A stretch of DNA of 36,918 bases from positions 1 to 36,918 of the forward strand of contig CAXMRM010000213.1 of assembly GCA_964196015.1 (NCBI GenBank), in the 5' to 3' direction. Source of the stretch: an uncultured Myxococcota bacterium. GTDB taxonomy: Bacteria > Myxococcota_A > Polyangia > Polyangiales > Houyiibacteriaceae. Shown here in pieces: positions 1 to 36,918 of the stretch. Position numbers and translations under genes: made by a program. The notes beneath the pieces were generated by a model. It was not told where the DNA came from and did not search any database. It saw only the letters and a program-made list of their open reading frames with translations. How positions within the stretch are numbered: the stretch's first letter is position 1; every line of letters starts with the position of its first letter.

Positions 1-1
1 T

Positions 2-571
2 TGGCCCTGGTTGGCGTCGCTCGGCCTGCGCGCTGGGCTCACGAAGTTCCTCGACGTCGGCATCAACGTCGCCACGTTCGGGCGCCTCACCGACTTCGCG
101 GTCAGCACGAAGGCTGGCTGGCGCGTGTCCCGCAACTTCTCCTTGGGCGGAGATCTGCAGATCGGCGGCGGCGTAGGGCCCGCGCAACGCGATACATCTG
201 GAGTAAGTCACCCGACGAACAACTTCTTCATGAGCCTTGACGCGATCTTCAGCGTGCACTTTCCACCTCGTGGCGCCCTCTCGATCTGGGTCGCCGGCGA
301 CTTCAACAGCGACCGCTGGGATTTCAACGGTCGCAACAGCGACGTCGCTGTGACAACCTCCCGTCAGAACGTGGTTCGGGCCCGGCTCGGTGGCTCAGTG
401 GAAATCGTCGTGACTCGGAAGTGGAACGTGTGGATGGAAGTAGAAGGCATCGTTGCTGGGGACAGCCGGCGGGTCCTCGGGGACATCTTCGGCGGGGGCC
501 ATGACGACCCGCGGGTGTACGGGCAGTTCGGGGCGACCTTCAAGTTTGGCGGCACGAAGGAGGGCTCGTGA
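2..571 (+). CDS. outer-membrane beta-barrel protein, C-terminal fragment (5' end outside the window)
   Basis: The frame stays open to the window edge. It shows an alternating beta-strand-like hydrophobicity pattern, Gly/Asp-rich turns and a C-terminal ...YGQFGATFKF segment typical of OMP barrels. Its stop overlaps the GTG of tmk (GTGA at 568-571). Confidence 0.55.
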   Translation, partial: WPWLASLGLRAGLTKFLDVGINVATFGRLTDFAVSTKAGWRVSRNFSLGGDLQIGGGVGPAQRDTSGVSHPTNNFFMSLDAIFSVHFPPRGALSIWVAGDFNSDRWDFNGRNSDVAVTTSRQNVVRARLGGSVEIVVTRKWNVWMEVEGIVAGDSRRVLGDIFGGGHDDPRVYGQFGATFKFGGTKEGS

Positions 572-1221
572 TCGAGGGTCACTTCATCGTGATCGAAGGC
601 ATCGACGGATCGGGCACGACGACGCAGTGCTCGATCCTGGCGGAGCGCCTCATCGACAAAGGGCTGCCCGCCCACACTACGCGTGAGCCCAGCGATGGCC
701 CGATCGGCGTTTTGATTCGTCAGATCCTGACCGGGAGAGTGGTGGTCCCTGGCCGTCACGGCGCCCGCCCACCCGCTTGGGCGACGATGGCCACGCTGTT
801 TGCATCCGACCGTCTCGATCATCTGGAAGCGGAGGTGATCCCCAACCTGATCGACGGAGTCACGGTGATCTGCGATCGTTACGACCACTCCTCCGTCGCT
901 TATCAGACGGTGAGCAGTGGCGGCGACGACGACGTTTCCACCTGGGTGCGCGAGCTCAACCGGCGCGCGAGACGCCCTGACCTGACACTCGTGCTCGACG
1001 TCAACCCCGAAGTGGCGGCGAGCCGTCGAGGCATGCGATCCGGCGGCCCCGAGCTGTATGAAATCGACGAGATGCAGGTCGAGCTTGCGAAATTCTACGC
1101 AAAAATCGACGAACTCTTCCCAACTGATATGATTCGACACATCGACGCGAACTGTGGCGTCGAAGGCGTGACCACGGCGATTTGGTCCGAGGTCATGGCG
1201 CTTCGAGGAGAGTCCGTATGA
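568..1221 (+). CDS. tmk: thymidylate kinase (dTMP kinase)
   Basis: P-loop FIVIEGIDGSGTTTQ, plus TREP and CDRY motifs. An AAGGAGGG Shine-Dalgarno lies just upstream of GTG 568. Confidence 0.95.
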   Translation: MIEGHFIVIEGIDGSGTTTQCSILAERLIDKGLPAHTTREPSDGPIGVLIRQILTGRVVVPGRHGARPPAWATMATLFASDRLDHLEAEVIPNLIDGVTVICDRYDHSSVAYQTVSSGGDDDVSTWVRELNRRARRPDLTLVLDVNPEVAASRRGMRSGGPELYEIDEMQVELAKFYAKIDELFPTDMIRHIDANCGVEGVTTAIWSEVMALRGESV

Positions 1222-1808
1222 GCCGTGATCTGACTGTGCTGTTGGCCGCCCTCATGATCGCAAGCGCGATCGGCTGTCACAAGAGCACCCTCCGAGAGGA
1301 CATGGCGGGGGACTCGACTTGGGAGAGCTCCGCGGGCGACGAGTCGTGGGAAGCCGCCGACAAACCGCCCAAACGCAACGACCAGTGGGAGGAAAAGAAC
1401 GCTCCCATGGAGGGCGCGCCGCCTGCCGAGGAGCAGAAGCCGGAGAGCAGTCTGGACCAGTCTTACCCACGGGTCTCGACAGGTGTCATTTCGCGCGACG
1501 AGCTCTTGCCGGTGCTGGACGGGGGCTTGGGTCGGTTCTTACAAGATGTCGAAATCGAGGCTGCTTTCCACAAGGGCGGCTTCGTGGGCTTTCGCATCAT
1601 GAGCCTGTTTCCCGGCGAACCGGCCTTTGCATCGCTCGACCTTCGCCCCGGGGACACAGTGACGCGTATCAACGGCAGGCCCATCGAGCGACCCGAGCAA
1701 GCAGCAGCCGTGTGGGAAAACCTTCGAACCGCTTCGAATTTGGTGGTCGACTATCGGCGCAACGACGAAGATCACGCGCTGCGCTTCACGATCGTTGACG
1801 AGAGTTAA
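1218..1808 (+). CDS. lipoprotein with C-terminal PDZ domain (GspC-like PDZ)
   Basis: ATG 1218 overlaps the tmk stop (ATGA) and is preceded by GAGGAG. Signal peptide with lipobox LMIASAIGC. Acidic low-complexity linker. The C-terminal segment GFRIMSLFPGEPAFASLDLRPGDTVTRINGRPI is PDZ-like. The ORF-track start 1182 was rejected because it overlaps tmk. Confidence 0.75.
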   Translation: MSRDLTVLLAALMIASAIGCHKSTLREDMAGDSTWESSAGDESWEAADKPPKRNDQWEEKNAPMEGAPPAEEQKPESSLDQSYPRVSTGVISRDELLPVLDGGLGRFLQDVEIEAAFHKGGFVGFRIMSLFPGEPAFASLDLRPGDTVTRINGRPIERPEQAAAVWENLRTASNLVVDYRRNDEDHALRFTIVDES

Positions 1809-1861
1809 CTTCGACTCCAACTTTCCTCACCGCCTCCCATCTCGGGTGCTAATCTGATCCC

Positions 1862-2923
1862 GTGAGCGATCCGTATCTCGACAAAGAGGTGGCTGGGCAG
1901 TTCCGCATCGTCGAGAAAATCGGCAAGGGCGGCATGGGAGCGGTCTACAAGGCCGAGCAGCCCGATATGAATCGGTACGTGGCGATCAAGATCCTCCACT
2001 CGCGCTATCTCTCGCGGAGCGACTTGGTTTCCCGCTTTCGCCGCGAAGCGCGCGCGATGAGCCAGCTCTCGCATCCCAACACCGCGCGCGTGTTTCTCTA
2101 CGGACAGCTCGACGACGGCGCCTGTTACTTCGTGATGGAGCATCTCGTCGGCCACAACCTCGCTCAGATCGTTCGAGCCGAAGGCGCGATGGAACCCAAA
2201 CGCGCGATTCGCATCATGACCCAGGTGTGCAGCGCGCTCGAGGAAGCGCACCAAGCGGGCATCGTTCACCGCGACCTCAAGCCAGAGAACATCTTCCTGA
2301 CCGCCCAGGGCGGCATCCGGGACTTTCCCAAGGTGCTGGACTTTGGTCTCGCCAAGGTTACCGAACGGCAGATGAGGCCCGGCTCTATGGTGCTCACCCA
2401 GCAGGGGATGGTCTTCGGCACACCCGAGTTCATGAGCCCGGAGCAGGCGCACGGGAAAACCCTCGACGCGCGCTCGGACATCTATTCGCTGGGCATCATT
2501 CTTTATGAGCTGCTGACCGGGAAGCTGCCTTTCGATGCAAAGCAGCCGATCGAGTACATTCAGCTCCACGTCAACGCCACGCCGATCCCGCTGTCGGAGC
2601 GGCGCCCAGGTGCCGCGTTCCCGCCGGGTCTCGAAGGCGTGGTCATGGCCGCGCTGGCCAAGAAGCCCGAGCAGCGATACGCCTCGGCAGCCGAGTTTGC
2701 TGCGGCGCTCGAGAGCGTCCTCCAAGCCGAGGCCGGGGAGGGTGGCCCGATCAGCCTGCCAACGCCGATTCCCCTCGCCCCCGGACCCGAGCCCGCCCCG
2801 CAGATCGAACCCCTTCGCGGCCTCGAAAAACCCAAAACGCCATGGATCATGTTCGCCGCGGGTGTCGTCCTCGCCGTGGCTGGTGTGCTCGCACTCCTCG
2901 CCGCCTTCGGCCCCGGTTCCTGA
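1862..2923 (+). CDS. Ser/Thr protein kinase, C-terminally tail-anchored
   Basis: Hanks kinase motifs: GKGGMGAVY, VAIK, HRDLKPENI, DFG, and a GTPEFMSPE activation segment. A Pro-rich linker is followed by a single TM helix at the extreme C terminus (WIMFAAGVVLAVAGVLALLAAF). Confidence 0.93.
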   Translation: MSDPYLDKEVAGQFRIVEKIGKGGMGAVYKAEQPDMNRYVAIKILHSRYLSRSDLVSRFRREARAMSQLSHPNTARVFLYGQLDDGACYFVMEHLVGHNLAQIVRAEGAMEPKRAIRIMTQVCSALEEAHQAGIVHRDLKPENIFLTAQGGIRDFPKVLDFGLAKVTERQMRPGSMVLTQQGMVFGTPEFMSPEQAHGKTLDARSDIYSLGIILYELLTGKLPFDAKQPIEYIQLHVNATPIPLSERRPGAAFPPGLEGVVMAALAKKPEQRYASAAEFAAALESVLQAEAGEGGPISLPTPIPLAPGPEPAPQIEPLRGLEKPKTPWIMFAAGVVLAVAGVLALLAAFGPGS

Positions 2924-3020
2924 CCGGTTCCGGACCTGGCTCCATGCCCGCCCCTCAGAGAGCTTGACGGTTTTGGGCAGGAGCGTCAGAGTCGGCGCCC
3001 GCTTCCAGCTAGAGACCACC

Positions 3021-3902
3021 ATGACCGTAGCGATTCGACCAGCCACGACGATGCTGACCGTGCGTGACCTGATCGCGCTCACCAAGCCGCGGATCACGCT
3101 AATGGTTCTCGTGACGGCTGCCGGTGGCATGTGGCTCGCGCCCGGCTCCTTCGATCTCGCCTCGATGGCGGTCATGCTCCTCACGACCGGGATGGTTGTC
3201 GGCGCCGCCAACACCCTGAATTGCTATCTCGAGCGGGACAGCGATCGCTTAATGGCCCGCACGGCCAATCGTCCGCTCCCCGATCGCCGGCTCGAGCCCT
3301 CGTGGGCGCTGACCCTCGGCGTTCTCATGGGGCTCTTCGCCGTCCCGACCCTCACCCTAGCCGTTAATCCGATCACAGGCTTGCTCGGCTTCATCGCGCT
3401 GGCGAGCTACGTCGCGATCTACACGCCAATGAAGCAGCACACCCCAGCGGCGCTCTTCGTCGGCGCGCTTCCGGGTGCCCTGCCGCCACTCATGGGGTGG
3501 ACCGCCGTGACCGGCAGCATCGACGCGCCCGGGCTGGTGTTGTTTGGGATACTGTTTTTCTGGCAGATCCCCCACTTCATCGCGATTTCGATTTTCCGGC
3601 AGGAGGAGTACGAGCGGGCCGGCCTCAAGGTCTTGCCGTCGGTTCGCGGCGTCCGGTCGGCCAAGGTGCAATCTGCCATCTACACGGGTGTGCTTTGGGC
3701 GGTTTCGCTCCTTCTCGTGCCTTACGGGCTGGCCGGTACGATCTACCTCACGACCGCAGTAATCCTCGGCGGCTACTTCTTCTGGATGGCCCTCCAAGGC
3801 TTCAAGGCGGAAGACTCGAAGGTCTGGGCCAAGAAATTCTTCGTCGCCTCCTTGATCTACCTCACCACGCTGTTTGCGGCTCTCATCATCGATGCGCTCT
3901 GA
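3021..3902 (+). CDS. ctaB: protoheme IX farnesyltransferase (heme O synthase)
   Basis: UbiA-family polytopic protein with LTKPRIT, NCYLERDSDRLMARTANRPLP and WQIPHFIAISI motifs typical of CtaB/CyoE. ATG 3021 was chosen; the long ORF-track extension from 2535 overlaps the kinase gene. Confidence 0.93.
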   Translation: MTVAIRPATTMLTVRDLIALTKPRITLMVLVTAAGGMWLAPGSFDLASMAVMLLTTGMVVGAANTLNCYLERDSDRLMARTANRPLPDRRLEPSWALTLGVLMGLFAVPTLTLAVNPITGLLGFIALASYVAIYTPMKQHTPAALFVGALPGALPPLMGWTAVTGSIDAPGLVLFGILFFWQIPHFIAISIFRQEEYERAGLKVLPSVRGVRSAKVQSAIYTGVLWAVSLLLVPYGLAGTIYLTTAVILGGYFFWMALQGFKAEDSKVWAKKFFVASLIYLTTLFAALIIDAL

Positions 3903-4497
3903 GACTCTAGGGCTGTTGTTGCTGACCCTGCTCGGCCTGCTTGCCTTGGGCTGCTCCAAGAGGAGCGCCGAGGACGTTGCGGTTCTCGGTCAGCTTCCCG
4001 AATTTTCGCTCGTCGACCAGGACCAGCAGGTCTTTGGCCGTGAATCGATGGCGGGAAACCTTTGGGTGTCGGCCTTCGTCTTCACCCACTGCCGTTCCAC
4101 GTGTCCCCGGATCACCGCCCACATGAAGGGGCTCCAGTCCCGGCTTTCGGACGTCCCGAGCGCCCACTTCGTCTCCGTCAGCGTCGATCCCCGCAACGAC
4201 ACGCCCGAGGTCATCAAGGCCTACATGACCAAGAACGAGTTGGATGAGAGCAATTGGCGCTTCGTCACGGGCGAAGAGGAAGCGATTCGGCATGTCGTGG
4301 TCGACGGCTTCCGGGTCGGGCTCGGGGACGAAGACAGCAAAGCAGCTGGCGCCGATGAAATCATGCACTCGAACTCTTTCGTGCTGGTCGACGACGAGGC
4401 TCGGGTCCGGGGCTACTACCGCGCCAACAACGACGGGATAGGCGATCTCGAGCGGGATCTGCGCGCTCTGGCAGCCGCCGTGCCCCCGAAGCATTGA
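3892..4497 (+). CDS. SCO1/SenC family copper chaperone lipoprotein
   Basis: Lipobox LLALGC. Thioredoxin-fold motif FVFTHCRSTCP (CxxxC) and a downstream conserved His (IMHSNSFVLVD). ATG 3892 overlaps the ctaB stop; alternative TTG start at 3874. Confidence 0.9.
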   Translation: MRSETLGLLLLTLLGLLALGCSKRSAEDVAVLGQLPEFSLVDQDQQVFGRESMAGNLWVSAFVFTHCRSTCPRITAHMKGLQSRLSDVPSAHFVSVSVDPRNDTPEVIKAYMTKNELDESNWRFVTGEEEAIRHVVVDGFRVGLGDEDSKAAGADEIMHSNSFVLVDDEARVRGYYRANNDGIGDLERDLRALAAAVPPKH

Positions 4498-4528
4498 TAG
4501 CGTTCTGCTTCGGTGTTAAGCCCGCGGC

Positions 4529-5737
4529 ATGACTGAGAGGATCCCTGTCGCGCAGCGGCTCAGCGCCGTCAAGCCTTCCGCCACCGTTGCTGTTGCCCAG
4601 CGGGCGCGTGAACTCAAGGCGCAAGGCATCGACGTGCTTTCCTTCAGCGTAGGCGAGCCGGACTTCGATACGCCGGCGCACATTCGCGAAGCCGCCAAAA
4701 AGGCGATCGACTCAGGGGCTACCCGATACACCGCAGCGCGCGGAATCGTCGAGCTTCGGGAAGCGATCTGCGAGGCGTCCGCGAAGCGGCGCGCAGGCGT
4801 CACGTACGAACCCTCCCAGGTCGTCGTGTCCGTTGGCGCCAAGCACACACTCTTCAACCTGGCGTTGGCGCTGTATGACGAAGGGGATGAGATCTTGATC
4901 CCGGCACCCTACTGGGTGAGCTACCCGGAGCAAGTTCGTCTCGCGGGCGCGAACCCGGTGATCGTGCAGACCTCCGAGGAAGAGGGCTTCCGCATGACGC
5001 CGGAGGCGCTGCGCGCTGCGATCACGCCCAAGACGAAAGCGCTTCTCTTGTGCTCGCCCTCCAATCCCACCGGTGCGGCGTACACGGCTGAGCAGCTGCG
5101 CACGCTGGCCGACGTGGCCGCCGAGCACAATTTCTGGATCATCGTCGACGAGATTTACGGGCAGCTGGTGTACGGGGGCTTCGATCAGAAATCGATTGCC
5201 GAGGTCGCACCCGAGCTGAACGATCGCATCATCATCGTGGACGGTGTCAGCAAGACGTTTGCGATGACCGGCTGGCGCATCGGCTGGATGCTCGCACCCG
5301 AATACGTGGCGAAGGCCTGTGACAAGATTCAGGGCCAGTCGACGACCAACCCCGCTTCCGTCGCCCAGTACGCGTCAATCGCAGCGCTCCGTGGCCCTTG
5401 GGAGCCCATGGAGGAGATGCGCCAAGCGTTCGAGGCGCGCCGGAGCATCATCATCGACGGGCTCAACGCGATCGACGGCGTCACGTGCCGATTGCCCGAC
5501 GGCGCGTTCTACGCCTTCGCGAACGTGCAGGCGCTGATCGGCAAGCAGGGCGCTGGCAAGAAGCTCGAGAACGACATTGACGTCGCGGGCTACCTGTTGG
5601 AAGAGGCGCGCTGCGCCGTGGTTCCCGGCACGGCCTTTGGCGCTCCGGGCTTCGTGCGTATCTCGTACGCAGCGTCGAACGAGATGATCCGCGAGGGGCT
5701 CAAGCGGATTGCTGACGCGGTGTCGAAGCTGAGGTAG
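4529..5737 (+). CDS. pyridoxal-phosphate-dependent aminotransferase, class I (aspartate aminotransferase-like)
   Basis: The pattern SVGEPDFDTP, PAPYWVSYPE, NPTGAAY, SKTFAMTGWRIGW (PLP lysine) and RISYA is typical of AspC/AspB-type enzymes. Confidence 0.93.
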   Translation: MTERIPVAQRLSAVKPSATVAVAQRARELKAQGIDVLSFSVGEPDFDTPAHIREAAKKAIDSGATRYTAARGIVELREAICEASAKRRAGVTYEPSQVVVSVGAKHTLFNLALALYDEGDEILIPAPYWVSYPEQVRLAGANPVIVQTSEEEGFRMTPEALRAAITPKTKALLLCSPSNPTGAAYTAEQLRTLADVAAEHNFWIIVDEIYGQLVYGGFDQKSIAEVAPELNDRIIIVDGVSKTFAMTGWRIGWMLAPEYVAKACDKIQGQSTTNPASVAQYASIAALRGPWEPMEEMRQAFEARRSIIIDGLNAIDGVTCRLPDGAFYAFANVQALIGKQGAGKKLENDIDVAGYLLEEARCAVVPGTAFGAPGFVRISYAASNEMIREGLKRIADAVSKLR

Positions 5738-5757
5738 GGGCGCCGGCAGTGTCAGTG

Positions 5758-6801
5758 TCAGTGCGCGCGGCGGCGTTGGGCTAGGGCGATGCCCGCCCGG
5801 GCGAGGAGGGCCGCGCCAAGTACGGTCATCATCAGTGTGCTCGGGGTGCGTGGCGCGTAGCCGGCGCTGAGTAGCAGTAACAGGGCTGCGCCCATTTGCC
5901 GTTGAATGGACTCTTTTGACAGCATGGCGGCGACGGTGACCGCCCAGCCAACGCCGAGCGGAATGGCGTAGAGGACGAAGTCGTCGTCCGGCAAGAAATC
6001 CAGTCGAACCGCGCCGTACAGGAGATCCGGTAGGTCTTGTCCGACCGCGTGCTTCCAAAACGCCATCCCGGCCGTGACCAAGCCGGCTGCCAGCCCTGAC
6101 AATGCGAGCGCAGCCTTTCCACGTGCCTCTCGCCACGGAATCGAGATTGCAAGACCGATTGTGAGGGGGACTGCCAGATATGCGAGCTCGCCGGACCATC
6201 GGAAAGCGTTCGAGAGCCGTTCGGTGTGCTCCCAGTGCGTCCGTGGTTCGACCAAGCTCACGAGCATCGAAACGATGCCGCTGAACGCCGCGACCAGCGT
6301 CAACACCAGTGCCGCCGAGGTGGGGCGGGTGGAGCGCCAATGAATGCCGGCGAGGATCAGGAGCAGGATCAACGCGTGCGCGAGCCCGGCAACGGCGAGG
6401 ACGAGCTCCACCCTGGTCCAGCCGCTGGGCAGGAACGTCATCAAGGCGACGATCGGAACCAAGACCCAGCCGAGGCTCGCGATGCCGGCGCGAGCGGACA
6501 ACGGAAGAGCGCTCTTTGCGGACGAGAACGACGCAAGGCAAAACGACAACGCGACCAAGGCACTGACGACACTCAGGTTGCGCGCGAAGCCACCCCAGGT
6601 GTCGAGTCGAGCGAACGCGTCGTGCGACCATATGTTGCGTCCCAACGGAACCAAGACGCGATTGATGACGAGGTCTGCAAGGGCCGCAACCCCGGCCATC
6701 CATGCGAGCGGAGGGACCCCGGCGAAGTAGGGCGAGCGTTCGTCTTCTACGGATGTGACGGCGGCCACGGAGGCTAAGGGTGAGTCGATGCCCTCGGTCA
6801 A
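5758..6801 (-). CDS. polytopic integral membrane protein of unknown function
   Basis: A 347-aa ORF with about 9-10 hydrophobic helices and no motif I recognise. TTG start at 6801; alternative ATG at 6699. Divergent from bioB. Confidence 0.65.
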
Positions 6802-6820
6802 GGTTCCGGGACCCTACGCG

Positions 6821-6847
6821 GGCACTCTAGCGTATTCAAGGCACTCT
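6821..6847 (+). repeat. 8-bp direct repeat GGCACTCT x2 upstream of bioB
   Basis: Copies at 6821-6828 and 6840-6847 (19-bp period), in the 61-bp divergent region between the membrane-protein gene and bioB. Confidence 0.3.
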
Positions 6848-6862
6848 GCTAAGACCGTCCCG

Positions 6863-7885
6863 ATGACCGACGTCCGCAACGACTGGACCAGGGAAGAGGC
6901 CCGTGCGCTTCACGATCTGGCCCTGACCGACCTGTTGTTTCGGGCTCAAGAAGTGCATCGCGTCACACAACCGCGCAACGCGGTTCAGCTCTGCTCGCTG
7001 TTGTCGATCAAAACCGGCGCCTGCCAAGAAGACTGCTCCTACTGCCCACAGAGTTCGAAGTACGACACCGGCGTCGAAGCCGAGCGTCTGATGGATGTCG
7101 ATGACGTGCTCGAAAAGGCGCAACAGGCAAAAGAAGCGGGCGCGAGCCGGTTTTGCATGGGCGCGGCATGGCGGAGCCCGAAGAAGGGGAGCCGGCAGTT
7201 CCAGCAGGTGTTGGAGATGGTGCGTGGCGTTCGTGCGCTCGGTCTCGAAGCGTGCGCAACGCTCGGGATGCTCGACGACGAGCAAACCCAGGAGCTAAGG
7301 GGTGCTGGGCTCACCGCCTACAATCACAACCTCGACACCTCCGAGGAGTACTACGGGGAAATCATAACGACCCGCACGTACAGAGACCGTCTCGACACGA
7401 TTGCACGTGTGGCGGCTGCGGGTATTTCCGTCTGCGCCGGAGGCATCATCGGGATGGGGGAGAGCATCGACGATCGCGTGGGTATGCTCGTGACGCTCGC
7501 CAACCTTTCGCCGCAGCCCGAGAGTGTGCCGGTCAATGCCTTGGTGGCGGTGCCCGGCACACCCCTCAGTGATCAGCAGCCCGTCGACTCGCTCGAGCTC
7601 GCTCGCATGTGTGGCACCGCGCGCATCATGATGCCGGGCGCACGCGTGCGGCTTTCGGCCGGGCGCTCCTCACTCAGCCGTGAGGCGCAGCTCCTGTGCT
7701 TCATGGCCGGCGCGAACAGCATATTCTTCGGCGACAAGCTCCTCACGACCGGAAACCCGGACCACGACGCGGACCTCGCGTTGTTGCGCGATGCGGGGCT
7801 CTCTCCCCTCGAGCCAGACCCGGCCGACGGCAGCCATCCGCCGCACCGACAGCACACCGCGACCGGTTCAGACGCTGCGGAGTAG
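6863..7885 (+). CDS. bioB: biotin synthase
   Basis: Radical-SAM cluster motif [11 protein letters not shown], followed by [12 protein letters not shown] and other BioB-specific blocks. ATG 6863 gives a canonical N terminus. Confidence 0.95.
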
Positions 7886-7933
7886 CTCCGGGGTCTGGAA
7901 TCATTAGAGTTTTAGCAAGGGCGCTTATTGAAT

Positions 7934-7961
7934 TTGATTTGCAACTTCTAGCGGCTATAAA
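7934..7961 (+). promoter_or_regulatory. sigma70-like promoter of bfd inside an AT-rich island
   Basis: TTGATT (7934-7939), 16 nt, TATAAA (7956-7961), then 6 nt to ATG 7968. No Shine-Dalgarno. Confidence 0.4.
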
Positions 7962-7967
7962 TAAGTC

Positions 7968-8168
7968 ATGCTCGTGTGCCACTGCCACGCGGTTAACGAC
8001 CGGACGATTCGCCGATGCGTCAATGACGGCGCACGGAGCCGAAACGACATCCGCGAGGCCTGCGGCGCGGGCGCCTCCTGCGGCAGTTGCCGGCCGGTGA
8101 TCGATCGGTTGATCGAGTTGCATGGCCGTGCTCAGAGCGCGGTCGACGCAAGCGGCACGCAAGGCTGA
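7968..8168 (+). CDS. bfd: bacterioferritin-associated ferredoxin (BFD-like [2Fe-2S] domain)
   Basis: A 66-aa protein MLVCHCHAVNDRTIRR...ACGAGASCGSCRP with the CxC...CxxC pattern of Bfd. It lies directly upstream of bfr. Confidence 0.85.
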   Translation: MLVCHCHAVNDRTIRRCVNDGARSRNDIREACGAGASCGSCRPVIDRLIELHGRAQSAVDASGTQG

Positions 8169-8209
8169 CACTAGATCTGATAACGCCTTGCAAGTTCAGA
8201 CTTGCGCCA

Positions 8210-8238
8210 TTGCCACAGGCATGCCTGGTCTCTATGCT
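8210..8238 (+). promoter_or_regulatory. sigma70-like promoter of bfr with a 12-bp perfect palindrome in the spacer
   Basis: TTGCCA (8210-8215), 17 nt, TATGCT (8233-8238). The spacer contains CAGGCATGCCTG (8216-8227). AAGGA Shine-Dalgarno at 8245-8249. Confidence 0.35.
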
Positions 8239-8255
8239 CGCGCGAAGGAAAATTC

Positions 8256-8738
8256 ATGAAGGGCAACGACGAAGTCATCAACCTGCTCAACGAGGTCCTC
8301 ACCTCGGAGCTCACCGCCATCAACCAGTACTTCATTCATTCGAAAATGTGTGACGACTGGGGCTTCAACAAGCTGGCTGCGAAGAAGCGCGCGGAGTCGG
8401 TCGAAGAGATGGGACATGCGGACGTCATCATCTCGCGTATCCTCTTCCTCGAAGGCGTGCCCAATATGCAGCGCTACTTCCCCGTCAAGGTCGGCGAAGA
8501 TGCGATCGAGCAGCACCGCCTCGACCTCGAAGTCGAGTACGATGCCGTCAAGCGACTGAACGCTGGCATCGCTCTGTGTCTCGACGAGGGCGACAACGGC
8601 ACCCGCGAGCTCCTCGCGACGATCCTCCAGCAGGAGGAAGAGGGCATCGACTGGCTCGAAGCGCAGCTCCACCTCGTCGAGGCGGTTGGCAGGGAGCGCT
8701 ACCTGACCGAGCAGATGGTGGTCAACGCCGGGAACTAG
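8256..8738 (+). CDS. bfr: bacterioferritin
   Basis: [31 protein letters not shown]... is close to the canonical Bfr N terminus. Ferroxidase Glu/His residues and the heme-ligand Met (EEMGHAD) are present. AAGGA Shine-Dalgarno sits before ATG 8256. Confidence 0.95.
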
Positions 8739-8770
8739 CTCTCGCCCGCCTGGCTGCTACATGTCCGGCG

Positions 8771-10420
8771 ATGGAGGTTCATCCACTCGCTGGTCAGTCC
8801 GCGCCGCCCGACGCGCTCGTCGATGTCGCCAAGCTCATCGCCACCTACTACGACGGCAAGCCCGACCCCACCGAGCTGAGCCACCGCGTGAGCTTTGGAA
8901 CCTCCGGCCACCGCGGCTCGTCCCTTCGCCTCAGCTTCAACGAGGATCACATCCTCGCAACGACGCAGGCGATCTGTGACTACCGTGTTGCCGAGGGGAT
9001 CGATGGCCCGCTGTACATGGGTGTTGATACGCACGCGCTGTCAGAGCCGGCCGCGAAGACCGCTCTCGAGGTTCTTGCCGCGAACGGTGTTGAAACGTGC
9101 ATTGCGCTGGAGGGGCAGTTCACGCCGACCCCGGCTGTCTCGTTCGCCATTCTCGAGCACAACCGAAACAACGCGACCGACGCCGACGGCATCGTCGTGA
9201 CGCCGTCGCACAATCCACCCGAAGACGGCGGCTTCAAGTACAACCCACCGAACGGCGGTCCCGCGGGCACGGAAGTCACATCGTGGATCGAGCGACGCGC
9301 GAATCGGTTGTTGGCCGCCGGTCTCAAAGACGTCCGTCGCATTGTGTACGACGCCGCGCTTCGCGCCGATACGACTCACACTCACGATTTCATAGCGCCC
9401 TACGTCGAAGGACTCGATACCGTCCTCGACATGCGGGCGATTTCGAGCGCGGGCCTTCGAATTGGCGTCGACCCGATGGGCGGAGCTGGCATCGAGTACT
9501 GGCCTCGGATCGCAGAACGCTACGACCTCCGGCTCGACATCGTCAATGAGGCCATCGACCCGACATTTTCGTTCATGACGCTCGATTACGACGGGAAAAT
9601 CCGAATGGATTGCTCTTCGCCGTATGCCATGGCCCGCCTGGTCCATCTCCGAAACCGATTCGACATCGCGTTTGGAAACGACACGGATTTCGATCGGCAC
9701 GGCATCGTCACCAGCAGCTGGGGGCTTCTCAACCCGAATCACTACCTCAGCGTGGCGATCAACTATCTGTTCACCGAGCGCGGCTGGGACGAGCGCGCGG
9801 CCGTCGGAAAGACGCTCGTGAGCAGCGCGATGATCGACCGCGTGGCCAAAGCCCTCCGCCGCCGGCTCGCCGAGGTGCCCGTAGGCTTCAAGTGGTTCGT
9901 GCGAGGATTGCTCGACGGCTCATACGGGTTTGGCGGAGAGGAGAGCGCAGGCGCTTCGTTCCTGCGCAGAGACGGGAGCGTCTGGACGACCGACAAGGAC
10001 GGCATCCTCCTCAACCTCCTCGCCGCCGAGATCACCGCGACGACCGGCAGAGACCCCGGTGAGTGTTACCAAAGCCTCACCAAACAGTTCGGCGCGCCCG
10101 TGTACGCGCGCATCGATGCACCTGCGACCCCGGAGCAGAAGGCTGCCCTCGAGGGGATGAGCGAGTCGGATCTCGATGCGTCGGATCTCGCCGGCGAGCC
10201 GATCCAGCAGATGCTCACCACGGCGCCCGAGAACGACGCGCCGATTGGCGGGCTCAAGGTCACGACAGAGAACGGTTGGTTCGCCGCTCGGCCTTCCGGC
10301 ACCGAAGACGTTTACAAGATCTATGCGGAAAGCTTCGTTGGGCGCGAGCACCTGGCGTCTATTCAAAGAGAAGCCAAGGACCTGATCGGCCGCGTATTCG
10401 ACAAGAACGCGACGGCTTGA
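8771..10420 (+). CDS. pgm: phosphoglucomutase, alpha-D-glucose-phosphate specific
   Basis: Active-site loop [15 protein letters not shown], the GVDPMGGAG metal loop, GEESAG and a C-terminal [14 protein letters not shown] block. ATG 8771 was chosen; the upstream extension overlaps bfr. Confidence 0.95.
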
Positions 10421-10452
10421 GGGGCTGGCCCAATCGTGTTTCACTCCGCGGC

Positions 10453-11433
10453 GTGTTAGCGCTCGTAACTGGTGGTGGCGGCCGACTCGGCAACGTTCTC
10501 GTTCGACGACTCCTCGAGAACGGACAGACGGTGCGCGTGTTGGAGCCTGGCAGCCTGCCGGAGTCCCTCGCCGGCCTCGACATCGAGTTCATGTCTGGCT
10601 CGGTCCTCGACGCGGGAGACATTGGCCGGGCGACGGATGGCGCAGACGTCGTGTATCATCTTGCCGCTAAGATCGACCTAAGCCCTAAAAAAGACCCGAT
10701 GATGTACACCCTCAACGTCGAGGGAACCCGAAAGGTCGTCGAGGTGTGTCTTTCCCGTGGCCTGCGGTTGGTCCACACCAGCTCTCATCATGCGCTCGAG
10801 CGCGAGCCCCTCGATCAGCCGCTGACCGAAGACAAGCCTCTCGCCCTCAACGATAAGGGCGAGTACCACCGATCCAAAGCGATCGGCGAAACGATTGTCC
10901 TCGACGCCTGCGAGCGAGGGCTCGATGCCGTCATCGTGAACCCGGGCTCGATGATTGGGCCCTACGACTTCGAGCCGTCGATGATCGGCGCCGCGCTGAT
11001 CGACATGTACTTCGGTCGCGTCCCCGTCTTGCTCGAACTGTTGAGCGACTACGTCGATGTTCGGGATGTCGCCGACGGCATGATCGCCGCCGCCGACAAA
11101 GGCCGGCGTGGCGAGCGGTATTTCCTCACCGGTGACGTCGTCCCAGTCATGGAGATGGTGTCTCTCTACGCAGAGCTCACCGGCGCCAAAGTGCCTACCC
11201 GGGCACTGCCGCTCTGGGTGGGCTGGGTCCTGCTTCCGTTCGCCTTGCTGGGGAGCGCTGTGACCAAGAAGGAACCATTCATCACGGCCGATATGCTCCG
11301 CGCCAGCGTGTCCAACGAAGTGGTCTCCCACGACAAGGCACACCGCGAGCTTGGCTATACGATCCGCACGCTGCGCGAGTCGCTCACAGACGCGGTCGCC
11401 TGGTATCAGGAGCGCGGCTGGCTCAGCGCCTGA
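10453..11433 (+). CDS. NAD(P)-dependent epimerase/dehydratase-family SDR (possible long-chain-base/ceramide reductase)
   Basis: Rossmann motif LALVTGGGGRLG, catalytic YHRSK (YxxxK), and an extended-SDR C-terminal region. Start is GTG 10453; alternative TTG 10417 overlaps the pgm stop. The reductase role is inferred from the neighbouring ACP/oxoamine synthase genes. Confidence 0.85.
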   Translation: MLALVTGGGGRLGNVLVRRLLENGQTVRVLEPGSLPESLAGLDIEFMSGSVLDAGDIGRATDGADVVYHLAAKIDLSPKKDPMMYTLNVEGTRKVVEVCLSRGLRLVHTSSHHALEREPLDQPLTEDKPLALNDKGEYHRSKAIGETIVLDACERGLDAVIVNPGSMIGPYDFEPSMIGAALIDMYFGRVPVLLELLSDYVDVRDVADGMIAAADKGRRGERYFLTGDVVPVMEMVSLYAELTGAKVPTRALPLWVGWVLLPFALLGSAVTKKEPFITADMLRASVSNEVVSHDKAHRELGYTIRTLRESLTDAVAWYQERGWLSA

Positions 11434-11448
11434 CCCGCGTTTTCGCGG

Positions 11449-11476
11449 TTGACGCGCTGCTCGTGCTACACATAAA
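11449..11476 (+). promoter_or_regulatory. sigma70-like promoter of cysE
   Basis: TTGACG (11449-11454), 16 nt, CATAAA (11471-11476), then 6 nt to ATG 11483. Confidence 0.4.
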
Positions 11477-11482
11477 GCACCC

Positions 11483-12376
11483 ATGAGCGGAAGAGACCCC
11501 AAGCGCCATCAGGATCTCGAGGACGTGATCGAGGTCATCGCTGCCTCGTACGACGGCGACAACGAGATCAACAACCTCGACAGCGCGGCACTGCCGAACA
11601 AACGCGCGGTCACCACTGCATTCAATCACATCATGCCCGTGCTCTACATGGGATTCTACAGCACTCGCGCTCTCAACAGGACCAACCTCCGCTATGCGAT
11701 TAGCGAGCATCTGTATCCAGCGCAGGAAATATTGGTCGAGCAGATCGAACGCGCTGTTCGCTATCAAGAGCGCATGGGCCGGCTCGCCGCGAAGAAGCCC
11801 GAGGGTTGGAGCGAAGACGTCGTCCTGCGTCTGCTCGAGAAGATTCCAGAGCTTCGGCGCGTTCTCAACGCCGACGTCCGAGCCGCATACGATGGAGACC
11901 CAGCCGCCTCGAGCATCGAAGAGGTCATCTTCAGCTATCCGAGCGTGCAGGCGATCACAGCGTATCGTGTCGCGCACGAGCTCTACCTGGCCGACGTCCC
12001 CATGATTCCGCGCATCATCACCGAGCACGCGCACAGCAAGTCCGGCATCGACATCAATCCTTGCGCGGAGGTTGGCGAAAGCTTCTTCATCGACCACGGC
12101 ACAGGGGTGGTCATTGGCGCAACCGCCGTCATCGGCCGCAATGTGAAGCTCTACCAGGGCGTCACTCTCGGCGCCCTGAGTGTCTCTCGCGACGAGGTCG
12201 CTGGGCGCCGTGGCCAAAAGCGGCATCCTACGATCGAGGACGACGTCACGATTTACGCGGGAGCGTCGATTCACGGTGGAGACACCGTCATCGGCAAGGG
12301 GTCGGTCATCGGGGGCAACGTCTGGCTCACCAAGTCCGTGCCGCCCGGCTCGAAAATCTTCGGCCGTGCGAAGTAG
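11483..12376 (+). CDS. cysE: serine O-acetyltransferase (long form)
   Basis: An N-terminal SATase helical domain is followed by left-handed beta-helix hexapeptide repeats: GIDINPCAEVGESFFIDHGTGVVIGATAVIG...VTLG...TIEDDVTIYAGASI. Confidence 0.9.
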   Translation: MSGRDPKRHQDLEDVIEVIAASYDGDNEINNLDSAALPNKRAVTTAFNHIMPVLYMGFYSTRALNRTNLRYAISEHLYPAQEILVEQIERAVRYQERMGRLAAKKPEGWSEDVVLRLLEKIPELRRVLNADVRAAYDGDPAASSIEEVIFSYPSVQAITAYRVAHELYLADVPMIPRIITEHAHSKSGIDINPCAEVGESFFIDHGTGVVIGATAVIGRNVKLYQGVTLGALSVSRDEVAGRRGQKRHPTIEDDVTIYAGASIHGGDTVIGKGSVIGGNVWLTKSVPPGSKIFGRAK

Positions 12377-12389
12377 CGCCTCTGGCCAG

Positions 12390-12629
12390 TTAGCGGGCTT
12401 CGCTGAGCTTCTCTGTGACCTTGTCGTAGACAGCTTGGAGGTTGGTCAGCTCGGTGAGCTCATCCTCGGAAATCGTGACGTCGTAGTTCTTCTCGACGTC
12501 GGCAATGATCTCGATTGCCATCATGCTGTCGATGCCCAGGTCCGCGAACGGCGTATCCTCGGGGATATCCTCGACTTCCGTCACCTCGGCGATGATCTGC
12601 CTCAGCTCGTCCTTCAGCGTATCCGACAT
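12390..12629 (-). CDS. acyl carrier protein (dedicated, non-fab context)
   Basis: A 79-aa acidic protein with the phosphopantetheine attachment motif DLGIDSMMAIE. It is divergent from the oxoamine synthase gene. Confidence 0.9.
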   Translation of the reverse strand: MSDTLKDELRQIIAEVTEVEDIPEDTPFADLGIDSMMAIEIIADVEKNYDVTISEDELTELTNLQAVYDKVTEKLSEAR

Positions 12630-12637
12630 GCCGCCCG

Positions 12638-12670
12638 TATATGCTTGCGTTCGCGATTAGCGTCAAGCAT
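12638..12670 (-). promoter_or_regulatory. sigma70-like promoter of the ACP gene bracketed by a 7-bp inverted repeat
   Basis: On the minus strand: TTGACG (12666-12661), 17 nt, CATATA (12643-12638), then 8 nt to ATG 12629. Inverted-repeat arms ATGCTTG (12641-12647) and CAAGCAT (12664-12670) overlap the -10 and -35. Confidence 0.4.
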
Positions 12671-12746
12671 TTGAAAACTGGCCGGTCGACCTGTTTCGAA
12701 TGTGGTACAGACCGGAAATTACGGTACCTTGTGGCCCGCTAGACCT

Positions 12747-13976
12747 ATGAGTTGGATTTCCGAAAAGGCGCACGCTGAGCTACAGCGGGTGCGCGACGCG
12801 CAGGCCAAGCAGATCTATCCGTATTTCCTCCCTTTCGAGTCGGGCGGATTGCATACGACCATCGGCGGCAAGCCCATCGTCAACTTCAGCTCGAACGACT
12901 ATCTCGGTCTGACCAACCATCCGAAGGTTAAAGAGGCGGCCAAAGCAGCGGTCGATCAGTTCGCCTGCGGGTTGAGCTCGTCGCGTGTTCAGGCGACCGC
13001 GACCCTGCACGTCGAGCTCGAGGAGCGGCTGGCGGCCTGGTACGGCTTCGAGAAAGCCTTGATCTTCACGACCGGGTATCAAGCGATGGTCGGCACGATC
13101 ATGTCCCTAGCCGACAAAGACACAACGGTCGTCCTCGACAACTTGAGCCACGCCTGCATTCTCGACGGCACGTTCTTGGCGGCGGGGACGCCGATGCGCG
13201 CGCCCGAGGTGCGCTTTTTCAATCACAACAGTGCCAAAGCGCTCGATCGAGTCCTGAGGAAGCGCGATCGGAAGAACGCGTTGGTGATAATCGAGGGCAT
13301 CTACTCGCTAGACGGCGACGAGGCTCACATCGAGGAGTTCGTCGAGGTCTGCGCTCAGCACGAGAACGTCGCCATCGTGTGCGACGATGCGCACGGGACG
13401 GGCACTCTTGGCGCTGGCGGCCGAGGCATCGTCGAGAAGTACGGCCTCGAGGGGAAGATCCCGGTGATCATCAGCACGTTCTCGAAGACGTTTGGAGGTA
13501 TCGGCGGGATCCTCCTCGGCGACGCCGACGTGGTCGACTTCATCAAACACACCGCGCGTTCGTTCTTGTTCAGCGCATCGTTGCCGGTGCCCATCGTGGC
13601 AGCGGCCAGCACGGTCCTCGACATGCTCGAGGCTGACGGCGAAGCGTTGGTCAGCGAGCTCCACGAGAAGTCGGCCTACATGCGCAAGGGCCTCACCGAT
13701 ATCGGGTTCGACCTCGGTGACAGCAACTCGCACATCATGCCCATCATGATTCGCGAGGAGACCAAGGCGATGTTCACGCATGTGGCTCTGCGGGAAAACG
13801 GCGTGTTGATGGTTCCGATCATGTACCCCGCCGTGAAAGAGGGACAAGAGCGGCTCCGCCTCAACGTCACCCGCGGCCACAGCTACGAGGACATGGACCG
13901 GGCGCTCGACTTGCTGCGCCAGTTCGCGGACTCGTTTTCGTTGGTGGACGAGCCGGCGAAGTCGGCGGCTACTTAG
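12747..13976 (+). CDS. spt: alpha-oxoamine synthase, serine palmitoyltransferase-like (BioF/KBL family)
   Basis: NFSSNDYLGL, DDAHGTGTLGAGGRG and STFSKTFGG (PLP lysine). The N-terminal YPYFLPFES block and adjacency to a dedicated ACP favour Spt over BioF. Family assignment is secure; substrate assignment is an inference. Confidence 0.85.
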   Translation: MSWISEKAHAELQRVRDAQAKQIYPYFLPFESGGLHTTIGGKPIVNFSSNDYLGLTNHPKVKEAAKAAVDQFACGLSSSRVQATATLHVELEERLAAWYGFEKALIFTTGYQAMVGTIMSLADKDTTVVLDNLSHACILDGTFLAAGTPMRAPEVRFFNHNSAKALDRVLRKRDRKNALVIIEGIYSLDGDEAHIEEFVEVCAQHENVAIVCDDAHGTGTLGAGGRGIVEKYGLEGKIPVIISTFSKTFGGIGGILLGDADVVDFIKHTARSFLFSASLPVPIVAAASTVLDMLEADGEALVSELHEKSAYMRKGLTDIGFDLGDSNSHIMPIMIREETKAMFTHVALRENGVLMVPIMYPAVKEGQERLRLNVTRGHSYEDMDRALDLLRQFADSFSLVDEPAKSAAT

Positions 13977-14003
13977 CGAGACGGCACCGTGCCCGGGTCT
14001 CGC
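13976..14003. terminator. GC-rich hairpin between the convergent spt-like and maoC genes
   Basis: GCGAGAC (13976-13982) pairs with GTCTCGC (13997-14003) around a 14-nt loop. There is no U-tract, so function as an intrinsic terminator is uncertain. Confidence 0.3.
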
Positions 14004-14012
14004 GTCGGAGCG

Positions 14013-14477
14013 TTACTTCTTCGGGAAGTAGAGGCTGACCGTCTCGGCGATGCAGGCGGGGCGGTCTTCTCCTTCGATCTCTACCGTCACGCGGACGATC
14101 GAGAGGATGCCGCCCTTCGACTCTTCGACCGACACCACCTCTGCGCCGCCGCGGATGCGTGAGCCGACCTTCACGGGAGCGGGAAAGCGAACTTTATTGG
14201 TGCCGTAGTTCACTGCGAACTCGAAGCCGCGCACCTCAAAGACCTGAGGCATGAAGGAGCTTACGAGCGACAGCGTCAGGTAGCCGTGCGCGATGGTCGC
14301 GCCGAAAGGCCCGGTCTTCGCTCGCTCCGCGTCGACGTGAATCCACTGATGGTCCTCGGTCGCGTCGGCGAACTTGTCGACCCGATCCTGCTCCATCGTC
14401 AGCCACTCGCTGTGACCGAGGTGCTTGCCGACCGCGGCTTTGAGGTGGTGGGGGGATTCGAAAACTACTGCTGCCAT
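14013..14477 (-). CDS. MaoC-like (R)-specific enoyl-CoA/ACP hydratase (hot-dog fold)
   Basis: A 154-aa protein with the hydratase-2 motif FADATEDHQWIHVDAERA...ATIAHGYLTLS. Confidence 0.9.
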   Translation of the reverse strand: MAAVVFESPHHLKAAVGKHLGHSEWLTMEQDRVDKFADATEDHQWIHVDAERAKTGPFGATIAHGYLTLSLVSSFMPQVFEVRGFEFAVNYGTNKVRFPAPVKVGSRIRGGAEVVSVEESKGGILSIVRVTVEIEGEDRPACIAETVSLYFPKK

Positions 14478-14526
14478 GTGTCGCTCCGGAGCGGATCTTA
14501 GCTGCTCTCAGTGCCAGCGCCAGTGC

Positions 14527-15102
14527 CTACGGCCTCTGGCCGTCTACGATCGTCCTTGCTGCGTTCATGTCCGTGACGCCCCCGGACATGATGAACGCCA
14601 TGAACTCGGCGCCGTCGGCGTCTAGAGGGTGTACTCGCTCTTTCGGGACGACGATCAGATTGCCGGCGAAGTTGTAGGACTCCGGCAAGTACACGGACAC
14701 GTGACCTGCGAGGTGGGGGTCGTCGAAGCGCTCGCTGGTTAGGAAGCCCAGTACCTTGAGGCCGTGTTTGTTGAGCTCGACGGCGACCGGCTTGTCGAAC
14801 TTACGCTTCGTTCCGACGAACGCGCCAAACAAGTCACTCAGCGAGTTGTAGAGGAGCTTGATAATAGGCACGCGTTGCATACCCGACTCCAACAACGACA
14901 GGACTTTGGTTCCGATCACATTGCCCGCGAGGTAACCGATCAGCGTGATCCCGGCCGCGGCGATGAGGATACCGAGCCCCGGGATCGACGTGTCCAGCCA
15001 GCGATCGAGCGTGGTGACAGTGAACCACACGACCCAGATGGTGATGGCAACCGGTGCAAGGACCAAGAGCCCCTGCGCGAAGCTTCTCGTCAGCGTTCTC
15101 AT
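14527..15102 (-). CDS. DUF502 family membrane protein
   Basis: Two N-terminal TM helices are followed by the conserved IPGLGILI...GYLAGNVIG and ...VYLPESYNFAGNLIVVP blocks typical of DUF502. Confidence 0.8.
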   Translation of the reverse strand: MRTLTRSFAQGLLVLAPVAITIWVVWFTVTTLDRWLDTSIPGLGILIAAAGITLIGYLAGNVIGTKVLSLLESGMQRVPIIKLLYNSLSDLFGAFVGTKRKFDKPVAVELNKHGLKVLGFLTSERFDDPHLAGHVSVYLPESYNFAGNLIVVPKERVHPLDADGAEFMAFIMSGGVTDMNAARTIVDGQRP

Positions 15103-15208
15103 GCGATTCTCCTATCACCAGCTTGCACCCTGCGCATTTGCAGACAGAACGCGCGGCGTGCCAGCCGTCTTCCCATATTGGCATCGCCTCACGCCTGGAA
15201 TTCGCCAC

Positions 15209-16042
15209 ATGCTGGTGGGGACCCTCTTTTTCAGCGCGATGAGTGTGTTCGCGAAGCTCGCGGGCGAGCGGCTGCCGACGATGGAGCTCGTGCTCGCGCG
15301 CGTGGTCGTCACCCTCATCATGAGCTGCTGGGTGATCAAGAGACTCGGCATCTACCCCTGGGGAAACAACAAGAGGCTCCTCGTGCTTCGCGGGTTCGCC
15401 GGCTTCATGGGGCTGAGCTGCTACTTCTATGCGATCGCGCACCTGCCGCTCGCCGACGCTACGGGGATCCAGTTCTGTAACCCGATGCTTGCCGCCCTGA
15501 TCGCGGTCTTCGCGCTCAAAGAGTCCCTGCGCCCGATAGACGTGATCGCGACCCTCTGCAGCATGGTCGGTGTCGTTCTCGTTGCGCAGCCGACTTTCCT
15601 GTTCGCCAGGGGCGCGCCATTGGACCAGGTCGCGGTCGCGATTGGCGTCGTCGGCGCGATCTTCTCGGCGATTGCCTACGTCGTGATCCGCCGCCTCGGC
15701 TCCACGGAGCACCACATGGTCGTCGTGTTCTACTTCCCGCTCGTCACCGGGCCGGCGTGTTTGCCGATCTTGGCGATCGAGGGACTCGTCCTCCCGCAAG
15801 GTTTCGAGTGGCTTTTTCTCTTGGGTATTGGGGTCGCCGCCCAGCTCGGCCAAATCGAGATAACCAAGGGCTTCAAGCTCGAAACCGCAGGCCGCGCCTC
15901 GTCGGTCACGTATCTCCAGATCGTCCTCGCCTACACTTGGGGCGTGCTCCTTTTCGGCGAGTACCCCAACGCGCTCAGCGTCGTCGGCGCACTCCTCGTC
16001 GTTCTCGGCGTCTTCAGCGTGACGCGGGGTGCTCAATCCTGA
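15209..16042 (+). CDS. EamA/DMT-superfamily transporter
   Basis: Ten-helix duplicated EamA pattern. ATG 15209 was chosen; upstream in-frame alternatives exist (for example ATG 15101) but would overlap the divergent DUF502 start. Confidence 0.82.
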   Translation: MLVGTLFFSAMSVFAKLAGERLPTMELVLARVVVTLIMSCWVIKRLGIYPWGNNKRLLVLRGFAGFMGLSCYFYAIAHLPLADATGIQFCNPMLAALIAVFALKESLRPIDVIATLCSMVGVVLVAQPTFLFARGAPLDQVAVAIGVVGAIFSAIAYVVIRRLGSTEHHMVVVFYFPLVTGPACLPILAIEGLVLPQGFEWLFLLGIGVAAQLGQIEITKGFKLETAGRASSVTYLQIVLAYTWGVLLFGEYPNALSVVGALLVVLGVFSVTRGAQS

Positions 16043-16785
16043 AACAGCGGATCAAACAACCCGGGCTCGGCACCGAGCGCGTCTAGGTTCTCCGCGCCCT
16101 CGACGTCGGAGATGAACGTCATCATGCGGCCCCAGCCTTCATGTCGAGTAGCTACCTTCGCGCCTGTGCTGAGATCGGACCATCCTTCCCAAGTGGTTTC
16201 GATGCCGCCGATGGGAATGATTTGCACCCACATGCGCCAACTCGCAGGGAGGCCGTCTGGGCCCGGGATCCATAGATACGCATCGCCGGGTGTCACGCCG
16301 CCCGAGGTGTAACTGATCAGGAGCGCGTCGCGGCCGTCATTCAACTTCACGAGCGAACGTTCGACGCCCGGGTCGAAGAACTTCACGACTGGGTTGAGCC
16401 AGAATGAGTCGTTGATCCAATACGCGTACGCAGCGTGTAGAGCTTCTTCGGCGTCCGGGTCGGTTTGCTCGGTGCCCTTGCGCCAGACGCGTCCGGTTTG
16501 GTCTGCAGTGTGGAGGAGGGCGCGCGAGCTGCCCCAGCGCAGCTCGACTAGGTCGCGCTCCCGGTCCCAGACGTAGTGGTGTCGTTCGAAGAACGACCAA
16601 CGAACCGCGCCCGTCCGGTCCCAGTCATCCTTGTTGACTGCGGCCTCCATCGCTCGCGCGAGCGCGTCGGCTTGGGGTCCGGGCTGGCCTTCGGGCCTCG
16701 GGTCGTTCAGGGAGTAGCCCACGGCGACGGCGGCCAAAAGCCCCAGGGCGAGGATCGCTGCCAGGATCTTGAACGCACGCATCAT
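16033..16785 (-). CDS. signal-anchored/secreted protein of unknown function
   Basis: A 250-aa ORF with the N-terminal hydrophobic segment MMRAFKILAAILALGLLAAVAVG, a Trp-rich soluble domain, coding-like GC3, and no recognisable motif. Its 3' end overlaps the EamA gene by 10 nt. Confidence 0.65.
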   Translation of the reverse strand: MMRAFKILAAILALGLLAAVAVGYSLNDPRPEGQPGPQADALARAMEAAVNKDDWDRTGAVRWSFFERHHYVWDRERDLVELRWGSSRALLHTADQTGRVWRKGTEQTDPDAEEALHAAYAYWINDSFWLNPVVKFFDPGVERSLVKLNDGRDALLISYTSGGVTPGDAYLWIPGPDGLPASWRMWVQIIPIGGIETTWEGWSDLSTGAKVATRHEGWGRMMTFISDVEGAENLDALGAEPGLFDPLFQD

Positions 16786-16940
16786 GAGTTCAGCGACCCT
16801 ACACTGTGCAGAACGCTCACAAAAGCGCTATGAGTCCCCCCATGGGTCATTCGCCAGGATATCGCGGCGGCGCTCCTGCCGGTTTGCCAACGATCGACAC
16901 GCGTGAGCGCGGCGCTCCCAAGGACGGGGAGCCGCAGCTC

Positions 16941-17615
16941 ATGGATCGCCGACTGTTCATGCAGTTGCTGGTTTTTCAGGTTCCCACCGGGGTTTCGGTC
17001 GCTGCCAACCAGGAGGCCTTGCTCTCCGCGCTGAAAGAAACCGACATTCCCGCGGTCGTTTACGCGGATGCCAACGACCCACTCGGTGTGGCTCTACTGA
17101 CCTTCAGCGAGGATCCGGCGCTCTTCGTGGATTCGGTTCGTCCACTGTTCGAGGCCGCGCCCCTGCGTGACTGGACGCTGCGCCCCGAGGTCACGATGAT
17201 CGGCCGGACGTACAGCAGCGGCTATGAGCAAGACCTCGAGTTCTGGCTCCTCGACCGCCCGCGGCAGACGGTCCTCAACTCCGAGTGGAACTGGGCGGTC
17301 TGGTACCCACTTCGCCGCACCGGTGCGTTCGCGCAGCTCGAGGGGAGAGAGAAGGGCGGCATCCTCCGCGAGCACGCCACGATCGGACGCGCGTACGGCG
17401 AGCAGGGCCTCGCGCACGACGTGCGTCTCGCCTGCCATGGGCTCGACGCCAACGACAACGAGTTTCTGATCGGATTGGTCGGCTCGGAGCTGCACCCGTT
17501 GTCGCACGTGGTGCAGTCGATGCGAGGCACGGTGCAGACATCGCAGTACATCCAGCAGATGGGGCCGTTCTTCGTCGGGCGCGCGATCGGCCGGCACCCG
17601 GGCCCTCAGAAGTGA
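16941..17615 (+). CDS. chlorite dismutase (Cld/HemQ/ChdC) family heme protein
   Basis: The blocks ...WYPLRRTGAFAQL...ILREHATIGRAYG...DDNEFLIGL...L..VVQSMR...SQY are typical of the Cld superfamily. ATG 16941 has a GGGGA purine tract upstream. Longer alternatives are ATG 16830 and GTG 16806, but the extra 37 codons are Pro/Gly-rich with lower GC3. Confidence 0.75.
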   Translation: MDRRLFMQLLVFQVPTGVSVAANQEALLSALKETDIPAVVYADANDPLGVALLTFSEDPALFVDSVRPLFEAAPLRDWTLRPEVTMIGRTYSSGYEQDLEFWLLDRPRQTVLNSEWNWAVWYPLRRTGAFAQLEGREKGGILREHATIGRAYGEQGLAHDVRLACHGLDANDNEFLIGLVGSELHPLSHVVQSMRGTVQTSQYIQQMGPFFVGRAIGRHPGPQK

Positions 17616-17621
17616 GCTTCG

Positions 17622-18722
17622 ATGCCTGGTAGTACGTTCGGCCAAGCCTTCCGCGTGACCACGGCAGGTGAAAGCCACGGTCCGGCCAACGTGGTCATCA
17701 TCGACGGCTGTCCTCCGGGTCTTCCGCTTTCGGAGGAAGACATCATTCCGGATCTCGAGCGACGTCGTCCCGGGCAGAGCAAGATCGTCACCCAGCGAAA
17801 AGAACCCGACGCGCCCGAGATCCTGTCCGGTGTGTTCGAAGGCGAGACCACCGGCACGCCCATTGCGATCATCGTTCGCAACCAAGACCAGCGCTCGCGC
17901 GACTACACCAACATCAAGGACGTGTACCGGCCGGGGCACGCCGACTACACGTTCGACGCGAAGTTCGGTCGTCGCGACTACCGCGGAGGCGGCCGAAGCA
18001 GCGCCCGCGAGACCGTGGCGCGCGTCGCGGCGGGAGCGGTCGCGAAGAAGCTGATTTTACATGCATTCGGCGGCGAGGTGATCGGTTACGTGACGCAGGT
18101 CGGGGACATTGAGGCGACGATTTCCCCCGTAGTGACCCTCGAACAGGTCGAAACGCTCCCCGATGGCGAGCCGAACATCGTTCGCTGCCCCGACGCGGCC
18201 GCGGCGGCACGGATGGTCGCGCTCATCGAGAAGATGCGAAAAGATCAGGACTCGATCGGAGGCGTCGCCGAAATCGTCGCGCGCAACGTGCCCGCGGGCT
18301 TGGGCGAGCCGGTGTTCGACAAGCTCAAGGCCGACCTCGGCAAGGCCTTGTTCAGCCTTCCCGCCGTGTTGGGGGTCGAGTATGGCGCAGGCTTTGCCGT
18401 CGCTACGGCGCGTGGCAGTGACAACAACGATGCGTTCGAGACCGACGCCGAGGGCAATATCCGCACACGCTCCAATCGCCACGGCGGCATGCTGGGCGGG
18501 ATCTCCAGCGGGATGCCGATCGTACTCCGCGCCGCCGTGAAGCCGACCAGCAGCCTTCCGCGTAGCCAAGACACGGTGACTTCGAGCGGAGACGCGACCA
18601 CGATCCGCACGACGGGCCGTCACGACCCGTGCTTGCTGCCGCGGTTCATTCCGATGGGCGAAGCGATGGTCGCGCTAGTGCTTGCGGACCACTGGTTGCG
18701 CTGGCGGGCGATTCGCGACTAG
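17622..18722 (+). CDS. aroC: chorismate synthase
   Basis: [37 protein letters not shown] and GGISSGMPI are canonical AroC signatures. Confidence 0.96.
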
Positions 18723-18976
18723 CTCGCGAACTGCCAAGCGATAATCGCGATGGCTGCAGTGACGAGAACGGCGGCCCAAAGGAGGCCGCCGCCTCTTGCG
18801 CCTTTTGCGTCTTTTGGATCGTCGGAGCCCACCGCTCGACGGAAGCCATGGATCATGTTTCCCATCACGCCGGTGGTGTGTCCGCCGCCAAGCGCGCTGC
18901 CCGGAGCGTGACCCTTCTTCTCTCGCTTCTTCGTGCTGGAACTCTTCTTCTGATATCGCTTCGACATTCGAATCAT
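18719..18976 (-). CDS. small basic tail-anchored membrane protein (85 aa), hypothetical
   Basis: ATG 18976 lies 1 nt after the TAA of the upstream cytochrome gene. Lys/Ser-rich N terminus ([21 protein letters not shown]), a Gly/His-rich middle, and a single C-terminal TM ([17 protein letters not shown]). GC3 by hand count is only about two thirds, so coding status is uncertain. Confidence 0.4.
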
Positions 18977-18977
18977 C

Positions 18978-21155
18978 TTATCCGGGATCGACGTCCGCGT
19001 GAATCGCTTTTCTCGGAGGTACGAGGGTGTAGTGTGGTATCGGCTGCCTGTCTCGGCGGCACCTCCGGTGTTCTTTCTCACAAGCTCCGAGGAGTTGCGG
19101 CTGAGCGTCCGGGGCCCGGTGGGCAAGCCAACGGTCTTTCGCGCGCGCTGCATCAGGGCGGCCGAGGCTTCCGAGCGCGAGAGCGCGGCTCCTCAGCAAA
19201 CCCTCGTCGCGCGGGGCGAGACGGAGGCCAGCGTCGGCTGCGGAGAGGGCGTTCTGGTCGTCCGAGAGACTGCCGTACGCCCGAGCGAGGTCTCGCCAGG
19301 CGCGCCAATCAAGGGGAGAGGCTTCGGCGACCCGTCGGTACGCCTTAGCGGCTTCGGTCCATCGCCATACCCGGGCGTACGCGTTGCCCCGTACGCGATC
19401 GAGCACGGGGTTCGGTCCGATCAGCGCTTCGGCCCGTTGCGTGAACGCAACTGTTTCATTCGGTCGTCCTTGCGTCGACGAGAGACGTGCGCGCAATACC
19501 AGCGCCAGCGCCTCTTGGAGCGGCGACTCGGCTTCGCGGGCCAAGCGCAGGGCGCGATCGATGCTCGGCCTGGCCACTTGCACGTGCTCCTGCTTGGCGT
19601 GAAGGAGCGCGAGGGCCTGCGTGAGCAGTCGCTCGACTGCGGGCCGCGCGGCGCCCCCTAACGGTTCTTGGTCAGCCGCGCCACGCCCCATCCACACCGT
19701 CGCGGCACCTACCTCGGTCACGGGTTGCTCCATGCACGGATCGAGAGCGACCTTGCCGTGCGTCTGGGCGCCCACTGCAAAGCCAACGCCTCGCTCGGTA
19801 CGGCTGGCTTCGCACGCGAACGCTTGAAACTTCAGGCTGTGCTTGCGGTGTAGCAATCGGGCGTCGACTCGCAGCGGGAGCTCGAGCCTACGTGGGAGCA
19901 TCATCGAGTAGCGAACCGCCTGTGCCTCGTGTGCGGGAAGCGTCCGATCGAACGCTGGCGCAGCGAAACGGTGTACCTGATGCAGGATCTCTGGATCGGC
20001 CGCCGCGTCGAGGATCGTCGCGCGCAGCACAAATACATCTTCGTTGCTGTCATCGGTCGGAAGCGACACTCCGAGCCGGTTGCCGGCCGCGTCACGGACC
20101 TCGACTTCGACCCACACGTCGTGCATGTCGCGCACGCCACCGGGGAAGCGGTGCCCGGCGCGCTCGTTTGCAAGCAGAACATCGAAGACCAAACGCTCGC
20201 CGCCCCGAAGGCGTGACTCCTCGGGCAGCACGTAGCGGCGCGGGCCCGCACGCACAGCACCGATGTCGACGGTCACCGCGCCTTCGAGCTCGTCGTTCGC
20301 TTGCCGGGCGTGCGTGGCGTCCGGCAACTGCGCCGCCATCGCGCTGTGAGATGCCGCCCAGCGATGACTGCTTACCCTTCCATCGCTTGCGCCCGCCATC
20401 TCGGCGTCGGATGCAGGCTCCGCGCCCATGTGGCAGCCCTGGCAGCTGCTTTCCTCGACCGAGGTGAGGTGATCTTGTACGGCGCCTGCAAATGCTGACG
20501 AGGCCCAGTCGCCCAGGTCATCGATGCCTGGCAGGTGGTTCTCGTTACCGATCGCAGGGCCAGAAAAGGACCGATGGCAAGCGCCGCATAGCGCAGCGGT
20601 CCGAAGGGGCTGCATCGTGAGGCGCGCCCGGTGGGCTTCGATCTCTTCAGGGCTTGCGGGATCGGGGAGCAGGACCGGCGCATCGCTGAGCGTGAAGCTC
20701 GCGTTGCCCTCGGGACGCGTCGACTCGATGCTGTGGCACACGAGGCAGGTGATGCCCGCGTACGCGAGCTCGTTGTCCGGCTCCACCTCCTCGTCCATGT
20801 CTCCGGATATCAGGAGAAGAGGGTCGTGGCAGCCGGCGCAGAATCGGCTCTCTTGCTTGCCCCGATGTGTGCGGAACTGATCCACGCTCGCGCGGTACCA
20901 GGGGTTGTCAAACGATGCATACGCGTGCGCGCTGTGCATCCAGTGGGAGGCGACGTCGGCGTGGCAGTCGGCACAGTCGCCGGTCTTGGCGAGCCTCGAC
21001 ACGTCCAGGGCCGGGGCAATCATCAACGATGGGTTCAGGGCGTGCCCGCTGGATCGGACCGGCTGAGGAGGCCCGTACGAGCATCCCGCGACGCAAAGAA
21101 GCACCCCCATGAACAGCCAGCGAGTCATGTTGTGTAGGACGTCCGACGCCCCCAT
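18978..21155 (-). CDS. multiheme (five CxxCH) c-type cytochrome lipoprotein fused to C-terminal TPR repeats
   Basis: Lipobox LLCVAGC. Heme motifs CADCH, CAGCH, CLVCH, CGACH and CQGCH. The middle domain contains GHRFPGG. The C-terminal third holds Ala/Arg/Leu-rich TPR-like repeats (AYARVWRWTEAAKAYRRVAEASP...). Alternative ATG start at 21128. Confidence 0.88.
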   Translation of the reverse strand: MGASDVLHNMTRWLFMGVLLCVAGCSYGPPQPVRSSGHALNPSLMIAPALDVSRLAKTGDCADCHADVASHWMHSAHAYASFDNPWYRASVDQFRTHRGKQESRFCAGCHDPLLLISGDMDEEVEPDNELAYAGITCLVCHSIESTRPEGNASFTLSDAPVLLPDPASPEEIEAHRARLTMQPLRTAALCGACHRSFSGPAIGNENHLPGIDDLGDWASSAFAGAVQDHLTSVEESSCQGCHMGAEPASDAEMAGASDGRVSSHRWAASHSAMAAQLPDATHARQANDELEGAVTVDIGAVRAGPRRYVLPEESRLRGGERLVFDVLLANERAGHRFPGGVRDMHDVWVEVEVRDAAGNRLGVSLPTDDSNEDVFVLRATILDAAADPEILHQVHRFAAPAFDRTLPAHEAQAVRYSMMLPRRLELPLRVDARLLHRKHSLKFQAFACEASRTERGVGFAVGAQTHGKVALDPCMEQPVTEVGAATVWMGRGAADQEPLGGAARPAVERLLTQALALLHAKQEHVQVARPSIDRALRLAREAESPLQEALALVLRARLSSTQGRPNETVAFTQRAEALIGPNPVLDRVRGNAYARVWRWTEAAKAYRRVAEASPLDWRAWRDLARAYGSLSDDQNALSAADAGLRLAPRDEGLLRSRALALGSLGRPDAARAKDRWLAHRAPDAQPQLLGACEKEHRRCRRDRQPIPHYTLVPPRKAIHADVDPG

Positions 21156-21171
21156 TCGGATCTGATTCTTT

Positions 21172-21993
21172 TTAGAGAGTGCCCAGGCTCACGAAAATCT
21201 GCGTGAGGAGCGCATCGGCCATCAAAATGCTGATCGACACGACCACGACGGCGCGCGTGGTCGACCGGCCGACGCCCTCCGTCCCTCCGCGGGTTTGCAA
21301 GCCGAAGTAGCACCCTAGAAGGGCGATCAAGAAACCGAAGAACGGCGTCTTGGCGACGCCACTGATGAAGTCGTTGAGACGCAGACTGTCGAGTGCCGTG
21401 GAGTAAAAGAACTCCATCGGAATCCCATAAGACAACGCGGCGACGAACATCGAGCTGACCATCCCCAAGAGGAACGCGATGAAGGTGATCAAGGGCATGA
21501 TGACGATACAGGCGATCAGTCGCGGCACGACGAGCTTGCGGATTGGGTCGGCGCCCAAGGCTCGGATCGCGTCCACTTGCTCGGTGACCGTCATCGAACC
21601 GAGCTCCGCCGCAATCCCTGCCGCGATCCGGCTGCCGACAACCAGCGCCGTCAACGAGGGCGCGAGCTCACGCGCTTCGGAAACCGCGATGACACGGCCG
21701 AGGGTGTCTTTGGCGCCGAAGGCTTCCATGGACACCGCAAACTGAATGGTCATGACGATGCCGACGAAGATCGCGGTGGCGGCCGCGATCGCTAGGCTTC
21801 GCACGCCGAGCTGCTCGAGCTGATAGATGAACTCGGCGGTATCGAACCGCGTGGTGAACAGCGTGCGGAAGGTGCGCCCCGCCAGAAGCGTCGAGTCGCC
21901 GACCTCCTCGACGAACACCCGAAGGCGTCGGATCTGAGAGTCGGCCCAAGTCGTGAGGTTTCGAGGCTGTGTGGATGGCGCCCCGGAGGTCAC
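21172..21993 (-). CDS. mlaE: MlaE-family ABC transporter permease
   Basis: The conserved run ...QLEQLGVRSLAIAAATAIFVGIVMTIQ...REL APSLTALVVGSRIAAGIAAELGSMTVTEQVDAIRALGADPIRKLVVPR... is typical of MlaE/TTG2B permeases. Confidence 0.9.
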   Translation of the reverse strand: MTSGAPSTQPRNLTTWADSQIRRLRVFVEEVGDSTLLAGRTFRTLFTTRFDTAEFIYQLEQLGVRSLAIAAATAIFVGIVMTIQFAVSMEAFGAKDTLGRVIAVSEARELAPSLTALVVGSRIAAGIAAELGSMTVTEQVDAIRALGADPIRKLVVPRLIACIVIMPLITFIAFLLGMVSSMFVAALSYGIPMEFFYSTALDSLRLNDFISGVAKTPFFGFLIALLGCYFGLQTRGGTEGVGRSTTRAVVVVSISILMADALLTQIFVSLGTL

Positions 21994-22505
21994 GGCTGAC
22001 CCGTCCTCGTCATGAATCCGGCGAGCATGCCGTCAAAATCCGCCAACGTCTCATCGAAGCTCGGTCCGGCTGGCGTAATCAAGCCAAAGTCGTAGACGCA
22101 GTCGTCCTTTTTCAGGATCTGCAGGAGGATGTCGCGTGGCACGCCGTCGAGCTTGGCGGTGAAGTGCGTGCGGAGAGCCTCACGGCCGTTCATCGGGACG
22201 ACCTCTTCTTCGATGACCTCACGCTCGGTGAATCCGATCATCAGGTGACTACGGAGGGCAGTCAGTGGGATGTCGAGGCCGGGGTCGCAGTCGGAGTCGA
22301 CGTGCATGACCGCTCCCTTGGCCTCGTTGTGCCAGGCCAGGTCGTTCTGCTTGTTGACCGTGACGGCTGTCCAGTCCGAGCTGACTGGGCCGATTTGATA
22401 GGAGGTCTGCTCGCCCCGGTAGACGCTGTTCTGCAGTGCGCCGGCCGTGGCACACCCCATCACAATCAGGCTCAAAAAGAGCCAGGTTCCCAGCCGCCGC
22501 CTCAC
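21990..22505 (-). CDS. lipoprotein of unknown function (first gene of the mlaE operon)
   Basis: GTG 22505. Signal peptide with lipobox LIVMGC. A 171-aa soluble domain with no recognisable motif. Its stop overlaps the mlaE start by 4 nt. Confidence 0.7.
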   Translation of the reverse strand: MRRRLGTWLFLSLIVMGCATAGALQNSVYRGEQTSYQIGPVSSDWTAVTVNKQNDLAWHNEAKGAVMHVDSDCDPGLDIPLTALRSHLMIGFTEREVIEEEVVPMNGREALRTHFTAKLDGVPRDILLQILKKDDCVYDFGLITPAGPSFDETLADFDGMLAGFMTRTGQP

Positions 22506-22513
22506 TGCGGCAG

Positions 22514-22541
22514 ACTCTAGCAGGCCCGGCTTTCTTGTCGA
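22514..22541 (-). promoter_or_regulatory. sigma70-like promoter of the lipoprotein-mlaE-cytochrome operon
   Basis: On the minus strand: TCGACA (22541-22536), 16 nt, TAGAGT (22519-22514), then 8 nt to GTG 22505. Confidence 0.35.
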
Positions 22542-22602
22542 TTTCCACTTTTGGGGGATGCAGCGAGCCGGTCGTGATTTGGTCGGCTAGACTGTAGAGA
22601 TT

Positions 22603-24660
22603 GTGAGTCGGGGGGCCTTGCCAGAACAGTCCGCACGGACCCGTGGCGTTGCGATTTTAGATCGCCTCGTCGTGGAGGGACAGGTGTCCCCGAGCCTTTA
22701 TGACGAGGTGCTCATCCACGCCCAGCGGACGGAGTCGACGGCCGAAGAGGCGATTCTACAGCTCGGCCTCATGAGCGAGGGCGAGCTCTTGAAGTACATC
22801 GCCGGCCTCTACCGGACCCGGTTCGTGGGATCCGACCGGCTGGCCAAGGCGGCGGTCGACCCGGCGCTTCTGAAGAAGGTGCCCCGCAAGCTCGCCAAAC
22901 GGCTCACAGCGTTCCCGATTCTGTACGACACGCGGAGCCGGACACTGTCGGTCGTCGCCGCAGACGTCACCGACGACGATGTGCGTCAGCAGATGCAGTT
23001 CGCAACCGGCGCGCGAGACGTGAAGGTCTACGTGGCACGTGAGGCCGCCATTCGCGCTGCGATCGCCAAGCACTACGACCAGGACAACCGTCCGTTCGAG
23101 ATGTTGCTGAGCGGCGCCTCGTCGCGGCAGGTCCTCTCGTCCCGCGAGTCGGATCCCGTCCCGGGTTGGGGCCAGGTCTTCGACGACAAGGACGGGCTCT
23201 TGGTTCGCCGACGGCGGGCACAATCGATCGAGATGGACCAGGCGGCGAACGATCAGCTGCTGGAGCGCGAGTCCGAAGAGCCACCGCCACAGACGCAGCC
23301 GAGGGTTTCCGCCGGCCACACGCTCATCGAGCAACTTTCGGCGCCGTCGCAGGGAGACGATCTTGCCGTCGATCCCCAGATCTACCTCGAAACACTGAAC
23401 GTCCTCGTGACGCTGATCGAGCAGCTCAATCAGGACCGCGGCGGGCATTCCATGCGCGTCGCGCTTGTTTGTCAGCAGGTCGGAGAGCGGATTCGACTCA
23501 CCAAGGCTCAGGTTCAGGGCATCTTGATCGCCGCGTACCTGCATGACGTCGGCGTTTCATCCGATTCGCACGTCACGCCATTCGACGTGGCGCTCGACGA
23601 GACCAAGCGCGAGGTCGCGCGGCGAATCTATACCGCGCCCATTCGGCTCCTCGAGTCGGTGGCTCTGCCGAAAACCGCGGTTGATGCGCTTCGCCACCGC
23701 TACGAGCGCTTCGACGGAAAGGGCTTCCCAGAGCGCTTGAGCGGCAAGGATATTCCGTTGGGCGCCCGCGTTCTTGCGGTCGTCGAGAGCTACATCGACC
23801 TGACGCAGACCCAGGCCAACGCTCTGGGGCGGCGCGTTCCCGCGCAGGAAGCCTGCGACGCGCTGGATCCTCACAAGGGAACGACCTTTGATCCATCCGT
23901 CGTCGACTGGCTGCGACACATCGTTCTCGACGAAGGGATGCAGACCCAGATTCTGTCCGCGCGCCATCGCGCGCTGATCGTCGATCCCGACCCGGAGGAA
24001 ACCTCGGTACTCGAGGTTCAGTTTGCAGGGCAGGGTTACGAGGTCACGATCGAGCGTTCGGTCGAGGGTGCGCTTCGGTGCCTGGACGCCGAGAAGTACG
24101 ACGTGGTCCTAAGCGAGGTGCGTTTGTCCGACGGCCAAGGCTTCGACCTTCTATGTCGCATGCGCGAAAGCTCGCACGCGCAGGTGCCGTTGATGTTCGT
24201 CACGTCTGAGCGTGCCCAGTCTTCCGTCAACCGCGGGCTTGAGCTCGGGGCAGCGGACTACGTTGTGAAGCCGGTGTCAGCGGCAGTGGTCGCGGCCAAG
24301 GCCAGCCGCATCATCGCAGACAACGGCACCAAGAAGCCCGGCGGGCGCGGCGTGTCTGGCTCGCTGCAAGAGATGGCGCTCCCCGACTTGATTCAGGTTC
24401 TCACCAACGGCCGAAAGAGCGGCCGTCTCAAGGTGCGTAGCGGGCCGTTGCAGGGCGAGATGATGTTCCAGGACGGCTCGATTCACGACGCGCGCTTCGG
24501 CGATCTCGCCGGGGCTGAGGCGGTTTATGGGATCCTTCGGCTAACGGAGGGGGATTTCGCGCTCGAGCCTGGGACGACGCCAGTCGAGGATGTCATCGGA
24601 GTTCCGGCCCACCACCTGCTGCTCGAAGCGATGCGCCGCCTCGACGAAGAGCAGCGGTAG
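22603..24660 (+). CDS. multidomain signalling protein: T2SSE_N/MshEN-like, degenerate HD-GYP, receiver (Asp replaced by Glu), DUF4388
   Basis: The N-terminal LDRLVVEGQVSPSLYDEVLIHAQ... region resembles a GspE-N domain. HD domain: HSMRVA...AAYLHDVG...RYERFDGKGFPERLSGKDIPLGARVLAV. CheY-like domain: ALIVDPDPEE...DVVLSEVRLSDGQG...MFVTSE...YVVKP. C-terminal GSLQEMALPDLIQVLTNGRKSGRLKV...FQDGSIHDA...GAEAVYGIL matches DUF4388. Confidence 0.88.
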   Translation: MSRGALPEQSARTRGVAILDRLVVEGQVSPSLYDEVLIHAQRTESTAEEAILQLGLMSEGELLKYIAGLYRTRFVGSDRLAKAAVDPALLKKVPRKLAKRLTAFPILYDTRSRTLSVVAADVTDDDVRQQMQFATGARDVKVYVAREAAIRAAIAKHYDQDNRPFEMLLSGASSRQVLSSRESDPVPGWGQVFDDKDGLLVRRRRAQSIEMDQAANDQLLERESEEPPPQTQPRVSAGHTLIEQLSAPSQGDDLAVDPQIYLETLNVLVTLIEQLNQDRGGHSMRVALVCQQVGERIRLTKAQVQGILIAAYLHDVGVSSDSHVTPFDVALDETKREVARRIYTAPIRLLESVALPKTAVDALRHRYERFDGKGFPERLSGKDIPLGARVLAVVESYIDLTQTQANALGRRVPAQEACDALDPHKGTTFDPSVVDWLRHIVLDEGMQTQILSARHRALIVDPDPEETSVLEVQFAGQGYEVTIERSVEGALRCLDAEKYDVVLSEVRLSDGQGFDLLCRMRESSHAQVPLMFVTSERAQSSVNRGLELGAADYVVKPVSAAVVAAKASRIIADNGTKKPGGRGVSGSLQEMALPDLIQVLTNGRKSGRLKVRSGPLQGEMMFQDGSIHDARFGDLAGAEAVYGILRLTEGDFALEPGTTPVEDVIGVPAHHLLLEAMRRLDEEQR

Positions 24661-24691
24661 CACCCGGCCAGGTGTTCAGCGGGCCGCTAGT

Positions 24692-24719
24692 TTGAGCCCG
24701 GCACGGCCTGGGATATGCT
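24692..24719 (+). promoter_or_regulatory. sigma70-like promoter of the kinase-STAND-TPR gene
   Basis: TTGAGC (24692-24697), 16 nt, TATGCT (24714-24719), then 6 nt to GTG 24726. Confidence 0.35.
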
Positions 24720-24725
24720 GCAGAC

Positions 24726-27700
24726 GTGCGCTTGTGCCATCAATGTGGTGCGTCGGTCGAAGTCGCCGCGCGCTTTTGTTCCTCCTGCGGTGCGCCGTCT
24801 GACGAGCAAGAGGGAGGGGGTGCCTCGGACCCGCTCATCGGCCGCGTCGTCGGTGGGAACTATTTGTTGCAGGAGGTCGTCGGCGTGGGGGGCATGGGGC
24901 GCGTCTACAAGGCCGAGCAATCGACGCTCGGGCGCACCGTCGCGGTCAAGGTTATCCACCCGCATCTTCTCGGCGACGAGCAGACCGTGGCGCGGTTCTA
25001 TCAGGAGGCACGGGCCTCGAGCCGTCTGAACCACCCCAACAGCGTGAGCATCATCGACTTCGGCCGGACCGACGACGGGATCCTCTATCTCGCGATGGAG
25101 TTTCTGAGCGGCAAGGACTTGGCGCTCGTGATGCATGAGGAAGGGCCGCTGGCGGTGGAGCGGGTGTGTAGCATCTTGGTCAACACCCTGGACGCGCTCG
25201 GTGAGGCGCACGAGCTCGGCATCGTGCACCGAGACCTAAAGCCGGAGAACATCATTCTGCGTCCCCTTCGCTCAGGGGACGATCTCGTCAAGGTCGTCGA
25301 CTTCGGGCTCGCCACCATCGTGGGTAAAGAGAGCTCGATCACGAAGCCGGGGCTGGTGTGCGGCACGCCAGACTACATGTCTCCCGAGCAGGGGCGCGGT
25401 GACCGTGTGGATGGCCGGGGCGACCTCTACGCGCTCGGCGTCGTTCTGTTCGAGCTCTTGGTTGGGCATCTGCCGTATATCGATGACACGCCCACGCGGG
25501 TCGTGCTGAGGCACCTCAACGATCCAATCCCGGATCCGCGCGAGGTGAACCGAGGCCGCGGCATTTCCGACCGTCTGGCCGAAGTGACGATCAAGGCGCT
25601 CGCGAAAGACGCGAACGATCGCTACCAGGTCGCGCGAGACATGCAGGCGGCGCTGTGCGGCGTTCTCGACGATCTGCGTGTGAGTCGCACGTCGGTCACG
25701 CCCTGTCCGAACTGTGGTGCACCCTCGTCCCTTTCCCAGAATTTCTGCGGCGAGTGTGGTGCCCGGCTTGCCGGGGACGAACCGTCTCTCGGCAGCAACC
25801 GCTCGCTCCGGCCTTCTTTCTACCCGCCGCTCGGGTCGCAGCGAGAGTTCGTCGGACGCGAGGAGGAGCTCCGCCTGATTCGCGAGTATCGTCATGCGGC
25901 CACGCAGGGCGCGCATTGGGTTCACGTGTTTGGCGAGCCGGGCGTCGGCAAGACGCGATTCCTCACCGAGATCGCCGAGATCGCCGCGGCCGAAGGAGAC
26001 CTCGTCATTGGGGCCGGCGCGCATTCGACGGGCGCACCGGTTCCGTACTCCGCGATTCGGACCATCTTGGCCGAGCTCCTCGAAGTCGACGATTCGGAGC
26101 TGGCGAGAATGGCCAATCGCGGCGACGAGCTCGGATCGGCGCTGGCAGGGGCGGGCGTCGACGAGGTGATGAACCCCGCGGGTCTGCTCGGAGGAGACGG
26201 CCGGTCGCGAACGGGGGCCGTGGCCGAGGCTCTGACCTGCGCGGTGCGCCGCGCGCGGGGCCGTGCGTCGAGCGGCCGTGTGATGTTGATCATCGATGAC
26301 CTTTCGTTTTGCGACGGGCTCACCCAACGGACGGTCGTCGAGCTGGCGCGGTTGCTGGGTAACGACCCGGTGCTATTGGTGACCGCCGGCGATCACGACC
26401 GAGGTGTCCTCGCCCACGAATCGATGCATCTCGGCGGGCTCGATGCGGAAGAGGCAGAACGTTTTTTGGCGGGGTCTTTCCATCTCCGTTTGGTGTCCGG
26501 GCTTCCAAAGCTCACCGAATCGTTGGGCGGTAACATCTTCCCGTTGCACCTCGAGCAGCTGGAGGCGCTCGGGGTCTCTCCGGACGACGGACCACCAGCG
26601 CGGATGGCCGACGCAATCGCGCAACGTATCGAACGTGTCGAAGTTGACGCTCTACGCCTCCTCCAGTCAGCCGCAGTTCTCGGCCGGACCTGTGACTTGG
26701 ACGCGCTTCGTTCCGTCTCGGGGAACGACGATCTGAAAGGCCTCGATGAGCTGGTCGGCAGTTCGCTCGTGCAACTCGATGGCCTGAAGGTCAGTATCGT
26801 CCATCCTTTCATTGCGGACCTCGTGGCGGCGTCGATCCCCGCAGAGGCGCGCCGCGCGCTTCATCGCCGCGCGTACGAGGTGTTGAGTGAGCTTCGCGCG
26901 CCGCAAGAGGTTCGCGCGGTGCATGCCTTCCGCGGCGTCGATCCGGTGACCAGCCTGGTCGTGCTCGAAAAGACAGGCGATGCGGCGATGGCTCGGGGGG
27001 ATCACCTTGGCGCAGTCCTCGAGTATCGACGTGCTCTAGAGCTGGCCCGGCGCGAAACGTTGGAAAGCGGAGACACCGTCTACGATCGTGCGATCGCGGG
27101 GTTCAGCCGTAAGCTCGGTGAGGCCCTCGCACGTTCCGGCGACGCGGCGGGCGCAGACGGCGTGCTTCGCGAAGCGCTCGACCTCACGGTGCCCAAGAGC
27201 GCCGACCGGGCGAAGATGTTGTTGTCGCTCGGGCGCATCGCCTCACGCCGCGACCGCCCTCGAGATGCCATGCGCCATTTCGGGCAGGCGCTGGAGCTCG
27301 TCGCCGGGGTCGAGCCCTCGGTCGAGTCTCATCTACAAGTCGCCATCGGACGCATCCGCCGGATCGAAGGCGATCCGCGTCACGCGGCCAACGCGTATCG
27401 GCGCGCGCTCGAGCTCTTCGCGGAGATCGACGCCTCGGCAGACACCATCGCGCGAATCCGACTCGAGCTCGCGGACGCGCTGACCGCAGCCGGCGATCAC
27501 GAAGGAGCGGTTCACGAGCTCGGGAGCGTGGAGCGGGAGAGCACGGCGAACGGTGGCACGAGTCTGGTCGCGCGTGCCATCGGCATGCTCGGCTCGATCG
27601 ACGAGCTGGCAGGCCGGGCCCGCGATGCCCAGGTTCGCTACGAGAAAGCCGCCTCCCTGGCGGCTCAGGCAGGGGATGCCCCCGGTTATCGCCGCTGGCT

Positions 27701-27734
27701 TTCGGCCAGCAAAACGCTCCGAGCCAGCATCTAG
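24726..27734 (+). CDS. Ser/Thr protein kinase fused to zinc ribbons, a STAND/AAA NTPase and TPR repeats
   Basis: N-terminal CHQCG...CSSCG zinc ribbon. Kinase motifs GVGGMGRVY, VAVK, HRDLKPENI, DFG and GTPDYMSPE. A second ribbon, CPNCG...CGECG. Walker A GEPGVGKT and Walker B-like LIIDDL. C-terminal TPR-like repeats. Confidence 0.92.
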   Translation: MRLCHQCGASVEVAARFCSSCGAPSDEQEGGGASDPLIGRVVGGNYLLQEVVGVGGMGRVYKAEQSTLGRTVAVKVIHPHLLGDEQTVARFYQEARASSRLNHPNSVSIIDFGRTDDGILYLAMEFLSGKDLALVMHEEGPLAVERVCSILVNTLDALGEAHELGIVHRDLKPENIILRPLRSGDDLVKVVDFGLATIVGKESSITKPGLVCGTPDYMSPEQGRGDRVDGRGDLYALGVVLFELLVGHLPYIDDTPTRVVLRHLNDPIPDPREVNRGRGISDRLAEVTIKALAKDANDRYQVARDMQAALCGVLDDLRVSRTSVTPCPNCGAPSSLSQNFCGECGARLAGDEPSLGSNRSLRPSFYPPLGSQREFVGREEELRLIREYRHAATQGAHWVHVFGEPGVGKTRFLTEIAEIAAAEGDLVIGAGAHSTGAPVPYSAIRTILAELLEVDDSELARMANRGDELGSALAGAGVDEVMNPAGLLGGDGRSRTGAVAEALTCAVRRARGRASSGRVMLIIDDLSFCDGLTQRTVVELARLLGNDPVLLVTAGDHDRGVLAHESMHLGGLDAEEAERFLAGSFHLRLVSGLPKLTESLGGNIFPLHLEQLEALGVSPDDGPPARMADAIAQRIERVEVDALRLLQSAAVLGRTCDLDALRSVSGNDDLKGLDELVGSSLVQLDGLKVSIVHPFIADLVAASIPAEARRALHRRAYEVLSELRAPQEVRAVHAFRGVDPVTSLVVLEKTGDAAMARGDHLGAVLEYRRALELARRETLESGDTVYDRAIAGFSRKLGEALARSGDAAGADGVLREALDLTVPKSADRAKMLLSLGRIASRRDRPRDAMRHFGQALELVAGVEPSVESHLQVAIGRIRRIEGDPRHAANAYRRALELFAEIDASADTIARIRLELADALTAAGDHEGAVHELGSVERESTANGGTSLVARAIGMLGSIDELAGRARDAQVRYEKAASLAAQAGDAPGYRRWLSASKTLRASI

Positions 27735-27743
27735 CACTCTGCT

Positions 27744-28316
27744 ATGCTTCGCCGCATGCGGCGCTGCTGGTGGATCTGTGTTCTGGTCGCTGCGTTCGGC
27801 TGCGATACGCTCGGTGAGTTCAGCACCGAGGATGGGGAGATCTACCGGGGCGAGGTCGCTGGCGTGAATGACCCGCTCAACTGCCCTGACGGGATCGACT
27901 GCTCGTTCATTCGCCGAGGCTTTCCGTATGGGGTCGCGTTGGACCTCACGTTCGATCCCGAGCAGCAGTACGACAATCCAGGCACGATCTCGACCAGCGG
28001 CGAGAGCTGCGGCCCCACATTCACCAACACCCCCCTCCTACCGATTCCGCCCCTGGCGCACGATCAGCTCGGGCTCTACGAGTTCCCGGGCGGCGGCAGG
28101 ATTAGGAACTACATGTTCGTTGCCCGGCCCGATACTGGCCCGCTCGCAGGGCGAGACGCGATGGTGTTCTTGTCGTTGATCCGCGGAGGTGACATCGAGG
28201 TGCGGCTGGTTGCCGGTCCCGGCCTGGTAGTCTGTGACCCGACGGACTGCGGTGAGATCGATTCCGGTCGGTGCGACTACTTCGGTGTGTTCGTGCTCCA
28301 TCGGGAGCCGCTTTGA
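27744..28316 (+). CDS. Cys-rich lipoprotein of unknown function
   Basis: Signal peptide with lipobox VAAFGC and seven further Cys in the mature part. It starts 10 nt after the kinase stop, and its stop overlaps the tsaD ATG (TGATG). Confidence 0.68.
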   Translation: MLRRMRRCWWICVLVAAFGCDTLGEFSTEDGEIYRGEVAGVNDPLNCPDGIDCSFIRRGFPYGVALDLTFDPEQQYDNPGTISTSGESCGPTFTNTPLLPIPPLAHDQLGLYEFPGGGRIRNYMFVARPDTGPLAGRDAMVFLSLIRGGDIEVRLVAGPGLVVCDPTDCGEIDSGRCDYFGVFVLHREPL

Positions 28317-29392
28317 TGCGGGTGCTCGGGATCGAGAGCTCGTGTGACGAAACCGCCGCAGCGTTAGTCACCGAGACGGGAGAAGTGTTAGCGGACGTCA
28401 TAGCGAGCCAAATCGCAATGCACGGGCTGTACGGTGGCATCGTCCCGGAGCTGGCGTCACGCGCGCACATGCGGGCGATCATCCCGGTCATTCGCGAGGC
28501 GCTCGCCAAGATCCCGGGCGGCCTCGCGGGCGTCGATGCGATTGCCGTCACGCAGGGACCGGGCTTGGTGGGCTCGCTGTTGGTGGGTGTGCAGGTCGCC
28601 AAGGCGTTGGCGTGGAGCATCGGCAAGCCCCTCGTCGGCGTGAACCACTTGGATGGCCATCTCCTGGCGGTGTATCTGCGGCGGCCCGGCGACGACGGGC
28701 CACAGGACCGGCCCACGATGCCCTTCGTTGGGTTGCTCGTGAGCGGCGGGCACACGGCGCTCTACCGCGTTGAAGGTTTCGCCGACGCCCTCCTCCTCGC
28801 CCAGACGCGTGACGACGCGGCCGGTGAGGCGTTTGACAAAGCGGGCAAGCTTCTCGGACTCGGGTATCCGGGTGGGCCGGCGATCGATCGGCTGGCTGCT
28901 CGCGGCAACGCCGATGCAGTCTCTTTTCCCCTTCCGATGGCGTCCCGAAAGACCCTCGACTTCAGCTTTTCGGGTCTCAAGACGGCCCTCGTGCGCCACG
29001 TGCAACAGCACGGCGTTCCGGACGACGAGCAGGAGCTCGCCGATCTCAGTGCCTCGTTTCAGGGCGCCATCGTCGAGAGCCTCGTCCGGAAGTCGATCCT
29101 CGCCTGCAAGCAGGAGGAGATCGCCCGGCTCGTCATCACCGGCGGCGTCGCGGCAAACAGCGGGCTACGCGCTCGCGCCAAGGAAGTTTGCGAAGAGAAC
29201 GGGATTCAGCTTTTTGTTCCGCCTCCGATCTCGTGTACCGACAACGCCGCGATGATTGCGATGGCCGCTGCGCATCGCTTGGCCGCGGGCGAGCAAGACG
29301 ACCTCTCGTTTGCCGTCTATTCCCGCGATCCGAACCGGCGACGCGGCAAGTTTCGAAGTGATGGAACCCTCGTCGAGCGCAAGCCACAATAG
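28316..29392 (+). CDS. tsaD: tRNA N6-adenosine threonylcarbamoyltransferase
   Basis: MRVLGIESSCDETAAA, GGIVPELASRAH, GPGLVGSLLVG, VNHLDGH and GGVAAN are canonical TsaD/Kae1 motifs. Confidence 0.96.
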   Translation: MRVLGIESSCDETAAALVTETGEVLADVIASQIAMHGLYGGIVPELASRAHMRAIIPVIREALAKIPGGLAGVDAIAVTQGPGLVGSLLVGVQVAKALAWSIGKPLVGVNHLDGHLLAVYLRRPGDDGPQDRPTMPFVGLLVSGGHTALYRVEGFADALLLAQTRDDAAGEAFDKAGKLLGLGYPGGPAIDRLAARGNADAVSFPLPMASRKTLDFSFSGLKTALVRHVQQHGVPDDEQELADLSASFQGAIVESLVRKSILACKQEEIARLVITGGVAANSGLRARAKEVCEENGIQLFVPPPISCTDNAAMIAMAAAHRLAAGEQDDLSFAVYSRDPNRRRGKFRSDGTLVERKPQ

Positions 29393-29399
29393 GCGCGCG

Positions 29400-31685
29400 A
29401 TGCCGGAGAATGCGTCCGAGTCGATTGTTTCGCCCTACGTCGAAGTGGCCCTGCCGGTTCCTATTCGCAAGGTGTTCACGTATGACGTGCCGAGCGGATT
29501 GCGGGGCGCTCTACAGCCGGGGAGCCGCGTCGCTGTCTCCTTCAGCCGCCGCAAGCTTGCGGGTTTCGTCGTGGGCGGCCGGGAAGACCTTCCCGAAGGT
29601 GTGGCGCGCGCGCTTCCGGTCGCGGGGCTCCTCGAGTCCGAGCCGGTGTTCACGCCAGAGCTGCTGCGGTTCTTGGACCAAGCGGCCAAGTACTACATGC
29701 ACCCGCTCGGAGAGGTCTTGCGCGCGGCGGCTCCGGCGTTGCCGGCCGGGGCTATGCGCCGGCTGCGCGCGGATGGCTTTCTCGACGCCGCGGAGAACCT
29801 CCCCGGCCAACGCGTTGCGCATCACACGACCTGGAAGGTGACCGCCACCGGTAAGGACGCCACGGGCATTCGGTTGGGCGTGCGGCAAAACAAGCTGATC
29901 GATCGCCTCGCGAATCGCGAGTCGATCTTGCTAGAGGAGCTTCGGGGCGAGCTGACCGACCCCCGCGCCGTGGTCCGATCGCTCGTGGACAAGGGTCTCG
30001 TCGAATTCGAAGAAATCGAAGCAAGCCGTGACCCATTTTTTCGAACGCCGGTAACACGCGACCAGCCGCACGCGCCGAACGCGGCCCAGCATCTCGCGAT
30101 CGACGCGATCGGCGAGGCAATCCTGAAACGCAGCGGCGAGGCGTTCCTCCTGCACGGCGTGACCGGGTCGGGAAAGACCGAGGTGTACCTCCGCGCGATC
30201 GACGAAGTGCGCAAAGCTGGCCGTGGTGCGGTGTTGCTCGTGCCGGAGATCGCGCTGACACCACAGCTCGTCGGACGTTTTCGTGCGCGGTTCGGGGACG
30301 ATATTGCCGTGCTTCACAGTGGCCTCACCGCGCGCCAACGCGACGACGCCTGGCAGGCGCTTCGCCGGGGCGGAGTGCAAGTGGCAATCGGGGCGCGCTC
30401 GGCGTTGTTCGCGCCGGTCGCGGATCTCGGATTGATCGTCGTCGACGAAGAGCACGACCCTTCGTTCAAGCAGGACGAGGGTTTTCGCTATCACGCCCGG
30501 GATATGGCATTGCTCCGGGCGCAGTACGCGGGCGCGGTCTGCGTTCTTGGCAGCGCGACGCCCTCGGTCGAGACGTACCATCGGGCCAACGAGGGGCGAA
30601 TCCGTTTGCTCTCTCTGCCCACGCGCGCCACCGGCGCCACCATGCCCGAGGTAGAGATCGTCGACCTGCGCCGTCACCGAAAAGGACCGACAGGTCACCC
30701 GCTTCTTTCCGGGCCGCTTCATTCCGCGATTGGCCGCTGCCTAGATACCGGCCATCAAGCGATCATCTTCCTCAACCGGCGCGGCTTTGCGCCGAGCGTT
30801 CGCTGCGTGGCGTGCGGCGGGGTGGCCGAGTGCCCTGCGTGTAGCGTCGCCCTGACGGAGCATCGGGGGCAGGGCGCGCTGCGATGCCACTACTGTGATT
30901 TCCATCGGGCGGTCGCAATGCCCTGCGCTTCGTGCGGGAACACCGAGTATAAGCGGATCGGCGTCGGCACCGAACAACTCCAAAAGGCCGTCGAGGAGAG
31001 TTTCCCCAAGGCCCGCGTAGCTCGGCTCGATCGCGACACCGCCTCGGGGGACGGTGTCGAGGCGGTCCTCGATCGACTGCGAAGCGGCGAGATCGACGTG
31101 CTGGTGGGTACGCAGATGGTCACCAAAGGGCACGACATCGCCGCGGTCACGCTGGTAGGCGTCGCGCTCGCCGATCAAAGCCTCGCCTTCCCGGATTTTC
31201 GCGCATCCGAACGAACCTTCCAGTTGCTCGCCCAAGTCGCAGGCCGCGCAGGCCGCGCCGACACCCCTGGCGAAGTCATCTTACAAACCTTTCAACCCGA
31301 TCATCCGGCGGTGCGCCTGGCCGCACAACACGACTACGAAGGCTTCTACGCCGAAGAGATCCGCGCCCGCGAAGAAGTCGGCTACCCACCCTTCGCCCGC
31401 CTAGTGACGGTGCGCGTTCATGCGGGCGCCGAAGCCGACGCCCGCAGCGCCACGCAGCTACTCGCCGACACCGCCCGCCAACACCAGGCTGTCAAAGACG
31501 GCGCAGTCCAAGTCCTAGGCCCAGCCCCCGCACCACTCCCGCGCCTCCGAGCCCGCTACCACTACCGCCTCCTATTGAAGTCCCCCGATCGAAAACTACT
31601 CCGCAACGTAGCCGCCCACCTAGCCGCCCGAATCGACCAAGGCCTCCCCCCCACCCACGCCACCCTAGACATCGACCCCCTATAA
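29400..31685 (+). CDS. priA: primosomal replication-restart helicase PriA
   Basis: The N-terminal 3'-DNA-binding domain start (VEVALPVPIRKVFTYDVP), Walker A GVTGSGKT, DEEHD, the Cys-rich zinc region (CVACGGVAECPACSVAL...CHYCDF...CASCG) and the C-terminal ...YRLLLKS...LDIDP block are all present. ATG 29400 chosen. Confidence 0.95.
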   Translation: MPENASESIVSPYVEVALPVPIRKVFTYDVPSGLRGALQPGSRVAVSFSRRKLAGFVVGGREDLPEGVARALPVAGLLESEPVFTPELLRFLDQAAKYYMHPLGEVLRAAAPALPAGAMRRLRADGFLDAAENLPGQRVAHHTTWKVTATGKDATGIRLGVRQNKLIDRLANRESILLEELRGELTDPRAVVRSLVDKGLVEFEEIEASRDPFFRTPVTRDQPHAPNAAQHLAIDAIGEAILKRSGEAFLLHGVTGSGKTEVYLRAIDEVRKAGRGAVLLVPEIALTPQLVGRFRARFGDDIAVLHSGLTARQRDDAWQALRRGGVQVAIGARSALFAPVADLGLIVVDEEHDPSFKQDEGFRYHARDMALLRAQYAGAVCVLGSATPSVETYHRANEGRIRLLSLPTRATGATMPEVEIVDLRRHRKGPTGHPLLSGPLHSAIGRCLDTGHQAIIFLNRRGFAPSVRCVACGGVAECPACSVALTEHRGQGALRCHYCDFHRAVAMPCASCGNTEYKRIGVGTEQLQKAVEESFPKARVARLDRDTASGDGVEAVLDRLRSGEIDVLVGTQMVTKGHDIAAVTLVGVALADQSLAFPDFRASERTFQLLAQVAGRAGRADTPGEVILQTFQPDHPAVRLAAQHDYEGFYAEEIRAREEVGYPPFARLVTVRVHAGAEADARSATQLLADTARQHQAVKDGAVQVLGPAPAPLPRLRARYHYRLLLKSPDRKLLRNVAAHLAARIDQGLPPTHATLDIDPL

Positions 31686-31741
31686 AGGGGGACACTCTCC
31701 ACCCCTCCAACCGCCCGAAATCAAACACGTTCTGCCACAAG

Positions 31742-31811
31742 GATCGCAGCGATTTGTTTCCGAGGTTTCCTAGCAGCATCCGGAAAAGCCCAATGATTTG
31801 ATGCTGCGATC
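31742..31811. other. structured intergenic element with two mutually exclusive stems
   Basis: GATGCTGCGATC (31800-31811) can pair either with GATCGCAGC (31742-31750) or with GCAGCATC (31773-31780). It lies in the 157-bp lower-GC gap between convergent priA and kstD-like genes. Confidence 0.3.
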
Positions 31812-31842
31812 TTTGGCTGAGAAGTTGAGAGGTTTCGGGTGC

Positions 31843-33582
31843 TTACGGGGTAGGAGCGTGTCCCTCTAGGCTCTCTAGGCTGGTCAGTTCTTGGGCTGCG
31901 TCTTCGGCCGCGAGGAAACCAAAGGTCAGTGCAGGGCCGATCGTGCCGCCGGCGCCCGGGTAGGTGCGGCCCATGACGGATGCCGCCGAGTTGCCCGCGG
32001 CATAGAGGCCGGGGATTGGCTGGCCGTCTTCCTTGAGTACGCGGCTGTGCTCGTCGATGACGAGGCCGCCTTTCGTTCCGAGGTCCCCCGGATAGATCTG
32101 CACGGCGTAGAAAGGACCGGTTTCGATCGGGCCGAGTGAGCAGTTGGGTTTCACATTCGGATCGCCGTAGTAGCGATCCTGCGCGCTCCAGCCACGGTTG
32201 TAGTCCGGGTCTTCGCCTTTGACGGCGTACTCGTTGAACCGGGTGATCGCCGCCTTCGCGGTCGCCGCCGGAATTTTGAGTTGCTCACAGAGCTCGTCGA
32301 GGGTCTTGGCCTTGTAGAGGAATTTGCCATCGCGATAGCGGCGTGGGAGCTGCTTGTCGGGCATGACCTTGCCGGGCGCGACCGGTCCAGCGATGGACGA
32401 CTTGCGATACGTCGCGTCAAAGATGTGAAACCAGCGAGGGTCAGCCGCGCCGGTCTTTGCCACGTCGTCGTACATGCCGTTGACGACATCGATATAAGGC
32501 GCCGCCTCGTTGGTGAACCGCTTGCCGTCTTGGTTGACGAACAATCCATGCGGAAGGCTCTTCTCGACGACCAACACCCACGAAAACGGCGACTTCGGCA
32601 CTAAGGACACGGGCGTCCACCAGGCTTCGTCCATCAGATCGAGTGCTCCGCCCGCATCGCGTCCCATGCGAATCGCATCGCCGGTGTTCGACGGTGTCCC
32701 GGCCGTCCATTCGGTCGTGATGGGATGCCGCTGATATTGCTGCCGCATCTCGAGGTTCCGCGAAAACCCGCCCGCCGCGAGGACTACGCCACGGCGGGCC
32801 TTCACGCGAAGGGTGTCGCCCTCCTTGTTGAGCACCGCGCCGACGACCTTCCCATCTTCGAATACGAGCTCTTCGACGCCGGTGTTGAGCCACACGGGCA
32901 CGTTGCGCTCCTTGAGCGAAAGCAGGAGCCGGCCCATCAGCGAGTTGCCCGCGCAAAGCTTGGTGTCGCGCCCCCAGCGCTTACGTTTGAAGTGGCGCAG
33001 CATGTACAAGAACATCTGCCACGCCATGAACATCATGGTCCGAAAGCCGACGCCGATCGCTGCGTGCGCTTCCTTCGCGGTAATGCCGAATTTTCCAAGA
33101 ATCTGTGATTGCGGGTGGGGCTTACGCAGCCGAATCATATCCTCACGTAGCTTCGCCCCATCAAACGGCAGCGGGTCCATCGATCGTCCGCCGGGACGCC
33201 CGCCCGGCGCTTCGGGGTAATAGTCGGTGTACTTCGCGAGCGGGACGTATCGGACGTGTGTCTTTTCGTGCAAGTACGCGAGCACCCTCTTGCTCTCGCG
33301 GATGTACAGCCTTAACTTACTGTCGGGCACTTCGCCCTTCGTAATGTGTTTCAAGTACTGGAAGCCTTCTTCGTCGGAATCTGGGATGCCTTCTTTTGCC
33401 ATCCCCGGGTTGTTGGCGACCCAGCAAACGCCGCCCGACATCGCCGAGTTGCCCCCGTAGAGTTCGCTCTTTTCGACTAGAAGCACGTCCAATCCGAGGT
33501 CGTGTCCACGCAGCCCAGCGCCCATGCCGGCGGCGCCGCTTCCCATCACGAGTAAATCGACTGTACGGTCCCACTCCGCCAT
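31843..33582 (-). CDS. kstD: FAD-dependent oxidoreductase, 3-oxosteroid 1-dehydrogenase (KstD)-like
   Basis: N-terminal dinucleotide fold DLLVMGSGAAGMGAGL...LLVEKSELYGGNSAMSGG. C-terminal GLYAAGNSAASVMGRTYPGAGGTIGPALTFG. The length and internal blocks fit the KstD/fumarate-reductase flavoprotein family. GAGGAG Shine-Dalgarno sits before ATG 33582. The gene symbol is tentative. Confidence 0.82.
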   Translation of the reverse strand: MAEWDRTVDLLVMGSGAAGMGAGLRGHDLGLDVLLVEKSELYGGNSAMSGGVCWVANNPGMAKEGIPDSDEEGFQYLKHITKGEVPDSKLRLYIRESKRVLAYLHEKTHVRYVPLAKYTDYYPEAPGGRPGGRSMDPLPFDGAKLREDMIRLRKPHPQSQILGKFGITAKEAHAAIGVGFRTMMFMAWQMFLYMLRHFKRKRWGRDTKLCAGNSLMGRLLLSLKERNVPVWLNTGVEELVFEDGKVVGAVLNKEGDTLRVKARRGVVLAAGGFSRNLEMRQQYQRHPITTEWTAGTPSNTGDAIRMGRDAGGALDLMDEAWWTPVSLVPKSPFSWVLVVEKSLPHGLFVNQDGKRFTNEAAPYIDVVNGMYDDVAKTGAADPRWFHIFDATYRKSSIAGPVAPGKVMPDKQLPRRYRDGKFLYKAKTLDELCEQLKIPAATAKAAITRFNEYAVKGEDPDYNRGWSAQDRYYGDPNVKPNCSLGPIETGPFYAVQIYPGDLGTKGGLVIDEHSRVLKEDGQPIPGLYAAGNSAASVMGRTYPGAGGTIGPALTFGFLAAEDAAQELTSLESLEGHAPTP

Positions 33583-33617
33583 CGCGGCTCTCCTCTGCTA
33601 CGGGTTGGTTCGCAAAA

Positions 33618-33631
33618 TAGAACATGTTCTA
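33618..33631. promoter_or_regulatory. KstR-type (TetR family) operator-like perfect palindrome TAGAACATGTTCTA
   Basis: A 14-bp perfect inverted repeat fits the published KstR consensus TnnAACnnGTTnnA. Thirty-five nt separate it from the kstD-like ATG. It covers the predicted -10 of that gene. Confidence 0.6.
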
Positions 33632-33649
33632 GCAAAACGGCCCTGTCAA
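33621..33649 (-). promoter_or_regulatory. sigma70-like promoter of the kstD-like gene
   Basis: On the minus strand: consensus -35 TTGACA (33649-33644), a 17-nt spacer, then CATGTT (33626-33621) inside the palindrome. Confidence 0.4.
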
Positions 33650-33741
33650 ACGCCCAGGATCTTGCGGCAGGGGGTACCTGGCGCTAGAAAAAAGCAAACC
33701 TTTCCAAGGTGTTGAGCAGCCAGCTGCTCGGAGGTTCCACG

Positions 33742-34257
33742 TTGATTCGTCCCATTCTCTTTTACCCAGACAAACGTCTCCGCGAGCCCGGCAAAGAGGT
33801 CGAGGAGTTCGATGCTGAGTTGCATCGGTTGATCGAGGACATGGCGGAGACGATGTACGTGGCCCCGGGCGTCGGATTAGCCGCTCCTCAGATCGGGGTG
33901 TCCAAGCGGCTGTTCATCGTGGACGTTGCCAGCGACGACGACGAGCCGAGCGATCTTCGCGTTTTCATCAATCCGGAGATCATCGCGGCCGAGGGTGAGA
34001 CCGTCTTCAACGAAGGCTGCCTCTCGTTTCCCGGTATTCGCGAAGACATCGACCGCGCCGAGCGGGTCACGATCCGCGCATTCGACAAGGACGGCAAGCC
34101 GTTCGAGCTCGAGGCGGACGGTCTGTTGGCGATCGCGATTCAACACGAAAACGATCACCTCGACGGCAAGTTGATGATCGACAACCTCAGCGTGTTGCGC
34201 CGCCGGATGGTACATCGCGCAATGACCAAGCGAGCTGCGGCCGAAGCCGCGCAGTGA
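33742..34257 (+). CDS. def: peptide deformylase
   Basis: Motifs GVGLAAPQIG, EGCLSFPG and HENDHLDG. TTG 33742 is preceded by GGAGG with a 7-nt spacer and yields the canonical MIRPILFYPD N terminus. Alternative GTG start at 33709. Confidence 0.95.
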   Translation: MIRPILFYPDKRLREPGKEVEEFDAELHRLIEDMAETMYVAPGVGLAAPQIGVSKRLFIVDVASDDDEPSDLRVFINPEIIAAEGETVFNEGCLSFPGIREDIDRAERVTIRAFDKDGKPFELEADGLLAIAIQHENDHLDGKLMIDNLSVLRRRMVHRAMTKRAAAEAAQ

Positions 34258-34263
34258 CGGCCT

Positions 34264-35211
34264 GTGCGGACGATTTTTTTCGGCAGCCCTGACTTCGCGG
34301 TGCCCTGCCTCGAAGTGCTGCACGACATCAGCGACGTTGCCGTAGTTATCTCGCAGCCGGACCGGCCGGCGGGGCGTGGGCTTGCGATGCGGCCCCCTGC
34401 CGTGAAGAAGCGCGCGCTCGAGCTCGGGCTTGAAGTGTGGCAGCCCACGAAGGTCCGAACCGCCGAGTTTGCGGAGAAGCTTCGCGCCTGCGATGCCGAC
34501 GTTGCGGTCGTCGTGGCGTACGGCCGGATTCTCCCGCGCGCGGTGCTCGATGCGCCGACAGCCGGGTGCGTCAACGTCCACGCATCCTTACTTCCACGCT
34601 GGCGAGGCGCGGCGCCGATTCAATGGTCGATCGTGCACGGAGACGAGGAGACCGGCGTCACGCTGATGCAAATGGATGAGGGCATGGACACGGGTCCGAT
34701 CCTTGCGATCGCGTCGACGCCCATCGCACGGGATGACGACGCGGCCACGCTGAGCGACCGGCTTTCGACGATGGGGGCGGAGCTTCTACGCGAACAGCTC
34801 CCCCGCTACGTCGCCGGTGACATCACGCCGCAGCGGCAAGATGACGGCGCGGCGACGATGGCGCCTCTCCTCAAGAAGGAGCACGGCCGCATCGACTGGA
34901 ACAAATCGGCCGCAGCGGTGCATAATCAGATCCGCGGCATGTATTCCTGGCCTGGAGCGCAGACGGTTCTCGGAGAGCGGCACATCAAAGTGCACCGCGC
35001 TATCGCGTCGACCCTGGATCCGGAGGGAGTGGCCCCCGGTCAGGTGATCGCGCTCGATCCCGAAGGCATCCTCGTCGCCTGCGCCGAAGGCACGCTGGAG
35101 ATTCAGGAGCTTCAGGAGAGCGGACGGAAACGGGTCGACGCGCGTTCCTTCGCGAGCGGGCGAGGGGTCGCAGTTGGCGATCGGTTTTCGAGTGGAAGGG
35201 CCGATGAATGA
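34264..35211 (+). CDS. fmt: methionyl-tRNA formyltransferase
   Basis: MRTIFFGSPDFAVP, the SQPDRPAGRG loop, NVHASLLPRWRGAAPIQ, and a C-terminal beta-barrel domain. Classic def-fmt pairing. Confidence 0.95.
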   Translation: MRTIFFGSPDFAVPCLEVLHDISDVAVVISQPDRPAGRGLAMRPPAVKKRALELGLEVWQPTKVRTAEFAEKLRACDADVAVVVAYGRILPRAVLDAPTAGCVNVHASLLPRWRGAAPIQWSIVHGDEETGVTLMQMDEGMDTGPILAIASTPIARDDDAATLSDRLSTMGAELLREQLPRYVAGDITPQRQDDGAATMAPLLKKEHGRIDWNKSAAAVHNQIRGMYSWPGAQTVLGERHIKVHRAIASTLDPEGVAPGQVIALDPEGILVACAEGTLEIQELQESGRKRVDARSFASGRGVAVGDRFSSGRADE

Positions 35212-35762
35212 AGATCTATACGAAGACAGGTGACGCTGGAGAAACCGGCCTCTTTGGTGGCGCCAGGGTGTCCAAAGCCTCGCTCCGCGTTGAAGCCTAC
35301 GGTGAGGTCGACGAGCTGAACAGCGCCGTAGGTTGGGCGCGCCTGCAGGTCTCAGACCCAGATCTCGATGCAGTGCTCAATCAAATTCAAAACGACCTGT
35401 TCGAAGTGGGAGCAGAGCTAGGCTCGACCGAAGACCGCAAACACAAGAGTGCGATGCCGCTCATTGCCGAGCCGCAGGTCGAGGCCCTCGAACGTGCCAT
35501 CGACAAGTACGAAGAAGGCCCCCCCGCACTCACCTCGTTCGTCCTGCCAGGCGGCAGCGAAGGCGCAGCCCGCTTCCACCTCGCGCGCTGTGTGTGCCGA
35601 CGCGCCGAACGCTCGCTCGTCGCTCTCGGCGCGCAGGAAACCTTTCGGGGAGAGCTTTTGCGCTACCTCAACCGTCTGAGCGATCTGCTCTTCGTCCTGG
35701 CCCGCTACGCGAATCACGCCGCGGGTGTAGAGGACATTCCCTGGAAAGGGCAGGGCGGCTAG
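35208..35762 (+). CDS. ATP:cob(I)alamin adenosyltransferase, PduO type
   Basis: MKIYTKTGDAGETGLFGG...RVSK...EAYGEVDELNS is the hallmark PduO-type N terminus. Its ATG overlaps the fmt stop (ATGA). Confidence 0.9.
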   Translation: MKIYTKTGDAGETGLFGGARVSKASLRVEAYGEVDELNSAVGWARLQVSDPDLDAVLNQIQNDLFEVGAELGSTEDRKHKSAMPLIAEPQVEALERAIDKYEEGPPALTSFVLPGGSEGAARFHLARCVCRRAERSLVALGAQETFRGELLRYLNRLSDLLFVLARYANHAAGVEDIPWKGQGG

Positions 35763-36918
35763 GGCACGTCGTCCGCGTCGAGGCCAAACTCAGGTGTTCC
35801 AACTCGACCGTCTGCGAGCACGTCGCCCGGCAAATCGAGGCCCCGGCGCATTTCTTCGATCGCCTCGTAGAGCGCCGCCCGCTCGCACGACAGCTGGCGA
35901 ACGACTGTGGCCCCCCACTGGCGCTTCACGCGGATCTTGATCGAGGTCCACGTGCGTCTCACCAGCTCCAGATAGACCAACGCGAGCGCGCCCCCGAACC
36001 CGCCGATCAGGAAGGTAATGATGCCGGCGGCCCATGGAGCGCGAGGAATTCCCGCGAACGAGTTGTGTAGCTCGATCTGGCCCAGGCCCACGAGCAGTGC
36101 TGCCGTCAACCAGGCGACTGGAAACAGGACGAGGCTGGCGAGCAGCTTGATTGTGGCCGTGTCTTTGTATTGCTTCGACGCGATGCGGGAGAACAGATTG
36201 GTCAGGAAGTAGGGCCCGGCGTTGATCAACGACCCCAACACGAGAACGGGAGGAAATACCAAGAACACCACCGCTGCCTGAACAGCCAATGCGACGGCTA
36301 GCCATTTGGACTCGAGGGGTGCTGGCTGGTCGAGATCGTGGTCCTTGAGCTTCACCTCGAGGAGCGCCTGATCATAGGCGGAGACGCGATCGAGCAACTC
36401 CTGCACTTGATCGGGCTCCGCCCGCAGGCGCGCGTAGTACGCCGTCCAGACCCTCGCCATCCCCAACGTGCGCTCGACCATGTTCGGTGCGTTGAGGCTC
36501 GCCCCCGCCCTCTTGGCCCGCTCCGCTCGCATGAGCGTCCGCACGCGATTCATCAGCTGATTCAGCTCCCAGCTTTCGGTCGCATGGGTGACCTCCTGCA
36601 GGACCGGCTCGAGGGCATGAGTCAGCTCCGTGCTACGAGCGCGTAGCGCCTCGGCATCGCCTGCCGGGATCGATGCCAAGAGCTCCGGCGGCAGCGCGAT
36701 CGGCGCATGGAACTCGACGAGGGCGTCCGACCGGAACGCGGTCTTGTCGTTGTAGTGAAGACCCACCGGGATGATCACCGGTGCAACGCCGTTCTCCGCG
36801 CAGAGTTGCCTGGCGCGGTAGTACAGCCGCGCCGCGCCTGTCTTGAGCTCTTGAAGAAACGGATCGTCGTGACTGACCCCTTCCGGGAACAACGCAGCAA
36901 AGCCGCCATCGCATACCG
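35759..36918 (-). CDS. PlsC/LPLAT-family acyltransferase with long C-terminal membrane extension (5' end outside the window)
   Basis: The ORF is open to the window edge. FPEGVSHD (acyltransferase block III) and VIIPVGLHY (block IV) lie near the visible N-terminal end. About 300 more residues follow, containing several TM helices. Confidence 0.78.
   Translation of the reverse strand, partial: VCDGGFAALFPEGVSHDDPFLQELKTGAARLYYRARQLCAENGVAPVIIPVGLHYNDKTAFRSDALVEFHAPIALPPELLASIPAGDAEALRARSTELTHALEPVLQEVTHATESWELNQLMNRVRTLMRAERAKRAGASLNAPNMVERTLGMARVWTAYYARLRAEPDQVQELLDRVSAYDQALLEVKLKDHDLDQPAPLESKWLAVALAVQAAVVFLVFPPVLVLGSLINAGPYFLTNLFSRIASKQYKDTATIKLLASLVLFPVAWLTAALLVGLGQIELHNSFAGIPRAPWAAGIITFLIGGFGGALALVYLELVRRTWTSIKIRVKRQWGATVVRQLSCERAALYEAIEEMRRGLDLPGDVLADGRVGTPEFGLDADDVP

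Follow-up and report, generated by a model that had tools for sequence, protein, structure and literature searches.

Sequence and gene-order comparisons pointed to a divergent gene pair, encoding a specialised ACP and an Spt-like alpha-oxoamine synthase (AOS), as the likely first, committed step of ceramide synthesis in a Polyangiales-type myxobacterium. In the proposed pathway, the AOS, a PLP enzyme, would convert an amino acid (most probably L-serine) and a long-chain acyl thioester into a 3-keto long-chain base, with the thioester probably carried by the adjacent ACP. An unlinked bCerS (YghO/CC_1154 homologue) and an unlinked CerR would then take the 3-keto base to dihydroceramide. We observed the gene identities, the conservation patterns, the exclusion of BioF and the occurrence of bCerS and CerR in relatives, and we infer serine as the substrate, acyl-ACP as the donor and ceramide as the end product.

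Gene content of the locus

The analysed stretch of DNA, referred to here as the window, comprises 36,918 nt of contig CAXMRM010000213.1 (assembly GCA_964196015.1) from an uncultured Myxococcota bacterium (Polyangiales, Houyiibacteriaceae), whose assembly is 79.5% complete. The gene calls were checked with Pfam and NCBIfam models, and every gene named in the original prediction was present at the position expected. The features of the locus are as follows:

10453-11433, + strand: extended SDR (Epimerase family, E 4e-30)
11483-12376, + strand: cysE-like hexapeptide acetyltransferase (serine O-acetyltransferase, SAT), 297 aa (TIGR01172, 150 bits)
12629-12390, - strand: specialised ACP, 79 aa (PP-binding PF00550, E 4e-17; GIDSM phosphopantetheine site)
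12630-12746: intergenic region of 117 bp separating the divergently oriented ACP and AOS genes, read from the sequence
12747-13976, + strand: Spt-like AOS, 409 aa (Aminotran_1_2, E 2e-51)
14477-14013, - strand: MaoC-type hotdog dehydratase/hydratase (PF01575, E 1e-26)
15102-14527, - strand: DUF502 gene

The pgm, SDR and cysE-like genes are closely spaced on the same strand, with 32 and 49 bp between them, and bioB lies 5 kb upstream. The longest AOS reading frame on the + strand (12702-13976) opens at a GTG at 12702. The true start almost certainly lies at the ATG at 12747, the point at which orthologues begin with MSWI; measured from there, the start of the divergent ACP gene is 117 bp away.

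The AOS is Spt-like and distinct from BioF

The top NCBIfam model for the AOS was SerpalmtaseCFB (NF047600), at 320 bits or half of the 640 cutoff, and the enzyme fell below the cutoffs of the other two curated Spt equivalogs as well (282 versus 500 for NF047599, 222 versus 670 for NF047603); the three models derive from enzymes of CFB, beta- and alpha-proteobacterial origin. The bioF model (TIGR00858) gave a nearly level score of 316 bits (cutoff 426). The best PDB match was the Spt of Sphingobacterium multivorum, at 247 bits. As originally proposed, the AOS carries the N-terminal block YPYF..FES, which aligned with Tyr25, Tyr27, Phe28 and Pro30 of that enzyme. The PLP-lysine and the catalytic His/Asp/His/Arg set of the AOS fold are all kept, and H150, S202, D228, H231, T259, S261, K262 and R386 aligned with S. 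multivorum Spt active-site residues, whose roles were taken from the published work (PMC10196870).

In the phylogenetic tree, the AOS was placed with the Spt of E. coli BL21 and a Bacteroidota group, and was split from BioF, Kbl and the AOS genes of bio operons with an SH-aLRT of 97; the references in this tree comprised a single validated Spt, whose branch is long, and no capnine/sulfonolipid (CapB/SulA), ALAS or CqsA enzymes. The nearest non-myxobacterial relatives were proteins of Bacteroidota MAGs, with 42% identity, which are themselves below the CFB Spt cutoff. Delta-proteobacterial SPTs have been reported to group with those of Bacteroidetes (PMC9386255).

The possibility that the AOS is the organism's BioF, with the ACP delivering pimeloyl-ACP and the bioB gene 5 kb away marking a scattered bio cluster, was considered in view of several features. 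The bioF score almost equals that of the Spt model, bioB is directly beside the cassette in one related locus (L054), no other AOS was found in the window's own assembly, and the enzyme bears the motif NFSSNDYLGL, which we take to be BioF-like. The near-complete congeners nevertheless hold just two members of the AOS family, namely the window orthologue and a paralogue with 33% identity. The second AOS, present in 17 of the 18 congeners, matched the bioF model best (416 bits) and lies directly upstream of bioD. As the congeners carry this separate bioF-bioD operon, the window AOS is not BioF, and as their other AOS is BioF, the window AOS is the only candidate Spt there. Genome G000 contained neither bioF nor bioD, a joint absence that would follow if a single contig were missing. 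Together with the separation in the tree, these results largely refute the BioF assignment, to which we attach almost no probability. The bioF-bioD operon of the congeners and the placement on the Spt side of the tree support the prediction that the AOS is Spt-like rather than BioF.

The ACP/AOS pair as the conserved unit

Orthologues of the AOS, with 63-93% identity, were found throughout the window's order (Polyangiales-type Myxococcota). Linkage between ACP and AOS was kept in about 45 of the 52 informative loci, which confirmed the pair as a real conserved module, and on gene order only this divergent pair emerges as the conserved unit of the locus. At 36 of the 52 loci the AOS sits in a larger cassette, in which one or more ACPs, with or without a fatty acyl-AMP ligase, face KS1-KS2-AOS. 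The best NCBIfam model for the cassette ligase was the fatty acyl-AMP ligase subfamily to which E. coli AasR belongs. The window locus is a trimmed form of the order-conserved [ACP-ACP-fatty acyl-AMP ligase] facing [KS1-KS2-AOS] arrangement; in the genus, both ketosynthase genes and the neighbouring ligase gene have been lost, and the ACP faces the AOS directly. A search for KS1 in five near-complete congeners returned at best a protein with 37% identity, the housekeeping FabF.

The ACP itself is a stand-alone PP-binding protein, distinct from the housekeeping AcpP, and its start lies 117 bp from that of the AOS. Against the housekeeping-ACP models of NCBIfam it scored far below every cutoff (66-106), the best being 35 bits against 71. 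Across the order, its orthologues (38-88% identity) were located upstream of the AOS cassette. Homologues of AcpR and AasR have been noted in myxobacteria (PMC9386255), and no significant similarity was detected between the window ACP and AcpR of E. coli BL21 (29% identity over 35 aa).

The best match to the cassette ligase in the genus was 40% identical, with none in G008 and G015, and a dedicated acyl-ACP synthetase was not evident in two complete congeners. With the cassette stripped to ACP and AOS and no dedicated ligase evident in two complete genomes, synthase-coupled acylation of the ACP can be proposed: the fatty-acid synthase might load the acyl chain onto it directly, or a non-homologous enzyme might have been recruited to do so, in a ligase-free route to the sphingoid base. 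We regard this proposal as speculative and unlikely. Less likely again is a variant in which the genus-specific SDR and SAT were recruited too, with a base or head group differing from that of dihydroceramide.

bCerS and CerR in relatives

As the original prediction had stated, bCerS and the acyl-ACP synthetase are absent from the window. The genome search it had called for located homologues of bCerS and CerR within the lineage. Full-length bCerS homologues with about 40% identity to E. coli YghO (E 1e-74 to 1e-89) were present in 29 of the 31 relatives. In a phylum-wide sample, 19 of the 20 genomes of the order had bCerS, 18 of them along with an AOS orthologue. The gene often shares an operon with a CerR homologue, which adjoins it in four genomes (G019, G022, G023 and G030), and in G020 bCerS and the AOS orthologue are divergently arranged, 231 bp apart. 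In the window's genus, bCerS and the canonical CerR are not neighbours; a CerR orthologue was identified elsewhere in the genomes of congeners by reciprocal best hit. Neither bCerS nor CerR was found in the window's own 79.5% complete assembly. The absence of bCerS from the window had been read as a sign of an unusual product. These results do not support that reading, as bCerS is probably just not linked to the locus, which is the situation in 29 of the 31 relatives.

The flanking genes

The original prediction assigned the remaining genes to a compact lipid locus with the SDR as a CerR-type reductase. The best NCBIfam model for the SDR was HpnA, at 241 bits and below the 368-bit cutoff, and its identity to the E. 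coli BL21 homologue of CerR (CC_1164/ECD_02852) was only 25% over 175 aa, which argues against the CerR role. A separate gene in the genus is the reciprocal best hit for CerR, and when the CerR of G023 was searched against G000, the SDR was not among the top matches. Orthologues of the SDR (at least 67% identity) were confined to the genus, and the gene was absent from all AOS loci outside the window's lineage. The SDR appears to be a neighbour outside the conserved module, probably in an operon with pgm and cysE.

The cysE-like gene scored 150 bits against the 211-bit cutoff of TIGR01172, and its product, which has a long N-terminal part, is 32% identical to E. coli CysE across the catalytic half. 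It is the sole CysE-family match in the complete congener G008, a genome with two cysK copies above cutoff, which makes it probably the housekeeping SAT and a neighbour. Genome G012 carries a second SDR-cysE-cysK cluster, a hint that SDR and cysE can travel together. In congeners, inserts of 1.8-3.8 kb separate MaoC from the AOS, or MaoC is inverted, and MaoC was absent from AOS loci outside the lineage.

Given these patterns, could the SDR, cysE, ACP, AOS, MaoC and DUF502 genes still form one lipid locus, with the SDR as keto-reductase and a product other than dihydroceramide? Such a product could have an unsaturated or hydroxylated base, or draw on O-acetylserine or another head-group donor. 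The six genes lie close together, every genome of the genus that was examined keeps the arrangement, the canonical CerR of the genus is not next to bCerS, and the G012 cluster adds to this side. The synteny within the genus, however, takes in all 14 kb of a housekeeping block that begins with an aminotransferase gene and ends with aroC, and the arrangement there is therefore uninformative. Beyond the lineage, SDR, cysE and MaoC occurred in none of about 43 informative AOS loci; the window's lineage (9 of the 52 loci) is the only one with cysE, MaoC and DUF502 beside the AOS. The genus-restricted, un-CerR-like SDR with a CerR orthologue elsewhere, the finding that a complete congener with cysK has no SAT-family gene besides cysE, and the displaced or inverted MaoC weigh on the same side, and a single lipid locus is very unlikely. 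The synteny expected of SDR, cysE and MaoC with ACP-spt in related genomes was not seen, and the idea of five genes forming a compact locus for an unusual product is not supported. We conclude that pgm, SDR, cysE, MaoC and DUF502 are probably neighbours only, with housekeeping or sugar- or cysteine-related functions.

Other substrates and products

Two further readings keep the ACP/AOS pair and change its chemistry. If the AOS took cysteate, glycine or alanine in place of serine, a sulfonolipid/capnine-type or 1-deoxy-type amino-ketone lipid would result. This would fit the scores under all Spt cutoffs, a substrate loop (SSSR.V) one residue shorter than the AGSRFL of S. multivorum Spt, and a sister group of Bacteroidota AOS, from a phylum that makes sulfonolipids; cysteate-C-fatty acyltransferase structures matched at 207 and 183 bits, not far under the 247 bits of Spt. 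Even so, that Spt is the best structural-sequence match, the ceramide-specific partners bCerS and CerR are nearly universal in the order, and complete congeners have no other non-BioF AOS that could supply them. We consider a non-serine substrate unlikely. The ancestral cassette, with its ligase, two ACPs and KS/KS-like pair upstream of the AOS, also resembles a dissociated RedL, and the AOS might make a CqsA-type signal, a RedL/PigH-type pyrrole precursor or some other amino-ketone that is diffusible or specialised, in place of a membrane lipid, with the ACP as stand-alone carrier in a small secondary-metabolite pathway. Conservation at 63-93% identity almost throughout the order is instead typical of core metabolism, the genus keeps ACP and AOS after loss of the KS pair, bCerS and CerR co-occur with the AOS, and the CqsA model reached only 181 bits; we give such a product very little credence. 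Ceramide synthesis, most probably from serine, is the reading we prefer.

Comparison with known systems

The AcpR-Spt ceramide system, which operates with AasR, CerR/epi and bCerS/aca, is known from Caulobacter crescentus and E. coli BL21(DE3) (PMC9386255), and the BL21 locus was read directly in this analysis (L110). Here as there, a small specialised ACP adjoins an Spt-family AOS, the lineage has homologues of CerR and of bCerS, the latter YghO-like with about 40% identity, and the cassette ligase of related families falls into the fatty acyl-AMP ligase subfamily of AasR. The window AOS, however, shares only 34% identity with BL21 Spt, and its ACP is not demonstrably orthologous to AcpR. The window ACP and AOS are also divergent and not co-transcribed, and in the window's genus the ligase, CerR and bCerS are not at the locus, where the adjacent SDR is not the CerR homologue.

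With BioF (TIGR00858), the AOS shares its fold, its chemistry, a bit score near that for the Spt model and a bioB gene 5 kb away, but it lies below the model's cutoff and apart in the tree, and a separate bioF-bioD operon exists in the genus. The CFB-type Spt of S. multivorum (PDB 3a2b, 8guh; NF047600) is the best PDB and NCBIfam match, and both enzymes have the YxYF.P acyl-wall block and equivalents of His138, Ser185, Asp210, His213, Thr241, Ser243, Lys244, Ser273 and Ala274 (PMC10196870). The two differ in the Gly80-Phe83 substrate loop, which is altered and one residue shorter in the AOS, and in Met271, which is replaced by Leu. CFB Spt enzymes use acyl-CoA, with no dedicated ACP, whereas the window AOS is paired with one. 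Compared with the order-wide cassette, the genus is without KS1, KS2, the second ACP and the adjacent ligase. The two have in common an orthologous AOS (63-78% identity), an orthologous distal ACP (38-64% identity) and a divergent layout about the same intergenic region.

Gene content of the window

The window is contig C213 of an assembly of 2.68 Mb (297 contigs, 79.5% complete), as compared with 3.5-5.4 Mb for the assemblies of its congeners, the other genomes of its genus. The database proteins closest to those of the window belonged to SG8_38-type MAGs of Myxococcales and Polyangiales. Genes were called with Pfam and NCBIfam, and the calls confirmed as real the SDR, cysE, ACP, alpha-oxoamine synthase (AOS), MaoC and DUF502 genes listed in the original prediction. 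The remaining genes are housekeeping genes, including tmk, ubiA, an aminotransferase, bioB, bfr, aroC, priA, def and fmt.

Genes surrounding the ACP/AOS pair, with the models that identify them
about 8771-10420, + strand: pgm (TIGR01132, 889 bits)
10453-11433, + strand: extended SDR (top model HpnA, 241 bits vs cutoff 368)
11483-12376, + strand: cysE-like acetyltransferase (TIGR01172, 150 bits vs cutoff 211)
12629-12390, - strand: ACP, 79 aa (PP-binding; GIDSM motif)
12702/12747-13976, + strand: AOS (Aminotran_1_2)
14477-14013, - strand: MaoC (MaoC dehydratase family)
15102-14527, - strand: DUF502 gene (DUF502)
downstream, + strand: EamA transporter (EamA)

The longest AOS reading frame opens at GTG 12702, and the MSWI start common to all orthologues lies at ATG 12747. 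These positions point to ATG 12747 as the likely true start of a 409 aa protein, which would give a divergent spacer of 117 bp between ACP and AOS.

Conserved unit and lineage-specific neighbours

Mapping by tblastn of 80 loci from a scan of genome contigs placed orthologues of the AOS (63-93% identity) in MAGs bearing the labels Sandaracinaceae, Polyangiaceae, Labilithrix, Sorangium, Nannocystis and Myxococcaceae. Orthologue loci counted as informative when 5.5 kb or more of DNA lay upstream of the AOS, which held for 52. One or more ACPs and a KS1-KS2 pair preceded the AOS in 36 of the 52, and a fatty acyl-AMP ligase was also present in 28 of these 36. The SDR, cysE and ACP arrangement was seen at nine of the 52 loci, all nine from the window's lineage, and the AOS stood alone at four. 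These counts define the conserved unit, hereafter the cassette, as an ACP, optionally joined by a second ACP and the ligase, facing KS1-KS2-AOS.

The SDR, cysE and MaoC genes are neighbours specific to the window's lineage and adjoin the AOS at none of the other informative loci, which leaves the proposed compact five-gene lipid locus unsupported. Synteny within the genus was ruled out as evidence of linkage, as the entire block from the aminotransferase to aroC is collinear throughout the genus; such collinearity mirrors kinship and is therefore uninformative on function. Dense gene packing in a small MAG is thus no proof of a pathway.

The SDR had been proposed as a CerR-type ceramide/3-ketosphinganine reductase. 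It shares 25% identity over 175 aa with the CerR homologue of E. coli BL21, its orthologues are confined to the genus, and it was not among the top matches in the window's assembly to a CerR query from another relative (G023). A different gene is the reciprocal best hit of CerR in the genus, and the SDR was rejected for this role. The pgm, SDR and cysE genes are co-directional and spaced 32 and 49 bp apart, and cysE converges on the ACP gene. In the complete congener G008, the cysE-like gene was the sole CysE-family match and two cysK copies scored above cutoff; the gene is probably a housekeeping serine acetyltransferase. Another congener carries a second cluster (G012:C9:276846-279685), in which paralogues of the SDR (39% identity) and of cysE lie side by side with cysK, which suggests that the SDR and cysE may pair in cysteine or sulfur metabolism rather than in lipids.

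Neither MaoC nor the DUF502 gene showed conserved linkage to the AOS across the mapped loci. In several congeners, extra genes spanning 1.8-3.8 kb come between MaoC and the AOS, MaoC is inverted in two, and no similarity was found between MaoC and the 199-aa gene of the cassette. Such insertions between the AOS and MaoC in several congeners (loci L027, 11255-12932; L013; L014; L016) hold one or two genes that the window does not have; their products, of 342 and 184 aa, match no Pfam family.

A trimmed cassette in the genus

In G084, which represents a sister genus within the family, the ACP still faces KS1-KS2-AOS, and pgm, SDR and cysE are absent. No KS1 orthologue was found in five near-complete congeners, where the best match (37% identity) was the housekeeping FabF. 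The cassette ligase was matched in congeners at 40% identity at most, with no match in G008 and G015. The window's genus therefore carries a trimmed cassette. This loss of the KS pair and the ligase amounts to a natural deletion experiment, and it shows that both are accessory to the AOS-ACP core.

At a locus of another lineage (L054, 3258-11212), bioB adjoins an ACP/ligase/KS1-KS2-AOS cassette lacking pgm, SDR and cysE; bioB near the cassette thus recurs there and in the window, each time unaccompanied by other bio genes. In one family of the order (loci L025, 11371-12756; L026, 4314-5723), the AOS is followed by a gene for a 461-469 aa protein with no Pfam match, and no match to it was obtained in the window's assembly at E 1e-5 or better.

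Assignment of the AOS

The AOS is the only one in its assembly and bioB lies 5 kb away, so a role as BioF was tested. A second AOS, about 33% identical, was present in 17 of the 18 congeners; its top model was TIGR00858 (bioF; 416 bits on a truncated query) and it lies directly upstream of bioD. Both bioF and bioD are missing from the window's assembly, which would be expected had the contig carrying them gone unassembled. The BioF reading was rejected, given that the lone AOS reflects an incomplete assembly and that congeners carry a bioF-bioD operon. This separate operon also removes a biotin reading of the cassette. A further group of AOS proteins at 35% identity, from other phyla and one Myxococcaceae MAG, was located in bioB-bioF-bioA-bioD operons.

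A maximum-likelihood tree was built from 33 sequences, a set without the Spt (serine palmitoyltransferase) of Caulobacter, Sphingomonas, Bacteroides and Bacteriovorax and without CapB/SulA, ALAS, CqsA and PigH/RedL. A split with an SH-aLRT of 97 set the myxobacterial AOS clade, a Bacteroidota MAG group and E. coli BL21 Spt apart from E. coli BioF, Kbl and every AOS encoded in a bio operon. Grouping with genuine BioF, together with complementation of a bioF mutant, had been named beforehand as one outcome that would overturn the original prediction; the split separates the AOS from BioF. The Bacteroidota MAG sequences (L095-L098) form a tight group that is closest to the AOS outside the myxobacteria (42% identity) and itself scores below the CFB Spt cutoff (388-400 bits vs 640).

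Putative ceramide partners in relatives

The E. coli BL21(DE3) cluster, yghO / fatty acyl-AMP ligase / SDR / ACP / spt, was used as reference; its genes correspond to aca (the CC_1154 homologue, bacterial ceramide synthase, bCerS), aasR, epi (CerR), acpR and spt (PMC9386255). Of 31 relatives, 29 had a YghO homologue of about 40% identity over the full length, among them 17 of the 18 congeners. The phylum was also sampled through genomes with completeness of 90% or more. Of the 20 that belonged to the order, 19 carried bCerS and 18 an AOS orthologue; roughly one in three of those from outside the order had bCerS, there unaccompanied by this AOS clade.

A CerR homologue directly follows bCerS in four genomes (G019, G022, G023 and G030), and bCerS stands alone in the window's genus. 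There, the bCerS-linked CerR of all five other families queried finds its reciprocal best hit in an SDR elsewhere in the genome, for example G015:C6:1071460. No bCerS or CerR was found within 10 kb of the AOS at the 80 fetched loci. The sole adjacency seen, on an 8.4-kb contig of another family of the order (L124, G020:C51, 5786-8344), places bCerS divergent from the AOS orthologue, 231 bp apart, with no KS pair between. G008, a complete congener, encodes bCerS, a candidate CerR and just two AOS proteins; as one of these is BioF, the window-type AOS is the only candidate Spt.

The search for bCerS homologues thus succeeded in the congeners and the order and failed in the window's own assembly (79.5% complete), where a CerR orthologue, bioF and bioD were likewise not found; nearly all congeners have these genes. 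The argument for putative ceramide partners of the window accordingly rests on its congeners. Orthology of the window's ACP to AcpR was not demonstrable.

Comparison with known systems

The bacterial ceramide genes Spt, bCerS, CerR, AcpR and AasR have been defined chiefly in Caulobacter, E. coli B and Bacteroidota. Some myxobacteria reportedly base their outer membrane on sphingolipids, and to our knowledge their ceramide-synthesis genes have so far been assigned by inference only. A paper on PKS-derived sphingolipids does not mention myxobacteria, and a literature search on the myxobacterial spt locus (MXAN_6634-6639; Myxococcus SPT) returned PMC9386255 alone. The window and its relatives now permit a clear assignment, in which a single AOS clade is left as the candidate Spt of the whole order and travels with its own ACP, and the bCerS and CerR partners are unlinked.

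The top NCBIfam model for the AOS was the CFB-type Spt (320 bits), with every curated cutoff missed. Among PDB entries, S. multivorum Spt scored best (247 bits), followed by Thermus BioF/Kbl (212), E. coli BioF (209) and cysteate acyltransferase (207). The catalytic residues of S. multivorum Spt are kept, as is the N-terminal YxYF.P block, which lines its acyl pocket (PMC10196870). The substrate loop 80-83 is not conserved and has one residue fewer. Serine recognition in S. multivorum Spt is mostly water-mediated, so this residue comparison says nothing on serine specificity; we infer both the amino-acid substrate and the acyl donor of the AOS. Judged by its sequence, the ACP-AOS pair looks like an ordinary representative of bacterial Spt-ACP systems, from a lineage in which they had yet to be characterised.

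Follow-up and report, generated by a model that had tools for sequence, protein, structure and literature searches.

A strictly conserved palindrome, a probable KstR-type operator, at the promoter of a predicted AcmB-type 3-ketosteroid dehydrogenase gene in uncultured Polyangiales

Surveys of aerobic steroid catabolism and its control by KstR have so far described Actinobacteria and some Proteobacteria. The closest described counterpart of the locus analysed here is KstR (Rv3574/MSMEG_6042; Mycobacterium and Rhodococcus), a TetR-family repressor whose consensus operator, TnnAACnnGTTnnA, with the half-site TAGAAC, was defined for the M. tuberculosis and M. smegmatis proteins by EMSA (Kendall et al., 2007; PMC1995591). 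The mycobacterial autoregulatory site is ACTAGAACGTGTTCTAATAG, an AT-centred site in the Rv3570c/Rv3571 intergenic region (TGTAACATGTTCTA) is EMSA-positive with KstR, and the operator partly overlaps the -10 element (PMC1995591). The KstR regulon is spread over several dispersed loci, includes a site before the transcription unit of the regulator itself, and shares with the loci described below the targets kstD, hsaA, kshA, ltp3/ltp4-like, fadD and fadE genes (PMC1995591). A second TetR repressor, KstR2 (Rv3557c), governs steroid C/D-ring catabolism and likewise has a palindromic operator. The sequence of the KstR2 operator differs, however, being of the AnCAAGnnCTTGnT type. Among Gram-negatives, 9,10-seco or estrogen catabolic genes are controlled by TesR and TeiR of Comamonas testosteroni, which are LuxR-type activators (PMC6678751), and by EdcR of Caenibius tardaugens, a TetR protein with its own operator (PMC8700777); none of these uses the KstR motif. 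On the side of the enzyme, AcmB, the cholest-4-en-3-one delta-1-dehydrogenase of Sterolibacterium denitrificans, represents a KstD subgroup with a membrane-associated domain (PMC9736390).

We analysed a stretch of 36,918 nucleotides from an uncultured Myxococcota bacterium (hereafter the window), in which an initial annotation, made from the sequence alone, had proposed a KstR operator on the promoter of a lone KstD-like gene. The coordinates of the features concerned are collected in Table 1. Essentially all plausible genes were scanned against Pfam and NCBIfam, which returned housekeeping and typical myxobacterial functions, including tmk, SCO1, aminotransferases, a biotin synthase-like protein, phosphoglucomutase, an HpnA/SdmB-like SDR, serine acetyltransferase, a serine palmitoyltransferase-like enzyme, a MaoC dehydratase, a HemQ-like protein, chorismate synthase, a multihaem cytochrome, MlaE, a DUF4388 response regulator and a Ser/Thr kinase. 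The same scans gave no second steroid-ring gene in the window, and no TetR gene was found in it either by Pfam or by phmmer searches of all ORFs of at least 100 aa, using as queries TetR(B) and a M. tuberculosis KstR sequence. The kstD-like gene has a fixed place, with priA on one side and def-fmt on the other, unlike in the mycobacterial regulon. With these searches, and with relatives from Polyangiales and Myxococcota, the annotated picture of an isolated kstD in a myxobacterial host, in a window without a TetR or other steroid gene, was confirmed.

Table 1. Features of the kstD-def intergenic region and its flanking genes, with positions in the window.
Feature	Position	Strand	Basis and remarks
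kstD-like gene, predicted AcmB-type 3-ketosteroid delta-1-dehydrogenase, 579 aa	31843..33582	-	Pfam, NCBIfam, PDB 7P18, catalytic residues
Shine-Dalgarno GAGGAG of the kstD-like gene	33590..33595	-	7 nt before ATG; AAGGAG/GAGGAG block conserved in orthologues
Predicted KstR-type operator TAGAACATGTTCTA	33618..33631	.	Sole consensus match in the window, conservation, recurrence in kstR-linked cluster
Putative -10 CATGTT	33621..33626	-	Inside operator, 17 nt from -35; spacing read, assignment inferred
-35 hexamer TTGACA of the kstD-like promoter	33644..33649	-	100% conserved, always 12 nt from operator; function inferred
def (peptide deformylase)	33742..34257	+	Pfam and NCBIfam; probable start TTG 33742, SD GGAGG 33730-33734

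Reading the sequence bore out the perfect 14-bp palindrome, TAGAACATGTTCTA, separated by 35 nt from the ATG of the ORF on the minus strand. It is the only match to the KstR consensus in the window, and the proposed fit to TnnAACnnGTTnnA holds at all eight fixed positions and extends to the preferred half-site TAGAAC. The one feature that had been said to set it apart from common mycobacterial sites also stands, its central dinucleotide being AT whereas GT or AC is usual. The palindrome is without a loop, has AT-rich arms and lies upstream of both flanking genes, and a hairpin or terminator reading was set aside on these grounds. Five perfect 14-bp palindromes were observed in the window against 3.8 expected, so that palindromy per se is unremarkable, and the degenerate consensus, with 0.14 matches expected per window, was matched in 13% of shuffled windows; both figures speak for the alternative that the palindrome is a functionless chance sequence. 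The strong form of the motif, TAGAACnnGTTCTA, is expected 4.4e-4 times per window from its composition (63.8% G+C), and the whole window contained no other such site with up to two mismatches.

Relatives of the flavoprotein were sought in one genome per species, giving about 50 loci from metagenome-assembled genomes (MAGs) labelled Polyangiales, Polyangiaceae, Sandaracinaceae, Myxococcales, Myxococcota or delta proteobacterium. The window protein shares 70-95% identity with these relatives, which occupy the same chromosomal position, and gene order in nearly all loci is response regulator, Ser/Thr kinase, tsaD, priA, kstD-like gene, def, fmt and a pduO-type adenosyltransferase gene. Conservation of the kstD-like protein matches that of its housekeeping neighbours priA, def and fmt (in locus L003, for instance, the flavoprotein is 91% identical, compared with 83-87% for priA, tsaD, def and fmt). 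Every locus with the upstream region included carries the palindrome, 38-61 nt before the ATG, with a centre that is mostly AT, AA in three loci and AC or GT in the three most distant ones. Across 832,595 bp of these orthologous loci we found 48 perfect TAGAACnnGTTCTA sites, all at the kstD promoter (48 species-level Polyangiales/Myxococcota genomes); sites with one mismatch numbered zero, and the nine with two mismatches correspond to background. In an alignment of 46 orthologous intergenic regions, the operator columns are 100% conserved apart from one at 90%, and TTGACA is 100% conserved, whereas the 12-nt spacer between the two shows 40-60% column identity. A conserved operator and TTGACA joined by a variable spacer is a classical phylogenetic footprint, here of a putative promoter plus operator. 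What places the site beyond chance is its orthologous position in 48 loci together with the lack of any second copy in the 832,595 bp, and this is decisive. With a site that stays invariant in 48 species-level genomes while its flanks diverge, at a fixed distance to a conserved -35 and with no extra copies in 833 kb, the chance reading is refuted by the conservation data and retains a vanishingly small probability. We therefore regard the palindrome as a genuine, strictly conserved and, by prediction, KstR-type repressor site.

The operator lies between the two genes, with TTGACA 12 nt upstream of it, and no plausible -10 exists other than the one it overlaps. The initial annotation had described this as classic repressor geometry, of which part stands: the consensus -35, the 17-nt spacing and the position of the palindrome over CATGTT were all recovered. 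The -10 assignment itself is weaker, as CATGTT agrees with TATAAT at three of six positions (A2, T3 and T6) and a consensus promoter scan of 33400-33900 called no promoter. In two promoters of a steroid gene cluster in related genomes (described below), the left half-site TAGAAC follows a -35-like hexamer (TTGACG or TGGACA) after 17 nt and would itself act as the -10. At the kstD promoter the distance from TTGACA to TAGAAC is 12 nt, which moves the -10 onto CATGTT in the operator centre. With these putative -10s, the operator would cover the -10 region in all three promoter classes. All promoters with the 12-nt spacing have A as the first base of the operator centre (AT, AA or AC), where the other sites of the clade have A or G; at the kstD promoters this A would be the conserved -11 A. 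This favours CATGTT as the -10, though only suggestively, as the sequences are related to one another.

The kstD-like gene and def share an intergenic region of 159 bp, and mycobacterial KstR sites often serve divergent gene pairs (PMC1995591), both of which favour the view that the palindrome mainly controls the divergent def-fmt-pduO operon, or acts in both directions. The def ORF as listed starts at a GTG (33709) with the domain beginning at residue 13 of the listed ORF, and the true start is probably the TTG after GGAGG given in Table 1. Two more conserved intergenic blocks (33657-33667 and 33680-33693) lie between the palindrome and def, and would fit a def promoter composed of TTGCGG, 17 nt and TAGAAA; that arrangement would put the centre of the palindrome some 70 nt upstream of a def start site, a position from which a TetR protein would not be expected to occlude polymerase. 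Steroid regulation of the essential def and fmt is also without rationale, and in two loci (L045 and L048) with about 2.5 kb between def and kstD the palindrome remains with kstD. The suggestion that the same palindrome acts on def-fmt was thus not upheld, given a putative def promoter that lies beyond the site and a site that follows kstD, and we consider control of def-fmt, alone or jointly, highly improbable.

Assignment of the target gene as kstD draws on several comparisons. The 579-aa protein matches Pfam FAD_binding_2 (PF00890) over residues 9-547 (E 1.5e-79), with the GxGxxG motif present as GSGAAG at residues 13-18. Its two best NCBIfam families are the KstD equivalogs NF009478 and NF005882, in both cases below the cut-off (584 bits versus 789 and 578 bits versus 788, respectively). 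The best solved relative is AcmB (PDB 7P18; E 4.9e-145, 44% identity over 550 residues), which aligns in one stretch with residues 6-563 of the window protein, a full-length alignment that includes the region of the membrane-associated domain lacking from KstD1; Rhodococcus KstD1 (4C3X) aligns in two pieces, without this middle region. In the alignments to 4C3X and 7P18, Y121, Y363, Y541 and G545 of the window protein correspond to AcmB Tyr118, Tyr363, Tyr536 and Gly540. We take the R. erythropolis KstD1 counterparts to be Tyr119, Tyr318, Tyr487 and Gly491. The AcmB tyrosines are confirmed in the literature (PMC9736390), and the number of Gly540 was read off the alignment. By sequence the 579-aa protein is a KstD of the AcmB subgroup, with the activity predicted, and the placement of the flavoprotein in the KstD family held with the catalytic Tyr/Tyr/Tyr/Gly set kept entire. 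The AcmB pathway is oxygen-independent and betaproteobacterial, whereas the partner genes found here encode oxygenase-dependent steps (KshA-like, HsaA and HsaC). We know of no KstR-type control of AcmB.

A candidate regulator came from the clade. Two distant loci (L055 and L058) carry TetR genes resembling M. tuberculosis KstR, with a TGAAACGTGTTTCA palindrome directly upstream, and the wider regulator family was found using one of these distant-locus TetR proteins and then a Polyangiaceae match as queries. It is a large family of TetR proteins of about 192 aa with domains PF00440 and PF17925, and all members with organism names are assigned to Polyangiales, Polyangiaceae, Sandaracinaceae, Myxococcales, Myxococcota or Deltaproteobacteria. 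For the representative P0132 (192 aa), the top PDB matches are the M. tuberculosis KstR structures 5AQC, 5CW8 and 3MNL (E about 6e-21, residues 3-189), followed by the uncharacterised TetR-family protein 3BJB (E 3e-14) and other TetR proteins at E 1e-7 or weaker. Its best NCBIfam match is NF033703, ‘cholesterol catabolism transcriptional regulator KstR’ (E 1.3e-36), at 125.9 bits, which is below the equivalog cut-off of 280, a model that was presumably built on actinobacterial sequences. Over its length it is 32% identical to M. tuberculosis KstR, a figure that rises to 45% within the DNA-binding domain. Unlike that protein, the Polyangiales regulator is thus found in a Myxococcota host and falls under the NCBIfam cut-off; it matches the NCBIfam model of KstR and not that of KstR2. 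P0132 is best described as KstR-like and not as a certified KstR equivalog. The search for a KstR-orthologous TetR that had been called for therefore did yield a KstR-like TetR in the clade, with KstR as the best match in both PDB and NCBIfam.

The kstR-like gene is the last of an operon that encodes, in order, SCP2, a ChsH2-type DUF35 protein, two Ltp-type thiolases (Ltp4-like and Ltp3-like), an acyl-CoA synthetase (FadD), a KshA-like Rieske oxygenase and the regulator, an arrangement that differs from mycobacteria, where kstR is divergent from fadE34. The contigs are of 60-63% G+C and in this respect window-like. The thiolases score above the NCBIfam cut-offs of PRK07937 and PRK08313, the acyl-CoA synthetase above that of PRK07798, and the KshA-like oxygenase has Rieske and KshA_C domains. 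Adjoining this operon is an amidohydrolase gene in divergent orientation, together with a further operon that carries HsaA (407 bits; cut-off 450), HsaEFG-type hydratase, aldehyde dehydrogenase and aldolase genes, and FadE genes, to which some members add HsaC-like and HsaD-like genes; a FadA5-like thiolase upstream and more FadE genes also belong to the set. Judged by these family matches, the cluster combines the gene set of 9,10-seco steroid degradation with that of side-chain beta-oxidation. Each cluster examined contains exactly two consensus sites, the first preceding the SCP2...kstR operon by about 55 nt (TAGAACAYGTTTCA or TAGAACGTGTTTCA) and the second in the amidohydrolase/hsaA divergent intergenic region (TAGAACRTGTTCTA and variants), where it is exactly TAGAACATGTTCTA in L089-L091 and L110-L112. 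The motif is thus located at steroid-gene promoters beyond kstD, as the initial annotation had anticipated, namely those of the SCP2-ChsH2-Ltp-FadD-KshA-kstR operon and of the amidohydrolase/hsaA region.

Cluster and kstD locus can be connected in one genome. The contig of a kstR cluster, DATIUW010000237.1 (L094; assembly GCA_035466435.1), and that of a priA-kstD-def locus with the palindrome, DATIUW010000088.1 (L031; ‘Polyangiales bacterium isolate SMAG_U15991’), share the WGS prefix DATIUW01, from which it follows that one MAG holds the regulator, the two cluster operators and the distant kstD operator. The proposed link between regulator and kstD depends on shared taxonomy and on this MAG, whose binning may be in error. 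The notion of a dispersed KstR-like regulon in a myxobacterial genome was in this way borne out in relatives of the clade, MAG DATIUW01 among them. The adjacent numbers of contig_12173 (L092) and contig_12174 (L022) hint at a further pair from one assembly.

We consider it very probable that the palindrome is the operator of a KstR-like TetR repressor encoded elsewhere in the genome, and that it controls kstD. A repressor dimer would bind TAGAACATGTTCTA and, lying over the -10 region, would keep RNA polymerase off kstD by occlusion. A steroid-derived ligand would then bind the repressor and cause it to leave the DNA. The ligand of mycobacterial KstR is the CoA thioester of a side-chain-oxidised sterol. 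Once released, kstD would be expressed together with the separate catabolic cluster, which includes kstR itself, the side-chain beta-oxidation genes, the KshA-like oxygenase, HsaA, HsaC, HsaD and HsaEFG. The regulator would be present in the window's own genome as it is in the clade, and kstD would belong to the regulon as a dispersed member, its place between priA and def-fmt having become fixed in an ancestor of this Polyangiales lineage.

Another regulator might instead bind the site, either a TetR paralogue or an unrelated reader of GAAC/GTTC, in which case the KstR match would be coincidental or convergent. Neither the window nor most of the loci have a TetR gene adjoining kstD, the KstR-like protein lies under the NCBIfam equivalog cut-off, and in L042 and L049 kstD has a different TetR gene 3.4 kb away, one weakly similar to KstR (E 3e-5). 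The latter was rejected as the cognate regulator, as it has no motif nearby and is missing from the other 45 loci. Against any such reader, the motif fronts the operon holding the KstR-like gene, a typical autoregulatory arrangement, it fronts hsaA in every cluster examined, and the half-site TAGAAC is the very one defined by experiment in mycobacteria. We regard a different regulator as very unlikely, and a KstR-like repressor as the binding protein to be preferred.

A further question is what such a regulon would serve. Some myxobacteria make sterols (PMC10202945, PMC6678751), the window encodes an HpnA/SdmB-like SDR, and kstD resembles a core gene in its fixed position and in being conserved like priA, def and fmt, all of which would suit a regulon and a KstD directed at sterols or other polycyclic lipids of the cell itself, in remodelling or turnover, and not at external steroid food. 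However, the co-regulated 9,10-seco catabolic set destroys the ring system, and none of the loci examined showed a gene for sterol biosynthesis, which leaves this use unlikely, if conceivable. Regarding external steroids, it appears to us about evenly balanced whether a widespread, uncultured Polyangiales family of soils, sediments and sludge degrades sterols through the oxygen-dependent 9,10-seco pathway under a KstR system that is otherwise actinobacterial, was probably acquired by ancient inter-phylum transfer and has been kept since, with kstD as a core gene beside priA and def. If true, the known aerobic steroid degraders would gain a third major lineage, and predatory or saprophytic myxobacteria might be harvesters of sterols, taken from eukaryotic prey or from detritus. 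The host group, uncultured soil and sediment myxobacteria, is not known for steroid degradation, and the loci point to unrecognised degraders in a lineage that is abundant in environmental metagenomes. A large metagenome survey of steroid catabolism makes no mention of Myxococcales or Deltaproteobacteria, and full-text searches of the open literature returned no paper that places KstR, KshA or the seco pathway in Myxococcota or Polyangiales. What is described here is a KstR system in a new phylum; the mechanism itself is not new. The regulon is testable as it stands, with an operator, a candidate repressor and three promoters.

The comparison shows a predicted KstR operator sequence that is almost unchanged across phyla, and this near-constancy makes it usable as a genomic marker for steroid-catabolic promoters. 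When public metagenome contigs were scanned with the 16-mer CTAGAACATGTTCTAG, 49 of the 80 readable loci among the matches listed had it beside a homologue of kshA, hsaA, hsaC, hsaD, kstD or fadE. Most of these matches came from high-GC contigs that are probably actinobacterial, and no new Polyangiales regulon members were among those listed; the low-G+C matches listed were without steroid genes nearby. The steroid-gene loci listed were mostly kshA/hsaA divergent regions on contigs of 67-73% G+C, and gene neighbourhood suggests that this exact sequence is a recurrent steroid-gene operator in nature.

Two blocks in the intergenic region between kstD, the 3-ketosteroid dehydrogenase gene, and def, GGATCTTGCGG and GGCGCTAGAAAAAA, are 90-100% conserved across 46 orthologous loci, and on sequence they are compatible with a promoter of the def-fmt operon (TTGCGG, a 17-nt spacer and TAGAAA). 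The start codon of def is probably the TTG at 33742, which is preceded by GGAGG, rather than the GTG at 33709. In two Sandaracinaceae MAGs (L045 and L048) approximately 2.5 kb of extra DNA lies between def and kstD, at about 7300-10000 of these loci, and the distance from the TTGACA of the kstD promoter to the operator is 24 nt versus the usual 12.

Features of the window and of the comparison loci (each in its own coordinates)
Locus	Feature	Position	Strand
Window	SDR gene	10063-11433	+
Window	PLP-dependent acyltransferase gene	12702-13976	+
Window	GGATCTTGCGG, kstD/def intergenic region	33657-33667	
Window	GGCGCTAGAAAAAA, kstD/def intergenic region	33680-33693	
L051	KstR-type sites	5702-5739	
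L052	KstR-type sites	705-742, 9934-9976	
L053	KstR-type sites	9942, 18061-18098, 20866-20901	
L055	TGAAACGTGTTTCA copies	6804, 6840, 17472, 18408	
L058	TGAAACGTGTTTCA copies	6790, 6826, 18289, 19224	
L080	KstR-type sites	9978, 17998	
L084	KstR-type sites	9977	
L088	KstR-type sites	9976, 14178	

The nearest outgroup KstD proteins (55-58% identity) are encoded by 'Proteobacteria' MAGs (L051-L053), where KstR-type sites occur in pairs, 24-29 nt apart, at several promoters; this tandem arrangement was seen in none of the Polyangiales loci. Two MAGs labelled 'Rickettsiales' (L055 and L058), an assignment that looks doubtful, each encode a KstR-like TetR and carry four copies of the variant palindrome TGAAACGTGTTTCA, two of them immediately upstream of the TetR gene. 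A second group of Myxococcales and Deltaproteobacteria contigs with a G+C content of 69-71% (L080, L084 and L088) has its own KstR-like TetR, with the candidate autoregulatory site TGAAACRTGTTCTA located 23-24 nt upstream of the TetR start codon, and in L080 an additional KstR-type site precedes a DUF35-thiolase-FadD-FadE operon.

Exact copies of CTAGAACATGTTCTAG were also repeated on two metagenome contigs, with five on L174 (2.3 kb, 43% G+C; positions 78-732) at uneven intervals of 236, 119, 159 and 125 nt, and two on L177 (36% G+C; positions 1219-1255) 21 nt apart; steroid genes were absent near the copies on both contigs.

Elsewhere in the window, the top NCBIfam matches of the SDR gene product were HpnA, a hopanoid-associated epimerase (239 bits), and SdmB, a sterol C-4 demethylase partner (185 bits), both under cut-off. 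No KstR site was found upstream of this gene, whose true start probably lies downstream of the annotated ORF start. The PLP-dependent acyltransferase, whose top match was serine palmitoyltransferase (320 bits, under cut-off), adjoins genes for a serine acetyltransferase-like protein and a MaoC dehydratase and may have a role in sphingolipid synthesis.
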